NCBI RefSeq assembly: GCF_003334315.1
Contig: NZ_QOWR01000009.1
Length of the DNA stretch: 64,000 bases
Reading direction: 5' to 3' (one strand)
DNA from: Escherichia coli
GTDB taxonomy: Bacteria > Pseudomonadota > Gammaproteobacteria > Enterobacterales > Enterobacteriaceae
A program made the position numbers and the translations under genes. The notes beneath the pieces were generated by a model. The model was not told the DNA's origin. It made no database searches and saw nothing but the letters and a program-made list of their open reading frames with translations. Below, in pieces: positions 1 through 64,000 of this stretch; position 1 is the stretch's first letter; each line of letters begins with the position of its first letter.

Positions 1-395
1 ATATAAATGCGGCGTTTCGCTGTGTCCGTGCAGTCCTGCCGCATATGATTGCGCAGAGGTCGGGCGATATAATTTTTACCAGTTCCATCGCGGGCGTCGT
101 TCCGGTTATCTGGGAACCGATCTACACCGCGTCCAAATTTGCCGTTCAGGCATTCGTACACACTACCCGCCGCCAGGTTTCTCAATATGGCGTGCGTGTG
201 GGTGCGGTGCTGCCAGGACCAGTAGTCACTGCCCTGCTTGATGACTGGCCAAAAGCCAAAATGGAAGAAGCCCTGGCAAATGGTAGCCTGATGCAACCGA
301 TTGAAGTGGCGGAATCAGTATTGTTTATGGTGACCCGCTCGAAAAATGTCACCGTGCGAGATTTAGTGATCCTGCCTGGCAGTGTCGATCTGTAA
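1..395 (+). CDS. rbtD: Ribitol 2-dehydrogenase (short-chain dehydrogenase/reductase), 5'-truncated by the window edge; the reading frame is open from position 3
   Basis: Frame is open from the window start into ORF 45..395. The C-terminal sequence (...[29 protein letters not shown]...[11 protein letters not shown]...) has the SDR catalytic Y-x3-K and closely matches Klebsiella/E. coli C ribitol dehydrogenase as I remember it. Confidence 0.8.
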
Positions 396-405
396 GGGCG
401 CAATC

Positions 406-2010
406 ATGACAATAACCAAAACCGTTATTGGTGTTGATGTGGGATCAGGCAGTGTCCGCGCCGGGATTTTTGATCTCAACGGATCTCTGCTATCCCATGC
501 CACAGAAAAAATCACGACTACGCGGCGCAGCGGAAGCCGCGTGGAACAGTCCAGCCAGGAGATCTGGCAGGCGGTCTGTTCATGTATTCGTAATGCGCTC
601 ACTCTGGCAGACGTTTGTGCACAAAGTGTGGCAGGCATCGGTTTTGATGCCACCTGTTCTCTGGTGGTACTGGATAAAAACGGTGATCCATTGCCTGTCA
701 GCCCGGAAGGAGATGCAAAGCAAAATATCATTGTGTGGATGGATCACCGCGCCACCGAACAAGCAGAGCGAATCAATGCCACTCACCATCCGGTGCTGAA
801 CTACGTCGGTGGTAAAATTTCGCCTGAAATGGAAACACCGAAAATTCTCTGGCTGAAAGAAAATATGCCAGAGATCTACGAACGTGCCGGACAATTTTTC
901 GATCTGGCCGATTTTCTGACCTGGCGGGCTACCGGTGATTTAGCGCGTTCAGTATGCACTGTTACCTGTAAATGGACGTGGCTGGCACATGAAAATCGCT
1001 GGGATCCAGATTATTTCCGCACCATTGGCCTTGCAGAGTTAGCGGATGAAGATTTTATTCGCATTGGTCATCATATTGTTTCTCCCGGAACACCTTGTGG
1101 AAATGGTTTAACAGCACAAGCCGCGGCAGAGATGGGATTACTCCCCGGCACACCTGTCGCTGTAGGGTTAATTGATGCTCACGCTGGTGGCATCGGTACG
1201 GTTGGCGTAGAAGGTGGAGCGCTGAACAATCTCGCGTATGTTTTCGGCACTTCTTCATGCACCATGGCATCTACCACTTCTCCCTCGTTTGTACCGGGTG
1301 TCTGGGGGCCGTATTACAGTGCGATGGTTCCAGGTCTGTGGTTAGTTGAAGGCGGGCAAAGTGCTGCGGGAGCAGCTATTGACCAGCTACTTGATTTCCA
1401 TCCGGCTGTTGAAGAAGCTCGCGAAATGGCACAACGTGTGAATCAGCCCCTCCCCGTCTGGCTTGCTGATCGAATCCTCGAAAAAACGGCGCAACCATCA
1501 GATGCTGTCGCCCTGGCGAAAGGGCTACACGTGGTGCCGGAATTTCTCGGAAATCGCGCCCCCTTCGCAGATCCTCATGCCAGAGCGGTAATTTGTGGCC
1601 TGGGTATGGAGCGAGATCTGGATAATTTACTCGCCTTGTATATCGCTGGATTATGCGGAATTGGTTATGGTCTGCGCCAAATTCTCGACGCTCAAACAGC
1701 GCAGGGAGTAGTGAGTAAAAATATCGTTATTAGCGGCGGTGCCGGGCAGCATCCACTGGTACGACAAATTCTGGCAGATACCTGCGGTATTCCGGTCATT
1801 ACCACGCAATGCTGCGAACCGGTTTTATTAGGCTCGGCCATTCTTGGTGCTGTCGCCGGAAATATTGCACCTTCTGTTGGCGAAGCGATGCAACAATTCA
1901 CCCATGTGGATAAATATTATTATCCGCAAGAACGCTATCAATCTCTTCATCATCGTCGATATGAGGCCTATAAGCAGTTGCAGCATACTGCAAAATTACT
2001 CAGAGACTAA
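406..2010 (+). CDS. rbtK: D-ribulokinase, FGGY carbohydrate kinase family
   Basis: The N-terminal motif IGVDVGSGSVRAGIFD is typical of FGGY kinases and the protein is about 534 aa. It lies directly downstream of rbtD. Start chosen at the second ATG (406), which follows the rbtD stop and an AGGG Shine-Dalgarno-like sequence. Confidence 0.75.
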   Translation: MTITKTVIGVDVGSGSVRAGIFDLNGSLLSHATEKITTTRRSGSRVEQSSQEIWQAVCSCIRNALTLADVCAQSVAGIGFDATCSLVVLDKNGDPLPVSPEGDAKQNIIVWMDHRATEQAERINATHHPVLNYVGGKISPEMETPKILWLKENMPEIYERAGQFFDLADFLTWRATGDLARSVCTVTCKWTWLAHENRWDPDYFRTIGLAELADEDFIRIGHHIVSPGTPCGNGLTAQAAAEMGLLPGTPVAVGLIDAHAGGIGTVGVEGGALNNLAYVFGTSSCTMASTTSPSFVPGVWGPYYSAMVPGLWLVEGGQSAAGAAIDQLLDFHPAVEEAREMAQRVNQPLPVWLADRILEKTAQPSDAVALAKGLHVVPEFLGNRAPFADPHARAVICGLGMERDLDNLLALYIAGLCGIGYGLRQILDAQTAQGVVSKNIVISGGAGQHPLVRQILADTCGIPVITTQCCEPVLLGSAILGAVAGNIAPSVGEAMQQFTHVDKYYYPQERYQSLHHRRYEAYKQLQHTAKLLRD

Positions 2011-2111
2011 TTAACCAGCCGCCTGACGCTGTTTTCAGGCAATCACTAATAACGACTCACTCCGGTAATATCCCGGAGTGCATTCATCTGCACCCTAAAA
2101 ACGAGGTTTAT

Positions 2112-3386
2112 ATGTCCAGAAATAATAAACAGTGGTTGGGTTTGCCACTGCATCTGATATGGGGATATATCGCCATCGCAGTATTTATGACTGGTGATGG
2201 TTTCGAACTCGCATTCTTATCGCACTATATTAAATCGTTAGGCTTCACACCTGCGGAAGCCTCTTTTGCCTTTACGCTCTACGGCCTGGCGGCTGCCCTT
2301 TCCGCCTGGGTTTCTGGGGTAGTAGCGGAAATCATCACGCCGCAAAAAACCATGCTGATTGGTTTTGTCCTATGGTGCGTATTCCATGTTCTGTTTCTGG
2401 TCTTTGGATTAGGACAGGCAAACTATGGGTTAATCCTGCTGTTTTACGGGATTCGTGGTTTAGCGTATCCGCTATTTCTCTACTCATTTATCGTCGTTAT
2501 TATTCATAACGTGCGTAGCGAAAATTCCAGTTCTGCTCTGGGTTGGTACTGGGCGGTATATTCAGTAGGGATCGGTGTTGCTGGCAGTTATATTCCCAGT
2601 TTTACGATACCGATTATGGGTGAAATGGGAACCTTATGGCTGGCACTGGCGTTCTGCTTTGCTGGCGGTGTCATTGCCATGATCTCCTTGCGTCATGTTA
2701 AAACGCCTGGACATATGCATAATTTAACTCCCCGTGAGAAGTTTGCAGAATTAAGTCGGGCAGTAACTTTACTTTATACCAACCGCAATATTTTTCTCTC
2801 CAGTATTGTGCGCATTATAAATACCTTATCGTTATTCGGTTTTGCGGTCATTATGCCAATGATGTTTGTGGATGAACTGGGATTCACCACCTCTGAATGG
2901 TTGCAGGTCTGGGCGGCATTTTTCTTTACCACTATTTTCTCTAATATTTTTTGGGGGATTGTGGCAGAAAAAATGGGCTGGATGCGTGTTATTCGCTGGT
3001 TTGGTTGCCTCGGGATGGCAGCATCAAGTTTAGCGTTTTACTACATGCCGCAATACTTTGGTCACAACTACTGGATGGCAATGATTCCGGCGATTGCTCT
3101 GGGAACTTTTGTTGCTGCATTTGTGCCGATGGCCGCTGTCTTCCCGGCACTGGAACCAAAACACAAAGGTGCTGCAATCTCGGTTTACAACCTCTCTGCG
3201 GGTATGTCTAACTTCCTGGCTCCGGCAATTGCCGTGGTGTTATTACCGTGGTTTAGCACTATCGGTGTGGTCATTGCCTATACAGCATTGTATCTATTGG
3301 CCTTTGTCCTTTGCGCATTCATTCGCGTTGAGCAGCCAGGATTCAGTTCTGCGCCAGTGACTGAGAAGGCATTGAATATCTCCTGA
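2112..3386 (+). CDS. Polytopic membrane transporter (MFS-like), probable ribitol/pentitol permease
   Basis: 424-aa highly hydrophobic ORF with about 12 predicted helices and a GAGG ribosome-binding site; position after rbtD-rbtK suggests the substrate. Confidence 0.6.
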   Translation: MSRNNKQWLGLPLHLIWGYIAIAVFMTGDGFELAFLSHYIKSLGFTPAEASFAFTLYGLAAALSAWVSGVVAEIITPQKTMLIGFVLWCVFHVLFLVFGLGQANYGLILLFYGIRGLAYPLFLYSFIVVIIHNVRSENSSSALGWYWAVYSVGIGVAGSYIPSFTIPIMGEMGTLWLALAFCFAGGVIAMISLRHVKTPGHMHNLTPREKFAELSRAVTLLYTNRNIFLSSIVRIINTLSLFGFAVIMPMMFVDELGFTTSEWLQVWAAFFFTTIFSNIFWGIVAEKMGWMRVIRWFGCLGMAASSLAFYYMPQYFGHNYWMAMIPAIALGTFVAAFVPMAAVFPALEPKHKGAAISVYNLSAGMSNFLAPAIAVVLLPWFSTIGVVIAYTALYLLAFVLCAFIRVEQPGFSSAPVTEKALNIS

Positions 3387-3408
3387 AAAACGAAACGCAT
3401 CAGGCACT

Positions 3409-3434
3409 CATCCTCTCCCTCATGGGAGAGGATG
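3409..3434. terminator. Bidirectional intrinsic terminator hairpin between the convergent transporter gene and fbaB
   Basis: Perfect 11-bp inverted repeat CATCCTCTCCC/GGGAGAGGATG with a 4-nt loop, flanked by an A-rich run upstream and T-rich sequence downstream. Confidence 0.5.
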
Positions 3435-3442
3435 ATTTCACA

Positions 3443-4495
3443 TCAGGCAATAGTGACTTTGTTATCGAGATAAACGTCCTGCACGGCGTTAATCAGTTTC
3501 ACGCCGTCAGCCATCGATTTCTTAAATGCTTTCCGCCCCAGAATCAGCCCCATTCCGCCTGCGCGTTTGTTGATAACCGCAGTACGCACTGCATCGCTGA
3601 GGTCAGTTTCACCGCCCGCAGCACCGCCGGAGTTTATCAACCCAGCCCGACCCATATAGCAGTTAGCTAACTGATAACGCACCAGATCAATCGGGTTTTC
3701 GCTGGTCAATTTGCTGTAAACACGATCGTCGGTGTAACCGTAATTAATTGCTTTATAGCCGCCGTTATTTTCCGCCATTTTTTGTTTGACGATATCTGCA
3801 CCGATGGTTGCCGCCAGATGGTTTGCCTGACCGGTCAGGTCGGCGGAAACATGGTAATCAACGCCATCTTTCTTAAAGGCGGAGTTACGCAAATAGGCCC
3901 ACAGCACTGTCACCATACCCAGCTCGTGCGCACGTTCAAAAGCCGCAGAAATTTCTTCAATCTGGCGACGTGACTCTTCCGAGCCAAAATAGATAGTCGC
4001 ACCAACCGCAACCGCGCCCATGTTGAACGCCTGCTCCACGCTGGCATACAGCGTTTGATCGTAGGTATTCGGGTAACTTAGCGTCTCGTTGTGATTAAGT
4101 TTGACGAGGAATGGAATGCGATGCGCATAACGCCGCGATACCGACGCCAGCACGCCGTAAGTTGACGCCACACAGTTACAGCCCGCTTCGATCGCCAGTT
4201 CAACAATGTTTTTCGGGTCAAAGTAGAGCGGGTTAGCAGCAAATGAAGCTCCGGCAGAGTGCTCAACGCCCTGGTCAACCGGCAGAATAGAAAGATATCC
4301 TGTGCCAGCCAGACGCCCGGTGTTGTACAACGTCTGCATATTACGTAACACCGCTGGCGGGCGATTATTGTCAATCATTACGCGGTCTACGTAGTCATGT
4401 CCGGGGAGATAAAGCTGGTCAGAAGGAATTGTCATACAACGGTGCTGTAAAAGGTTGTCGGCGTCTTTGCCAAGCAACTGCGCAATATCTGTCAT
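3443..4495 (-). CDS. fbaB: Fructose-bisphosphate aldolase class I
   Basis: Protein begins [16 protein letters not shown]...; 350 aa when started at the internal ATG of ORF 3443..4567. Confidence 0.9.
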
Positions 4496-4751
4496 TACTA
4501 TGCTCCCGTAAATTCCGATTGGATATCGGCTATGGATTGTCCTGGCCCGCCTTTTGCGGGCAATCATAATCCTGGTCGTTACGGGCGAGTTTTTCCATCT
4601 TTTGGATGTTTTTTCAGCGTTTTCTGTTGGCTCGATTCATCAGAAAAAATGTTAGCGCGGTCAAGTTTTCACCGCAAAGGTATTTAAAAGGTATTATTAA
4701 GTGGTATTGTCATCGCGTACCTTACATTACCTGTCATGAAGGAATTAAAAG

Positions 4752-6029
4752 ATGAAAACAACAGCAAAGCTGTCGTTCATGATGTTTGTTGAATGGTTTA
4801 TCTGGGGCGCGTGGTTTGTGCCATTGTGGTTGTGGTTAAGTAAAAGCGGTTTTAGTGCCGGAGAAATTGGCTGGTCGTATGCCTGTACCGCCATTGCGGC
4901 GATCCTGTCGCCAATTCTGGTTGGCTCCATCACTGACCGCTTTTTCTCGGCGCAAAAAGTGCTGGCGGTATTGATGTTCGCAGGCGCGCTGCTGATGTAT
5001 TTCGCTGCGCAACAGACCACTTTTGCCGGGTTCTTTCCGTTACTGCTGGCTTACTCTCTAACCTATATGCCGACCATTGCGCTGACTAACAGCATCGCTT
5101 TTGCCAACGTGCCGGATGTGGAGCGTGATTTCCCGCGCATTCGTGTGATGGGCACTATCGGCTGGATTGTCTCCGGTCTGGCATGTGGTTTCTTGCCGCA
5201 AATACTGGGGTATGCCGATATCTCACCGACTAACATCCCGCTGCTGATTACCGCCGGAAGTTCTGCTCTGCTCGGTGTGTTTGCGTTTTTCCTGCCCGAC
5301 ACGCCACCAAAAAGCACCGGCAAAATGGATATTAAAGTCATGCTCGGCCTGGATGCGCTGATCCTGCTGCGCGATAAAAACTTCCTCGTCTTTTTCTTCT
5401 GTTCATTCCTGTTTGCGATGCCACTGGCGTTCTATTACATCTTTGCCAACGGTTATCTGACCGAAGTCGGCATGAAAAATGCCACCGGCTGGATGACGCT
5501 CGGCCAGTTCTCTGAAATATTCTTTATGCTGGCATTACCGTTTTTCACTAAACGCTTTGGTATCAAAAAGGTATTATTGCTTGGTCTGGTCACCGCTGCG
5601 ATCCGCTATGGCTTCTTTATTTACGGTAGTGCGGATGAATATTTCACCTACGCGTTACTGTTCCTCGGTATTTTGCTTCACGGCGTAAGTTACGATTTTT
5701 ACTACGTTACCGCTTACATCTATGTCGATAAAAAAGCCCCCGTGCATATGCGTACCGCCGCGCAGGGGCTGATCACGCTCTGCTGCCAGGGCTTCGGCAG
5801 TTTGCTCGGCTATCGTCTTGGCGGTGTGATGATGGAAAAGATGTTCGCTTATCAGGAACCGGTAAACGGACTGACTTTCAACTGGTCCGGGATGTGGACT
5901 TTTGGCGCGGTGATGATTGCCATTATCGCCGTGCTGTTCATGATTTTTTTCCGCGAATCCGACAACGAAATTACGGCTATCAAGGTCGATGATCGCGATA
6001 TTGCGTTGACACAAGGGGAAGTTAAATGA
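4752..6029 (+). CDS. yegT: Putative nucleoside transporter (MFS)
   Basis: 425-aa polytopic ORF in the yegTUV arrangement downstream of fbaB. Confidence 0.85.
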   Translation: MKTTAKLSFMMFVEWFIWGAWFVPLWLWLSKSGFSAGEIGWSYACTAIAAILSPILVGSITDRFFSAQKVLAVLMFAGALLMYFAAQQTTFAGFFPLLLAYSLTYMPTIALTNSIAFANVPDVERDFPRIRVMGTIGWIVSGLACGFLPQILGYADISPTNIPLLITAGSSALLGVFAFFLPDTPPKSTGKMDIKVMLGLDALILLRDKNFLVFFFCSFLFAMPLAFYYIFANGYLTEVGMKNATGWMTLGQFSEIFFMLALPFFTKRFGIKKVLLLGLVTAAIRYGFFIYGSADEYFTYALLFLGILLHGVSYDFYYVTAYIYVDKKAPVHMRTAAQGLITLCCQGFGSLLGYRLGGVMMEKMFAYQEPVNGLTFNWSGMWTFGAVMIAIIAVLFMIFFRESDNEITAIKVDDRDIALTQGEVK

Positions 6030-7030
6030 AAACAGAACGTATTCTCGGTGCTCTTTATGGGCAGGCGTTAGGGGATGCGATGGGGATGCCCTCCGAGCTT
6101 TGGCCACGCAGCCGCGTTAAAGCACACTTTGGCTGGATTGACCGTTTTCTTCCTGGACCAAAGGAGAATAACGCGGCCTGTTATTTTAACCGCGCCGAAT
6201 TCACCGACGATACCTCGATGGCGCTGTGTCTGGCGGATGCGTTACTGGAACGTGAAGGCAAGATCGATCCGAATCTGATTGGGCGTAATATTCTCGACTG
6301 GGCGCTGCGTTTCGACGCCTTTAACAAAAACGTACTTGGTCCGACCTCGAAGATTGCGCTTAACGCCATTCGCGACGGTAAACCCATTGCTGAACTGGAA
6401 AACAACGGCGTGACCAACGGCGCAGCGATGCGCGTCTCGCCATTAGGTTGTTTGCTTCCGGCGCACGATGTTGATTCCTTTATTGATGATGTGGCGCTGG
6501 CGTCCAGCCCGACCCATAAATCCGATCTGGCGATTGCAGGCGCGGTAGTCATCGCATGGGCGATTTCTCGTGCCATTGACGGAGAAAGCTGGTCAGCGAT
6601 TGTAGATTCACTGCCTTCAATTGCGCGACATGCACAGCAAAAACGCATCACTACCTTCAGCGCCTCACTGGCAGCACGTCTGGAGATTGCGCTGAAAATT
6701 GTGCGCAATGCCGACGGCACCGAATCCGCCAGCGAACAGCTTTACCAGGTCGTTGGCGCAGGTACCAGCACTATTGAGTCCGTTCCGTGCGCCATTGCGC
6801 TGGTTGAACTGGCACAAACCGACCCGAATCGCTGCGCCGTCCTGTGCGCTAACCTTGGCGGCGACACAGACACCATCGGCGCTATGGCGACGGCGATTTG
6901 CGGCGCGTTGCATGGCGTTAACGCTATCGATCCTGCATTAAAGGCGGAACTGGATGCGGTAAATCAGCTTGATTTCAACCGCTATGCCACAGCGCTGGCG
7001 AAATATCGTCAACAACGGGAGGCGGTATGA
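6026..7030 (+). CDS. yegU: ADP-ribosylglycohydrolase family protein
   Basis: 334 aa; start overlaps the yegT stop by 4 nt (translational coupling). Confidence 0.85.
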   Translation: MKTERILGALYGQALGDAMGMPSELWPRSRVKAHFGWIDRFLPGPKENNAACYFNRAEFTDDTSMALCLADALLEREGKIDPNLIGRNILDWALRFDAFNKNVLGPTSKIALNAIRDGKPIAELENNGVTNGAAMRVSPLGCLLPAHDVDSFIDDVALASSPTHKSDLAIAGAVVIAWAISRAIDGESWSAIVDSLPSIARHAQQKRITTFSASLAARLEIALKIVRNADGTESASEQLYQVVGAGTSTIESVPCAIALVELAQTDPNRCAVLCANLGGDTDTIGAMATAICGALHGVNAIDPALKAELDAVNQLDFNRYATALAKYRQQREAV

Positions 7031-7992
7031 GCGGCGCTCGATTACACACGCTGCTGCCTGAATTAACCTCGCGTCAGCCGGTGATGGTCGTCGGCGCGGC
7101 GGTCATTGATGTGATCGCCGACGCTTATGCCCTCCCCTGGCGTGGGTGCGATATCGAACTGAAGCAGCAGAGCGTTAACGTTGGCGGCTGCGCACTGAAT
7201 ATTGCCGTGGCGTTAAAGCGCCTCGGCATCGAAGCGGGTAATGCCTTGCCGCTCGGTCAGGGCGTGTGGGCGGAGATTATTCGCAACCGGATGGCGAAAG
7301 AGGGGTTAATCAGCCTGATCGATAACGCCGAAGGCGATAACGGCTGGTGTCTGGCGCTGGTTGAGCCGGATGGCGAACGCACTTTTATGTCATTCAGCGG
7401 TGTGGAAAATCAGTGGAATCGCCAGTGGCTGGCGCGATTAACCGTTGCGCCTGGCAGCCTGCTCTATTTTTCCGGTTATCAACTGGCCTCGCCCTGCGGC
7501 GAATTGTTAGTGGAATGGCTGGAAAAGCTGCAAGACGTGACGCCGTTTATCGATTTTGGCCCACGTATCGGCGATATCCCGGACGCATTACTGGCGCGGA
7601 TCATGGCCTGTCGACCTTTAGTATCACTCAATCGTCAAGAGGCTGAGATTGCCGCCGAACGTTTTGCTTTATCCGCAGAGATAACAACACTTGGCAAGCA
7701 ATGGCAGGAGAAATCTGCCGCGCCGTTGATCGTTCGTCTCGATAAAGAGGGTGCATGGTATTTCAGCAACGACGCTTCTGGCTGCATTCCGGCATTTCCA
7801 ACGCAAGTTGTAGACACCATTGGGGCGGGCGACAGTCATGCAGGTGGCGTACTTGCCGGGCTGGCCTCTGGTCTGCCACTGGCGGATGCCGTATTACTGG
7901 GCAATGCAGTGGCGTCGTGGGTTGTCGGGCATCGGGGCGGTGATTGTGCGCCAACGCGCGAGGAACTACTCCTCGCACACAAAAACGTATAG
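7027..7992 (+). CDS. yegV: PfkB/ribokinase-family sugar or nucleoside kinase
   Basis: 321 aa with the GAGD motif near the C-terminus; 4-nt overlap with yegU. Confidence 0.85.
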   Translation: MSGARLHTLLPELTSRQPVMVVGAAVIDVIADAYALPWRGCDIELKQQSVNVGGCALNIAVALKRLGIEAGNALPLGQGVWAEIIRNRMAKEGLISLIDNAEGDNGWCLALVEPDGERTFMSFSGVENQWNRQWLARLTVAPGSLLYFSGYQLASPCGELLVEWLEKLQDVTPFIDFGPRIGDIPDALLARIMACRPLVSLNRQEAEIAAERFALSAEITTLGKQWQEKSAAPLIVRLDKEGAWYFSNDASGCIPAFPTQVVDTIGAGDSHAGGVLAGLASGLPLADAVLLGNAVASWVVGHRGGDCAPTREELLLAHKNV

Positions 7993-8712
7993 ATCGCTGC
8001 GACAGTGGCTAATGCTGTACTCAATAGGCCGTTGCTGTTGGTCAAGCGCCACTTGCTTGATCACCAGCACCGGTATTTTGCTATCTAACTGAATATGTGA
8101 CTGAAACTCGGCATCCGGCATCCGGGCGCTAACGCGGGAACGTGTACGTTGTGGGTAAATGTGCTGGCTGCGGAAATAGTCATAAAGTGAAATCCCGATG
8201 GCATCAACATCATGAATTAAATGCGCCGGAACCCACGATTCCTCAATCGATACCGCTTCTTCATCGACATAGCGAATACGCTTAAGCAAAAAGACATCAC
8301 TTCCTGCTTCGACCGCCAGCTGCTGCGCGACTTCTTCGGGACATTTCACGACACGCTTGTTAACCCATAGCGTATCGGGCTTTTTCCCGCGCAATACCAC
8401 CTGCTGAGAAAAACCTCGCGCTTCTTTCAACGAGTATTCGAAGATGTTGTTGATCTGCGTGCCGTAACCGCGCGAACGCGTCACCACACCCTCTTCTTCC
8501 AGCGCCTGCATCGCCTTGCGCACCGTAATGCGCGAAACGCCGGTTAACTGACTTAAATCACGCTCACCGGGCAAAATATTGCCATGCTCCAGCACCCCGC
8601 TGCGCACGGCATTTTTTACCGTTTCGGCAAACTTAATATAAAGCGGCGTGTTATCCGCAGCTAAAATACGCTCGTTCAGTTGGGCAATCAGCTGGGTATG
8701 CGCTTGTTCCAT
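7966..8712 (-). CDS. yegW: GntR/HutC-family transcriptional regulator
   Basis: 248 aa; N-terminal winged-helix region (...LPGERDLSQLTGVSRITVRKAMQAL...) and a UTRA-like C-terminal part. Confidence 0.85.
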   Translation of the reverse strand: MEQAHTQLIAQLNERILAADNTPLYIKFAETVKNAVRSGVLEHGNILPGERDLSQLTGVSRITVRKAMQALEEEGVVTRSRGYGTQINNIFEYSLKEARGFSQQVVLRGKKPDTLWVNKRVVKCPEEVAQQLAVEAGSDVFLLKRIRYVDEEAVSIEESWVPAHLIHDVDAIGISLYDYFRSQHIYPQRTRSRVSARMPDAEFQSHIQLDSKIPVLVIKQVALDQQQRPIEYSISHCRSDLYVFVCEE

Positions 8713-8763
8713 TTGTCTTTTTCCTGCCAGGGAGTCTGGTGGGAGTATATCACTGCTTCTTAT

Positions 8764-9591
8764 TTAAGGCGTTTCTTTAATCCCATCAACGAATCCCTGC
8801 AACTCCTCCACCGTGCCATTAAACACATTAAAATCCACCGGACCATTGATGCCATCTACCTGTCCACGGTCGGAATGCTGCCAGAAGCGCCAGGCCATTC
8901 CGTCATTGTCCGGACGACGTTGATAATAGTGAGCCACCCACCACGGATATTCATTAAAATAGCCCGCCAGATTCGTGTGATAAAAAACGGCTCCTGAGTA
9001 AATAATCGGCTTTTTTCCCGTGCGTTTTTCTACCATTTTTAGCCACTGACTTACCCGCTTGCGTAATTCTTTTGCCGATAATTTTCCCCGTTCTTCTACG
9101 TCCAGCACGGCAGGGAAATCGCCTTGTGAGAAATCCACCGTTTGCAGAAATAATCGTGCCTGAACCGGCGCTGCTACCGACGGGGAGAAATAATGATACG
9201 CCCCGCGCAGCAGGCCATTTTCGCGGCTTAGTTGCCAGTTACGCGAAAAATAGGGGTCCACCAGCTTTTCGCCTTCCGTCGCCTTAATAAAAGCAAACTG
9301 TAAGCGGATACCGTTGTCGCGCATTTTTGCCACCCGCTGCCAGTCGATCCGCTCCTGCCAGCGAGAAACATCTATTCCGTGAATGGTGTAACTGGCAGGA
9401 ATGCGAATAGCGAAAGATTTAACCGGGCGATAACCGTAGAAATGGATGTAGTCTTTAATCTGAATTGCTGTCGAATAGAAAAAATTCACCGTCTGACGCG
9501 GATAAATTGCAACGATAGAAATTAGCCCAAGAGCGCATAATAGAGAGGTGAGTTTTTTTCGACTGGTAATTCTTAGCTGCATTGGTTTCAT
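8764..9591 (-). CDS. yegX: Glycoside hydrolase family 25 (lysozyme-like) protein
   Basis: 275-aa ORF with an N-terminal signal/anchor; the true start may be the internal ATG 3 codons downstream. Confidence 0.8.
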   Translation of the reverse strand: MKPMQLRITSRKKLTSLLCALGLISIVAIYPRQTVNFFYSTAIQIKDYIHFYGYRPVKSFAIRIPASYTIHGIDVSRWQERIDWQRVAKMRDNGIRLQFAFIKATEGEKLVDPYFSRNWQLSRENGLLRGAYHYFSPSVAAPVQARLFLQTVDFSQGDFPAVLDVEERGKLSAKELRKRVSQWLKMVEKRTGKKPIIYSGAVFYHTNLAGYFNEYPWWVAHYYQRRPDNDGMAWRFWQHSDRGQVDGINGPVDFNVFNGTVEELQGFVDGIKETP

Positions 9592-9646
9592 CCCTGAATG
9601 TCAGTGCAAAAGACTGACAATAACCAAAGCAGCTATAGTACGGTGC

Positions 9647-10447
9647 TCACCACCAGGCGTGGAAGTGGTGAACCGGACCAATACCGTGACCAACTTCCAG
9701 CGTGTCGGCCTGGGCTAACGCCGATGAAAGCCAGCTTTTTGCCTCCTGTACGGTGTCAGCCCAGTTTGTATGGCGCGGGCGTAGTGCAGCCAACGCCGCA
9801 GAGAGTGTACAACCAGTGCCGTGGGTGTTTTTGGTCATAATGCGCGGTGCGGTAAACCGTTGTTCACCCTCGCGGGTAAACAGCCAGTCCGGGCTTTGCT
9901 CATCATCCAGATGACCACCTTTCATTAGCACTGCGCCACAGCCCATCGCCAACAGCGATCGCCCTTGTTCCAGCATTTCCTGTTCGGTGCGCGCGTGTGG
10001 CGCGTCGAGCAAGGCGGCAGCTTCGGGCAAGTTTGGCGTTATTAATGAAACCTGTGGCAATAATCGACTGCGCAGCGTAGCAACCGCCGAAGGTGAAAGC
10101 AGCGGGTCGCCGCTTTTTGCCAGCATAACGGTGTCGAGTACCACGTTTTGGATCTGATAACGTTGCAACCGTTCTGCCACCGCTTCAACAATATCGGTTT
10201 CCGCCAACATACCGATTTTAGTGGTATCGATTCGCACATCGCTGAACACCGAATCGAGCTGGGCGGCGACAAAATCAGGCTCAATGCGATACACCGACTG
10301 TACGCCACGGGTATTTTGCGCCACCAGTGCAGTAATAACTGAGCAACCATAAGCGCCAAGTGCCGAGAAGGTTTTAAGATCGGCCTGAATCCCCGCACCA
10401 CCACTCGGATCAGTACCGGCAATCGTCAGAGCGTTAATTCGTTTCAT
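9647..10447 (-). CDS. thiD: Hydroxymethylpyrimidine/phosphomethylpyrimidine kinase
   Basis: 266 aa, beginning [31 protein letters not shown].... Confidence 0.9.
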
Positions 10448-11232
10448 GCCTGCACCTCCTGCGTCAATTGCCAGAGCGCATCAAGGAAATGTGGAACAAA
10501 ACTGCCTGGCCCCTCGCTTCTGGCGACTGCGCGTTCTCCGGCTTGTTTCATCCAGTGACAGGCAGATGCGACATTTTCCAGCATATCGCCTGGTAACGCA
10601 CAACAGGCAGCGACAACCGCCGATAATGCACAGCCAGTTCCTACCACTTTGGTCATTAACGGATCGCCACCGTGAATGCCAATGATACGATGTCCATCGG
10701 TAACATAATCCACCTCGCCAGTGACCACGACGATTGCGCCAGTTTCCCGTGCCAGTGTTTGTGCAGCGGGTATCGCGTTAGCTGCGGCGTCAGTGGTATC
10801 CACTCCCCGCCCACCATTAGCAATGCCAGCTAATGCCATGATTTCCGAAGCATTACCACGTATCGCTGCCGGTTTAAAAGATAAAAGTTCATGACAAAAA
10901 TGGCGGCGATAATCGAGCGCACCCACCGCTACTGGATCAAGCGTCCAGGGTGTTTGAGAGCTTTTTGCTTGCTCAACGGCAGCACGCATCGCCTGTGTGC
11001 GTGGCTGCGTCAGTGTGCCAACGTTAATCAACAAGGCACTGGCGATAGCCGCAAACTGACTGGCCTCTTCGGTTTCGATAACCATCGCTGGCGATGCACC
11101 GAGCGCCAGCAAGGTATTGGCAGTAAAGGTTTGCACCACATCGTTGGTCATGCAGTGCACAAGAGGGGAATGTTGGTGAAAAAGGTGTAACGTGTGCGCA
11201 GATTGCGCTGAACTCAGCAGGTCGACTTGCAT
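10444..11232 (-). CDS. thiM: Hydroxyethylthiazole kinase
   Basis: 262 aa; stop overlaps the thiD start (thiMD operon). Confidence 0.9.
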
Positions 11233-11261
11233 AGTTTGCTCCTGCCATAACGTGAAGAAGC

Positions 11262-11385
11262 AATGACCTGGTGGTCCGTGACTTCCCTACGCTGGCATTA
11301 TCCAGATCAGGTGATACGGGTATTTCTCAGCCTTCACGCAGAAGGGCACCCCGAGTCGTTTGGTTGCGATGATAAATCGCAGAGG
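11262..11385 (-). promoter_or_regulatory. TPP (THI-box) riboswitch in the thiM 5' leader
   Basis: The reverse complement of the leader contains ...GGGGUGCCCUUCUGCGUGAAGGCUGAGAAAUACCCGUAUCACCUGAUCUGGAUAAUGCCAGCGUAGGGAA..., including the conserved CUGAGA thi-box. It lies immediately upstream of the thiM start. Boundaries are approximate. Confidence 0.75.
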
Positions 11386-11454
11386 AGGATGGTAATGTCC
11401 AGCGCACGCGTTGTAAACGAGGAAAAACGGCAGTTTTACAATCGCGTTAATAAA

Positions 11455-11727
11455 TTATTTGATATATGAATCCAGCACCTTCAGAACGACATCCAGATCT
11501 TCTTCACGTTTTAGCTCATCCCCCTGGTGAACGATATGTTCCGTTAGATGACCTTTAATCACTTCCCGCATCAGACCGTTTACCGCGCCACGGATAGCAG
11601 CAATCTGTTGTAAAACTGCAGCGCATTCGTGCGGCTCGTCGAGCATTTTCTTGAGCGCCACGACCTGGCCCTGAATCTTACTGGCACGCGCTTTCAGTTT
11701 CTGTTTATCACGGATTGTATGAGACAT
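11455..11727 (-). CDS. rcnR: Ni(II)/Co(II)-responsive transcriptional repressor (CsoR/RcnR family)
   Basis: 90 aa; divergent from rcnA. Confidence 0.9.
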
Positions 11728-11775
11728 GGCAACACCTGGTTAACAAGAACATGAAAAATCATAGCACTATTAATC

Positions 11776-11810
11776 TACTGGGGGGTAGTATCAGGTACTG
11801 GGGGGGAGTA
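11776..11810. promoter_or_regulatory. Tandem RcnR operator sites (TACT-G6/7-N-AGTA) in the rcnR-rcnA intergenic region
   Basis: tactggggggtagta and tactgggggggagta are seen directly between the divergent rcnR and rcnA genes; this is the known G-tract operator architecture. Confidence 0.7.
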
Positions 11811-11847
11811 GAATCAGATTGCCGAATTAATACTAAGAATTATTATC

Positions 11848-12672
11848 ATGACCGAATTTACAACTCTTCTTCAGCAAGGAAACGCCTGGTTCTTCATCCC
11901 CAGCGCCATCTTACTTGGTGCGCTTCATGGCCTGGAACCAGGGCACTCAAAAACGATGATGGCGGCGTTTATCATCGCCATCAAAGGCACCATTAAACAG
12001 GCGGTGATGCTCGGACTGGCAGCAACCATTTCGCATACCGCGGTGGTCTGGTTGATTGCCTTTGGCGGGATGGTGATCAGTAAGCGCTTTACTGCTCAAT
12101 CAGCAGAACCGTGGCTCCAGCTGATTTCCGCAGTGATCATTATTGGCACCGCGTTCTGGATGTTCTGGCGTACCTGGCGCGGCGAACGCAACTGGCTGGA
12201 GAATATGCACGGGCATGATTATGAGCATCATCACCACGATCACGAAGATCACCACGACCATGGACATCATCACCATCACGAACATGGCGAGTATCAGGAT
12301 GCCCATGCACGAGCCCATGCCAATGACATTAAACGACGCTTTGATGGTAGAGAGGTCACCAACTGGCAAATTTTGCTATTTGGCTTAACCGGTGGCCTTA
12401 TCCCCTGCCCGGCAGCAATTACCGTGCTGTTGATATGCATTCAGTTGAAAGCCCTGACACTGGGCGCAACACTGGTCGTCAGTTTCAGCATTGGCCTGGC
12501 GTTAACGCTTGTCACCGTAGGCGTTGGCGCAGCAATCAGCGTTCAGCAGGTCGCAAAACGCTGGAGCGGATTTAACACTCTCGCTAAACGCGCCCCCTAT
12601 TTTTCCAGTCTGTTGATTGGCTTAGTTGGTGTGTATATGGGCGTACATGGCTTCATGGGCATAATGCGATAA
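11848..12672 (+). CDS. rcnA: Nickel/cobalt efflux protein
   Basis: 274-aa membrane protein with a His-rich cytoplasmic loop (HGHDYEHHHHDHEDHHDHGHHHHHEHGE). Confidence 0.9.
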   Translation: MTEFTTLLQQGNAWFFIPSAILLGALHGLEPGHSKTMMAAFIIAIKGTIKQAVMLGLAATISHTAVVWLIAFGGMVISKRFTAQSAEPWLQLISAVIIIGTAFWMFWRTWRGERNWLENMHGHDYEHHHHDHEDHHDHGHHHHHEHGEYQDAHARAHANDIKRRFDGREVTNWQILLFGLTGGLIPCPAAITVLLICIQLKALTLGATLVVSFSIGLALTLVTVGVGAAISVQQVAKRWSGFNTLAKRAPYFSSLLIGLVGVYMGVHGFMGIMR

Positions 12673-12890
12673 CTCAATCCTTTAGGCTTGCATGTTATCT
12701 TCAGCCCAGGATGATTCTTAAATCAGCTATTTCCGCTGACTCTCTGCTCGCTAAGGATGCTTTTAGGGCATCCTTTCATTTACACTTTTTACGAAATCAT
12801 GGGATCACTAACAAAATATCGCTTGTCAGTTATATTGTATGGCAGGAAAGATATGCGACTGATATTACAGATCCCCAAAGTGGAGAGTTT

Positions 12891-13229
12891 ATGACCATTA
12901 AAAATAAGATGTTGCTGGGTGCGCTTTTGCTGGTTACCAGTGCCGCCTGGGCCGCACCAGCCACCGCGGGTTCGACCAATACCTCGGGAATTTCTAAGTA
13001 TGAGTTAAGCAGTTTCATTGCTGACTTTAAGCATTTCAAACCAGGGGACACCGTACCAGAAATGTACCGTACCGATGAGTACAACATTAAGCAGTGGCAG
13101 TTGCGTAACCTGCCCGCACCTGACGCCGGAACCCACTGGACCTATATGGGTGGCGCGTACGTGTTGATCAGCGACACCGACGGAAAAATCATTAAAGCCT
13201 ACGACGGTGAGATTTTTTATCATCGCTAA
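12891..13229 (+). CDS. rcnB: Periplasmic protein modulating Ni/Co efflux
   Basis: 112 aa with signal peptide (MTIKNKMLLGALLLVTSAAWA). Start set at the internal ATG of ORF 12711..13229. Confidence 0.8.
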   Translation: MTIKNKMLLGALLLVTSAAWAAPATAGSTNTSGISKYELSSFIADFKHFKPGDTVPEMYRTDEYNIKQWQLRNLPAPDAGTHWTYMGGAYVLISDTDGKIIKAYDGEIFYHR

Positions 13230-13240
13230 AAAAAGCCCCC

Positions 13241-13259
13241 TCGGAGAGAGGGGGAAATG
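13241..13259. terminator. Bidirectional terminator hairpin between rcnB and yehA
   Basis: CCCCCTC-ggaga-GAGGGGG stem-loop flanked by an A-run and T-rich sequence, between convergent genes. Confidence 0.45.
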
Positions 13260-13310
13260 CAGACACCTTATTATTTCTTATTATTAGCCACTTGCTCGTC
13301 TTGCTTGTTA

Positions 13311-14345
13311 TTAGTCGTATTTCACGTTGATTAATGCGGTTGCTTCCAGTGCGCCAGATTTAACTTTGTTTGTATCGTAGACGTAGTAACTGGCTGTTAT
13401 CGGAATTGAAACCGTTGTATCTGTAAGTTTTGACTTTGCCGCAATTTCTTTTAAATTTGTGTATCCTTTACTGCTGTTAGTGATATTTAAAAGTGTGACT
13501 GGCGAACTATTACTTTCAAGAATAAATCCTACGCCATTATCTTCCGCACCTTTCAGTATTGTGTTGCTGTTGGTTAACAAGTCAGAACTTGATAAATACA
13601 CCTGCATTTTCCGTGATGTTTGATTTTGTTGACCTAATAAATTTTTACAACGCAGAATAATATCCCCTTGTTTACTATTTATTGTTGCTTTGTTACCTGT
13701 GGCTGGTAATTGTGAAACGGGAATACTGTCTAAAGTAATTAATAAATCGTCCGGTTTGCAGGTTGTGGTTATCGGGTTGTATGACAATGTCAGATTAAAG
13801 GAATAGACACCTGCATTTTGTGCCAATGCATTTCTGTAGCTATTTACACATGCATCCCATGACTTGCCACCTAATAAACACAGTAGAAATTGTACTGCGG
13901 CACTCCCGCGTGTCGATGATGAAGCACTGGATAATGTTGCAACACCATTAATCATCACTGAACCGCCGCCCCCCGCAGAAACATTCACTTTTGCATTACT
14001 GGCCGCAGGTGTCACCGTTACCGAATAACCATTGGTGAAACTGGTCTGATTATTTGACAACGTGATGTTATTTTTATTGGTCCATTCAAAATGTAAATTT
14101 AATTTAATGGTATCGTTATAAAGTCCAACAATAATATCCGACGGGCTCATAGGGGTGATAGTATTTGTACTTACGCATGACGAATCATTAAAATTATGCT
14201 CATATGTCGCCATTTGTGTTTGAGTAAGTGCAAAACCCCCCTGAACAACCAAGTTGTGCTGAACAGATAACTCACTATAACATGCCGCATAGCTCACAGG
14301 CATAACCATCATCATTAATATAAATAGCATTATGCGAATTTCCAT
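13311..14345 (-). CDS. yehA: Fimbrial adhesin-like (tip) subunit of the Yeh chaperone-usher fimbriae
   Basis: 344 aa with signal peptide; last gene of the yehDCBA operon. Confidence 0.85.
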   Translation of the reverse strand: MEIRIMLFILMMMVMPVSYAACYSELSVQHNLVVQGGFALTQTQMATYEHNFNDSSCVSTNTITPMSPSDIIVGLYNDTIKLNLHFEWTNKNNITLSNNQTSFTNGYSVTVTPAASNAKVNVSAGGGGSVMINGVATLSSASSSTRGSAAVQFLLCLLGGKSWDACVNSYRNALAQNAGVYSFNLTLSYNPITTTCKPDDLLITLDSIPVSQLPATGNKATINSKQGDIILRCKNLLGQQNQTSRKMQVYLSSSDLLTNSNTILKGAEDNGVGFILESNSSPVTLLNITNSSKGYTNLKEIAAKSKLTDTTVSIPITASYYVYDTNKVKSGALEATALINVKYD

Positions 14346-14360
14346 AGAACCACCTGACTA

Positions 14361-16841
14361 TTACTGGCAAATATAATTTCTACTTTCATCAATCTCTTTA
14401 CCGAAGGTGATTGTGCATGAAAGTCCTTGTTGCTTATCAATTGCCACATTAACCGATGGCGGTACTTCATTGGTGCGAATAAATAACTGACTTCCCTGGC
14501 CGACAACGCCAATATTATGACCATGGATATCATTGACTTCATAACCAAACGTTAATGATTGCCCATCTGCTCTTAACGCTTTTATAAACCATGGCTTGCG
14601 CTGATCGGTATCAAAATTAACAAGTACAACCGCGCCGCGATAAGGGGCGGCAATTTTCCGGTTGCCACGTAATTCTGCTTCGCTATCGCTTTGCGACACA
14701 TCCAGCATCAGGTGATTTTCCCGATAAGGTGTCATTCCGTCGTATATCACCACTCCATTACGGTTTGTTGTGCGATATTTTTGCCCATTGACATAAGCAT
14801 CTTTAATTCCTGGCGCATTCATCACAGCAAACGTTTCGGAAAGACGGTTCGCCAGATTAACGCCACCCGACCAGGCGACAATGCCCCCTAAAACACTGGC
14901 TCCAGCCTGTCGATAAGTACTCGACTGACTATAACTGCCATTCACTGTCGCAACCGGCGCGTTCCAGGTCAAATTCGCCCCAGCTGTCGTTTCATTTCCC
15001 TGATGTTGATGACTCAGGTTGACACCATAATTGAACTGATCCCGACTCCCTACTGTTCCTGATAATCCCGTATTATTTGAGGCAAACCCCTGATCATCAA
15101 ACGTCGTTGAGTTAGACATATATATTTGCCGACGAGGCGTCGAAACGTCATCACCCCAATCAAAGGGAATCGATATAAAAATATTAAAACGTTTCTCTTC
15201 ATGATGATTCTCGTCATAAGCCTGGCTTGCCGCGAGGGTATAGCTTATCCGTCGCAGGTTGTTGGAATAACTCAACTGATAATCCTTACTACTGCCGCTA
15301 CGCCCCCAGTAATCTCGCCATAACGTACTTAATGACACAGACCCCCAACCTTCTGGCAATGACTGGCTCATATTGGCGGAAAAGCTATTTTTGCGGCCAA
15401 AATCGTTCTGGTAATAATCGGCAATGTCATAGACATCGTTTTCATCACGGCGATAATTATCTTTATTGTTTGCCCAAACGTGATCGTTAAATGTCCGGTA
15501 ATCACGCGACGAATAACGCCAGGCCGCCAGACCAAAACGCGTCGACGTTTGGCTCACAAATTTGTTGTAGGCAATTTGATAACTTTGCCCGTCAAACACA
15601 TCGCCGTTGTCTTGTTTACTATGCGACTTAGTGGCATCGACGGAAATGGCACCAATGCGTGTATTCCAGCCAGCCCCCAAAGTAAACGCGTAATAATTAT
15701 TCGCGACCATCGAGCCACCATACAGCGTCAATAAATTATTAAAACCATACTGATAACCCGCCTGGACAAAATCACTTTGTTTGCTCGCCCCTTCAATATG
15801 GCTACGACCCGCCGCTAAATCATATTTCGACACGCCGGGTTGCAGCATATTTGGCACCGCTGCATAAGGCACCAGATAGGTGGTTACCGAGCCGTCCGCC
15901 TCTTTCACGCTGACATCAAGATCTGCTCCACCACCGGCCAACTGCAAATCTGTAATCGCGAACGGGCCAGGAGGAACCTCTTTCTGATAAACCACAAAAC
16001 CATTCTGTTCAATAGTTACCAGCGCGTTACTCTGAGCAATCCCCTGCACCCGTGGCGTAAAATTTTGTTTCGAGTTAGGCAACATCTGCATATCACGAAA
16101 CAACCGCACACCTCTGAAGCGAACAGAATCAAAAATATCGCTTGATGTGTACATATCACCCACGCGAAGCGTGCCGAGAAGTTGGGCAAATCCACGTTCC
16201 AGATACAGGGTATTGCTTTTCCACACCCCTGGATTGTTATTTGTTTTACTGAAACTGGCATCAGAATGCAGTTGCCACCCCAGTAAATTTAACCCGCTGT
16301 TAAAACGTACATATGTACTCTTGTTATTACCCGACGCTTTATAGTCGCTGTAATACTGACTCAGATAATAAGAGGTATAAAACGCATTAATACCCCGCTC
16401 CCAGTTTTCCGGTGGAACATAGCCACTTTCCAGTTCTTCCACCCAGGCCTGCGGGACACTGAAATCGAGACGAAAAACCCCGATATCCCAGGTATAGCTC
16501 CCACCCTGAACAAGTTGCTCAAATGTTAAACATTGCTTACCGCTGGCGAAGTTATCGCTATTAATGCCTAACCGCTTGATAACTTCTCTTGATAAACATG
16601 TTTCTTGCGGGTTGTCTTTAACAATAATCTCATATTTCCCGCGCCATTGCTTATTGACATAAATATCGATGTCATACTGCCCCGGTAAGGGTTGATTATC
16701 ATCAAGACGAATATTTGCAACCTGCTGGTCTTTCATTCCACCTATCATAAAATGGGTATCAAAGGTTTCTTCAGCTGCATAAGCTTCAATGCCGAGCAAT
16801 AACGCTACGATTGCTGATGCAAGTGGGGTCATTCTCAACAT
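14361..16841 (-). CDS. yehB: Fimbrial outer-membrane usher
   Basis: About 826 aa usher-family protein. Start could alternatively be the upstream ATG at 16856. Confidence 0.85.
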   Translation of the reverse strand: MLRMTPLASAIVALLLGIEAYAAEETFDTHFMIGGMKDQQVANIRLDDNQPLPGQYDIDIYVNKQWRGKYEIIVKDNPQETCLSREVIKRLGINSDNFASGKQCLTFEQLVQGGSYTWDIGVFRLDFSVPQAWVEELESGYVPPENWERGINAFYTSYYLSQYYSDYKASGNNKSTYVRFNSGLNLLGWQLHSDASFSKTNNNPGVWKSNTLYLERGFAQLLGTLRVGDMYTSSDIFDSVRFRGVRLFRDMQMLPNSKQNFTPRVQGIAQSNALVTIEQNGFVVYQKEVPPGPFAITDLQLAGGGADLDVSVKEADGSVTTYLVPYAAVPNMLQPGVSKYDLAAGRSHIEGASKQSDFVQAGYQYGFNNLLTLYGGSMVANNYYAFTLGAGWNTRIGAISVDATKSHSKQDNGDVFDGQSYQIAYNKFVSQTSTRFGLAAWRYSSRDYRTFNDHVWANNKDNYRRDENDVYDIADYYQNDFGRKNSFSANMSQSLPEGWGSVSLSTLWRDYWGRSGSSKDYQLSYSNNLRRISYTLAASQAYDENHHEEKRFNIFISIPFDWGDDVSTPRRQIYMSNSTTFDDQGFASNNTGLSGTVGSRDQFNYGVNLSHQHQGNETTAGANLTWNAPVATVNGSYSQSSTYRQAGASVLGGIVAWSGGVNLANRLSETFAVMNAPGIKDAYVNGQKYRTTNRNGVVIYDGMTPYRENHLMLDVSQSDSEAELRGNRKIAAPYRGAVVLVNFDTDQRKPWFIKALRADGQSLTFGYEVNDIHGHNIGVVGQGSQLFIRTNEVPPSVNVAIDKQQGLSCTITFGKEIDESRNYICQ

Positions 16842-16856
16842 AGGCAGCTCCTGCAA

Positions 16857-17531
16857 TTAAATTTTGTCACTAATATAGTTGCCATGGTCATCGATAATGG
16901 TCAGATGCCAGTTATTTGCATTATTACTTTTGACATTAACACTCTGACTTTCTAAGGGGGCAATCATAATAGTTTCATAATTGACTTTGACATTATTAGC
17001 TTTGACATCCGAAATCGTCACCCAATTAGCTGAGTCATTTTTTATCACCAAACCATTGCCACTGCGATTTACCAGCAATTTTTTAAATGTCGCTTTATTT
17101 ACCGGAGCAATACCCGCTGGCCGGTAAAACAACTTAATTCTGTTTTGCATCGCAAACTTCAGTGCATTCTTACCTTCTTGCTCTGGACTATTTGGTGGAA
17201 TATCCAGAACATTCAGATAAAAAATGCTTTCTTTATTAGTGGGCAGTTTATTCGGCATAGTTTTGATTTTTACTTGCTGCCCGGAATTTGCCCCTATTTT
17301 TGCCACTGGTGGCGTTAACATGAAAGGAACCTGAATTTTTTCTGGTGGTAATGACGTATCGCCATCATCAATCCACGCCTGCAGCAGCGAAGAACGGTTT
17401 CCCTGGTTCATCAACTGCACCATCACTTCTTTATTTTCTGCCGGGTAAATAATGCGCGTCCCGTAGATAACAATTCCGGCATGTGCAGGAAGGACCATAG
17501 AAAAAATGAGTAAAGATAATAATCCTTTCAT
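16857..17531 (-). CDS. yehC: Fimbrial periplasmic chaperone (PapD-like)
   Basis: PapD-like chaperone sequence. Start chosen at 17531 (MKGLLSLL... signal peptide) because a strong AAGAGGA Shine-Dalgarno sits 5-6 nt upstream. The ORF-track start at 17576 would place the intergenic hairpin inside the coding sequence. Confidence 0.75.
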   Translation of the reverse strand: MKGLLSLLIFSMVLPAHAGIVIYGTRIIYPAENKEVMVQLMNQGNRSSLLQAWIDDGDTSLPPEKIQVPFMLTPPVAKIGANSGQQVKIKTMPNKLPTNKESIFYLNVLDIPPNSPEQEGKNALKFAMQNRIKLFYRPAGIAPVNKATFKKLLVNRSGNGLVIKNDSANWVTISDVKANNVKVNYETIMIAPLESQSVNVKSNNANNWHLTIIDDHGNYISDKI

Positions 17532-17553
17532 TTTAATTCCTCTTAAATTAAAA

Positions 17554-17574
17554 GGCCGCCATGGGATAGCGGCC
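17554..17574 (-). promoter_or_regulatory. Intercistronic stem-loop between yehD and yehC
   Basis: GGCCGC-catgggata-GCGGCC inverted repeat between the major-subunit and chaperone genes; partial terminator/mRNA-stability elements at this position are typical of chaperone-usher operons. Confidence 0.4.
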
Positions 17575-17610
17575 ATGTTTATTACCTGGAGAAACTTACA
17601 ATTTTATTTA

Positions 17611-18153
17611 TTAATCCTGCGCCACACGCATAACCAGAGAAGATAACACATCACCTGATTGCACTGAGTTATCTGTCAGTTTCAGGTATTTTGCTTTAAA
17701 CGGAATAGCATATTGACCTTCCGCTGTTTTATAACTCTCAATGTTAAAAGGTGCAGAAACATCCAGGACATCGCTGTTATCACCTAAATAGAGATAGTAA
17801 CCCACGGTATCGTTGCTACTGGCTATCGCCTTATCGTTACCGGTTATTTTATCGTTGGTAATCAACGAGAGTTTTACACCAGCAACTTCTTTCGGGCAGC
17901 TAATTTTTAACATGCTGCTGGTTACACCGACTGCATCATCATAGGTAGAATATTTAGCTTTACCTTCAAAGACACTGGTTGGTACAGTCGGCATATTAAT
18001 ACTTACTGAATCACCACCCGCTTCGAATTTACACGGAGATTCTGCAATATTCCCCTTAATAGTTAATGTTCCGGTATCAACGTCTGCAGCAAATACTCCA
18101 GCGCTCATAAAAAAAGAAGAAAAGACAGCGGCAGCAATAATTGAACGTTTCAT
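17611..18153 (-). CDS. yehD: Fimbrial major subunit (fimbrillin)
   Basis: 180 aa with signal peptide and fimbrillin-like C-terminus. Confidence 0.85.
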   Translation of the reverse strand: MKRSIIAAAVFSSFFMSAGVFAADVDTGTLTIKGNIAESPCKFEAGGDSVSINMPTVPTSVFEGKAKYSTYDDAVGVTSSMLKISCPKEVAGVKLSLITNDKITGNDKAIASSNDTVGYYLYLGDNSDVLDVSAPFNIESYKTAEGQYAIPFKAKYLKLTDNSVQSGDVLSSLVMRVAQD

Positions 18154-18380
18154 AATATGTTCCTTAATAAAATTTATTTTTGGTTGTTAAGAGTCTGTAT
18201 CTCTTGGAAACAAATTTCTCACATCAAAAAAGTTGCCGCAATGTAAACACATTGTTTTATTGATTTAAAAAAAATTAACAATTGCAATATAAATACAACA
18301 AATATTTAAGAGTATTAACTATTTATCGCATCTATCAATTAATGTAGATTTATGTAAATGGTATTGTTGATATCAATAAA
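18154..18380 (-). promoter_or_regulatory. AT-rich upstream/promoter region of the yehDCBA fimbrial operon
   Basis: More than 75% A+T with A/T tracts; this is the kind of curved AT-rich DNA that is typically silenced by H-NS. Confidence 0.4.
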
Positions 18381-18420
18381 AAAGCCGAAATCATTTATAT
18401 AAATGATTTCGGCTTTCTAA
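18381..18420 (-). terminator. Intrinsic terminator downstream of yehE
   Basis: AGCCGAAATCATTT-ataaa-AATGATTTCGGCT hairpin with flanking A/T runs. Confidence 0.5.
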
Positions 18421-18445
18421 ATGCAATTAAAATCAGGTTGCCAAA

Positions 18446-18727
18446 TTAATCGTAGCGATTTAACACGATTCGACGTTTGCTATCGCTACCTGCAACAACC
18501 ACTTCTGTCGTTACACCTTTGACGGGCGAAGAAAACAGATGACGGGTGTCAACATTATACGTTAACTGACCACAATGCTGTTGAGGTTGACCATTAACCA
18601 TAGCCATACTGCATGTTGGGGGACTGATCCTGCCATTAATCGCTAATGTGGCAGTCTCTGAAGAGAATGCGGGAGAAGCCAATCCATAGGCAAGAAAAAT
18701 AATTCCTGACAGCCAATACTTATTCAT
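18446..18727 (-). CDS. yehE: Small secreted protein of unknown function
   Basis: 93 aa with signal peptide. Confidence 0.8.
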   Translation of the reverse strand: MNKYWLSGIIFLAYGLASPAFSSETATLAINGRISPPTCSMAMVNGQPQQHCGQLTYNVDTRHLFSSPVKGVTTEVVVAGSDSKRRIVLNRYD

Positions 18728-18989
18728 TGAACGTTATCCCTGTAGTAAAGGTTATGCCTGGATAGAATGAGTGCATAACAAACTATAGCTGTACATCCAC
18801 TACACAGCCACGAAGGATGATAATGAAGCATTGCCTGTATGATCAATCGACTTTGTAGAGTTTCGGACGAAGGTCCGCAGAATATTCGCAGTATTAAATA
18901 AGTGTTCATTAATGCGGCAAAAACTAATACACCGCATCAATGTAACATCTCTGCGGTGTATGAAGAATAACCAGAATGGTTAATAGGCG

Positions 18990-20099
18990 TTAGACCGCGC
19001 GGAAGGAAATCTCGCCTGGAATGACTTCACCCTGCCAGTAGAGCTGAGCTGCAACGCGGTCAGCCAGCTGGCGGTAGATAGCGGTAAATTCGCTCTCCGG
19101 ACGGCTGATAACCGTTGGCGTACCTTTATCGAGATCCTCACGTAAGGAGATGTGTAACGGCATCTGCCCCAGCAGCTGTGTATGGTATTTTTCAGCCAGT
19201 TTCTCTGCACCACCGGTACCGAAAATCGGTTCATGGTGACCACAGTTACTGCAAATATGCACACTCATGTTCTCGACAATACCGAGCACCGGAACCTCGA
19301 CTTTCTCGAACATCACAATGCCTTTTTTCGCATCGATCAGCGCGATGTCCTGCGGGGTGGTGACCACGACTGCACCGGTTACTGGAATGTTTTGCGCCAG
19401 CGTCAATTGAATGTCACCGGTGCCTGGCGGCATATCAAGCACCAGATAGTCGAGATCCGGCCACAAGGTTTCCTGCAACATCTGCATTAACGCCTTGCTC
19501 GCCATCGGTCCACGCCACACCATCGCATTGTCGTCAGTGACCAGATAACCAATTGAATTGGTTGCCAGGCCATGAGACATAATCGGTGCCATATGGGTAC
19601 CGTCCGGCGAAGTTGGACGCTGATTTTCTGCGCCCAACATTGTTGGGATTGATGGGCCGTAGATATCGGCGTCCAGAATGCCGACTTTCGCCCCTTCTGC
19701 CGCCAGCGCCAGTGCCAGGTTTACCGCCGTGGACGATTTACCCACGCCGCCTTTACCGGAACTCACCGCGATAATGTTCTTCACACCGTTAATTCCCGGC
19801 TGATTCTTCACGCGTTTCAGAGTGGCTATGTTATACGACAGTTTCCAGTCGATAGCTTTCGCCCCGGTGATGCGCAGCAGTTCGGCGCTACATTGCTCTT
19901 TTAACTCTTCGAACGCGCTATGCCAGACAAACGGCATAACCAGTTCCACATGCAACGTGTCGTCCATCCAGGCGACATGGTGCAACGCTTTCAGCGTGGT
20001 GAGGTTATGCTTCAGGGTTGGGTGCTGAAAATTGGCCAGTGTCCCGGCGACCATTGCGCGCAAGGCTTCTGGTGATTTGGCCTGGGATTGTTCGTTCAT
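18990..20099 (-). CDS. mrp: Fe-S cluster carrier ATPase (Mrp/NBP35 family)
   Basis: 369 aa from the internal ATG (MNEQSQAK...); P-loop SGKGGVGKS; divergent from metG. Confidence 0.9.
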   Translation of the reverse strand: MNEQSQAKSPEALRAMVAGTLANFQHPTLKHNLTTLKALHHVAWMDDTLHVELVMPFVWHSAFEELKEQCSAELLRITGAKAIDWKLSYNIATLKRVKNQPGINGVKNIIAVSSGKGGVGKSSTAVNLALALAAEGAKVGILDADIYGPSIPTMLGAENQRPTSPDGTHMAPIMSHGLATNSIGYLVTDDNAMVWRGPMASKALMQMLQETLWPDLDYLVLDMPPGTGDIQLTLAQNIPVTGAVVVTTPQDIALIDAKKGIVMFEKVEVPVLGIVENMSVHICSNCGHHEPIFGTGGAEKLAEKYHTQLLGQMPLHISLREDLDKGTPTVISRPESEFTAIYRQLADRVAAQLYWQGEVIPGEISFRAV

Positions 20100-20230
20100 C
20101 CCGACTCCTTTTTTGTATAGATAAACCATCAGCTGATAGTTTACCTGAAGAATATAGAGAAGTACTTACTTAACATTTTCCCATTTGGTACTATCTAACC
20201 CCTTTTCACTATTAAGAAGTAATGCCTACT

Positions 20231-22264
20231 ATGACTCAAGTCGCGAAGAAAATTCTGGTGACGTGCGCACTGCCGTACGCTAACGGCTCAATCCACCTCG
20301 GCCATATGCTGGAGCACATCCAGGCTGATGTCTGGGTCCGTTACCAGCGAATGCGCGGCCACGAGGTCAACTTCATCTGCGCCGACGATGCCCACGGTAC
20401 ACCGATCATGCTGAAAGCTCAGCAGCTTGGTATCACCCCGGAGCAGATGATTGGCGAAATGAGTCAGGAGCATCAGACTGATTTCGCAGGCTTTAACATC
20501 AGCTATGACAACTATCACTCGACGCACAGCGAAGAGAACCGCCAGTTGTCAGAACTTATCTACTCTCGCCTGAAAGAGAACGGTTTTATTAAAAACCGCA
20601 CCATCTCTCAGCTGTACGATCCGGAAAAAGGCATGTTCCTGCCGGACCGTTTTGTGAAAGGCACCTGCCCGAAATGTAAATCCCCGGATCAATACGGCGA
20701 TAACTGCGAAGTCTGCGGCGCGACCTACAGCCCGACTGAATTGATCGAGCCGAAATCGGTGGTTTCTGGCGCTACGCCGGTAATGCGTGATTCTGAACAC
20801 TTCTTCTTTGATCTGCCCTCTTTCAGCGAAATGTTGCAGGCATGGACCCGCAGCGGTGCGTTGCAGGAGCAGGTGGCAAATAAAATGCAGGAGTGGTTTG
20901 AATCCGGCCTGCAACAGTGGGATATCTCCCGCGACGCGCCATACTTTGGTTTTGAAATTCCGAACGCGCCGGGCAAATATTTCTACGTCTGGCTGGACGC
21001 ACCGATTGGCTACATGGGTTCTTTCAAGAATCTGTGCGACAAGCGCGGCGACAGCGTAAGCTTCGATGAATACTGGAAGAAAGACTCCACCGCCGAACTG
21101 TACCACTTCATCGGTAAAGATATCGTTTACTTCCACAGCCTGTTCTGGCCTGCCATGCTGGAAGGCAGCAACTTCCGCAAGCCGACCAACCTGTTTGTTC
21201 ATGGCTATGTGACGGTGAACGGCGCGAAGATGTCCAAGTCTCGCGGCACCTTTATTAAAGCCAGCACCTGGCTGAATCATTTTGACGCTGACAGCCTGCG
21301 TTACTACTACACTGCGAAACTCTCTTCGCGCATTGATGATATCGATCTCAACCTGGAGGATTTCGTTCAGCGCGTGAATGCCGATATCGTTAACAAAGTG
21401 GTTAACCTGGCCTCCCGTAACGCGGGCTTTATCAACAAACGTTTTGACGGCGTGCTGGCAAACGAACTGGCTGACCCGCAGTTGTACAAAACCTTCACTG
21501 ATGCCGCTGAAGTGATTGGTGAAGCGTGGGAAAGCCGTGAATTTGGTAAAGCTGTGCGCGAAATCATGGCGCTGGCTGATCTGGCTAACCGCTATGTCGA
21601 TGAACAGGCTCCGTGGGTAGTCGCAAAACAGGAAGGTCGCGATGCTGACCTGCAGGCGATTTGCTCAATGGGCATCAACCTGTTCCGCGTGCTGATGACT
21701 TACCTGAAGCCGGTACTGCCGAAACTGACCGAGCGTGCAGAAGCCTTCCTCAATACGGAACTGACCTGGGATGGTATCCAGCAACCGCTGCTGGGCCACA
21801 AAGTGAATCCGTTCAAGGCGCTGTATAACCGCATCGATATGAAACAGGTTGAAGCTCTGGTGGAAGCCTCTAAAGAAGAAGTGAAAGCAGCTGCCGCGCC
21901 AGTTACTGGCCCACTGGCAGATGATCCGATTCAGGAAACCATCACCTTTGACGACTTCGCCAAAGTTGACCTGCGCGTAGCGCTGATCGAAAACGCAGAG
22001 TTTGTTGAAGGTTCTGACAAACTGCTGCGCCTGACACTGGATCTCGGCGGTGAAAAACGCAATGTCTTCTCCGGTATTCGTTCTGCCTACCCGGATCCGC
22101 AGGCACTGATTGGTCGTCACACCATTATGGTGGCTAACCTGGCACCACGTAAAATGCGCTTTGGAATCTCCGAAGGCATGGTGATGGCTGCCGGTCCAGG
22201 CGGGAAAGATATCTTCCTGCTAAGCCCGGATGCTGGTGCTAAACCGGGTCATCAGGTGAAATAA
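20231..22264 (+). CDS. metG: Methionine--tRNA ligase
   Basis: 677 aa; HIGH motif (ANGSIHLGH) and KMSKS seen in the translation; begins [11 protein letters not shown].... Confidence 0.95.
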
Positions 22265-22274
22265 TCCCCCTTCA

Positions 22275-22303
22275 AGGCGCTGCATCGACAGCGCCTTTTC
22301 TTT
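22275..22303 (+). terminator. Intrinsic terminator of metG
   Basis: AGGCGCTG-catcgaca-CAGCGCCT hairpin followed by TTTCTTT. Confidence 0.6.
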
Positions 22304-22404
22304 ATAAATTCCTAAAGTTGTTTTCTTGCGATTTTGTCTCTCTCTAACCCGCATAAATACTGGTAGCATCTGCATTCAACTGGATAAAATTACAGGGATG
22401 CAGA

Positions 22405-25400
22405 ATGAGACACTTTATCTATCAGGACGAAAAATCACATAAATTCTGGGCGGTGGAGCAACAGGGAAACGAGTTGCATATCAGTTGGGGAAAAGTTGGC
22501 ACCAAAGGGCAAAGTCAGATAAAAAGTTTTTCAGATGCTGCGGCAGCGGAAAAAGCGGAACTTAAGCTGATTGCGGAGAAGGTGAAGAAGGGGTATGTGG
22601 AGCAAGCGAAGGATAATTCTTTGCAACCTTCCCAAACGGTAACGGGCTCTCTCAAGGTAGCGGACTTATCCACCATTATTCAGGAACAACCCTCTTTCGT
22701 AGCAGAAACCCGTGCGCCTGACAAAAATACAGATGCTGTTTTACCGTGGCTGGCGAAAGATATTGCTGTCGTTTTTCCGCCCGAAGTTGTACACACCACG
22801 TTAAGTCATCGCCGCTTTCCCGGAGTTCCTGTTCAGCAAGCAGACAAATTGACCCAATTACGTCGCTTAGCCTGTAGTGTGTCGCAACGGGATAATAAAA
22901 CAGCCACATTTGACTTCAGCGCCTGTTCTTTAGAATGGCAAAACACCGTCGCCCAGGCGATCAGTCAGATCGACGGCCTGAAAACAACACAGTTACCATC
23001 ACCAGTAATGGCTGTACTCACGGCACTTGAAATGAAATGCACAAGATATAAAGTGCGTGAGGATGTTATGGATCAGATCGTCCAGGAAGGCGGTCTGGAA
23101 TATGCTACTGATGTAATAATACACCTTCAACAGATTGATATTGAATGGGATTATGCGAATAATGTCATTATTATTCTGCCGTCTGGCATTGCACCTAGCT
23201 ACTTGGAGCAATATTCCAGATTTGAATTACGCCTACGTAAACATTTATCACTGACGGAAGAGTCTCTCTGGCAAAAATGTGCACAAAAACTTATTGCCGC
23301 AATTCCACATATTCCAGAATGGCGGCAACCATTAATTGCTTTGTTATTACCCGAAAAACCAGAAATTGCACATGAAATTGCCCAGCGTCTACTGGGGCAA
23401 AAAAAATTACCCTCGCTTGAGTGGTTAAAAATAGTGGCGACTGATGAGCACATTCTTGCCTCATTAGAAAAATATCACGAACCATATGCCATTTTTGATG
23501 ATTACTATTGTGGTGCGATATGGTCAGCCACCGTATTACAGGAGCAAGGTGTTGCAGCCCTGCCCCGATTTGCTCCCTATGCCGCAAGTGACTACTGCGC
23601 CGATGTGTTGCGTCATATCAATCATCCGTTCGCATTGACACTGCTTATACGTGTAGCCGGGCAAACTAAACGCTGTCACGATCGGATGACGAAAGCCATT
23701 GCTGCGTTCCCACATGCAGCAATGGCGGCACTGACGGAACTTCTTGGGCAAAAAGAAGAGAACAGTTGGCGCATTATGCTAATGACAATGCTTATCTCAC
23801 AACCAGCACTGGCAGAACAGGTCATTCCCTGGCTCTCGACACCCGCAGTTGCCGTACTGAAATCATGCCAGCAACAACTGACACAGCCCTCAAACCATGC
23901 CAGCGCCGATCTACTGCCAGCCGTAGTAGTCTCCCCTCCCTGGCTTTCGAAAAAGAAAAAATCGCCGATTCCGGTGCTGGATTTAGCGCCATTAGGCATT
24001 GAGCCAATCTGTTATCTGACAGAAGAAATCAGTAATCAACTTTTGGCGAAATATATCTGGTATTCAAAACACATCACGGTTAGCCATGAAGAAAGTACTA
24101 CCAACCTGTTGGCAAGGATGGGTTTTCAACGACGGATCGCTGGTACATATATTAAAGCTCCCGAAGCGGTAGTTGAGGCATGGCTAAATGAAGATTATTC
24201 AACCTTACTAAGTGAATTTAAGGTGTTTCATTCACCTACCGGGCATTATTGGCAGTTGGGGATTTTGACAACATTGCCGCTGGAGAAAGCAGTAAAAGCA
24301 TGGAATGCCCTTACCCTATCTCCACATACCGATACCGAATACTCCATGTTACATTTTGGACTCAAAGGGTTACCTGGGTTAGTAAACTCACTTGCACGCT
24401 ATCCACAAGAAGCCTTGCCCATCACGAATTACTTCGCAGCGAGTGAGCTGGCTCCTGCCGTCGCCCGTGCCTTCAACAAACTGAAAACGCTACGCGAAAA
24501 CGCCCGTAGCTGGCTGTTGAAATACCCGGAACATGCCCTTACCGGCCTGCTGCCTGCGGCGCTCGGCAAAGCCGGTGAAGCACAGGATAACGCCCGCGCT
24601 GCCTTGCGTATGCTTACCGAAAACGGTCATCAGCCATTACTGCAAGAAATCGCCCGACGTTATAACCAGCCGGAAGTAACCGATGCGGTGAACGCTCTGC
24701 TTGCGCTCGATCCCTTAGATAATCACCCGACAAAAATCCCCACTCTTCCGGCCTTTTATCAGCCATCGCTCTGGACGCGCCCGGTATTAAAAGCAAATGC
24801 CCAATCACTGCCAGATAGCGCCCTCCTCCACCTCGGTGAAATGCTCCGCTTCCCTCAGGAAGAGGCTCTGTATCCGGGATTATTGCAGGTGAAAGACGTC
24901 TGTTCCGCCGACTCACTGGCGGGATTTGCCTGGGATCTGTTTACCGCCTGGCAGACCGCTGGCGCGCCGTCGAAAGAGAGTTGGGCGTTCACTGCGTTAG
25001 GCGTTCTCGGTAACGATGACACCGCCCGCAAACTGACGCCATTAATACGCGCCTGGCCTGGTGAATCCCAGCATAAACGCGCCACCGTTGGGTTGGATAT
25101 TCTCGCTGCTATCGGTAGTGATATCGCCCTTATGCAGCTTAACGGCATCGCCCAGAAACTGAAATTCAAAGCATTACAGGAGCGGGCAAAAGAAAAAATT
25201 GCCGACATTGCCGAGAGCCGCGAACTCACGGTGGCGGAGCTTGAAGATCGGTTAGCACCGGATCTCGGTCTGGATGATAACGGTTCGCTGCTGCTGGATT
25301 TTGGCCCACGGCAGTTCACCGTCAGCTTTGATGAAACCTTAAAACCGTTTGTGCGTGATGTTTCCGGCAGCCGCCTGAAGGACCTGCCCAAACCGAACAA

Positions 25401-26199
25401 AAGCGATGATGAAACGCGGGCGAACGATGCGGTTAACCGCTACAAATTGCTGAAAAAAGATGCGCGTACCATCGCCGCCCAGCAGGTAGCAAGGCTGGAA
25501 TCCGCCATGTGCCTGCGCCGCCGCTGGTCGCTGGAAAACTTCCAGCTCTTCCTGGTTGAGCATCCGCTGGTTCGTCACTTAACCCGCCGTCTGATTTGGG
25601 GCGTTTATAGCGCCGAAAACCAGCTACTGGCTTGCTTTCGCGTAGCAGAAGATAACAGCTCCAGCACCGCTGACGATGATCTTTTCACCCTGCCGGAAGG
25701 CGATATCTCTATCGGCACTCCTCACGTTCTGGAAATATCACCAACGGATGCTGCCGCCTTTGGTCAGCTTTTTGCCGACTACGAACTGCTACCACCGTTC
25801 CGCCAGCTCGACCGTAACAGCTACGCCCTGACAGAAGCCGAGCGCAATGCCAGTGAACTGACCCGCTGGGCAGGCAGAAAATGCCCGAGTGGTCGGGTCA
25901 TGGGGCTGGCGAATAAAGGCTGGATAAAGGGCGAACCACAGGATGGAGGCTGGATCGGATGGATGATCAAACCTTTGGGTCGCTGGTCGTTAATCATGGA
26001 AATCGATGAAGGCTTTGCGGTAGGCATGTCGCCAGCCGAACTCAGCGCTGAGCAGCTCTTAAGCAAGCTGTGGCTATGGGAAGGCAAAGCAGAAAGATAT
26101 GGCTGGGGGAGTAATTCAACACAGGAAGCGCAGTTCTCCGTAATCGATGCCATCACCGCCAGCGAGCTAATTAACGATATTGAAGCCCTGTTTGAATAA
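22405..26199 (+). CDS. molR: Giant WGR-domain protein (so-called molybdate metabolism regulator), intact here
   Basis: Uninterrupted 1264-aa ORF. The N-terminal ~80 aa form a WGR domain (FWAVEQQGNELHISWGKVGTKGQ...). The rest is paralogous to YehI. Confidence 0.8.
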   Translation: MRHFIYQDEKSHKFWAVEQQGNELHISWGKVGTKGQSQIKSFSDAAAAEKAELKLIAEKVKKGYVEQAKDNSLQPSQTVTGSLKVADLSTIIQEQPSFVAETRAPDKNTDAVLPWLAKDIAVVFPPEVVHTTLSHRRFPGVPVQQADKLTQLRRLACSVSQRDNKTATFDFSACSLEWQNTVAQAISQIDGLKTTQLPSPVMAVLTALEMKCTRYKVREDVMDQIVQEGGLEYATDVIIHLQQIDIEWDYANNVIIILPSGIAPSYLEQYSRFELRLRKHLSLTEESLWQKCAQKLIAAIPHIPEWRQPLIALLLPEKPEIAHEIAQRLLGQKKLPSLEWLKIVATDEHILASLEKYHEPYAIFDDYYCGAIWSATVLQEQGVAALPRFAPYAASDYCADVLRHINHPFALTLLIRVAGQTKRCHDRMTKAIAAFPHAAMAALTELLGQKEENSWRIMLMTMLISQPALAEQVIPWLSTPAVAVLKSCQQQLTQPSNHASADLLPAVVVSPPWLSKKKKSPIPVLDLAPLGIEPICYLTEEISNQLLAKYIWYSKHITVSHEESTTNLLARMGFQRRIAGTYIKAPEAVVEAWLNEDYSTLLSEFKVFHSPTGHYWQLGILTTLPLEKAVKAWNALTLSPHTDTEYSMLHFGLKGLPGLVNSLARYPQEALPITNYFAASELAPAVARAFNKLKTLRENARSWLLKYPEHALTGLLPAALGKAGEAQDNARAALRMLTENGHQPLLQEIARRYNQPEVTDAVNALLALDPLDNHPTKIPTLPAFYQPSLWTRPVLKANAQSLPDSALLHLGEMLRFPQEEALYPGLLQVKDVCSADSLAGFAWDLFTAWQTAGAPSKESWAFTALGVLGNDDTARKLTPLIRAWPGESQHKRATVGLDILAAIGSDIALMQLNGIAQKLKFKALQERAKEKIADIAESRELTVAELEDRLAPDLGLDDNGSLLLDFGPRQFTVSFDETLKPFVRDVSGSRLKDLPKPNKSDDETRANDAVNRYKLLKKDARTIAAQQVARLESAMCLRRRWSLENFQLFLVEHPLVRHLTRRLIWGVYSAENQLLACFRVAEDNSSSTADDDLFTLPEGDISIGTPHVLEISPTDAAAFGQLFADYELLPPFRQLDRNSYALTEAERNASELTRWAGRKCPSGRVMGLANKGWIKGEPQDGGWIGWMIKPLGRWSLIMEIDEGFAVGMSPAELSAEQLLSKLWLWEGKAERYGWGSNSTQEAQFSVIDAITASELINDIEALFE

Positions 26200-26208
26200 G
26201 GAAAGAGC

Positions 26209-29200
26209 ATGGACAAGGAATTACCGTGGCTGGCGGATAACGCCCAACTGGAACTGAAATATAAAAAAGGCAAAACGCCGCTCAGTCATCGTCGCTGGCC
26301 GGGCGAACCAGTGTCCGTTATCACTGGAAGTCTCATCCAGACATTGGGTGATGAATTGCTACAAAAAGCTGAGAAGAAAAAAAACATTGTCTGGCGTTAT
26401 GAGAATTTTTCACTGGAGTGGCAGTCCGCCATCACGCAGGCCATCAACTTGATCGGCGAACACAAACCCTCAATCCCGGACCGGACAATGGCGGCGCTAG
26501 CCTGTATCGCGCAAAATGACAGCCAACAGTTGCTCGACGAAATCGTCCAACAAGAGGGGCTGGAATATGCGACTGAGGTGGTGATTGCACGCCAGTTTAT
26601 TGCGCGGTGTTATGAGAGTGATCCTCTGGTAGTGACATTGCAGTATCAGGACGAGGATTATGGCTATGGTTATCGCTCAGAAACCTATAACGAATTCGAT
26701 CTCCGACTGCGTAAGCATCTCTCTCTGGCAGAGGAAAGCTGCTGGCAGCGTTGCGCCGACAAACTCATTGCCGCACTACCAGGAATAACCAAAGTTCGCC
26801 GCCCTTTTATTGCGCTGATCCTCCCGGAAAAACCAGAAATAGCCAATGAGTTGGTAGGCCTTGAATGCCCGCGAACTCATTTTCATTCTAAGGAGTGGTT
26901 AAAAGTTGTTGCTAATGACCCCACAGCGGTGAGAAAACTCGAACACTACTGGAGCCAGGATATATTTAGCGATCGAGAAGCCAGCTACATGTCGCATGAA
27001 AACCACTTCGGCTACGCGGCCTGCGCCGCCCTTTTGCGCGAACAAGGACTGGCAGCCATTCCGCGCCTCGCGATGTATGCCCATAAAGAAGATTGCGGCA
27101 GTCTGCTGGTACAAATTAACCATCCGCAAGTCATCCGCACCTTGCTACTGGTGGCTGATAAAAACAAACCCAGCCTGCAACGTGTAGCTAAATACCATAA
27201 AAACTTCCCCCATGCGACGCTCGCCGCACTGGCAGAACTGCTGGCGTTAACAGAACCACCAGCCCGCCCTGGTTATCCAATCATCGAAGACAAAAAGCTG
27301 CCTGCACAGCAAAAAGCACGCGATGAATACTGGCGTACGCTGTTACAAACGCTGATGGCATCGCAGCCACAACTGGCAGCAGAAGTGATGCCGTGGTTAA
27401 GTACTCAACCCCAGTCAGTGCTGAAGAGTTATTTATCGGCACCGCCCAAACCGGTTATTGATGGCACCGATAACAGCAATCTGCCAGAAATCCTCGTTTC
27501 ACCACCGTGGCGTAGTAAGAAAAAAATGACAGCTCCACGTCTTGATTTGGCACCGCTCGAATTAACTCCGCAAGTTTACTGGCAACCAGGCGAACAAGAG
27601 AGGCTTGCCGCCACTGAGCCTGCCCGTTATTTCAGCACGGAATCTCTTGCGCAACGCATGGAACAAAAAAGTGGACGAGTTGTATTACAGGAACTGGGTT
27701 TTGGGGATGATGTATGGCTGTTTCTGAATTATATACTCCCCGGAAAACTGGATGCTGCACGCAATTCACTCTTTGTTCAGTGGCATTACTACCAGGGGCG
27801 GGTTGAAGAGATCCTGAATGGCTGGAACTCCCCGGAAGCACAATTAGCAGAACAGGCGCTCCGCAGCGGTCACATAGAAGCGTTAATTAACATATGGGAA
27901 AATGACAACTACTCACATTATCGTCCGGAAAAGAGTGTCTGGAACCTGTATTTATTGGCACAGTTGCCGCGTGAGATGGCTTTGACCTTCTGGCTGCGTA
28001 TCAATGAGAAAAAGCATCTGTTCGCGGGTGAGGACTATTTTCTCAGTATCCTCGGATTGGATGCGCTACCAGGTCTGCTGTTGGCTTTTTCACATCGTCC
28101 AAAAGAAACATTTCCGTTAATTTTAAATTTTGGCGCAACAGAACTGGCGCTGCCTGTTGCCCACGTCTGGCGACGTTTCGCGGCGCAGCGTGATCTGGCT
28201 CGCCAGTGGATTTTACAATGGCCGGAACATACGGCTAGTGCACTTATCCCTCTTGTCTTTACCAAACCCAGCGATAATAGCGAAGCCGCATTACTTGCCC
28301 TGCGTTTACTGTACGAACAGGGACATGGCGAATTGCTACAAACCGTGGCAAACCGCTGGCAGCGTACAGATGTATGGTCTGCCCTGGAGCAGTTGCTTAA
28401 ACAGGGTCCAATGGACATTTACCCGGCACGCATTCCAAAAGCCCCTGATTTCTGGCATCCGCAAATGTGGTCCAGGCCGCGCCTTATCACTAATAATCAA
28501 ACTGTTACCAATGACGCTCTGGAAATTATCGGCGAAATGCTGCGCTTTACCCAGGGGGGACGTTTTTATAGCGGGCTGGAACAACTGAAAACGTTCTGCC
28601 AGCCACAAACGCTGACAGCTTTTGCCTGGGATCTCTTCACTGCGTGGCAACAAGCTGGTGCCCCCGCAAAAGACAACTGGGCATTTCTGGCGTTAAGTCT
28701 CTTTGGTGACGAAAGCACGGCACGGGATCTGACGACACAGATCCTCGCCTGGCCACAAGAAGGCAAATCTGCCCGTGCTGTCAGCGGCCTGAACATCCTT
28801 ACCCTGATGAATAATGATATGGCGCTGATACAGCTGCATCATATATCGCAACGGGCTAAATCCCGCCCCTTACGTGATAACGCGGCGGAATTTCTTCAGG
28901 TGGTCGCAGAAAATCGCGGGCTAAGCCAGGAAGAGCTAGCGGACAGATTAGTCCCAACCCTGGGCCTTGATGATCCGCAGGCGTTGAGTTTTGATTTTGG
29001 TCCCCGGCAGTTTACCGTTCGCTTCGATGAAAATCTCAACCCGGTTATCTTTGATCAGCAAAACGTTCGCCAGAAAAGCGTTCCCCGTTTGCGCGCCGAT
29101 GACGATCAACTGAAAGCGCCCGAGGCACTGGCCCGACTAAAAGGGCTAAAAAAAGATGCTACTCAGGTGAGCAAAAACCTGCTCCCGCGTCTTGAAACGG

Positions 29201-29841
29201 CCCTACGTACCACCCGACGCTGGTCGCTGGCAGATTTTCATTCTCTGTTTGTTAATCATCCCTTTACCCGTCTGGTTACCCAGCGATTAATATGGGGGGT
29301 TTATCCGGCAAATGAACCGCGTTGTTTACTCAAAGCCTTTCGTGTGGCCGCAGAGGGGGAGTTCTGCAATGCGCAAGATGAGCCAATTGACCTGCCTGCG
29401 GACGCTCTGATTGGCATTGCCCACCCGTTAGAAATGACAGCAGAAATGCGCAGTGAATTTGCACAGCTTTTTGCCGATTACGAAATTATGCCGCCTTTTC
29501 GCCAGTTGTCGCGCCGCACGGTGCTGCTCACACCTGACGAGTCAACCAGTAACAGCCTGACTCGCTGGGAAGGTAAATCCGCTACCGTTGGGCAACTTAT
29601 GGGAATGCGATACAAAGGCTGGGAGTCAGGCTATGAGGACGCATTTGTCTATAACCTGGGTGAGTACCGGCTGGTCCTTAAGTTTTCACCCGGTTTTAAC
29701 CACTACAATGTTGATAGCAAAGCGCTAATGAGCTTCCGTTCTCTTCGAGTGTACCGTGACAATAAATCCGTCACTTTTGCCGAACTTGATGTGTTTGATT
29801 TGAGTGAGGCGTTAAGCGCACCTGACGTCATTTTCCATTAA
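26209..29841 (+). CDS. yehI: Giant uncharacterised protein, MolR paralogue lacking the WGR domain
   Basis: 1210 aa; long blocks shared with MolR (VSPPW.SKKK, FDFGPRQFTV.FDE, LFADYE..PPFRQL). Confidence 0.85.
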   Translation: MDKELPWLADNAQLELKYKKGKTPLSHRRWPGEPVSVITGSLIQTLGDELLQKAEKKKNIVWRYENFSLEWQSAITQAINLIGEHKPSIPDRTMAALACIAQNDSQQLLDEIVQQEGLEYATEVVIARQFIARCYESDPLVVTLQYQDEDYGYGYRSETYNEFDLRLRKHLSLAEESCWQRCADKLIAALPGITKVRRPFIALILPEKPEIANELVGLECPRTHFHSKEWLKVVANDPTAVRKLEHYWSQDIFSDREASYMSHENHFGYAACAALLREQGLAAIPRLAMYAHKEDCGSLLVQINHPQVIRTLLLVADKNKPSLQRVAKYHKNFPHATLAALAELLALTEPPARPGYPIIEDKKLPAQQKARDEYWRTLLQTLMASQPQLAAEVMPWLSTQPQSVLKSYLSAPPKPVIDGTDNSNLPEILVSPPWRSKKKMTAPRLDLAPLELTPQVYWQPGEQERLAATEPARYFSTESLAQRMEQKSGRVVLQELGFGDDVWLFLNYILPGKLDAARNSLFVQWHYYQGRVEEILNGWNSPEAQLAEQALRSGHIEALINIWENDNYSHYRPEKSVWNLYLLAQLPREMALTFWLRINEKKHLFAGEDYFLSILGLDALPGLLLAFSHRPKETFPLILNFGATELALPVAHVWRRFAAQRDLARQWILQWPEHTASALIPLVFTKPSDNSEAALLALRLLYEQGHGELLQTVANRWQRTDVWSALEQLLKQGPMDIYPARIPKAPDFWHPQMWSRPRLITNNQTVTNDALEIIGEMLRFTQGGRFYSGLEQLKTFCQPQTLTAFAWDLFTAWQQAGAPAKDNWAFLALSLFGDESTARDLTTQILAWPQEGKSARAVSGLNILTLMNNDMALIQLHHISQRAKSRPLRDNAAEFLQVVAENRGLSQEELADRLVPTLGLDDPQALSFDFGPRQFTVRFDENLNPVIFDQQNVRQKSVPRLRADDDQLKAPEALARLKGLKKDATQVSKNLLPRLETALRTTRRWSLADFHSLFVNHPFTRLVTQRLIWGVYPANEPRCLLKAFRVAAEGEFCNAQDEPIDLPADALIGIAHPLEMTAEMRSEFAQLFADYEIMPPFRQLSRRTVLLTPDESTSNSLTRWEGKSATVGQLMGMRYKGWESGYEDAFVYNLGEYRLVLKFSPGFNHYNVDSKALMSFRSLRVYRDNKSVTFAELDVFDLSEALSAPDVIFH

Positions 29842-29901
29842 AACACAGCGGGCAGTGATGCAACTGCCCGTTATCAACACGACTTACCAGCGGGGAAAGC
29901 G

Positions 29902-30219
29902 ATGATCGTGCAAAAAGAGCTGGTTGCTATTTACGATTATGAGGTCCCTGTACCTGAAGATCCGTTTTCCTTCAGACTTGAGATCCATAAATGCTCTGAA
30001 TTATTTACAGGTTCCGTCTATCGACTGGAGCGATTCCGGCTACGTCCAACATTTCATCAACGTGATCGAGAAGATGCTGACCCGCTAATAAATGATGCGT
30101 TGATTTATATAAGAGATGAGTGTATTGATGAGCGGAAATTACGAGGTGAATCACCTGAAACTGTAATAGCAATTTTTAATCGTGAACTACAGAATATATT
30201 CAACCAAGAAATAGAATAA
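29902..30219 (+). CDS. yehK: Small uncharacterised protein
   Basis: 105-aa ORF directly downstream of yehI. Confidence 0.75.
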   Translation: MIVQKELVAIYDYEVPVPEDPFSFRLEIHKCSELFTGSVYRLERFRLRPTFHQRDREDADPLINDALIYIRDECIDERKLRGESPETVIAIFNRELQNIFNQEIE

Positions 30220-30389
30220 TATACTCTAAATAATTCAAATTGGTCCGATCCGGCGCACCGTCCCAATGGCCTGGATTATAAATCTCATTATCTTAATTGC
30301 AACGGGGTCCAGCCGTGGTTATAATTCGTTCGTTGGAACACGATGTTGCACAGGCTGTGGTGTTAGGCCTGAAAATAGTAAATAAAAGA

Positions 30390-30416
30390 ACCTGCCTCAC
30401 CAGCAGGTTTTTTTAT
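30390..30416 (+). terminator. Intrinsic terminator downstream of yehK
   Basis: AACCTGC-ctcacc-AGCAGGTT hairpin followed by TTTTTTT. Confidence 0.55.
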
Positions 30417-30525
30417 TTACTGTGATCTGCTTTCCAGATATTTTTCGCTCAAACAACTAATGCGCCAAACATTTATTGCGCGTAAAATATCGTTTATTTC
30501 ATTAATACATTTCAGGGATGAATAT

Positions 30526-31613
30526 ATGTCACCGCAGAATAATCATCTGCAGCGTCCGCCTGCTGCTGTGTTATACGCCGATGAACTGGCAAAATTAAAA
30601 CAAAATGATAACGCACCTTGCCCGCCCGGTTGGCAGTTAAGTTTGCCTGCGGCCCGTGCTTTTATCCTTGGCGACGAAGCGCAAAATATCAGCCGTAAAG
30701 TGGTGATTAGCCCCTCCGCTGTCGAACGTATGTTAGTCACTCTTGCTACCGGCCGCGGTTTGATGTTGGTGGGGGAACCGGGTACCGCAAAATCTCTTCT
30801 TTCTGAATTACTGGCAACCGCTATTAGCGGCGATGCCGGGTTAACCATCCAGGGCGGGGCATCTACCACCGAAGATCAAATCAAGTATGGCTGGAACTAC
30901 GCCCTGCTTATCAATCATGGTCCGTCAACGGAAGCGCTGGTCCCTGCCCCGCTTTATCAGGGAATGCGCGACGGCAAAATCGTCCGTTTCGAAGAGATAA
31001 CGCGTACACCGCTGGAAGTGCAGGACTGTCTGTTAGGTATGCTTTCTGACAGGGTGATGACGGTGCCGGAACTCACTGGTGAAGCCAGTCAGCTCTATGC
31101 GCGAGAAGGCTTTAATATTATTGCCACTGCCAATACCCGCGATCGCGGCGTCAATGAAATGAGTGCTGCGCTAAAGCGTCGCTTCGATTTTGAAACGGTT
31201 TTTCCGATTATGGATTTCGCCCAGGAGTTGGAACTGGTCGCCAGTGCTTCGGCGCGTTTGCTGGCCCATAGCGGTATTCCGCATAAAGTGCCTGACGCGG
31301 TACTGGAATTACTGGTCCGCACCTTCCGCGATCTGCGTGCCAACGGCGAAAAGAAAACGTCAATGGATACACTGACAGCGATTATGTCCACCGCTGAAGC
31401 CGTGAACGTGCCCATGCTGTGGGCGTCCGCGCCTGGTTTTTAGCGAATCGCGCGGGGGAGCCTGCCGACCTGGTGGAATGTATTGCCGGAACCATCGTCA
31501 AAGATAACGAAGAAGATCGCGCGCGTCTGCGCCGTTACTTCGAACAGCGTGTCGCCACACATAAAGAAGCTCACTGGCAGGCTTATTATCAAGCCCGCCA
31601 CCGCCTGCCGTGA
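30526..31613 (+). pseudogene. yehL: MoxR-type AAA+ ATPase, reading frame broken by a frameshift near 31395-31443
   Basis: Walker A (VGEPGTAKS) lies in ORF 30460..31443. The C-terminal part continues in a different frame (ORF 31419..31613) and ends 10 nt before the yehM start. The span is 1088 nt against the 1089 nt expected for the 362 aa I recall for K-12 YehL. Confidence 0.65.
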
Positions 31614-31623
31614 GGAAAGATGC

Positions 31624-33903
31624 ATGAGCGAGCCGTTAATTGTCGGCATCCGGCATCATAGTCCGGCCTGCGCCCGGCTGGTGAAATCGTTAATCGAAAG
31701 CCAGCGGCCACGATACGTGTTGATTGAAGGCCCGGCTGATTTTAATGACCGGGTAGACGAACTGTTTTTAGCCCACCAGCTTCCGGTAGCTATTTACAGT
31801 TATTGCCAGTATCAGGACGGTGCAGCCCCCGGGCGTGGTGCCTGGACGCCATTTGCTGAATTTTCGCCGGAGTGGCAGGCGCTACAAGCCGCACGTCGCA
31901 TTCAGGCACAAACTTACTTCATCGATTTGCCTTGCTGGGCGCAGAGTGAAGAAGAGGACGATTCGCCTGATACGCAAGATGAAAGCCAGGCCTTACTGCT
32001 GCGTGCCACCCGCATGGATAACAGCGATACCCTGTGGGATCACTTGTTCGAAGATGAAAGCCAGCAAACTGCATTACCCTCTGCGCTGGCGCACTATTTT
32101 GCCCAACTGCGGGGCGACGCCTCCGGCGATGCGCTCAATCGTCAGCGCGAAGCCTTTATGGCCCGCTGGATTGGATGGGCGATGCAGCAAAATAATGGCG
32201 ACGTGTTAGTTGTCTGCGGTGGCTGGCACGCTCCGGCACTGGCAAAGATGTGGCGCGAATGCCCTCAGAAAATTAACAAGCCAGAATTGCCCTCGCTGGC
32301 AGATGCCGTTACAGGTTGTTATCTCACACCCTACAGTGAAAAGCGCCTTGATGTGCTGGCAGGATACCTTTCAGGAATGCCTGCCCCGGTATGGCAAAAC
32401 TGGTGCTGGCAGTGGGGCTTGCAGAAGGCCGGTGAACAACTGCTAAAAACTATCCTTACCCGTTTGCGCCAGCACAAATTGCCCGCTTCTACCGCGGATA
32501 TGGCTGCCGCTCATCTGCATGCGATGGCGCTGGCACAGTTGCGCGGTCATACACTACCGTTACGCACTGACTGGCTGGATGCCATAGCAGGCTCGCTGAT
32601 TAAAGAAGCCCTGAACGCGCCGTTGCCGTGGAGCTATCGCGGCGTTATTCATCCCGATACCGATCCGATTCTGCTAACGTTGATAGACACATTAGCGGGT
32701 GACGGATTCGGTAAACTTGCCCCTTCTACGCCACAACCGCCTCTGCCAAAAGATGTCACCTGCGAACTGGAACGTACCGCAATCTCCCTTCCGGCGGAGC
32801 TTACCTTAAATCGCTTTACCCCCGATGGGCTGGCGCAAAGTCAGGTGTTACATCGGCTGGCAATACTGGAGATCCCTGGGATTGTACGCCAGCAGGGAAG
32901 TACACTGACACTTGCAGGCAACGGTGAAGAACGCTGGAAATTAACCCGCCCGCTTAGCCAGCATGCGGCATTGATTGAGGCCGCCTGTTTTGGTGCCACA
33001 CTCTAGGAAGCCGCACGCAATAAATTAGAAGCCGATATGCTGGACGCGGGCGGAATCGGCAGTATCACCACATGTCTTAGCCAGGAGGCGTTAGCGGGTC
33101 TGGCGTCCTTCAGTCAACAATTACTGGAGCAACTCACACTATTAATCGCCCAGGAAAATCAATTTGCCGAAATGGGCCAGGCGCTGGAAGTGCTTTATGC
33201 CTTATGGCGGCTGGATGAAATTAGCGGTATGCAAGGCGCGCAGATATTACAAACGACGTTATGCGCGACTATCGATCGCACGCTGTGGCTGTGTGAATCT
33301 AACGGCAGACCGGATGAAAAGGAGTTTCACGCTCACCTGCATAGCTGGCAAGCGCTTTGCCATATTCTGCGCGATCTACATAGCGGCGTTAATTTACCCG
33401 GCGTTTCTCTTTCTGCGGCGGTAGCCTTACTGGAGCGACGCAGTCAGGCAATTCATGCCCCGGCGCTGGATCGCGGCGCGGCTCTTGGCGCACTAATGCG
33501 TCTGGAACATCCCAACGCCAGTGCCGAAGCGGCGCTGACGATGCTGGCGCAGTTATCCCCGGCACAATCTGGTGAGGCGCTGCACGGTTTGCTGGCGCTG
33601 GCCCGCCATCAACTGGCCTGTCAGCCGGCATTTATCGCCGGTTTCAGCAGTCATTTAAATCAACTGAGTGAAGCCGATTTTATTAACGCCCTGCCCGATT
33701 TACGCGCGGCGATGGCCTGGCTACCACCACGAGAACGCGGGACGCTGGCGCATCAGGTGCTTGAGCATTATCAACTGGCGCAACTTCCCGTTTCGGCGCT
33801 GCAAATGCCGTTGCATTGTCCACCACAGGCCATTGCACATCATCAACAACTCGAACAGCAGGCACTGGCATCGCTGCAAAACTGGGGAGTTTTCCATGTC
33901 TGA
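31624..33903 (+). pseudogene. yehM: Large uncharacterised protein interrupted by an in-frame TAG at 33004-33006
   Basis: ORF 31483..33006 and ORF 33037..33903 are in the same frame, separated only by one amber codon. The total span is 2280 nt, exactly 759 codons plus stop. GAGGAAA ribosome-binding site before the ATG at 31624. Confidence 0.65.
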
Positions 33904-35032
33904 ACTGAACGATCTTCTGACCACCCGTGAGCTACAACGCTGGCGATTAATTCTTGGCGAAGCGGCAGAAACGACGCTTTGTGGGCTGGATGACAACGCC
34001 CGGCAGATAGACCACGCGCTGGAGTGGCTGTATGGGCGCGATCCTGAACGGCTCCAGCGTGGTGAACGTTCCGGTGGATTAGGTGGCTCAAATCTCACCA
34101 CCCCTGAGTGGATCAACAGTATTCACACGCTGTTTCCGCAGCAGGTGATTGAGCGGCTGGAAAGCGATGCCGTGCTGCGCTACGGCATTGAAGATGTGGT
34201 GACGAATCTCGACGTGCTGGAACGTATGCAGCCTTCTGAAAGCCTGCTACGCGCTGTTTTGCACACCAAACATCTGATGAACCCCGAAGTACTGGCTGCC
34301 GCCCGCCGGATAGTGTGCCAGGTTGTTGAAGAAATTATGGCTCGACTGGCAAAGGAAGTTCGTCAGGCTTTTTCTGGTGTCCGCGATCGCCGTCGCCGTT
34401 CATTTATTCCACTGGCGCGAAACTTTGATTTCAAAAGTACTCTGCGCGCCAACCTGCAACACTGGCACCCGCAACACGGCAAGTTGTATATCGAATCCCC
34501 CCGCTTTAACAGCCGCATTAAACGCCAAAGCGAACAATGGCAACTGGTCTTACTGGTTGATCAAAGCGGATCGATGGTCGATTCGGTGATCCACTCTGCG
34601 GTGATGGCGGCCTGTTTGTGGCAGTTACCCGGCATTCGTACCCATCTGGTGGCGTTTGACACAAGCGTCGTTGATCTCACGGCAGACGTTGCCGATCCGG
34701 TAGAGTTATTAATGAAAGTACAGTTGGGCGGCGGGACCAATATCGCCAGTGCCGTGGAGTATGGTCGGCAACTTATTGAACAACCAGCGAAAAGCGTCAT
34801 TATCCTCGTGAGCGATTTTTACGAAGGGGGTTCATCATCATTACTGACGCATCAGGTGAAAAAGTGTGTCCAGAGCGGCATCAAAGTGCTGGGACTGGCA
34901 GCGCTCGATAGCACCGCAACACCTTGCTATGACCGCGATACGGCCCAGGCGCTGGTTAATGTCGGCGCACAAATAGCCGCCATGACGCCGGGCGAGCTGG
35001 CATCATGGCTTGCGGAGAATCTTCAGTCATGA
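33896..35032 (+). CDS. yehP: von Willebrand factor A (VWA) domain protein with a MIDAS motif
   Basis: 378 aa from MSELNDLL; the MIDAS motif D-x-S-x-S (DQSGSM) is present; 8-nt overlap with the yehM stop. Confidence 0.85.
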   Translation: MSELNDLLTTRELQRWRLILGEAAETTLCGLDDNARQIDHALEWLYGRDPERLQRGERSGGLGGSNLTTPEWINSIHTLFPQQVIERLESDAVLRYGIEDVVTNLDVLERMQPSESLLRAVLHTKHLMNPEVLAAARRIVCQVVEEIMARLAKEVRQAFSGVRDRRRRSFIPLARNFDFKSTLRANLQHWHPQHGKLYIESPRFNSRIKRQSEQWQLVLLVDQSGSMVDSVIHSAVMAACLWQLPGIRTHLVAFDTSVVDLTADVADPVELLMKVQLGGGTNIASAVEYGRQLIEQPAKSVIILVSDFYEGGSSSLLTHQVKKCVQSGIKVLGLAALDSTATPCYDRDTAQALVNVGAQIAAMTPGELASWLAENLQS

Positions 35033-37029
35033 ATTCACTACGTCCGGAATTATTAGAACTGACACCGCAGGCCCTGACGGCGTTAAGCAATGCCGGTTTT
35101 GTTAAGCGCAGTCTTAAGGAACTGGAAAATGGCAACGTCCCGGAGATCAGCCATGAGAACGACGCTTTAATCGCCACCTTCAGTGACGGTGTCCGTACCC
35201 AGCTGGCGAACGGCCAGGCACTGAAAGAGGCTCAGTGCAGTTGCGGGGCCAACGGTATGTGCCGTCATCGCGTGATGCTGGTGTTAAGTTATCAACGACT
35301 TTGTGCCACCACTCAGTCTACGGAAAAAGAAGAAGAGTGGGATCCGGCAATCTGGCTGGAAGAACTGGCTACCCTTCCCGATGCTACCCGCAAACGCGCA
35401 CAGGCGCTGGTCGCTAAAGGCATCACCATTGAGTTGTTCTGTGCGCCGGGTGAAATTCCCTCTGCCCGCTTACCGATGAGCGATGTGCGTTTTTATTCCC
35501 GCAGCAGTATTCGTTTCGCCCGTTGTGATTGTATTGAAGGCACACTTTGCGAACATGTCGTACTGGCGGTACAGGCCTTCGTCGAGGCCAAAGCGCAGCA
35601 AGCAGAATTTAACCATTTAATCTGGCAGATGCGCAGCGAACACGTCACATCATCTGACGATCCGTTTGCCAGCGAAGAAGGCAACGCGTGTCGTCAATAT
35701 GTTCAGCAATTAAGCCAGACATTATGGCTTGGCGGCATCAGCCAGCCGCTCATCCATTACGAGGCAGCATTCAACCGCGCATTGCAGGCGGCAGAGACCT
35801 GCAACTGGCGCTGGGTGAGTGAATCGCTACGGCAACTGCGCGCCAGCGTTGATGCCTTCCACGCCCGCGCCAGCCACTATAATGCCGGAGAATGCTTACA
35901 TCAGCTTGCGGCATTAAACAGTCGATTAAATTGCGCACAAGAGATGGCCCGGCGCGACAGTATTGGTGAAGTTCCTCCTGTGCCGTGGCGCACGGTCGTT
36001 GGCTCTGGCATTGCCGGAGAAGCAAAGCTTGATCATCTGCGGCTGGTGTCTTTAGGTATGCGTTGCTGGCAGGATATTGAGCATTATGGTTTACGCATCT
36101 GGTTTACCGATCCCGACACCGGCAGTATTTTGCACCTTTCGCGCAGTTGGCCGCGAAGTGAACAGGAAAACTCACCGGCAGCTACGCGTCGGCTGTTTAG
36201 TTTTCAGGCTGGCGCACTGGCGGGCGGGCAAATTGTTTCACAAGCAGCAAAACGCAGTGCCGATGGCGAGCTGCTGTTAGCTACCCGCAACCGCTTAAGC
36301 AGCGTTGTGCCGCTGTCGCCTGATGCCTGGCAAATGTTGAGCGCGCCGTTACGCCAGCCGGGCATTGTGGCTTTGCGGGAATATTTACGCCAGCGTCCCC
36401 CCGCCTGCATACGGCCTCTTAATCAGGTCGATAACTTATTTATTCTGCCGGTCGCTGAGTGTATTTCGCTCGGTTGGGACAGCAGCCGCCAGACGCTGGA
36501 TGCGCAGGTCATTAGCGGCGAAGGGGAAGATAATGTGCTGACGTTATCATTACCAGCCTCAGCCAGCGCACCTTATGCCGTTGAACGCATGGCGGTGCTT
36601 TTGCAACAAACAGACGACCCCGTGTGTCTGGTTTCTGGCTTTGTCAGTTTTGTTGAAGGGCAATTGACACTGGAACCACGGGTGATGATGACAAAAACCC
36701 GTGCCTGGGCGCTGGACGCAGAAACTACGCCTGTGGCACCGCTACCTTCTGCCAGCGTTTTGCCTGTGCCGTCTACTGCTCATCAGTTGCTGATACGCTG
36801 CCAGGCGTTACTTATTCAACTGCTCCATAACGGCTGGCGCTATCAGGAACAGAGTGCTATTGGTCAGGCAGAGTTGCTGGCGAATGACCTCACCGCGGTG
36901 GGTTTTTATCGGCTGGCACATGTGTTGGGACAATTTCGTAATACAGAAAGCGAGGCACGGGTAGAAGCAATGAATAACGGTGTTTTGCTTTGCGAACAAT
37001 TATTCCCCATGCTTCAGCAACAAGGATGA
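35029..37029 (+). CDS. yehQ: SWIM zinc-finger domain protein
   Basis: Two C-x-C-x(n)-C-x-H motifs (CSCGANGMCRH and CDCIEGTLCEH). ATGA start/stop overlap with yehP. Length from this start is about 666 aa. Confidence 0.8.
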   Translation: MNSLRPELLELTPQALTALSNAGFVKRSLKELENGNVPEISHENDALIATFSDGVRTQLANGQALKEAQCSCGANGMCRHRVMLVLSYQRLCATTQSTEKEEEWDPAIWLEELATLPDATRKRAQALVAKGITIELFCAPGEIPSARLPMSDVRFYSRSSIRFARCDCIEGTLCEHVVLAVQAFVEAKAQQAEFNHLIWQMRSEHVTSSDDPFASEEGNACRQYVQQLSQTLWLGGISQPLIHYEAAFNRALQAAETCNWRWVSESLRQLRASVDAFHARASHYNAGECLHQLAALNSRLNCAQEMARRDSIGEVPPVPWRTVVGSGIAGEAKLDHLRLVSLGMRCWQDIEHYGLRIWFTDPDTGSILHLSRSWPRSEQENSPAATRRLFSFQAGALAGGQIVSQAAKRSADGELLLATRNRLSSVVPLSPDAWQMLSAPLRQPGIVALREYLRQRPPACIRPLNQVDNLFILPVAECISLGWDSSRQTLDAQVISGEGEDNVLTLSLPASASAPYAVERMAVLLQQTDDPVCLVSGFVSFVEGQLTLEPRVMMTKTRAWALDAETTPVAPLPSASVLPVPSTAHQLLIRCQALLIQLLHNGWRYQEQSAIGQAELLANDLTAVGFYRLAHVLGQFRNTESEARVEAMNNGVLLCEQLFPMLQQQG

Positions 37030-37153
37030 AATAGTGCTTTTTACTAAGAGTTCTACTCCAGTTCCGGACTGCTCACGCCACGGTATTAGGCATATCCTAT
37101 ATAGCCCCTGGTGAGAGTCACCAGTTCCTTGATTAAATAAAATGGAGTTTTAC

Positions 37154-37615
37154 ATGAAGGCTTTCAATAAGCTGTTTTCCCTCGTTGTTGCATCTGTTCT
37201 GGTTTTCTCTCTTGCTGGCTGCGGTGACAAAGAAGAATCGAAGAAATTCAGCGCCAATCTGAACGGCACTGAAATTGCCATTACCTATGTCTACAAAGGT
37301 GACAAGGTGCTTAAGCAATCTTCTGAAACCAAAATTCAATTTGCCTCCATTGGTGCAACCACCAAAGAAGATGCTGCCAAGACACTTGAGCCGTTAAGCG
37401 CCAAATACAAAAACATCGCGGGTGTTGAAGAAAAATTAACCTATACCGATACCTACGCGCAGGAAAACGTGACTATCGATATGGAAAAAGTGGATTTTAA
37501 AGCCCTGCAGGGTATTTCAGGAATCAACGTTTCTGCTGAAGATGCCAAAAAAGGTATCACTATGGCGCAAATGGAACTGGTGATGAAAGCCGCTGGTTTT
37601 AAAGAAGTGAAATAA
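37154..37615 (+). CDS. yehR: Lipoprotein (DUF1307 family)
   Basis: 153 aa; lipobox LAGC after the signal peptide. Confidence 0.85.
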   Translation: MKAFNKLFSLVVASVLVFSLAGCGDKEESKKFSANLNGTEIAITYVYKGDKVLKQSSETKIQFASIGATTKEDAAKTLEPLSAKYKNIAGVEEKLTYTDTYAQENVTIDMEKVDFKALQGISGINVSAEDAKKGITMAQMELVMKAAGFKEVK

Positions 37616-37620
37616 TCGGT

Positions 37621-37656
37621 TGGCGGTCATGCTCTAAACATGACCGCCAATTTTTT
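37621..37656. terminator. Bidirectional intrinsic terminator between yehR and yehS
   Basis: 11-bp stem TGGCGGTCATG/CATGACCGCCA with a 7-nt loop, followed by TTTTTT. Confidence 0.6.
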
Positions 37657-38125
37657 AGCCTTTTTTCACATGCTGGCGCGCTGCCAGTCCACGCAGAAAA
37701 TAACGTAAAAATTGATCGCCGCATTCGCGGAAGTTTTTATGATCCGGTGCGCGCATCATCGCTGTAATTTCCGGCATCGAAACGCGGAACTGCTGTTCGG
37801 TGAGGATAGCCAGAATGTCATCGGTTTTCAGCGAAAACGCGATGCGTAATTTTTTCAGCACGATGTTGTTATTAATGCGACGTTCCGGCTCCAGTGCCGG
37901 AGCAGACTCATCCTTGCCGCGTTTTTCATAAATCAGGCCATTGAGGAATGACGACAAAACAATGTCCGGACAACGCTGAAAACCCTCTTCGTCTTCTTTA
38001 CGTAGCCAGACGGCGATCTGTTCCGCGGTGGCTTCGACATTACCCAGCGCCAGAATACGCACCAGGTCATTATTATTGGCTTTCAAAATGTAGCGCACGC
38101 TGCGCAGAATATCGTTACTTAGCAT
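37655..38125 (-). CDS. yehS: DUF1456-family protein
   Basis: 156 aa from the internal ATG (MLSNDILRS...). Confidence 0.8.
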   Translation of the reverse strand: MLSNDILRSVRYILKANNNDLVRILALGNVEATAEQIAVWLRKEDEEGFQRCPDIVLSSFLNGLIYEKRGKDESAPALEPERRINNNIVLKKLRIAFSLKTDDILAILTEQQFRVSMPEITAMMRAPDHKNFRECGDQFLRYFLRGLAARQHVKKG

Positions 38126-38171
38126 GAGGCCTTCAGGTGTTGATGAGGCAAAAAGCCATTTTAGCAGTCTT

Positions 38172-38891
38172 TTACAGGCCAATCGCCTCTTTTAAGCTTT
38201 TCAGATAACGGCGGCTGACCGGCACGGTTAAGCCATTACGCAAAATCAACTCGGCCTGGCCGTTATCTTCCAGACGAATCTCCTGTAAATGCGCGAGGTT
38301 AACCAGATACTGACGATGGCAGCGCAGTAGTGGTGTACGACTTTCCAGGGTACGTAATGTCAATTCGGTAAAGCCCTCTTTCCCTTCGTGGCTGGTAACG
38401 TAGACACCGCTCATCCGACTGCTGACAAATGCCACATCTTTCATTTGCAGCAAATAAATCCGACTATGCCCCGTACAAGGGATAAATTTCAGCGCCTGTT
38501 GATTTTCCGGTAACAGCGAAACATCCTGCTTGCTGCGCTCCTGACGCAATCGCGCCAGCGTTTTCTCCAGTCGCGCTTCATCAATTGGCTTCAGCAGATA
38601 ATCAAAGGCATGTTCTTCAAAGGCTTTAATTGCGTATTCGTCAAACGCAGTGAGAAAAACAATATACGGGCGATGTTCCGGGTCAAGCATCCCCACCATT
38701 TCCAGACCACTGATGCGCGGCATCTGGATATCGAGAAACAGCACATCCGGGCGCAGTTTATGCACCGCGCCGATCCCTTCCACGGCGTTTGAACACTCTC
38801 CAACGATTTCAATATCGCTCTGCTCCTGCAAAAATACACGCAGGTTCTCCCGTGCTAACGGTTCATCATCGACAATTAAGACTTTAATCAT
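38172..38891 (-). CDS. btsR: LytTR-family two-component response regulator
   Basis: 239 aa from [16 protein letters not shown]; receiver domain plus LytTR DNA-binding domain. Confidence 0.9.
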
Positions 38892-40573
38892 GCCTCGTCC
38901 CTCCATGGTAGTCGTAACGTTATTCGGGTGTAACTATCAGGCTCACAGGCGACGCTTATTCCATAGTCATCGCCAAACCGTTCACGTAAACGCTTATCCA
39001 CCAGATTCATCCCCAGCCCACTGGCATTGGTTACCGGTTGATACAAACCGGCATTGTCTTCGATCTCCAGCATCAAATGTTGCCCCTCACGTCGGGCGCT
39101 GATTGCCACTCGCCCTGTATCCAGCAGTTGTGATGTCCCATGTTTAATGGCGTTTTCCACTATCGGTTGCAGGGTAAACGCGGGCAATTGCTGCTGGGAT
39201 AATTCTTGCGGAATAGCAATGTTGACCTGCAACCGCGACTGGAAGCGCGCCTTTTCAATTTGCAGATAAGCATTCACATGTTCAATTTCGTCGGCGAGAG
39301 TAACAAACTCCGAAGGCCGCTTTAAGTTTTTGCGGAAAAAAGTGGAAAGATACTGCACCAGCTGGCTGGCCTGTTCGCTGTCGCGGCGGATCACCGCTTT
39401 AATGGTGTTAAGCGCATTAAACAAAAAATGGGGATTCACCTGGGCGTGAAGCAGTTTGATCTCTGACTGGGTGAGCATCGCTTTTTGCCGCTCATATTGC
39501 CCGGCAAGGATCTGCGCCGAAAGCAATTGCGCAATCCCCTCACCCAACGTGCGGTTGATTGAACTGAATAAACGGTTTTTGGCTTCATACAATTTGATGG
39601 TGCCCATCACCCGCTGATTTTCACCACGCAACGGAATTACCAGCGTCGACCCCAGTTTGCATTGCGGATGCAAAGAGCAACGGTAAGGTACTTCGTTGCC
39701 ATCAGCGTAGACCACTTCACCGGTTTCAATCGCTTTTAAAGTATAAGTTGAAGAAATCGGTTTGCCGGGTAAATGGTGGTCGTCACCAATTCCGGTAAAG
39801 GCCAGCAATTTCTCTCGATCGGTAATCGCGACTGCACCAATATCCAGTTCCTGATACAGCACCTGAGCCACTTTCATGCTGTTCACTTCGTTAAACCCCT
39901 GGCGCAAAATGCCTTCCGTCGAGGCTGCCACTTTCAGCGCAGTGGCAGAAAAAGCCGAAGTGTATTTTTCAAACATCGCGCGTTTATCGAGCAATATACG
40001 CATAAACAGCGCCGCGCCGACGGTATTGGTGACCATCATTGGCGCAGCAATATTACTCACCAGACGCACCGCATCTTCATAAGGTCGGGCGATCGCAAGG
40101 ATGATCAGCATTTGCACCATTTCAGCGACGAACGTGACGGCACCGGCGGTAATGGGGTTAAAGACTTTATCAGTGCGCCCGCGGCGGATCAGGATGCTGT
40201 GTACCAGGCCACCGAGTAATCCTTCAACGATGGTCGAGATCATGCAACTTAACGCGGTCATGCCCCCCATCGAATATCGATGTAAGCCGCCGGTCAGCCC
40301 AACCAGCCCACCGACGACCGGACCGCCGAGTAAGCCGCCCATTACCGCGCCTATCGCACGGGTATTGGCAATAGAATCGTCAATGTGCAACCCAAACCAG
40401 GTGCCCATGATGCAGAAGATGGAAAAGACGATGTAGCAGAGAAATTTATGCGGCAGACGAACCGTGACCTGCATTAACGGTATGAATAATGGCGTTTTAC
40501 TCATTAACCATGCAATGACTAAAAAAACGCACATCTGCTGAAGCAGCAGCAACACCAGATTAAAATCGTACAT
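38888..40573 (-). CDS. btsS: Sensor histidine kinase (LytS family; 5TM-Lyt, GAF, His-kinase domains)
   Basis: 561 aa from MYDFNLV; stop overlaps the btsR start. Confidence 0.9.
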
Positions 40574-40794
40574 ACCCGCAAACCACACTTCCCTTTAAAA
40601 CGCGTAACATACATTGCCTGCGTTTAACTTTCTTTGAACTCTTGCAGAAAAATGAGAATTCGTGAGTACGATCACTCAAAATCGCCTGGCAAAAATAAAA
40701 TCACCCTATAGATGCACAAAAAACGGGCAAAACTACCTGGTTCGCAAAACTGCGTCTAAAGTTAAACCGGGACCTCGCGAGCAAGGGTGAGACG

Positions 40795-41526
40795 ATGGCG
40801 CTTTACACAATTGGTGAAGTGGCGTTGCTTTGTGATATTAATCCTGTCACGTTACGCGCGTGGCAGAGGCGTTACGGATTGCTGAAACCGCAACGGACAG
40901 ACGGCGGTCATCGGCTGTTCAACGATGCCGATATTGACCGGATCCGCGAGATCAAACGCTGGATCGACAACGGCGTGCAGGTCAGCAAAGTTAAAATGCT
41001 GCTCAGTAATGAAAATGTTGATGTGCAGAACGGCTGGCGCGATCAGCAAGAAACATTACTGACTTACCTGCAAAGCGGCAATCTACATAGCCTGCGAACG
41101 TGGATCAAAGAGCGCGGTCAGGATTACCCCGCCCAGACACTCACCACACATCTGTTTATTCCTCTGCGCCGACGGCTTCAGTGCCAACAACCGACTCTCC
41201 AGGCGCTGCTGGCGATCCTCGACGGCGTACTGATCAACTACATCGCCATTTGTCTGGCTTCGGCACGTAAAAAACAGGGTAAAGATGCGCTGGTGGTTGG
41301 CTGGAATATTCAGGATACCACCCGTCTGTGGCTGGAGGGCTGGATTGCCAGTCAACAAGGATGGCGCATTGATGTCCTCGCCCACTCGCTCAATCAACTA
41401 CGCCCTGAACTATTCGAAGGCCGTACATTGCTGGTGTGGTGCGGTGAAAATCGAACCTCCGCCCAACAGCAGCAACTCACCAGTTGGCAAGAACAAGGCC
41501 ATGATATTTTCCCACTCGGCATTTAA
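40795..41526 (+). CDS. mlrA: MerR-family transcriptional regulator (activator of csgD)
   Basis: 243 aa; N-terminal MerR helix-turn-helix (YTIGEVALLCDINPVTLRAWQRRYGLL). Confidence 0.9.
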   Translation: MALYTIGEVALLCDINPVTLRAWQRRYGLLKPQRTDGGHRLFNDADIDRIREIKRWIDNGVQVSKVKMLLSNENVDVQNGWRDQQETLLTYLQSGNLHSLRTWIKERGQDYPAQTLTTHLFIPLRRRLQCQQPTLQALLAILDGVLINYIAICLASARKKQGKDALVVGWNIQDTTRLWLEGWIASQQGWRIDVLAHSLNQLRPELFEGRTLLVWCGENRTSAQQQQLTSWQEQGHDIFPLGI

Positions 41527-41584
41527 TGATTCGTTAACAAATGCGCTTTACTGTACAATCCTTTCGTTAACATAAGGAGTGCAT

Positions 41585-41692
41585 TATGCGCATAGCTAAA
41601 ATTGGGGTCATCGCCCTGTTCCTGTTTATGGCGTTAGGCGGAATTGGTGGCGTCATGCTCGCAGGTTATACCTTTATTTTGCGTGCTGGCTA
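41585..41692 (+). CDS. yohO: Small membrane protein (35 aa)
   Basis: [35 protein letters not shown], with a strong AAGGAG Shine-Dalgarno; its 3' end overlaps the convergent yehW by 19 nt. Confidence 0.75.
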
Positions 41693-42405
41693 AGCGCCTG
41701 CACCAGCCTTTCAAACAGGCGGTCTGCGATGATCGCCGCCAGTGCCACCAGTAACGCCCCCTGGATCACATACGCGGTATTAAATCCGCTAAGCCCGATG
41801 ATGATGGGCGTACCCAGCGTGCTGGCCCCTACCGTTGAGGCGATCGTCGCCGTACCAATGTTGATAATCACCGAAGTTCGCACGCCCGCCAGAATCACCG
41901 GAGCCGCCAGCGGTAGCTCGACCTTACGCAGTCGCTGACCACGACTCATTCCCATACCTTTCGCAACTTCTGTCACGCTGGCATCAATCGCTCCCAGCCC
42001 GGCAAGTGTCGCCTGCAGGACGGGCAGCACACCGTAAAGGATCAAGGCGATAATCGCTGGTTGCAGACCAAAGCCGATCACCGGAACGGCGATCGCCAGC
42101 ACTGCGACGGGCGGAAAAGTCTGTCCAACGGCGGCAATAGTTTCCACCAGTGGGCGAAATTCCGCGCCCCACGGGCGAGTGACAGCAATTCCGGCACCAG
42201 TGCCAATGATCACCGCAAACAAACTCGAAATTCCCACCAGCCAGAAATGAGCCAGTGCCAGAGCTGCAAAACTTTCTTGCTGATAAACGGGTCGTGGCAG
42301 TTGTGGGAACAAGGCAGCAAACAGCGGCTGGCTGTAAGGCAGCCAGAAAATCAGCGCCACAAACAGAGCAATGAGCCAGAACAGCGGATCGCGCAACATC
42401 TTCAT
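41674..42405 (-). CDS. yehW: Osmoprotectant (glycine betaine) ABC transporter permease
   Basis: 243-aa polytopic permease, last gene of the osmF-yehYXW operon. Confidence 0.9.
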
Positions 42406-42409
42406 ACGC

Positions 42410-43336
42410 TTACGCCTCCACCAGCAGATCCTGAAAATGCAGCGTGCCGCAAGGCTGGCCCTGCATGTTCACCACCGGCAGCACCTCGCATCCCCGCGCA
42501 ACAAACAGAGAGAGCGCATCGCGTAGCGTCATCTCTTCTGCCAGTGCCTCACCATCTGCTCGTTCTTCGCGACGCACGTAATCCGCCACACTACGTAACG
42601 AAAGCAGGCGCACACCCAGTTCACTACGTCCAAAAAACTGGCGGACAAAATCATTCGCCGGACGAGTCAGCATCGTCAGCGGATTGCCCTGCTGCACTAC
42701 TTCACCGTGATCCATCAATACCAGATGTTCTGCCAGCCGTAGCGCCTCATCAATATCATGAGTGACCAGCACAATGGTACGCCCCAGCAAACGGTGAATG
42801 CGCGTCATCTCTTGTTGCAACGCGCCGCGCGTTACCGGGTCCAGTGCGCCAAAAGGTTCATCCATTAGTAAGACTTGCGGATCGGCAGCCAGTGCACGCG
42901 CCACTCCCACACGTTGCTGCTGACCACCGGAAAGCTGATGCGGATAACGCTCACGCAAATTTGACTCCAGCCCCAGTAGCGCCATTAATTCGTCGATACG
43001 ATCGTCAATCCGCGCCCGCGACCATTTTTGTAATTGCGGCACGGTAGCGATGTTTTGCGCCACGCTCCAGTGGGGGAACAGGCCAATAGATTGAATGGCA
43101 TAGCCCATCCGGCGGCGCAACTCCAGTACTGGCAGCGAGCGAATTTCTTCTCCGGCAAAGCGGATCTCTCCGCTGTCATGCTCCACCAGGCGGTTAATCA
43201 TTTTCAGGGTGGTGGATTTGCCGGAGCCAGATGTGCCAATCAGCACCGAAAAACTCCCTTCCTGAAAATTGAGATTGAGATCGTTAACGGCTTTTTGTGC
43301 GCCGAACAGTTTGCTGACATGGCTAAATTCAATCAT
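42410..43336 (-). CDS. yehX: Osmoprotectant ABC transporter ATP-binding protein
   Basis: 308 aa; Walker [10 protein letters not shown], signature LSGGQQQR, C-terminal CBS-like region. Confidence 0.9.
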
Positions 43337-44486
43337 TACGTTTCACCTTCAGCAGTGCGATAAGCAAATCGAACAGCACGTCGGTAAGCACCGCCAGAAC
43401 AATTACCGGGATCACCCCCAGCAACACTAAATCAATGGCGCTGCTTAGCAGCCCCTGGAAAACCAGCGCACCAAAACCGCCTGCGCCGATTAACGCCGCA
43501 ATCACCGCCATACCTACAGTTTGCACCATCACCACCCGCAGGCTGCGCAGAAATACCGGTAACGCCAGCGGTAACTGAACATGCAGAAAACGCTGCGCCC
43601 CGCTCATCCCCATCGCTCTGGCGCTTTCCAGCACATCGCGCGGGATCTGGTTCAAACCGACTACCACGCCGCGCACCAGCGGCAGCAAGGCATAGAGCAC
43701 CAGCGCAATCAGTGCGGGTGTCATTCCGGTTCCTGCTATGCCGAGCGTCCCCAGCCACGGAAAGGCCGTAACCAGCGCGGCAAGCGGCGCAATCAACAGG
43801 CCAAAGAGCGCCACCGAAGGCACGGTCTGAATCACATTGAGCAGAGAAAAAATTGCCCCCTGCCGAGCAGTGGAAAAGTAGCACCAGATGCCCAACGGCA
43901 CACCAATCACTAACGCAGGCAGCACCGCACCAAACAGCAACGTCAGATGTTGTGCCAGCGCGTCGTCAAACACATCCTGACGGTTGGCGTATTCTTTCAT
44001 TAGTGAGAGATCGTTAAGCGTGCCGGAGTACAGCAACCACAGCGGAATAATGGCAATCTGCATATGCAACAACCAGCGCCACAGCGGATGCGTGGAGATT
44101 CGGCGGATGGCATCGCTACAGGCCAGCAATGCCAGCGCCGCAGCCAGCCAGAAACCACTGCCGAGGCTGGTACGCGCCAGCGCACTGCCATTTTGCGCCA
44201 GTTGGGTCGCCGCCTTTCCAGCTCCCCACACCAGCAATACGAAGACGAATTGCGCCAGAATGAGTGCACAAATGCTGCCTTTTTTACCGGGAATAAAACA
44301 GGCCGTCAGCCAGGCGCAACCAACGCCCACCAGCATCCAGATCGTTTGCGGCCACAGCTGCCAGAGATGACGCCCCTCACCCGAAACTAAACGATTAGGC
44401 GCGTAACTGATAAACGGCAGCGCCGCTGCGATTGCCGTCAGCAACAGCAGCAGCGCCAGAACAGGATTAATACGGAAATAAGTCAC
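43329..44486 (-). CDS. yehY: Osmoprotectant ABC transporter permease
   Basis: 385-aa permease; 8-nt overlap with yehX. Confidence 0.9.
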
Positions 44487-44492
44487 GGGAAA

Positions 44493-45410
44493 TTACTTCG
44501 TCCACCCTTTTTGTTTCAGGTAGTCGGCAGCCACTTTTTTGGCATCCAGTCCTTCCACAGCAATGCTGGCATTCAGTTGCTGCAATGTTTTTGCATCGAG
44601 GCTGGCGAAGACTGGCTGTAGCCACTGTGCCATTTGCGGATACTCCCTCAACACCGACTCACGCACCACTGGTGCAGGCGCGTAGATAGGTTGCACACCT
44701 TGCGGATCGCTTAAGGTTTGCAGCCCCAGCGCCGCTACCGGGCCGTCAGTGCCGTAAGCCATTGCAGCATTAACGCCAGAGGTTTGCTGGGCAGCGGCTT
44801 TGATCGTCACCGCCGTGTCGCCACCAGCCAGTGACAGCAACTGATCCTGACCGAGCTTAAAGCCATAGGCTTTTTCAAACGCGGGTAACGCATCGGCGCG
44901 TTCGATAAACTCTGCCGAGGCTGCCAGTTTGAAGGTGCCGCCCTCTTGCAGATAACGACTCAGGTCGGCAAGCGAAGTGAGTTTATTTTTCTCTGCCACA
45001 TCCTGACGCACGGCGATAGTCCAGGTGTTATTTGCAGGCGCGGGCGTCAGCCAGATTAACTTGTTGTGCTCCGAATCGAGCTTTTTGACTTTCTCGTAAC
45101 CTTGCTGCGCGTTTTTCCACGCTGCATCGTTTTCATCTTTAAAGAAGAAAGCGCCATTGCCGGTATATTCCGGATAGATATCCAGTTCACCGGAAGTAAT
45201 CGCCCCGCGCACCACAGGAGTCGTTCCGAGTTGCACTTTATTCACCGTCGGTACGCCGTGGCTTTCCAGCACCTGCAAAATGATATTGCCGAGTAGCGCA
45301 CCTTCGGTATCGATTTTTGAACCGACTTTAACGGGGGAAGCCGCCTGTAGCGGCAGGCTCACGGCTGCCAACATAACCAGTGAACCTGCCCAGAGCTTTA
45401 AGAGTGGCAT
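44493..45410 (-). CDS. osmF: Osmoprotectant ABC transporter substrate-binding protein
   Basis: 305 aa with signal peptide; first gene of the operon. Confidence 0.9.
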   Translation of the reverse strand: MPLLKLWAGSLVMLAAVSLPLQAASPVKVGSKIDTEGALLGNIILQVLESHGVPTVNKVQLGTTPVVRGAITSGELDIYPEYTGNGAFFFKDENDAAWKNAQQGYEKVKKLDSEHNKLIWLTPAPANNTWTIAVRQDVAEKNKLTSLADLSRYLQEGGTFKLAASAEFIERADALPAFEKAYGFKLGQDQLLSLAGGDTAVTIKAAAQQTSGVNAAMAYGTDGPVAALGLQTLSDPQGVQPIYAPAPVVRESVLREYPQMAQWLQPVFASLDAKTLQQLNASIAVEGLDAKKVAADYLKQKGWTK

Positions 45411-45529
45411 GATGCTTTCCTCATTCTTTTACTGTTGTTTTCAGCGAATTAAGAGAAAAGCATAGTTGATAATGGCGGGGTTAGCTTGAGCGGAAGGATT
45501 CAGTTGCAGAATCAGATAAATACTTAAGA

Positions 45530-45612
45530 GGCATATTCGGTCCGGCGTTTCCTGCCGGATGCGGCGCGAGCGCCTTATCCGGCCTACAAAGGGCGCAAAC
45601 GTCGCGCCCTTA
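45530..45612. repeat. REP (repetitive extragenic palindrome) elements
   Basis: Contains GCCGGATGCGGCG...CGCCTTATCCGGCCTACAAA, the canonical E. coli REP sequence. Confidence 0.65.
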
Positions 45613-45620
45613 CTAAAGCA

Positions 45621-47918
45621 TTACAGCAACTCAAACTCGCCTTTCTTAACGCGTGCGGAATCAGTGCCGATAAAGACATTGAACTTGCCAGGCTCGGCGT
45701 CATATTTCATCTGTTGATTCCAGAACTTCAGCGCCTCAATATCGATCGGGAAGCTGACAGTCTGAGTTTCGCCCGGTTTCAGGGTGATTTTCTCAAAGCC
45801 TTTCAGCTGTTTCACAGGGCGACTCATGGAAGCCGTCACATCCTGCAAGTACATCTGCACTACCGTGGCACCCTCGCGCTTACCGGTGTTCGTCACCTGC
45901 ACGCTGGCAGTCACTTTGCCGTCACGCTTCATGGTCGGCGCAGAAAGTTTCACATCAGAGACGGTGAAAGTGGTGTAGCTCAGCCCATAGCCGAACGGAT
46001 ACAACGCCCCGTTAGCTTCATCAAAATAACGCGAAGTGTATTTGTTCGGCTTGTCGGCATTATACGGGCGACCGGTATTCAGATGGCTGTAGTACACCGG
46101 GATCTGCCCGACAGAACGCGGGAAGGACATTGGCAGCTTGCCGGACGGGTTGTAATCGCCAAACAATACATCGGCAATTGCATTACCGCCTTCAGTCCCC
46201 GCAAACCAGGTTTCCAGAATCGCATCAGCCTGCTGATCTTCTTTCACCAGCGCCAGCGGACGCCCGTTCATCAGCACCAGCACCAGCGGTTTACCGGTGG
46301 CTTTCAGCGCCGCAATCAAGTCACGTTGGCTTTGCGGAATAGTGATATCGGTCCGGCTGGAGGCTTCGTGCGCCATCCCCTGTGCTTCACCGACTACAGC
46401 CACCACCACATCAGATTGTTTCGCCGTCTGCACCGCTTCATCAATCATCTCTTGCGGCGAACGCGGATCGACTTTGACCGCTTCTTCATACTGATTCAGG
46501 AAATCGATAATGCCTTTGTCACTGGTAACGTTCGCCCCTTTGGCATACAGCACTTTACCGTTTTCACCGACGGCATTTTTAATCCCGGTCAGTACGGTCA
46601 CGGATTGATCGGCAACACCGGCTGCGGACCAGCTGCCCATCACGTCACGTTTACTGTCCGCCAGTGGCCCAACCACCGCAATGGTGGCCGATTTTTTCAG
46701 CGGTAACGTTTCGAGACGGTTTTTCAGCAACACCAAGCTTTCGCGCGCCACTTCACGCGCTTCTTTACGGTGCAGGCGGCTTTCGGCATTGGTATCCACC
46801 GGGTCAGACTCTTTCGGCCCCAAATGGCTGTATGGGTCGTTAAACAACCCCATATCATATTTAACGTTCAGTACATGGCGGGCAGCATCGTCCAGCTCTG
46901 CCATCGTCACTTTGCCGGATTTAATCAACCCAGGCAGATACTTCGAGTAGTACTCGTCGCTCATGCTCATGTTGATTCCGGATTTCAGCGCCACGCGCAC
47001 CGCATCTTCCGGGTCTGCCGCCGTGCCATGTTTAATCAGCTCTTTGATTGCACCGTGATCGGAAACGGTGATGCCTTTAAAGCCCCACTGGTCGCGCAGA
47101 ACATCTTTCAGCAGCCAGGAATCGGAGGTGGCTGGCGTGCCGTTCAGCGAGTTCAGCGCCACCATCACCGCGCCGCTGCCTGCGTCCAGCCCCGCTTTGT
47201 ACGGCGGCATATAATCATTAAACAGGCGCTGCGGACTCATATCGACGGTGTTGTACTCTTTACCGCCTTCTACCGCGCCGTATGCGGCAAAGTGTTTGAC
47301 GCTGGTCATCACCGAGTAGCGATCTGCCGGGCTTTTACCCTGCATCGCTTCCACCATGGTTTTACCCATTGTTGAGGTGAGATACGTATCTTCGCCAAAA
47401 CCTTCGGAAGCACGTCCCCAGCGCGGATCGCGCGAGACATCGACCATCGGTGCCCAGGTCATATTCAGGCCATCATCTGCCGCTTCATAAGCAGAGACAC
47501 GTCCGACCGTTTTCACTGCATCGAGGTTAAAAGACGAGGCCAGACCGAGGCTAATCGGGAACACCGTGCGCTGACCGTGCAGCACGTCGTAAGCAAAGAA
47601 AAGAGGAATTTTCAGGCGGCTTAATTCCATCACCTGATCCTGCATGGCGCGGATATCCTGACGGGTTACGGTGTTGAAAATCGCCCCAACCTGACCGTCT
47701 TTGATCATCTCGCGGATCGCCTCTTTCGGGTTATCCGGGCCGACGCTGATTAAGCGCAGCTGACCAATTTTCTCATCAACTGTCATTTTCTTAAGCAGTT
47801 CGGTGACGAACGCATCCCGCGCTTCGGGCGTTAATGGATGGTTGCCGAATAAATCATCCGCCAGTGCTGGCTGCAGGGCCAGACTCACCGCGATTCCTAC
47901 TGAACATAGCCATTTCAT
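45621..47918 (-). CDS. bglX: Periplasmic beta-glucosidase (glycoside hydrolase family 3)
   Basis: 765 aa from MKWLCSVGIAVSLALQPALA (signal peptide). Confidence 0.9.
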   Translation of the reverse strand: MKWLCSVGIAVSLALQPALADDLFGNHPLTPEARDAFVTELLKKMTVDEKIGQLRLISVGPDNPKEAIREMIKDGQVGAIFNTVTRQDIRAMQDQVMELSRLKIPLFFAYDVLHGQRTVFPISLGLASSFNLDAVKTVGRVSAYEAADDGLNMTWAPMVDVSRDPRWGRASEGFGEDTYLTSTMGKTMVEAMQGKSPADRYSVMTSVKHFAAYGAVEGGKEYNTVDMSPQRLFNDYMPPYKAGLDAGSGAVMVALNSLNGTPATSDSWLLKDVLRDQWGFKGITVSDHGAIKELIKHGTAADPEDAVRVALKSGINMSMSDEYYSKYLPGLIKSGKVTMAELDDAARHVLNVKYDMGLFNDPYSHLGPKESDPVDTNAESRLHRKEAREVARESLVLLKNRLETLPLKKSATIAVVGPLADSKRDVMGSWSAAGVADQSVTVLTGIKNAVGENGKVLYAKGANVTSDKGIIDFLNQYEEAVKVDPRSPQEMIDEAVQTAKQSDVVVAVVGEAQGMAHEASSRTDITIPQSQRDLIAALKATGKPLVLVLMNGRPLALVKEDQQADAILETWFAGTEGGNAIADVLFGDYNPSGKLPMSFPRSVGQIPVYYSHLNTGRPYNADKPNKYTSRYFDEANGALYPFGYGLSYTTFTVSDVKLSAPTMKRDGKVTASVQVTNTGKREGATVVQMYLQDVTASMSRPVKQLKGFEKITLKPGETQTVSFPIDIEALKFWNQQMKYDAEPGKFNVFIGTDSARVKKGEFELL

Positions 47919-48113
47919 ATGGATTTTTCTTCCTTTGTTGCCCGACGTGGCAGCGAAAATGGTGCAAAAACCGTAGTTTGCCATAAGCATGATGGAGAGA
48001 GAAAAAGAATGCTCAGTTTCTTGTCTGAATTTTCAAAATATTCACTCGCTGAATTGTTATACAAGGCGCTATTCTAGTTTGTGATATTTTTTCGCCACCA
48101 CAAGGAGTGGAAA

Positions 48114-49829
48114 ATGTCTTCCATGACAACAACTGATAATAAAGCCTTTTTGAATGAACTTGCTCGTCTGGTGGGTTCTTCACACCTGCTCACCGATCCC
48201 GCAAAAACGGCCCGCTATCGCAAGGGCTTCCGTTCTGGTCAGGGCGACGCGCTGGCTGTCGTTTTCCCTGGCTCACTACTAGAATTGTGGCGGGTGCTGA
48301 AAGCCTGCGTCACCGCCGACAAAATTATTCTGATGCAGGCCGCCAATACAGGCCTGACCGAAGGATCGACGCCAAACGGTAACGATTATGATCGCGATGT
48401 CGTTATCATCAGCACCCTGCGTCTCGACAAGCTGCACGTTCTTGGCAAGGGCGAACAGGTGCTGGCCTATCCGGGCACCACGCTCTATTCGCTGGAAAAA
48501 GCCCTCAAACCGCTGGGACGCGAACCGCACTCAGTGATTGGATCATCGTGTATAGGCGCATCGGTCATCGGCGGTATTTGTAACAACTCCGGCGGCTCGC
48601 TGGTGCAACGTGGCCCGGCGTATACCGAAATGTCGTTATTCGCGCGTATAAATGAAGACGGCAAACTGACGCTGGTGAACCATCTGGGGATTGATCTGGG
48701 CGAAACGCCGGAGCAGATCCTTAGCAAGCTGGATGATGATCGCATCAAAGATGACGATGTGCGTCACGATGGTCGTCACGCCCACGATTATGACTATGTC
48801 CACCGCGTTCGTGATATTGAAGCCGACACGCCCGCACGTTATAACGCCGATCCTGATCGGTTATTTGAATCTTCTGGTTGCGCCGGGAAGCTGGCGGTCT
48901 TTGCAGTACGTCTTGATACCTTCGAAGCGGAAAAAAATCAGCAGGTGTTTTATATCGGCACCAACCAGCCGGAAGTGCTGACCGAAATCCGCCGTCATAT
49001 TCTGGCTAACTTCGAAAATCTGCCGGTTGCCGGGGAATATATGCACCGGGATATCTACGATATTGCGGAAAAATACGGCAAAGACACCTTCCTGATGATT
49101 GATAAGTTAGGCACCGACAAGATGCCGTTCTTCTTTAATCTCAAGGGACGCACCGATGCGATGCTGGAGAAAGTGAAATTCTTCCGTCCGCATTTTACTG
49201 ACCGTGCGATGCAAAAATTCGGTCACCTGTTCCCCAGCCATTTACCGCCGCGCATGAAAAACTGGCGCGATAAATACGAGCATCATCTGCTGTTAAAAAT
49301 GGCGGGCGATGGCGTGGGCGAAGCCAAATCGTGGCTGGTGGATTATTTCAAACAGGCCGAAGGCGATTTCTTTGTCTGTACGCCGGAGGAAGGCAGCAAA
49401 GCGTTTTTACACCGTTTCGCCGCTGCGGGCGCAGCAATTCGTTATCAGGCGGTGCATTCCGATGAAGTCGAAGACATTCTGGCGTTGGATATCGCTCTGC
49501 GGCGTAACGACACCGAGTGGTATGAGCATTTACCGCCGGAGATCGACAGCCAGCTGGTGCACAAGCTCTATTACGGCCATTTTATGTGCTATGTCTTCCA
49601 TCAGGATTACATAGTGAAAAAAGGCGTGGATGTGCATGCGTTAAAAGAACAGATGCTGGAACTGCTACAGCAGCGCGGCGCGCAGTACCCTGCCGAGCAT
49701 AACGTCGGTCATTTGTATAAAGCACCGGAGACGTTGCAGAAGTTCTATCGCGAGAACGATCCGACCAACAGCATGAATCCGGGGATCGGTAAAACCAGTA
49801 AACGGAAAAACTGGCAGGAAGTGGAGTAA
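48114..49829 (+). CDS. dld: FAD-dependent D-lactate dehydrogenase (quinone)
   Basis: 571 aa from MSSMTTTDNKAFLNELARL. Confidence 0.9.
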   Translation: MSSMTTTDNKAFLNELARLVGSSHLLTDPAKTARYRKGFRSGQGDALAVVFPGSLLELWRVLKACVTADKIILMQAANTGLTEGSTPNGNDYDRDVVIISTLRLDKLHVLGKGEQVLAYPGTTLYSLEKALKPLGREPHSVIGSSCIGASVIGGICNNSGGSLVQRGPAYTEMSLFARINEDGKLTLVNHLGIDLGETPEQILSKLDDDRIKDDDVRHDGRHAHDYDYVHRVRDIEADTPARYNADPDRLFESSGCAGKLAVFAVRLDTFEAEKNQQVFYIGTNQPEVLTEIRRHILANFENLPVAGEYMHRDIYDIAEKYGKDTFLMIDKLGTDKMPFFFNLKGRTDAMLEKVKFFRPHFTDRAMQKFGHLFPSHLPPRMKNWRDKYEHHLLLKMAGDGVGEAKSWLVDYFKQAEGDFFVCTPEEGSKAFLHRFAAAGAAIRYQAVHSDEVEDILALDIALRRNDTEWYEHLPPEIDSQLVHKLYYGHFMCYVFHQDYIVKKGVDVHALKEQMLELLQQRGAQYPAEHNVGHLYKAPETLQKFYRENDPTNSMNPGIGKTSKRKNWQEVE

Positions 49830-49866
49830 AAATTACGGATGGCAGAGTATCGCCATCCGAATTCAC

Positions 49867-50799
49867 TTAATCGTTCTGTGCCGTCTGCCCCGCCGCCGCC
49901 ATTTGGGCGGCTTTTTGTTTTTTATAGCTCAACGCTGCTGCCGGCACAGGCATCACTTTACCGGTTTCAATCCAGGTACGCAGGCGGCTGGCATCGGCAA
50001 AATGGGTATATTTGCCAAACGCGTCCATCACTACCAGCGCCACCGGTTTATTATTGATAACCGTACGCATCACCAGACAATGGCCCGCCGCATTGGTAAA
50101 GCCGGTTTTGGTTAACTGAATATTCCAGTTATCGCGATACACCAGATGATTAGTATTGCGGAACGGCAGCGTATACGTCGGATTAGAGAAGGTTGCCATA
50201 TCTTCCCGGGTAGTACTTAACTGCCCGATCAACGGATATTGTTTGCTGGCAATGAGCAGTTTGGTTAAGTCACGGGCAGTTGAAACGTTATGCACCGACA
50301 ATCCGGTAGGTTCAACAAAGCGCGTGTTGTTCATTCCGAGCGATTTCGCTTTCGCATTCATTGCCTTAATAAAGGCTTTGTAACCACCGGGATAATGGTG
50401 CGCAAGGCTTGCCGCCGCGCGGTTTTCTGAAGACATCAGCGCCAGCAACAGCATATCTTTACGGCTGATTTCGCTATTCAGTCGTACGCGCGAATAGACC
50501 CCTTTCATCTCCGGCGTCTGGCTGATATCCACTTTTAGTTTTTCATCCAGCGGCAGTCGTGCATCCAGCACAACCATCGCGGTCATTAATTTGCTGATAG
50601 ACGCAATCGGACGCACCAGATCCGGGTGGTTCGAATAGATCACTTTGTTGGTATTCAGATCAACAATCATCGCGCTACCGGAGGCAATTTCCGGTTGTGA
50701 AGTGGTGGTAGCGGCTGCCGTTTTCGCAACGGCCTGCGGTGCAAAAGGCACAGCCAGCATCAGGGCCAGGCTAAATAAAGAAACTCGAAATTTCGGCAT
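49867..50799 (-). CDS. pbpG: D-alanyl-D-alanine endopeptidase (PBP7)
   Basis: About 310 aa with signal peptide and an SxxK active site (ASISKLMT). Confidence 0.9.
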
Positions 50800-50972
50800 G
50801 ATGAGCATTCAGATAGTGGTTCACGCGCACGGGTTGCGCACCGCCGGAGTAAGGATTTACTGAGGCTAGCGACGCCATCATAACGAGCAAAAAGTGCGAT
50901 CGTCAAAGGAGAATCGTGAGGAAATGCTGCATTGCTGACATTTACGCCAGCAATGCAACGTCAAAGAACTTT

Positions 50973-51560
50973 CTAGAACAAACGATAACCGTAGCCCCAT
51001 AGTATAACGGTTAGGGCGAGCAGCACTTCCAGTACCAGCACGCCAATCGCCAGCGTCGAACTAGAGAAGCTAAGGCCTTCCTCTTTGTTGATATTCAGGA
51101 AGCTCGGAATACCAAGGTAAAGCAGGTAGCCGGTGTAAAACAGCGCCACCGTGCCGACCAGCGCACACAACCAGACCAGTGGATAAAGCGCCACCAGACC
51201 GCTTAAAAACAGCGGAGTTGCAACGTAGCCCGCGAAGACCATGCAGTGCGCAAGTGACGGACGCTGCGGATAATTACGCGCCATCCACCAGATGACCCGC
51301 CCCATCACCGCGACCCCAGCCAGCATAACGCCGTAAAACAAGACAGCCAGCGCCAGTCCGGTAAACCAGGATAACTTCAGGATAGTGCCATCGCCAAAAT
51401 TCCAGCCAATCTGTGTAGTGCCAATGAAGGCGCAAATCACCGGAATCGCCGCCATCAGCAAAACGTGGTGGGTGTAATGGTGAGAAATCGTTTCGTTTTC
51501 GCGATTAATCACCTGCATTTCACGATCGGGATGGGAAAACAGTCCCCAGACATGGCTCAT
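50973..51560 (-). CDS. yohC: Yip1-family inner membrane protein
   Basis: About 195-aa polytopic protein. Confidence 0.8.
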   Translation of the reverse strand: MSHVWGLFSHPDREMQVINRENETISHHYTHHVLLMAAIPVICAFIGTTQIGWNFGDGTILKLSWFTGLALAVLFYGVMLAGVAVMGRVIWWMARNYPQRPSLAHCMVFAGYVATPLFLSGLVALYPLVWLCALVGTVALFYTGYLLYLGIPSFLNINKEEGLSFSSSTLAIGVLVLEVLLALTVILWGYGYRLF

Positions 51561-51729
51561 ACCGCCCCCTTGTTGTGAGTTCATGAACCTGACAGTTCAA
51601 GTATAAGTCAGCTTGTGATTATTTTTTGTTCGCCCATGTAATTTTCACTGTCTGATGAACGTCCTTTTTCAGCGTGAATGATTCACAGGGTGTATGCTTA
51701 CTGGCAACCAAAGGGAGACAGACTGGCCT

Positions 51730-52308
51730 ATGGATCTCAATACACTTATCTCACAATATGGTTATGCCGCGCTGGTGATCGGTAGCCTGGCGGAAGGTGA
51801 AACCGTGACTTTGCTGGGAGGCGTTGCGGCGCATCAGGGGCTATTAAAGTTCCCGCTGGTGGTACTTTCTGTGGCGCTTGGCGGCATGATTGGCGACCAG
51901 GTGCTCTATCTGTGCGGGCGGCGGTTTGGCGGCAAGCTGTTACGCCGTTTCTCGAAACATCAGGATAAAATTGAGCGGGCGCAGAAACTTATCCAACGCC
52001 ATCCGTATCTGTTTGTCATTGGTACGCGCTTTATGTATGGCTTTCGGGTGATTGGCCCGACGCTGATTGGTGCCAGCCAGCTGCCGCCGAAAATCTTTCT
52101 GCCGCTGAATATTCTCGGCGCATTTGCCTGGGCGTTGATTTTTACCACTATTGGTTACGCTGGTGGTCAGGTGATTGCGCCGTGGTTGCACAATCTCGAC
52201 CAGCATTTGAAGCACTGGGTCTGGTTGATTCTGGTCGTGGTTCTGGTGGTGGGCGTGCGCTGGTGGCTGAAACGACGCGGGAAGAAAAAGCCGGATCATC
52301 AGGCGTAA
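51730..52308 (+). CDS. yohD: DedA-family inner membrane protein
   Basis: 192 aa from MDLNTLISQYGYAALVIGSLAEGE. Confidence 0.85.
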   Translation: MDLNTLISQYGYAALVIGSLAEGETVTLLGGVAAHQGLLKFPLVVLSVALGGMIGDQVLYLCGRRFGGKLLRRFSKHQDKIERAQKLIQRHPYLFVIGTRFMYGFRVIGPTLIGASQLPPKIFLPLNILGAFAWALIFTTIGYAGGQVIAPWLHNLDQHLKHWVWLILVVVLVVGVRWWLKRRGKKKPDHQA

Positions 52309-52437
52309 AACCATTGCCCTGGATAAGGCGTTCGCGCCGCATCCGACATCCGGAGTACCATGCCTGATACGACGCTTGTGCGTCTTTTCATGCCGACCAA
52401 AATATTACCCAATGAAATATCCACGCACCTCACTGCG

Positions 52438-53199
52438 CTATTCTGGGTTGAACTGTGGATTCGCCAACATAAAGCCGCCATCCACTATCAACGACTGCCC
52501 GGTGGTGTAATTTGCGCCCTCCGAACAAAGCCACACCACCAGGCTGGCAATCTCATGCGTTGCGCCAAAACGCCGCAAGGGAATCGAAGGCTCCGCGTCG
52601 GGCTTCACGTCGCTGTCATCCATGCCATTCATTGGCGTGGCGATCGCCCCAGGCGCGACTGCGTTCACCAAAATCTTATGCCTGACCAGCTCCAGCGCCA
52701 TCGCTTTGGTTAACCCACCGAGCGCATGTTTAGCGGCTGTGTAGGCGCTGGCATCCGGCAGCGGCGTATGTTCATGTACCGACGTAATGTTGATGATGCG
52801 ACCGCCCTGCCCTTGTTTCACCATCTGACGAGCCGCAATTTGCGAGCATAAGAATGCACCATCGACATCAACGGTAAAAATCTTGCGCCACTCATCAAAA
52901 GCCATATCAAGAAACGGCGCTTTGGTCATTGCACCCGCATTATTCACCAGCACATCAATGCGCCCCAGCCGTTGAATGAGTTTCTCCAGCGCCAGTGCCC
53001 CTTCTGGTAGATTGCCGAGATCCAGCTGCACGATCTCCGCACGTACGCCGTGGCTAACTACCTCACGCGCGGTATCTTTTGCCCCTTCTTCATCTGAGTG
53101 CCAGGTAATACCAATATCAAACCCCTGCTGCGCCAGTAATAACGCGCACTCTTTGCCGATCCCCGAATCGGAGGCGGTAATAATCGCAACCTGTGCCAT
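52438..53199 (-). CDS. yohF: Short-chain dehydrogenase/reductase
   Basis: 253 aa; Rossmann motif TASDSGIG and Y-x3-K. Confidence 0.85.
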   Translation of the reverse strand: MAQVAIITASDSGIGKECALLLAQQGFDIGITWHSDEEGAKDTAREVVSHGVRAEIVQLDLGNLPEGALALEKLIQRLGRIDVLVNNAGAMTKAPFLDMAFDEWRKIFTVDVDGAFLCSQIAARQMVKQGQGGRIINITSVHEHTPLPDASAYTAAKHALGGLTKAMALELVRHKILVNAVAPGAIATPMNGMDDSDVKPDAEPSIPLRRFGATHEIASLVVWLCSEGANYTTGQSLIVDGGFMLANPQFNPE

Positions 53200-53251
53200 C
53201 GAGTTCTCCACTTAACGCTGAATAAACGTTAAGTATAGAAGGCGCATATCA

Positions 53252-54688
53252 TCAGCGTTTGTAACCCCCGCCCAACGCACCAGTGAGTTGAATGGAGGCA
53301 TCCAGCCACTGCCCTTGCAATAACAGGCCATTGGCCCGCTCACGCAGCGCGGGGATTCTGGCTTCGCTGACGCGGGAACCAGCAATGATGCCCGCGTTAA
53401 AGCGCGCCTGCGCAAGACCTACCACACGCAAGGCATCGCGCTCAATTTGCGCCTGATGCTGGTTTTTCTCCGCCAGTGTCTGAACCTGACTGGCTGCCCG
53501 CGCCACGTCATTCACCGCTTCAACCACCGCTTTGTTGTAGCTGGCGATAGACAAGTTGCTTTCGGCTTTTGCGATATCGAGATTGGCGTTAAGACGACCA
53601 CTATCGAAAATGGGTAGCGTCAGGCCTGCCGTAACGCCCATTTGCTGCGCGGAATGACGGAACAGATCGCTTAAGTGCAACGCATCCTGTTGCAGGAAGG
53701 CCATCAGGTTGATGTCAGGATAAAATGCCGCTTTTGCCGCATCAATGGTGCTTAGCGATGACTCAACGTACCAGTGCGCCGCCTGCAAATCTGCCCGCCG
53801 GGCCAGTAAGGAGTACCCCAGTTCATCAGGAAGCTGGCTTGCCACTTTCGGCAACGCGACCGGTTTAAGCTTCAATGACTTTGTCTGGTTATTTGTAAGT
53901 GCGCTTAACCGTGCCTCAATAATTTTCATTTTCCCCGCGACATCGTTGAGCTGCTGCCGGGTTTTGCTGGCATTAATATCGGTTTCCACACCTTCAACTG
54001 AAGAAGTAATCCCGTTCTGATATAGCTGGCGATCGGTCGCGATAATGGTGTTCTGCTCTTTTTCTATTTGCTGCAAGACCGTGTTTAACGCCGCCTGGGT
54101 TTGCCACTCCCAGTACAGGCGGGCTACGCTGCCAGCCAGCAATTGGCGGGTTTGCTCGCGTTCCGCCGCCCGTGCTTTAACCGTACCCAGGCGGGCAGTA
54201 ACCTCCGCCCGATTCTTTCCCCAGATATCGAGATGCCAGCCCGCCGTTAAGCCAAAAGTACCGTTGGTGTACCACGGGCCGGTCGTACCTGCGGCCGGAT
54301 CGTTCAGAGCAAACGGCCCCATTAAGCCTTCTGCCGACATTTTTTGCCGCTCCATATCCGCCGAAAAGTCGATCTGCGGACCATCCTGAGTGGCAACTGC
54401 CTTCGCCTGGGCTTCAGCTAGCTGAATGCGCTGTTCAGCCACCTGCATATCCGGTGCGTTCTGTAGTGCATTGTTAATTAAGGAAGTGAGTTGATTATCG
54501 TGATACTCCAGCCACCATTGGCTGTCTGGCCAACCATTTTTCAGCGCCGTGGGTAATGCGGTGTCAACTTGTGCAGCGGGCGTTTGCTGGCTTAACGCCT
54601 GGCGGGTTTCATGCATAGGCGCACACCCGGCCAGCATCAGTAACAGCGGAAAACAGGCGATGGCTGGATAAAAGGAATCACGATTCAT
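53252..54688 (-). CDS. mdtQ: Outer-membrane efflux lipoprotein (OMF/TolC-like), intact
   Basis: 478 aa from MNRDSFYPAIACFPLLLMLAGC (lipobox); no internal stops. Confidence 0.8.
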   Translation of the reverse strand: MNRDSFYPAIACFPLLLMLAGCAPMHETRQALSQQTPAAQVDTALPTALKNGWPDSQWWLEYHDNQLTSLINNALQNAPDMQVAEQRIQLAEAQAKAVATQDGPQIDFSADMERQKMSAEGLMGPFALNDPAAGTTGPWYTNGTFGLTAGWHLDIWGKNRAEVTARLGTVKARAAEREQTRQLLAGSVARLYWEWQTQAALNTVLQQIEKEQNTIIATDRQLYQNGITSSVEGVETDINASKTRQQLNDVAGKMKIIEARLSALTNNQTKSLKLKPVALPKVASQLPDELGYSLLARRADLQAAHWYVESSLSTIDAAKAAFYPDINLMAFLQQDALHLSDLFRHSAQQMGVTAGLTLPIFDSGRLNANLDIAKAESNLSIASYNKAVVEAVNDVARAASQVQTLAEKNQHQAQIERDALRVVGLAQARFNAGIIAGSRVSEARIPALRERANGLLLQGQWLDASIQLTGALGGGYKR

Positions 54689-54911
54689 GGGGGAATAATC
54701 AGGTAAGAAAAGGTGCGCGGAGATTACCGTGTGTTGCGATATATTTTTTAGTTTCGCGTGGCAATACATCAGTGGCAATAAAACGACATATCCAGAAAAA
54801 TATACACTAAGTGAATGATATCTTCCGATTTATCTTAATCGTTTATGGATAACGGCAAAGGGCTTCGTTTTTTCCTATACTTATTCAGCACTCACAAATA
54901 AAGGAACGCCA

Positions 54912-54995
54912 ATGAAAATTATACTCTGGGCTGTATTGATTATTTTCCTGATTGGGCTACTGGTGGTGACTGGCGTATTTAAGATGATATTTTAA
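54912..54995 (+). CDS. yohP: Small membrane protein (27 aa)
   Basis: MKIILWAVLIIFLIGLLVVTGVFKMIF with a GGAA Shine-Dalgarno-like sequence upstream. Confidence 0.7.
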   Translation: MKIILWAVLIIFLIGLLVVTGVFKMIF

Positions 54996-55079
54996 AATTA
55001 ATTAATGTCATCAGGTCCGAAAATAACGAGAATATTTCAGTCTCTCATCCTGTTGCGCTCCTGTCATGTGCATTGCTTC

Positions 55080-55330
55080 ATATAATCACTGGCGCAAGGA
55101 GCGCGCAGGGGGCGGCCAATCGCCGCCGCCCCCTGCACCCCCGGGCTCTGGCGAACAAAATCGCCGCTGCGCGGTGCCCTCGACTTATCCCTTACGGCTA
55201 CCGGGTCGGGCGCGAGGTAACATCCCTGTAAAACGCGCCCTCAGCCCACATCCATGTGGGCTGCCCCGGCCTTCAGGGAACGCCTCGGCAATTTTGACGC
55301 CACCAAACAACCGTGCGGCCTATTGATAAA
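55080..55330. repeat. GC-rich, highly palindromic non-coding island (unclassified intergenic repeat or structured element)
   Basis: Perfect 11-bp stem CAGGGGGCGGC/GCCGCCCCCTG at 55106..55135; 8-bp stem AGCCCACA/TGTGGGCT at 55243..55262; G+C is far above the flanking sequence. Confidence 0.4.
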
Positions 55331-55367
55331 GAGCTAACACATTGTCAAAAAACATCACTATGGTTTT

Positions 55368-56315
55368 TTAGAGTTTCTCGATATCAATTGCCTGAATAGC
55401 CCTTGCAATATCAGGGGAATTATTCAACACCCGAACATGCTGAAATAATTCCGTTGCTTCATCGTATTCTTTACGCAAATAACTCAACCACTGTTTAATC
55501 CGCGCAACGTGATATAACCCGGTATCGCCCTGCTTTTCCAGACGGGTATATTTTTGCAGCAAAGCAACCACCTCCGGCCACGGCATTCGCGGTTCGTTAT
55601 ATTTTACCACCCGGCTCAGGTTGGGAATATTGAGCGCCCCGCGACCAATCATCACTGCGTCGCAGCCGCTGATCGCCATGCATTGTTGCGCGCTCTGCCA
55701 GTCCCAGATTTCACCGTTGGCAATCACCGGAATATTCAGCCGCTGGCGAATATCGCCAATCGCCTGCCAGTCAATATGCTCCGCGCGGTAACCCTGCTCT
55801 TTCGTCCGCCCATGCACCACCAGCTCCGTAGCACCAGCCTGTTGAACCGCATCGGCGATTTCAAATTTCTTCTCACCGCTGTCCCAGCCCAGACGCACTT
55901 TCACGCTGACGGGCAAATGCGCCGGTACAGCTTCACGCATCGCTTTTGCACCCTGGTAGATGAGTTCAGGATCTTTGAGTAACGTCGCCCCGCCGCCGCT
56001 ACCGTTAACCGTTTTCGACGGGCAGCCGCAATTGAGATCCACGCCCCAGGAACCTAACTCCACCGCACGGGCGGCGTTCTCTGCCAGCCATTGTGGGAAC
56101 TGACCTAACAACTGCACGCGCACCAGCGTACCAGATGGTGTCCGGCTGGCGTTTTGTAGCTCAGGGCAAATGCGATGAAAGACTTTTACCGGCAGCAGTT
56201 GATCCACCACGCGGACAAACTCGGTGATGCACAGATCGTAGTCGTTAACTTCGGTCAGCAATTCACGCACCAGAGAGTCAAGCACTCCCTCCATCGGTGC
56301 CAGTAACACACGCAT
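55368..56315 (-). CDS. dusC: tRNA-dihydrouridine(16) synthase
   Basis: 315 aa from [13 protein letters not shown]. Confidence 0.9.
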
Positions 56316-56517
56316 ATCATCACCCGCAAAAAAATGAGGCGCTATGTTAGCGCCTATGGTCAGCGGATTAAAGGTCTGCAAAGAGGGATTGCTGCAAACT
56401 GCAATCCCTCTCTATGCTTGATGTATGCCTGAGTTCGCTGCGCATTGCGTAATGCCGGGGAGCGAAAAAATAAGCGCTGATTTCTTAATGTGATCGGTAG
56501 CACGTTTTACGAATTAA

Positions 56518-57644
<1,127 letters not shown>

Positions 57645-57773
57645 AATTTGCGATGCGTCGCGCATTTTTGATGTATGTTTCACGCGTTGCATAATTAATG
57701 AGATTCAGATCACATATAAAGCCACAACGGGTTCGTAAACTGTTATCCCATTACATGATTATGAGGCAACGCC

Positions 57774-59769
<1,996 letters not shown>

Positions 59770-59962
59770 TATTCCCCTCTCCAGTTAATTATTGAGAATA
59801 ATTATTACTTCACCTGATAAGCTGCGGATATCACATTCCTAACCGCAGCTATTTGTGAATCTTTTCACAGTTTAAATTCCCCCGCACGCTTAGCCTTAAT
59901 ATCAGTACATTATTATTTACTAAACGCTCGCCTTAATTACCTATAGCATTAAGGAAGATCAC

Positions 59963-61201
59963 ATGCCGCAACAAAATTATCTGGATGAACTCACTCCGGC
60001 TTTTACGTCTTTACTGGCGATTAAAGAAGCCTCTCGCTGTTTATTATGTCACGACGCTCCCTGTAGTCAGGCTTGCCCGGCACAGACCGATCCGGGGAAA
60101 TTTATTCGCTCAATCTACTTTCGTAATTTTAAAGGCGCTGCCGAGACAATTCGCGAAAATAATGCCCTCGGTGCCGTTTGTGCCAGAGTGTGCCCGACGG
60201 AGAAATTATGCCAAAGCGGTTGTACCCGTGCCGGTGTTGATGCTCCCATTGATATCGGCCGCTTACAGCGTTTTGTTACTGATTTTGAACAACAAACCGG
60301 AATGGAAATTTATCAGCCCGGTACTAAAACGCTCGGCAAAGTCGCGATTATTGGCGCAGGTCCTGCCGGATTGCAGGCCAGTGTGACACTGACAAACCAG
60401 GGTTATGACGTCACGATTTATGAGAAAGAAGCGCACCCCGGTGGCTGGTTGCGTAACGGTATTCCGCAATTCCGGTTACCGCAATCAGTGCTGGATGCAG
60501 AGATCGCCCGTATTGAAAAAATGGGCGTGACCATTAAGTGCAACAACGAAGTCGGTAACACACTCACCCTTGAGCAGCTGAAAGCAGAAAACCGCGCGGT
60601 ACTGGTCACCGTGGGGTTATCAAGCGGTTCCGGGCTACCGCTGTTTGAGCATAGTGACGTTGAGATTGCCGTCGACTTCTTGCAACGTGCACGACAGGCG
60701 CAAGGCGATATCAGCATTCCACAAAGCGCATTAATTATCGGCGGCGGTGATGTCGCGATGGACGTAGCCAGCACGCTGAAAGTTCTCGGCTGTCAGGCGG
60801 TAACTTGCGTAGCGCGTGAAGAGTTAGATGAGTTTCCGGCAAGCGAAAAAGAGTTTACCAGCGCCCGGGAGCTGGGCGTTTCGATCATCGATGGATTCAC
60901 GCCAGTAGCCGTGGAAGGCAATAAAGTCACGTTTAAGCATGTACGGTTATCGGGCGAACTGACGATGGCGGCAGATAAAATTATTCTCGCCGTCGGTCAG
61001 CATGCCAGACTAGATGCCTTTGCGGAGTTAGAGCCGCAGCGTAACACCATCAAAACACAAAATTACCAGACCCGCGACCCGCAAGTCTTTGCTGCTGGCG
61101 ATATTGTTGAGGGTGACAAAACCGTGGTCTATGCCGTGAAAACCGGGAAAGAAACCGCCGAGGCGATTCATCACTATTTAGAGGGAGCTTGCTCATGTTA
61201 A
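59963..61201 (+). CDS. preT: NAD-dependent dihydropyrimidine dehydrogenase subunit PreT
   Basis: 412 aa; Cys clusters for an Fe-S centre and an FAD/NAD Rossmann motif (IIGAGPAG). Confidence 0.9.
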
Positions 61202-62430
61202 CGAAAGATCTTTCGATTACTTTTTGCGGCGTGAAGTTTCCCAACCCGTTCTGCCTCTCTTCTTCGCCGGTAGGCAACTGCTATGAGATGTGTGCCAAAG
61301 CCTACGACACAGGTTGGGGCGGTGTGGTGTTTAAAACGATCGGCTTTTTTATCGCCAACGAAGTCTCGCCGCGTTTTGATCATCTGGTGAAAGAAGATAC
61401 CGGTTTTATCGGCTTCAAAAATATGGAGCAGATTGCTGAACATCCGTTGGAAGAGAATCTGGCCGCCCTGCGTCGGCTGAAGGAAGATTACCCGGACAAA
61501 GTATTGATCGCTTCGATCATGGGGGAAAATGAGCAGCAATGGGAGGAGCTGGCGCGCCTGGTGCAAGAAGCTGGCGCGGATATGATCGAGTGTAACTTCT
61601 CCTGTCCGCAAATGACTTCTCATGCGATGGGTAGCGATGTCGGGCAAAGCCCGGAGCTGGTAGAAAAATATTGTCGGGCAGTGAAACGGGGTTCCACGCT
61701 GCCAATGCTGGCGAAGATGACGCCGAATATCGGTGATATGTGCGAAGTGGCGCTGGCGGCGAAGCGCGGCGGCGCAGATGGCATTGCGGCGATTAACACC
61801 GTTAAATCCATCACCAATATCGATCTTAATCAGAAAATCGGTATGCCGATCGTTAACGGAAAATCGAGTATTTCCGGATATTCCGGTAAAGCGGTAAAAC
61901 CGATCGCCCTGCGCTTCATTCAGCAAATGCGCACCCATCCAGAACTGCGCGATTTCCCAATCAGCGGTATCGGCGGCATTGAAACCTGGGAGGATGCGGC
62001 TGAGTTTTTATTGCTCGGCGCAGCAACGTTACAGGTGACCACCGGCATCATGCAGTACGGGTATCGGATAGTGGAAGATATGGCAAGCGGGTTGTCGCAT
62101 TATCTCGCCGATCAGGGATTTGATTCGCTGCAGGAGATGGTAGGTCTGGCGAATAACAATATTGTCCCGGCGGAAGATTTAGACCGCAGTTATATTGTCT
62201 ATCCCCGTATCAATCTTGATAAATGTGTTGGCTGTGGACGCTGTTATATTTCCTGTTACGACGGCGGTCACCAGGCGATGGAATGGAGCGAGAAAACCCG
62301 CACACCGCATTGTAATACCGAGAAATGTGTGGGTTGTCTGCTTTGTGGTCACGTCTGCCCGGTGGGTTGTATTGAGCTCGGGGAAGTGAAGTTTAAGAAA
62401 GGCGAGAAAGAACACCCGGTAACGTTGTAA
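61195..62430 (+). CDS. preA: NAD-dependent dihydropyrimidine dehydrogenase subunit PreA
   Basis: 411 aa; dihydroorotate-dehydrogenase-like fold; C-terminal 4Fe-4S ferredoxin motifs (CVGCGRC, CVGCLLC). Confidence 0.9.
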
Positions 62431-62439
62431 AACCAGAGA

Positions 62440-62640
62440 CGCATCCGGCATTTGGTTCCTGTCGCCGGATGCGGCTTGAACGCCTTATCCGGCCTACAAA
62501 ACCATACAAATCAGTATGTTGAGCTTATTGTAGGCCGGATAAAACGCGCCAGCGTTGCATCCGGCATTTGGCTCCTGTTGCCGGATGCGGCGTGAACGCC
62601 TTATCCGGCCTACAAAACCACACAGATCATGATGTTATGT
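62440..62640. repeat. Cluster of REP elements (BIME)
   Basis: Repeated GCCGGATGCGGC(G/T)TGAACGCCTTATCCGGCCTACAAA units in alternating orientation. Confidence 0.75.
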
Positions 62641-62672
62641 GCGTTTATGACCGAATGCGGACCACATTCACA

Positions 62673-63683
62673 TCATTTCTTACGCGCGTATTTCAGTGAA
62701 TCCAGCGCTACGGCGAAGATAATAATCGCCCCTTTGATGATATACTGCCAGTATGGGTTTACGCCGATATACGTCAGGCCATAGTTGATGACGGTAAAAA
62801 TAATTACCCCGGTCACCACGCCAATCACCGTCCCCACACCGCCGCTGAACGATACACCGCCTACCACGCACGCCGCGATAGCATCCAGCTCATACATAAA
62901 GCCGAGGTTGTTGGTGGCAGAGCCGATACGTCCGGCTTCTAACATCCCGCCAAAGGCATAGAACACGCCAGACAACGCGTAGATCATCAGCAGGTTCAGG
63001 CCGACGTTGACACCAGATACTTTTGCCGCTTCCGGGTTACCGCCAATGGCAAAAATGTTCTTACCGAAGCGGGTTTTGTTCCACAACACCCAGACGAACG
63101 CCACCGCAATCAACGCGTAGAAGGTGATGTAAGAGAGACGGAAACTCCCCAGCGCGACAAAGCCCTGAGCAAAGGTAGAGAAGCCACTGTCAAAACCAGA
63201 AATTGGCGACGCCCCGACAAAGTCGTAATAGAGCGAGTTGATGCCATAGACGATGATCATCGTGCCGAGCGTGGTAATGAACGGCGTCACGTTGAGATAA
63301 GCGATAATCAGACCGTTGATCAAACCGATCACCGCACCAATGGCACAGACAATCAGAATAACCAGCGCAATCGGCATCGTCGCCATTTCCGGGAACACTT
63401 TGTTGGCGTTATCCATGGACTGCAATAATGTCGCAGCCACCACTGCCGCCAGCCCTACCTGACGACCAGCAGAAAGATCGGTCCCCTGGGTGACAATTAA
63501 CCCTGCCACACCGAGCGCGATAATAATACGCACCGATGACTGGGTGAGAATATTACTTAAGTTCAACAGACTTAAAAATGTTGGGTCCTGGAAAATAATA
63601 ATCGCCAGCAAAACTAAAAGAACGACGTAAATACCGCCCTCTTTCAGGTAAGTAAGAAAACTTTTCTTATTTAACGCACTCAT
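62673..63683 (-). CDS. mglC: Galactose/methyl-galactoside ABC transporter permease
   Basis: 336-aa polytopic permease. Confidence 0.9.
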   Translation of the reverse strand: MSALNKKSFLTYLKEGGIYVVLLVLLAIIIFQDPTFLSLLNLSNILTQSSVRIIIALGVAGLIVTQGTDLSAGRQVGLAAVVAATLLQSMDNANKVFPEMATMPIALVILIVCAIGAVIGLINGLIIAYLNVTPFITTLGTMIIVYGINSLYYDFVGASPISGFDSGFSTFAQGFVALGSFRLSYITFYALIAVAFVWVLWNKTRFGKNIFAIGGNPEAAKVSGVNVGLNLLMIYALSGVFYAFGGMLEAGRIGSATNNLGFMYELDAIAACVVGGVSFSGGVGTVIGVVTGVIIFTVINYGLTYIGVNPYWQYIIKGAIIIFAVALDSLKYARKK

Positions 63684-63698
63684 GGGAAGCCCCTAATC

Positions 63699-64000
63699 TT
63701 AAAGGTGCAAAGACGCAAGACGCAGAATTTCGTTTTGCGTTGTTGTTTTTGTATCGACAATTCCGGAAACGAGACCATTGCTCATGACCAGAATACGGTC
63801 TGTTATCCCTAACAACTCAGGCATTTCAGAGGAGATAATAATAATCCCCTTGCCTTTCTTCGCCAGTTCGGCAATTAACTGATAAATTTCAAACTTCGCC
63901 CCGACATCAATACCGCGCGTCGGTTCATCGAGCATTAATATTTCTGGTTGCGTTAGTAGCCAGCGACCAATAATCACCTTTTGCTGATTACCACCGGAGA
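63699..64000 (-). CDS. mglA: Galactose/methyl-galactoside ABC transporter ATP-binding protein, 5'-truncated by the window edge (only the C-terminal ~100 codons are present)
   Basis: C-terminal sequence ...[53 protein letters not shown]... (second ABC domain); the gene start lies beyond position 64000. Confidence 0.85.

Follow-up and report, generated by a model that had tools for sequence, protein, structure and literature searches.

The gene mdtQ (yohG) is carried by Escherichia coli K-12 as a pseudogene, and an apparently unbroken copy in another strain raises the question of whether that copy encodes a working outer membrane channel, and whether its integrity says anything about the strain in which it is found. 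We have examined this for a 64,000-nucleotide stretch of an E. coli contig (NZ_QOWR01000009.1; hereafter 'the window'), for which a preliminary description had reported mdtQ as a single open frame. Our principal reading, to which we would assign a probability of roughly 85%, is that the window holds the ancestral, intact allele of a chromosomal core gene encoding a NodT-type outer membrane factor (OMF) lipoprotein.

The mdtQ reading frame and its lipoprotein signal

The coding sequence lies on the minus strand at positions 53252-54688, with its ATG at 54688-54686 and its TGA at 53254-53252, and comprises 479 codons including the stop; the preliminary description gave this 478-residue frame exactly but left its strand unstated. 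The chance of 478 sense codons staying open is around 1e-10. A TTG at 54778, which marks the limit of the mechanically called frame, was considered as the start, but the ATG at 54688 is preferred because it is the RefSeq start, because the NCBIfam match spans residues 1-478 of 478, and because the N-terminal M-N-R is conserved in Escherichia, Salmonella and Citrobacter, where M-N-R and a further stretch, G-C-A-P-M-H, are invariant in MdtQ.

That the gene is indeed mdtQ follows from the NCBIfam equivalog model NF008524, which the protein matches at 1024.4 bits (cutoff 650) with residues 1-478 falling on profile positions 1-478 of 478; the NodT subfamily model TIGR01845 is matched at 274 bits (cutoff 210.05). 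At the level of DNA, the gene is 100% identical to the RefSeq-annotated mdtQ (WP_001078139.1) of many E. coli.

Codons 1-22 (54623-54688, minus strand) specify a lipoprotein signal peptide, identified by regular expression and in the translation, with the N-terminus reading MNRDSFYPAIACFPLLLMLAGC-APMH. The lipobox noted previously is canonical (L19-A20-G21-C22), its Cys22 (54623-54625) is invariant across 128 homologues, and the residue at +2 is Ala, not Asp.

The lesion in K-12

The MG1655 counterpart, b2139, carries a pseudogene annotation and measures 1436 bp, and in K-12 derivatives RefSeq marks the gene as 'frameshifted'; the frameshift is found directly by alignment, so that the earlier account of a disrupted K-12 gene proves correct. 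Historically, this pseudogene was split as yohG/yohH. The two alleles share a locus and a haplotype, and differ in just two respects. One is synonymous, and the sole substitution: Gly475 is GGT in the window and GGG in K-12 (53264, minus strand; gene position 1425). The other is a single-nucleotide deletion in a run of five A (T5 on the plus strand) at 54537-54541 on the minus strand (gene positions 148-152, codons K50-N51), which pairwise alignments show to be A4 in K-12. This loss of one A is the frameshift behind the b2139 pseudogene. Frame 0 of the K-12 gene runs for 69 codons to a stop, and the channel body is encoded in a different frame, lacking the signal peptide and any start codon before Met81; the deletion has thus cut off the channel body from its signal peptide, leaving K-12 null for MdtQ.

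Positions 3442-64000 of the window are collinear with K-12 at 99.64% identity, and from about 24 kb onwards there are 0-2 SNPs per 2 kb, with the proteins from yohC through to cdd identical. Given these near-identical flanks, we consider the frameshift to be recent, and to have arisen on an otherwise shared haplotype.

Several other departures from K-12 were recorded along the window. Over most of 3442-24000 there are 8-35 SNPs per 2 kb, as against 0-2 per 2 kb across 24000-64000, and this sharp drop at about 24 kb, near metG/yehF, suggests a recombination boundary or mosaic ancestry. Positions 1-3441 have no counterpart at the K-12 site, where the gatYZABCD operon abuts fbaB; they contain the C-terminal part of an SDR protein (45-395), a pentulose kinase of the FGGY family (382-2010; 920 bits to TIGR01315) and an MFS transporter of the RbtT/DalT/CsbX type (2112-3386; 515 bits to TIGR00897), in what looks like a ribitol/D-arabitol (pentitol) catabolic locus replacing the galactitol operon. 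At 13243-13248, within a GC-rich inverted repeat downstream of rcnB (CCCCTCGGAGAGAGGGG), a compensating +1/-1 indel pair relative to K-12 probably reflects variation in the loop of a hairpin or terminator. Besides mdtQ, another gene that K-12 carries in broken form is whole in the window: at 22405-26199 (plus strand), yehF and yehH form one continuous frame of 1264 residues; K-12 yehH (b4499) is a pseudogene owing to an extra G at K-12 position 2199319 (about 25250 in the window), with yehF annotated separately. Conversely, two genes of the yehLMPQ cluster are disrupted in the window when set against K-12: yehL (30526-31613, plus strand) has a one-nucleotide deletion near 31410, its frame ending at 31443, and yehM (31624-33903, plus strand) has an internal stop, such that its frame ends at 33006 rather than 33903.

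Distribution of the intact allele

Across complete E. coli genomes, mdtQ is present in 5421 of 5426, always on the chromosome and at 97.4-100% identity. A 75-mer spanning the intact A5 allele is matched exactly in 3263 genomes, with the other matching genomes at 95-99%, including 355 in which a 74-mer with the K-12 A4 allele is exact. Sixty of these 355 A4 carriers were listed and inspected, and every one is a K-12 laboratory derivative (MG1655, C600, DH1, DH5alpha, J53 and NCM3722 among them). Judged by sequence comparison, then, intact mdtQ is the ancestral norm of the species and K-12 is the exception. The preliminary description had put forward the intact gene as another difference from the laboratory reference, one that might provide this strain with an additional channel; the contrast with K-12 stands, but the strain-specific meaning does not, since a near-universal, species-typical allele tells us nothing particular about its carrier, and its presence implies no unusual resistance. 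Nor is the distinction itself new: a 2025 review of TolC describes mdtQ as core-conserved despite its K-12 pseudogene label, such that an intact mdtQ, with the K-12 pseudogene as a peculiarity of a laboratory lineage, is already known and documented (PMC11762307).

The wider locus is equally unexceptional. The order dusC-yohP-mdtQ-yohF-yohD-yohC-pbpG is common to the window, K-12 and other E. coli, and the position of mdtQ between dusC/yohP and yohF/yohD is matched in Salmonella too. The gene of strain 720632 is identical in DNA to that of the window over all 1437 nucleotides, alleles of other phylogroups differ by 1-10 amino acids, and there is no substantive difference from the MdtQ of non-K-12 E. 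coli, as represented by WP_001078139.1 or by the O157:H7 protein Q8X659 (used in PMC11762307).

These counts also bear on whether the open frame might be an artefact, the strain truly carrying the K-12 frameshift and the fifth A being a homopolymer-length error of assembly. The sole frame-relevant difference does fall in a five-base homopolymer, a typical site for sequencing errors, and the ~40 kb around it scarcely departs from K-12. However, A5 is the majority state, identical full-length genes occur in many strains, the frame continues uninterrupted in orthologues from other genera, and there are several further differences between the window and K-12, from which it follows that this is not a K-12 strain; we consider the chance of such an error to be negligible.

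Intact mdtQ is nonetheless lost from time to time. In the natural isolate PSS-11 (mdtQ at 701-2136 of its locus) there is an independent frameshift at codon 192; this, along with the internal stop for which yohF is annotated as a pseudogene in one Nissle 1917 assembly, may be genuine or may stem from an error of assembly. In Salmonella, mdtQ has been independently truncated in S. Typhi and Paratyphi A (PMC9241588). Taken with the lesion at codon 50 in K-12, these losses imply that mdtQ is dispensable in at least some niches.

Evidence for a functional protein

Whether an open frame corresponds to a sound channel is a separate matter, as it could conceal rearranged segments or the loss of residues conserved among OMFs. 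Alignment to the orthologues of E. albertii (94% identity) and of Salmonella and Citrobacter (80-81%), all of 478-479 residues, reveals no internal rearrangement and a gap at the last, C-terminal, residue only. In an alignment of 128 homologues, reaching down to 25% identity, the family-invariant residues C22, P79, R298, P324, P359 and G473 are all present in the window protein, as are 30 near-invariant columns. Compared pairwise, six E. coli alleles from separate lineages give dN/dS values between 0.04 and 0.19, which indicates strong purifying selection.

The predicted structure is in keeping with this. Pfam PF02321 identifies two OEP repeats on the minus strand, the first at residues 69-266 (53891-54484; E = 2.2e-17) and the second at residues 293-473 (53270-53812; E = 9.8e-13). 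An AlphaFold2 model of the monomer, built from the same alignment (pLDDT 90.4, pTM 0.86), is built of four strands and four helices, the latter 35-67 residues long, in a duplicated OMF topology; the first repeat has strands at 105-116 and 139-153 with long helices at 158-224 and 230-265, and the second has strands at 325-336 and 348-357 with long helices at 365-431 and 437-471. Foldseek places this model with VceC, CmeC, OprM, CusC, OprN, OprJ, SilC and MtrE in the PDB (probability 1.00, TM-score 0.75-0.89), and a sequence search of the PDB returns the same set, with VceC first at 1e-39.

One departure from the family is seen at the periplasmic tip, where MdtQ reads G433-I-I-A-G-S-R-V-S441-E-A443 against a consensus of G-L-x5-V-L-x-A, with S441 taking the place of the Leu found in most members. 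As the motif is invariant among MdtQ orthologues, we regard it as a feature of the lineage and not as a sign of decay. Altogether, the gene looks functional; the gapless orthologues, the retained residues, the two repeats and the predicted fold all uphold the intactness originally proposed, and the comparison with K-12 has, in addition, located the K-12 lesion.

Genomic neighbours and expression signals

Downstream of mdtQ by 52 nucleotides lies yohF (52438-53199, minus strand), which encodes an SDR oxidoreductase (PRK12743; NCBIfam, 484.8 bits). A terminator scan found no terminator-like site between the two, and they are possibly co-transcribed. Salmonella has the same arrangement, which also recurs with a 60%-identical relative, but we reject the idea of an obligatory functional pair, as Citrobacter keeps mdtQ without yohF. 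On the other side, the divergent upstream neighbour is yohP (54912-54995, plus strand), a small membrane protein of 27 residues that is identical to its K-12 counterpart. In strain 720632, an IS1A element (2248-2945 of its locus) sits directly upstream of the window-identical mdtQ, in place of the usual yohP, and could alter expression of the gene.

Two further elements were observed in the vicinity. Between yohP and dusC there is a GC-rich repeat at approximately 55052-55324, which yields a spurious 86-residue frame (55066-55326) and matches in position the TRIP1c repeat between yohG and yohI (dusC), a reported site of chromosomal rearrangement (PMC10888264). A Peptidase-S11 RNA motif (RF03039, 72.8 bits) is located at 50804-50884 on the minus strand, immediately upstream of pbpG; an Rfam scan of 50-58 kb gave nothing else.

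Alignment of the sequence ahead of mdtQ in E. coli, Salmonella and Citrobacter brings out a 27-nucleotide block, GATGTATTGCCACGCGAAACTAAAAAA, at 54744-54770 (minus strand; -82 to -56 relative to the ATG), where the three genera agree at 26 of 27 positions. In E. coli, a second copy of ATTGCCAC precedes it. From its conservation, we propose the block as a candidate promoter or regulator-binding site. A reported co-induction with MarA (PMC12584432) led us to consider it as a marbox, but the single match, with three mismatches, lies near yohP (0.48 expected by chance) and none falls on the block, and this identification was rejected. No recognisable Shine-Dalgarno sequence precedes the ATG (TTATTCCCCC-ATG), and a promoter scan upstream of mdtQ gave no convincing sigma-70 consensus, which together suggest low basal expression.

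Such weak signals invite the reading that mdtQ is intact but 'cryptic', being too poorly expressed, and without a dedicated partner, to contribute measurable efflux, with TolC doing the relevant work. The gene's orphan status in three genera (see below) and its repeated independent losses (K-12, PSS-11, and S. Typhi and Paratyphi A; PMC9241588) fit with this, as do the slight effects on intrinsic resistance that have been reported (PMC9241588, PMC11762307). The measured dN/dS, together with the 80-81% identity kept with Salmonella and Citrobacter, nevertheless requires a protein that is made and selected, and the upstream block is conserved across genera. Moreover, the products have been seen, and seen to respond to stress: in an E. 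coli isolate of porcine origin, MdtQ protein was detected and was up-regulated alongside MarA (PMC12584432), whilst the yohG transcript rises in Salmonella under hypochlorite (NaClO; PMC9065344) and in a ciprofloxacin-selected Salmonella strain (PMC5381912). We therefore think it improbable that mdtQ is cryptic.

A proposed model for assembly and partnership

By analogy with OprM, CusC, VceC and TolC, we propose a model for how MdtQ might reach the outer membrane and operate there. Sec would export the precursor and, as predicted from the lipobox, lipid would be attached at Cys22 and signal peptidase II would remove the signal peptide; with Ala at +2, the lipoprotein would then be expected to be sorted to the outer membrane by the Lol system. 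Four beta-strands and four long helices from each of three protomers would form a 12-stranded barrel continuous with a periplasmic alpha-helical tunnel, the tip of which may dock onto the periplasmic adaptor of an inner-membrane pump encoded elsewhere, so opening the exit duct. Lipidation, trimerisation, partnership with a pump and any part in drug efflux are all inferred here from these better-studied proteins.

As to the identity of the pump, inspection of the mdtQ neighbourhoods in E. coli, Salmonella and Citrobacter found no adjoining adaptor or pump gene, which makes MdtQ a conserved orphan. The genomic context of its relatives offers clues to a partner that are suggestive only, as the contigs in question are short metagenomic ones of 2-3.5 kb: a 42%-identical relative lies directly behind a gene for an MdtO-like permease, a 60%-identical one adjoins a YohF-like SDR gene, and a 37%-identical one is near a TetR-type regulator. 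VceC works with the MFS pump VceAB. Along with MdtP as the closest paralogue, VceC as the closest structure and the MdtO-like neighbour, this weakly hints that MdtQ belongs with non-RND pumps. We tentatively speculate, whilst considering it rather doubtful, that MdtQ is a selectively maintained, stress-inducible and TolC-independent duct for a pump encoded elsewhere, possibly of the FUSC/MFS type (MdtNO/AaeAB) and not RND; its physiology would then have gone unnoticed because the reference strain is a natural null.

A related proposal is that the cargo is not a drug at all, with MdtQ serving either in YohF-linked export of a metabolite or as the duct of an MdtNO- or AaeAB-like FUSC/MFS-type pump, again not RND. 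The proximity of yohF, with no terminator-like site intervening and the pairing repeated in Salmonella and beside the 60%-identical relative, is in its favour, and so too are the score against the MdtP model (356 bits), the MdtO-like permease next to the 42%-identical relative and the resemblance to VceC. Against this, the pairing is not obligatory, given the state of affairs in Citrobacter, the contexts of the distant relatives come from short contigs, and no experiment links MdtQ to any pump; we view this proposal as very unlikely.

Implications for efflux studies in K-12

Returning to the principal reading, of an ancestral gene that K-12 has lost, a practical consequence is that K-12 is in effect a null mutant for one of the four TolC-family channels of E. 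coli. Efflux genetics based on K-12 is thus uninformative on MdtQ, and phenotypes of yohG deletions made in K-12 need an explanation other than the channel. Drug susceptibilities for a yohG deletion are said to have been given by Sulavik et al. in 2001, in a strain that was reportedly K-12; if so, the phenotype is not attributable to the MdtQ channel. The same issue arises for the Keio yohG deletion, which was a hit for ciprofloxacin tolerance (PMC13131330). Were the TolC-independent duct that we tentatively propose to be real, phenotypes of this kind would represent polar effects on yohF/yohP, or on the conserved upstream element.

Relation to known outer membrane factors

The 2025 review already cited names three homologues of TolC in E. 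coli, MdtQ among them, states that MdtQ is encoded independently, and describes its function as 'not elucidated', with an AlphaFold model of the O157:H7 protein as its structural reference (PMC11762307). TolC itself shares with MdtQ a superfamily and an overall architecture, which Foldseek recovers at E ~1e-14 and a TM-score of 0.64-0.70, but the two are just 12-14% identical, and MdtQ scores 54 bits against the TolC model TIGR01844, under its cutoff of 225. TolC, moreover, is not a lipoprotein, unlike MdtQ as predicted here.

The likeness is closer to VceC of Vibrio cholerae (PDB 1yc9), OprM, CusC, CmeC, OprN, OprJ and MtrE, which have the fold, the two-repeat architecture and the lipid-anchor Cys of MdtQ; full-length sequence alignments are obtained at E = 1e-39 to 1e-16, albeit at an identity of only 18-26%. 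Members of the VceC/OprM/CusC group have known pump partners encoded alongside, whereas MdtQ is without such neighbours. They also differ at the periplasmic tip, which in MdtQ is specific to its lineage: OprM residues L412, D416 and R419, which have a role in the gate, align with S438, E442 and I445 of MdtQ.

Closest of all is MdtP, of the mdtNOP operon, which represents the nearest paralogue family; MdtQ matches its model (NF007390) over the full length at 356 bits, below the cutoff of 597. Although MdtP is encoded with the adaptor MdtN and the permease MdtO, and mdtQ stands alone, both proteins are lipoproteins of the NodT type.

Follow-up and report, generated by a model that had tools for sequence, protein, structure and literature searches.

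The window analyzed here, a 64,000-nt stretch of Escherichia coli DNA, contains a GC-rich island between the convergent genes yohP (54912-54995) and dusC (55368-56381, minus strand). The island lies 43-57 bp past both stop codons. Mapping of yohP and dusC to E. coli K-12 MG1655 relates the two numberings by a simple sum (window coordinate + 2174070 = NC_000913.3 coordinate). With this offset, the published span of the repeat TRIP1c (NC_000913.3 2229122-2229394, 273 bp, between yohG/yohP and yohI, the latter being dusC) falls on the island. So does the element RRS-dusC, because the dusC stop codon ends at window position 55368 and RRS-dusC was described as lying 58-281 bp downstream of that gene (Table 1). 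The yohP-dusC island is TRIP1c and RRS-dusC, a repeat and a functional DNA element that had both been described before.

The TRIP1 repeats were described by Rudd (1999) and re-surveyed at five named loci by Li et al. (2024; Genes 15:236, PMC10888264). In that survey, TRIP1a is about 94% identical to TRIP1c and in the opposite orientation, and TRIP1b lacks 125 bp of its interior. Pham, Cox, Goodman and colleagues came upon the two full-length copies anew and named them "replication risk sequences," RRS-lysO and RRS-dusC (Pham et al., 2023, 2024; PMC10287960, PMC11194060). They defined RRS-dusC as a 222-bp GC-rich element, and a later paper returned to the RRS (Kusi-Appauh et al., bioRxiv 2026). 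By ssGap-seq, prominent RecA- and SSB-bound lagging-strand ssDNA starts at each RRS and extends for about 1.4-2.5 kb, and the RecA/SSB-ssDNA peaks at lysO and dusC vanish upon deletion of the respective RRS (Pham et al., PMC10287960, PMC11194060). In vitro, the G4 strand stops Pol I, II, and IV at the position of the G4, and RRS are active at ectopic sites. At least one RRS copy is conditionally essential: the double deletion was obtainable only with a 200-kb amplification (insH7-8 region), or with other or inverted copies present, and genome-wide supercoiling was altered when both copies were deleted or inverted (Pham et al., PMC10287960, PMC11194060). In single-molecule replication, almost every pass left a gap when the G4 strand was the lagging template; with the C strand in that place the figure was about 66%, and neither strand was effective on the leading template (Kusi-Appauh et al., bioRxiv 2026). 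The discoverers' hypothesis is that RRS act as topological relief valves near the Ter macrodomain borders.

Results

K-12 has two further copies: one in the lysO-aqpZ interval and another, which has lost internal sequence, after putP. TRIP1c aligned with TRIP1a in inverted orientation at 94.5% identity over 272 bp, and with TRIP1b in two matching pieces, 85% and 87% identical, that flank the internal deletion. The published G4 motif, GGGGGTGCAGGGGGCGGCGG, had a single exact match, on the minus strand, where none would be expected by chance. The minus strand is both the strand of the G4 motif and the G-rich strand, and the G4Hunter-like maximum score of the window copy was 1.84. Its map position of 2.229 Mb lies in the left replichore of the established K-12 map. 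The minus strand is therefore the lagging-strand template, in agreement with the negative plus-strand GC skew of the window (-0.023).

The G+C content was 63.7% for the whole repeat unit and 67.0% for the RRS core. Segments of 273 nt taken across the 64 kb averaged 50.7% (sd 5.5), and 0.05% of them reached the value of the element, which bears out the above-background G+C reported in an initial annotation of this DNA. The two palindromes named there are also real, and slightly longer than described. The 11-bp stem placed at 55106-55135 has 12-nt arms (55105-55116 and 55125-55136) that are 100% complementary with 8 nt between them; the 8-bp stem placed at 55243-55262 has 10-nt arms (55242-55251 and 55254-55263), likewise 100% complementary but 2 nt apart, so that 8-9 bp are effective. 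When folding energies were compared with those of 200 dinucleotide shuffles, z was -6.0 for the minus and -5.5 for the plus strand as DNA, and -5.5 and -5.1, respectively, as RNA. Not one of the 200 shuffles folded as well as the element on either strand, as DNA or RNA.

The island had been described as something other than a canonical REP. In agreement, the REP consensus GCCGGATGCGGCG was absent from 55040-55340 at up to 2 mismatches, with 17 matches elsewhere in the window, and a REP identity was rejected for this reason. An 86-aa plus-strand ORF could be read as encoding a Pro/Gly/Arg-rich protein. Its frame is open in the window, and long stop-free frames occur in most homologues, as is expected at about 65% G+C. 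However, among 44 homologues the fractions of variable columns at the three codon positions were 0.64, 0.63, and 0.73, with no third-position excess; the homologues are separated by scattered 1-nt indels, and their substitutions are paired across stems. A coding ORF was rejected for lack of codon periodicity, and we give this reading practically no credence. The frame is a composition artefact, as the annotation had proposed.

Table 1. Features of the TRIP1c/RRS-dusC island, in window coordinates.
Feature	Position	Strand	Remarks
Whole repeat unit TRIP1c	55052-55324	-	Sense (G4) strand is window minus; published coordinates plus offset
RRS-dusC as deleted by Pham et al.	55087-55310	-	58 to 281 bp downstream of dusC
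Published G-quadruplex motif GGGGGTGCAGGGGGCGGCGG	55123-55142	-	Exact single match
G/C-rich hairpin, perfect 12-bp arms	55104-55137		Sense-strand 5' arm overlaps G4 motif; helices 10-11
Terminal hairpin GCGCTCC...GGAGCGC	55056-55103		Helix 12
Large closed domain, outer stem around two GGA-loop hairpins	55156-55296	-	Inverted repeat; helices 1-4
Outer stem of closed domain	55156-55163 with 55289-55296, continued 55178-55191 with 55276-55288	-	
Hairpin 1, CAGCCCAC-AUGGAU-GUGGGCUG on sense strand	55242-55263	-	Helix 5
Hairpin 2, GGGCGCG...UUACAGGGAUGUUA...CGCGCCC on sense strand	55208-55240	-	GGA is complement of 55223-55225; helices 6-7
Conserved unpaired block GGGAUAAG / GGAAUAAG (plus strand: CTTATCCC)	55184-55191	-	Invariant or near-invariant alignment columns
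86-aa ORF, not a gene	55066-55326	+	Without coding signal

Blastn matches were found in 5,426 of 5,426 complete E. coli genomes, at 1 to 10 places in each and at a median of 3, so the earlier suggestion of another intergenic repeat family was sound. The alternative offered with it, a remnant insertion, finds no support: 5,423 of these 5,426 genomes have the element at the dusC locus, and its fold is under selection (see below). Blastn also returned matches in Klebsiella (13 places in one K. pneumoniae chromosome), K. aerogenes, and Citrobacter. A pattern scan of species-representative genomes gave 41 loci, in Citrobacter, Leclercia, Silvania, Pseudescherichia, Pseudocitrobacter, Enterobacter soli, and several Escherichia species. 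This pattern demanded CATCCATG and CTTATYCC, whose conservation in pattern-found loci is by construction; it missed Klebsiella, where the spacer is of 9 nt, and possibly other genera. A search of a phage collection gave no match to the element. That the family reaches Klebsiella, Citrobacter, Leclercia, and other genera is new here.

An alignment of the G4 strand was built from 44 distinct copies in Escherichia, Klebsiella, Citrobacter, Leclercia, Silvania, Pseudescherichia, and Pseudocitrobacter. The consensus structure has 60 pairs in three domains, namely the terminal hairpin, the G/C-rich hairpin, and the large closed domain of Table 1. Over the 44 copies, 98.9% of cells were paired, as against 35-46% when partners were slid by 1-3 columns. 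Compensatory pairs numbered 23 of 60 versus 2-7 in the slid controls, and the covariation score was 0.332 versus at most 0.095. Since pairing, compensatory changes, and covariation are all far above the slid controls, the fold is under selection. Helices 10-11 showed compensatory changes in 5 of 8 pairs. In helix 12, 3 of 7 pairs were compensatory and 98.4% of cells paired, and the terminal GCGCTCC...GGAGCGC becomes CGTTCAC...GTGAACG in Citrobacter and Leclercia. Helix 5 had compensatory changes in 4 of 6 pairs and occurs as CCCAC/GTGGG, CCCGC/GCGGG, CCAGC/GCTGG, and GGCGC/GCGCC.

The loop of hairpin 1 was unchanged among BLAST-found copies; in the pattern-found copies it was imposed by the search pattern and is not independent. 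The loop of hairpin 2, which the pattern left unconstrained, read RCANGGAYGY in 44 of 44 copies, and in Leclercia and Silvania it is exactly AUGGAU. The GGGAUAAG/GGAAUAAG block was invariant or nearly so, which is independent evidence only in BLAST-found copies, as the block was part of the search pattern. A purely thermodynamic block gives no account of invariant GGA-containing loops.

Alifold gave -68.4 for the G4 strand versus -59.6 for its complement. On pairs common to both strands, G-U numbered 23 versus 8 for A-C, a mild preference for the G4 strand that cannot separate RNA from single-stranded DNA. The foldability of both strands fits the 2026 experiments, in which gaps arose from either strand.

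The G4 motif overlaps the perfect 12-bp hairpin, the pairing of which covaries. This G-rich hairpin is CAGGGGGCGG/CCGCCCCCTG in Escherichia and Klebsiella, TAAAGGGCG/CGCCCTTTA in Citrobacter, and CCAGGGTGGC/GCCACCCTGG in Pseudescherichia, pairing being kept while the sequence varies. G4Hunter-like maxima were 1.76-2.8 in Escherichia, Klebsiella, and Pseudocitrobacter, about 1.45 in Leclercia, and 0.9-1.2 in Citrobacter, Pseudescherichia, and one Silvania copy. G4 propensity is thus not conserved together with the fold.

Orientation at the two K-12 full-length loci was scored in the 5,426 complete E. coli genomes with 116-nt junction queries, half flank and half element, counting genomes at 80% coverage or more. 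At dusC, 3,420 genomes had the K-12 junction and 2,003 (37%) the inverted one; the corresponding counts at lysO were 4,127 and 1,295 (24%). Together, K-12 and inverted junctions cover nearly all 5,426 genomes at both loci. In O25b:H4, the dusC-locus element is inverted with respect to yohP and dusC, and in EDL933 the lysO-locus element is inverted with respect to lysO and aqpZ; the spacer on each side differs too in both cases. Both copies are inverted in strain E69 and neither is in SCPM-O-B-8794, and the dusC copy alone is inverted in Escherichia sp. E1V33 and E. whittamii. At 29 family loci, local GC skew of the flanks, a noisy proxy, was positive at 16 and not at 13, which shows no clear preference for one orientation. 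The junction counts confirm the forward and reverse counts of Li et al. (PMC10888264), now with the flanking genes as reference and in complete genomes.

Recombination between the two copies would give a large inversion, which cannot, by simple reasoning, turn an element around in place. Comparison of the insertion boundaries, between K-12 and O25b at dusC and between K-12 and EDL933 at lysO, revealed no inverted repeats at the ends that would explain in-place inversion, and no target duplication. The sole "empty" site examined has a different repeat.

When the window copy was compared with Rfam, nothing reached the gathering score. The best match on the minus strand was to the full length of TwoAYGGAY (RF01731), at 55296-55159, with 29.7 bits (E = 0.029) against a gathering score of 43. 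Other weak matches (AgvB at 22.9 bits, and several miRNA and snoRNA models) were dismissed as chance. TwoAYGGAY scores were 30.6 for TRIP1a, 33.1 for the copy at alx-sstT (Ec64A), and 31.3 (E = 0.006) for a Leclercia copy with AUGGAU in both loops. Pseudocitrobacter, Leclercia, and Pseudescherichia also contain divergent sister copies, inverted and about 50-100 bp beyond a TRIP1-type copy, which are collinear with TRIP1 over about 230 nt. One of these, in Pseudocitrobacter (L032), reached 49.2 bits (E = 5.7e-5), above the gathering score. As for the AYGGAY loops themselves, loop 1 of the element (AUGGAU) fits; loop 2 does not in E. coli (AGGGAU), whereas it is AUGGAU in Leclercia and Silvania. 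The element also has the long closing stem.

Discussion

TRIP1c was catalogued in 1999 and functionally characterized in 2023-2026, and its detection in a scan adds little to what is already known. The initial annotation was right about a non-REP, GC-rich, palindromic intergenic repeat with an artefactual ORF. The novelty that it implied did not survive, as the family has been named and studied: the island clearly matches a known repeat family (TRIP1c/RRS-dusC), an outcome that the annotation itself had set against its proposal. Three side results remain new: what is conserved is the fold and not the G4, orientation is polymorphic in nature, and the core resembles TwoAYGGAY.

TRIP1c/RRS-dusC is very probably a foldable DNA element that makes replication leave a lagging-strand ssDNA gap. 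It is one of two near-identical, mutually inverted copies of a structured DNA repeat of about 270 bp. Upon unwinding by the replisome, the exposed lagging-strand template, here the window minus strand with GGGGGTGCAGGGGGCGGCGG, would fold fast into a highly stable structure of several hairpins, which by the published work includes a G-quadruplex. The lagging-strand polymerase would then be halted at the fold and the Okazaki fragment given up, so that a post-replication ssDNA gap of about 0.3-2 kb would remain, on which SSB and RecA could load. As the discoverers propose, such transient programmed gaps might serve as swivels that ease topological stress in termination and segregation. The gaps, the polymerase block, the ectopic activity, the conditional essentiality, and the weaker effect of the complementary strand come from the experiments of others and are taken from the literature. 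Our own results are that the island is TRIP1c/RRS-dusC, that it has the exact motif and on which strand, that it folds exceptionally well, and that the hairpin fold is under selection across enterobacterial genera.

We infer that the conserved and selected feature is the whole hairpin architecture and not the G4 alone. Because G4 propensity is not conserved with the fold and the G4 motif overlaps a covarying hairpin, the G4 may not be the universal blocking structure. One possibility is that a strong G4 is a lineage-specific reinforcement of a conserved hairpin architecture. The published strand asymmetry of polymerase blockage still calls for some strand-specific factor. A fold conserved across genera with a lineage-dependent G4 suggests that G4 and hairpin be told apart by mutation.

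Selection on the whole architecture would also explain why either orientation is tolerated in nature. Both orientations are frequent at the two loci in natural E. coli, which fits the 2026 finding of gaps from both strands. The polymorphism qualifies the statement that RRS orientation is conserved or fixed, and it is compatible with function if either strand can block, as has been reported (Kusi-Appauh et al., bioRxiv 2026).

The element might instead be mainly a selfish, non-autonomous mobile repeat, MITE-like or palindrome-associated, with gaps as a by-product of its structure. Its copy number and loci are variable, as seen above for E. coli (1 to 10) and K. pneumoniae (13), and one locus (L007) has two direct copies 437 bp apart. 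Sister copies form inverted pairs beside family copies in Leclercia, Pseudocitrobacter, and Pseudescherichia, a single locus can show both orientations with a different spacer on each side, and at alx-sstT the element takes the place of another palindromic repeat. The K-12 "empty" site at alx-sstT has a different GC-rich repeat, not alignable with TRIP1, which indicates replacement rather than insertion and leaves no clean target-site duplication. However, the ends of the element have neither terminal inverted repeats nor a target-site duplication, and we know of no transposase associated with TRIP1. Its presence at the dusC locus in nearly every genome (5,423 of 5,426), together with the cross-genus compensatory changes, argues for selection at the level of the host. 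The conditional essentiality of at least one copy (PMC10287960, PMC11194060) also speaks against a purely selfish repeat, which we consider unlikely. Less probable still is a role as transcription terminator or mRNA 3'-end stabilizer for the convergent yohP and dusC, such as REP/BIME can have. The location, 43-57 bp beyond both stop codons, and the very stable hairpins would suit this role, and no separate terminator-like site was predicted for either gene. Nevertheless, no hairpin is followed by a U-tract on either strand, at the lysO locus the element sits past the apparent aqpZ terminator, and a simple terminator does not require a conserved 270-nt multi-domain fold with invariant loops.

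It has also to be considered, as the annotation suggested, whether the element is, perhaps in addition, a structured RNA: a minus-strand transcript, for instance the 3' end of the dusC mRNA, whose GGA loops CACAUGGAUGUG and UUACAGGGAUGUUA would bind a CsrA dimer. Two GGA sites about 28 nt apart would suit the spacing rule for such a dimer, and both E. coli loops resemble RUACARGGAUGU, which is reportedly the SELEX consensus of CsrA. On the sense strand no Rfam family scores higher than TwoAYGGAY, for which one sister copy is above the gathering score and which shares the clan label CL00106 with a CsrC family; CsrA binding has been proposed for it (Gardner and Eldai). The sense strand folds slightly better than its complement (-68.4 versus -59.6; G-U 23 versus A-C 8), and the GGA of hairpin 2 is kept in all 44 copies without constraint from the pattern. 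On the other hand, a site scan gave no promoter- or terminator-like site within the element or next to it, at lysO and at putP the sense strand runs antisense to the genes on either side, and orientation flips between strains. Both dusC and ybjE are marked "No" for CLIP-seq and three other target sets (Potts et al., 2017), and the part of the supplement available as text lists no CsrA peak coordinate near 2,229,1xx-2,229,3xx or 915,0xx-915,2xx. The window copy is under the Rfam gathering score, and the second GGA is lost in some sister copies (ACACGA in Pseudescherichia). Finally, the known activity needs no transcription, as purified replisomes show it in vitro (Kusi-Appauh et al., bioRxiv 2026). 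An RNA role is thus improbable, and the gap-inducing DNA element remains the preferred reading.

TRIP1/RRS and TwoAYGGAY are probably related. TwoAYGGAY was described from gamma-proteobacteria, Clostridia, and gut metagenomes as two AYGGAY loops enclosed by a closing stem that is often very long (Weinberg et al., 2010), and it is multi-copy in Psychromonas ingrahamii (Weinberg et al. alignment). The TwoAYGGAY, RRS, and TRIP1 literature that we examined does not make this link. That the two-hairpin core of TRIP1/RRS and RF01731 form one structural class is a tentative idea, which we would sooner doubt than assert, and in view of the evidence against an RNA role (promoter, orientation, CsrA CLIP) TRIP1c is not filed here as a TwoAYGGAY member. 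If it were true, either the approximately 200 TwoAYGGAY "RNAs" of Psychromonas, Clostridiales, and human-gut metagenomes would be DNA-level gap-triggering repeats, far beyond enterobacteria, or RRS elements would double as CsrA-binding transcripts. The resemblance may point to candidate RRS-like elements in other phyla and to a possible CsrA connection.

The window copy does not differ from TRIP1 in coordinates, 273-bp length, identity to TRIP1a, or the deletion of TRIP1b (Rudd, 1999; Li et al., 2024), nor from RRS in position or in the exact G4 motif on the lagging-strand template (Pham et al., 2023, 2024; Kusi-Appauh et al., 2026). With TwoAYGGAY it shares the long closing stem, the two adjacent hairpins, and the A-N-GGA-Y loops, but TRIP1 has two further hairpin domains, and TwoAYGGAY was described as RNA whereas RRS acts as DNA. 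RNAs of the CsrB, CsrC, and McaS type likewise carry GGA motifs in hairpin loops, of which TRIP1c has only 2-4. REP/BIME are also GC-rich extragenic palindromes between convergent genes; they are about 35 bp long, contain the consensus GCCGGATGCGGCG, and occur in hundreds of copies, whereas TRIP1c is about 270 bp long, lacks that consensus, and occurs in 1-10 copies. The pilE G4 of Neisseria gonorrhoeae is presumably a short G4 that serves antigenic variation, without sequence relation to TRIP1c, and not a Ter-flanking multi-hairpin repeat. The RRS authors name it as the one other sequence in bacteria for which a replication-associated gap triggered through a G-quadruplex has been reported; only two bacterial sequences, RRS among them, are thus reported to program post-replication gaps.

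Orientation and occupancy of TRIP1/RRS loci

The orientation of the TRIP1/RRS unit, a structured repeat of about 270 bp, varies among E. coli strains at both loci scored. Among 5,426 complete genomes, 2,003 carry the entire unit inverted with respect to the neighbouring genes at dusC, and 1,295 do so at lysO. The two orientation alleles carry different spacer sequence on either side of the unit. Comparison of window 55040-55345 with L003 (2441-2822) and L002 (2441-2826) revealed no mechanism for an in-place flip.

Occupancy also differs between strains. Where some E. coli strains have TRIP1d between alx and sstT, K-12 carries a different GC-rich palindromic repeat reading CCCTCTCCC...GGGAGAGGG...GGGTGAGGG...CCCTCACCC, which resembles Box C. 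As seen by comparing K-12 (L054, ~350-700) with L053 (520-1200), the strain difference at this locus is a replacement rather than a simple insertion. At putP, an E. coli-type gene end (117 nt, 100% identical) adjoins a full-length TRIP1 copy in L047, a 583-bp contig of 0.7x coverage assigned to 'Bacillus sp. EB106-08-02-XG196'. This contig is most likely E. coli contamination in the Bacillus assembly, and it shows that the putP locus is able to hold an undeleted TRIP1 copy.

Features in and around the window element

Supplementary Data 2 of Potts et al. (2017) lists a dusC mRNA half-life of 3.25 min for the wild type, compared with 1.74 min for the csrA mutant (log2 ratio -0.90). The change is flagged there as not significant, and dusC has no assigned CLIP peak in that dataset. 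A weak Rfam match to AgvB at 55018-55078 (+), spanning the yohP-side edge of the window copy (TRIP1c), scored 22.9 bits (E = 0.11), where the gathering score is 56, and was judged to be due to chance.

Elsewhere in the window, exact and near-exact copies of the REP consensus GCCGGATGCGGCG cluster on alternating strands at 45554-45583, 58666-58678 and 62437-62609; these are ordinary REP/BIME elements. NC_000913.3 labels mdtQ (53252-54778, -) a pseudogene, at 2227323-2228758. Yet a single uninterrupted 508-codon frame in the ORF list of the window spans that entire range, and its alignment with the intact O25b gene runs from end to end (1,437 nt, 98%).

Related copies in other genera

A divergent sister subfamily, inverted and lying about 50-100 bp past a TRIP1-type copy, was found in Pseudocitrobacter, Leclercia and Pseudescherichia. 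Its L032 member, at 49.2 bits, exceeds the Rfam TwoAYGGAY gathering score of 43.

Copies of the sister subfamily by comparison locus
Locus	Position	Strand
L032	2165-2400	+
L044	6852-7053	-
L046	12918-13125	
L020	3597-3805	
L021	3713-3921	
L022	6659-6867	
L030	7905-8113	

K. pneumoniae CP125156.1 (L007), a chromosome-sized record of 5.37 Mb that is catalogued among plasmids, has two direct TRIP1/RRS copies 437 bp apart (1460-1736 and 1897-2173) and 13 TRIP1/RRS places in total. Copy number in Klebsiella is therefore far above the picture of a pair flanking Ter.
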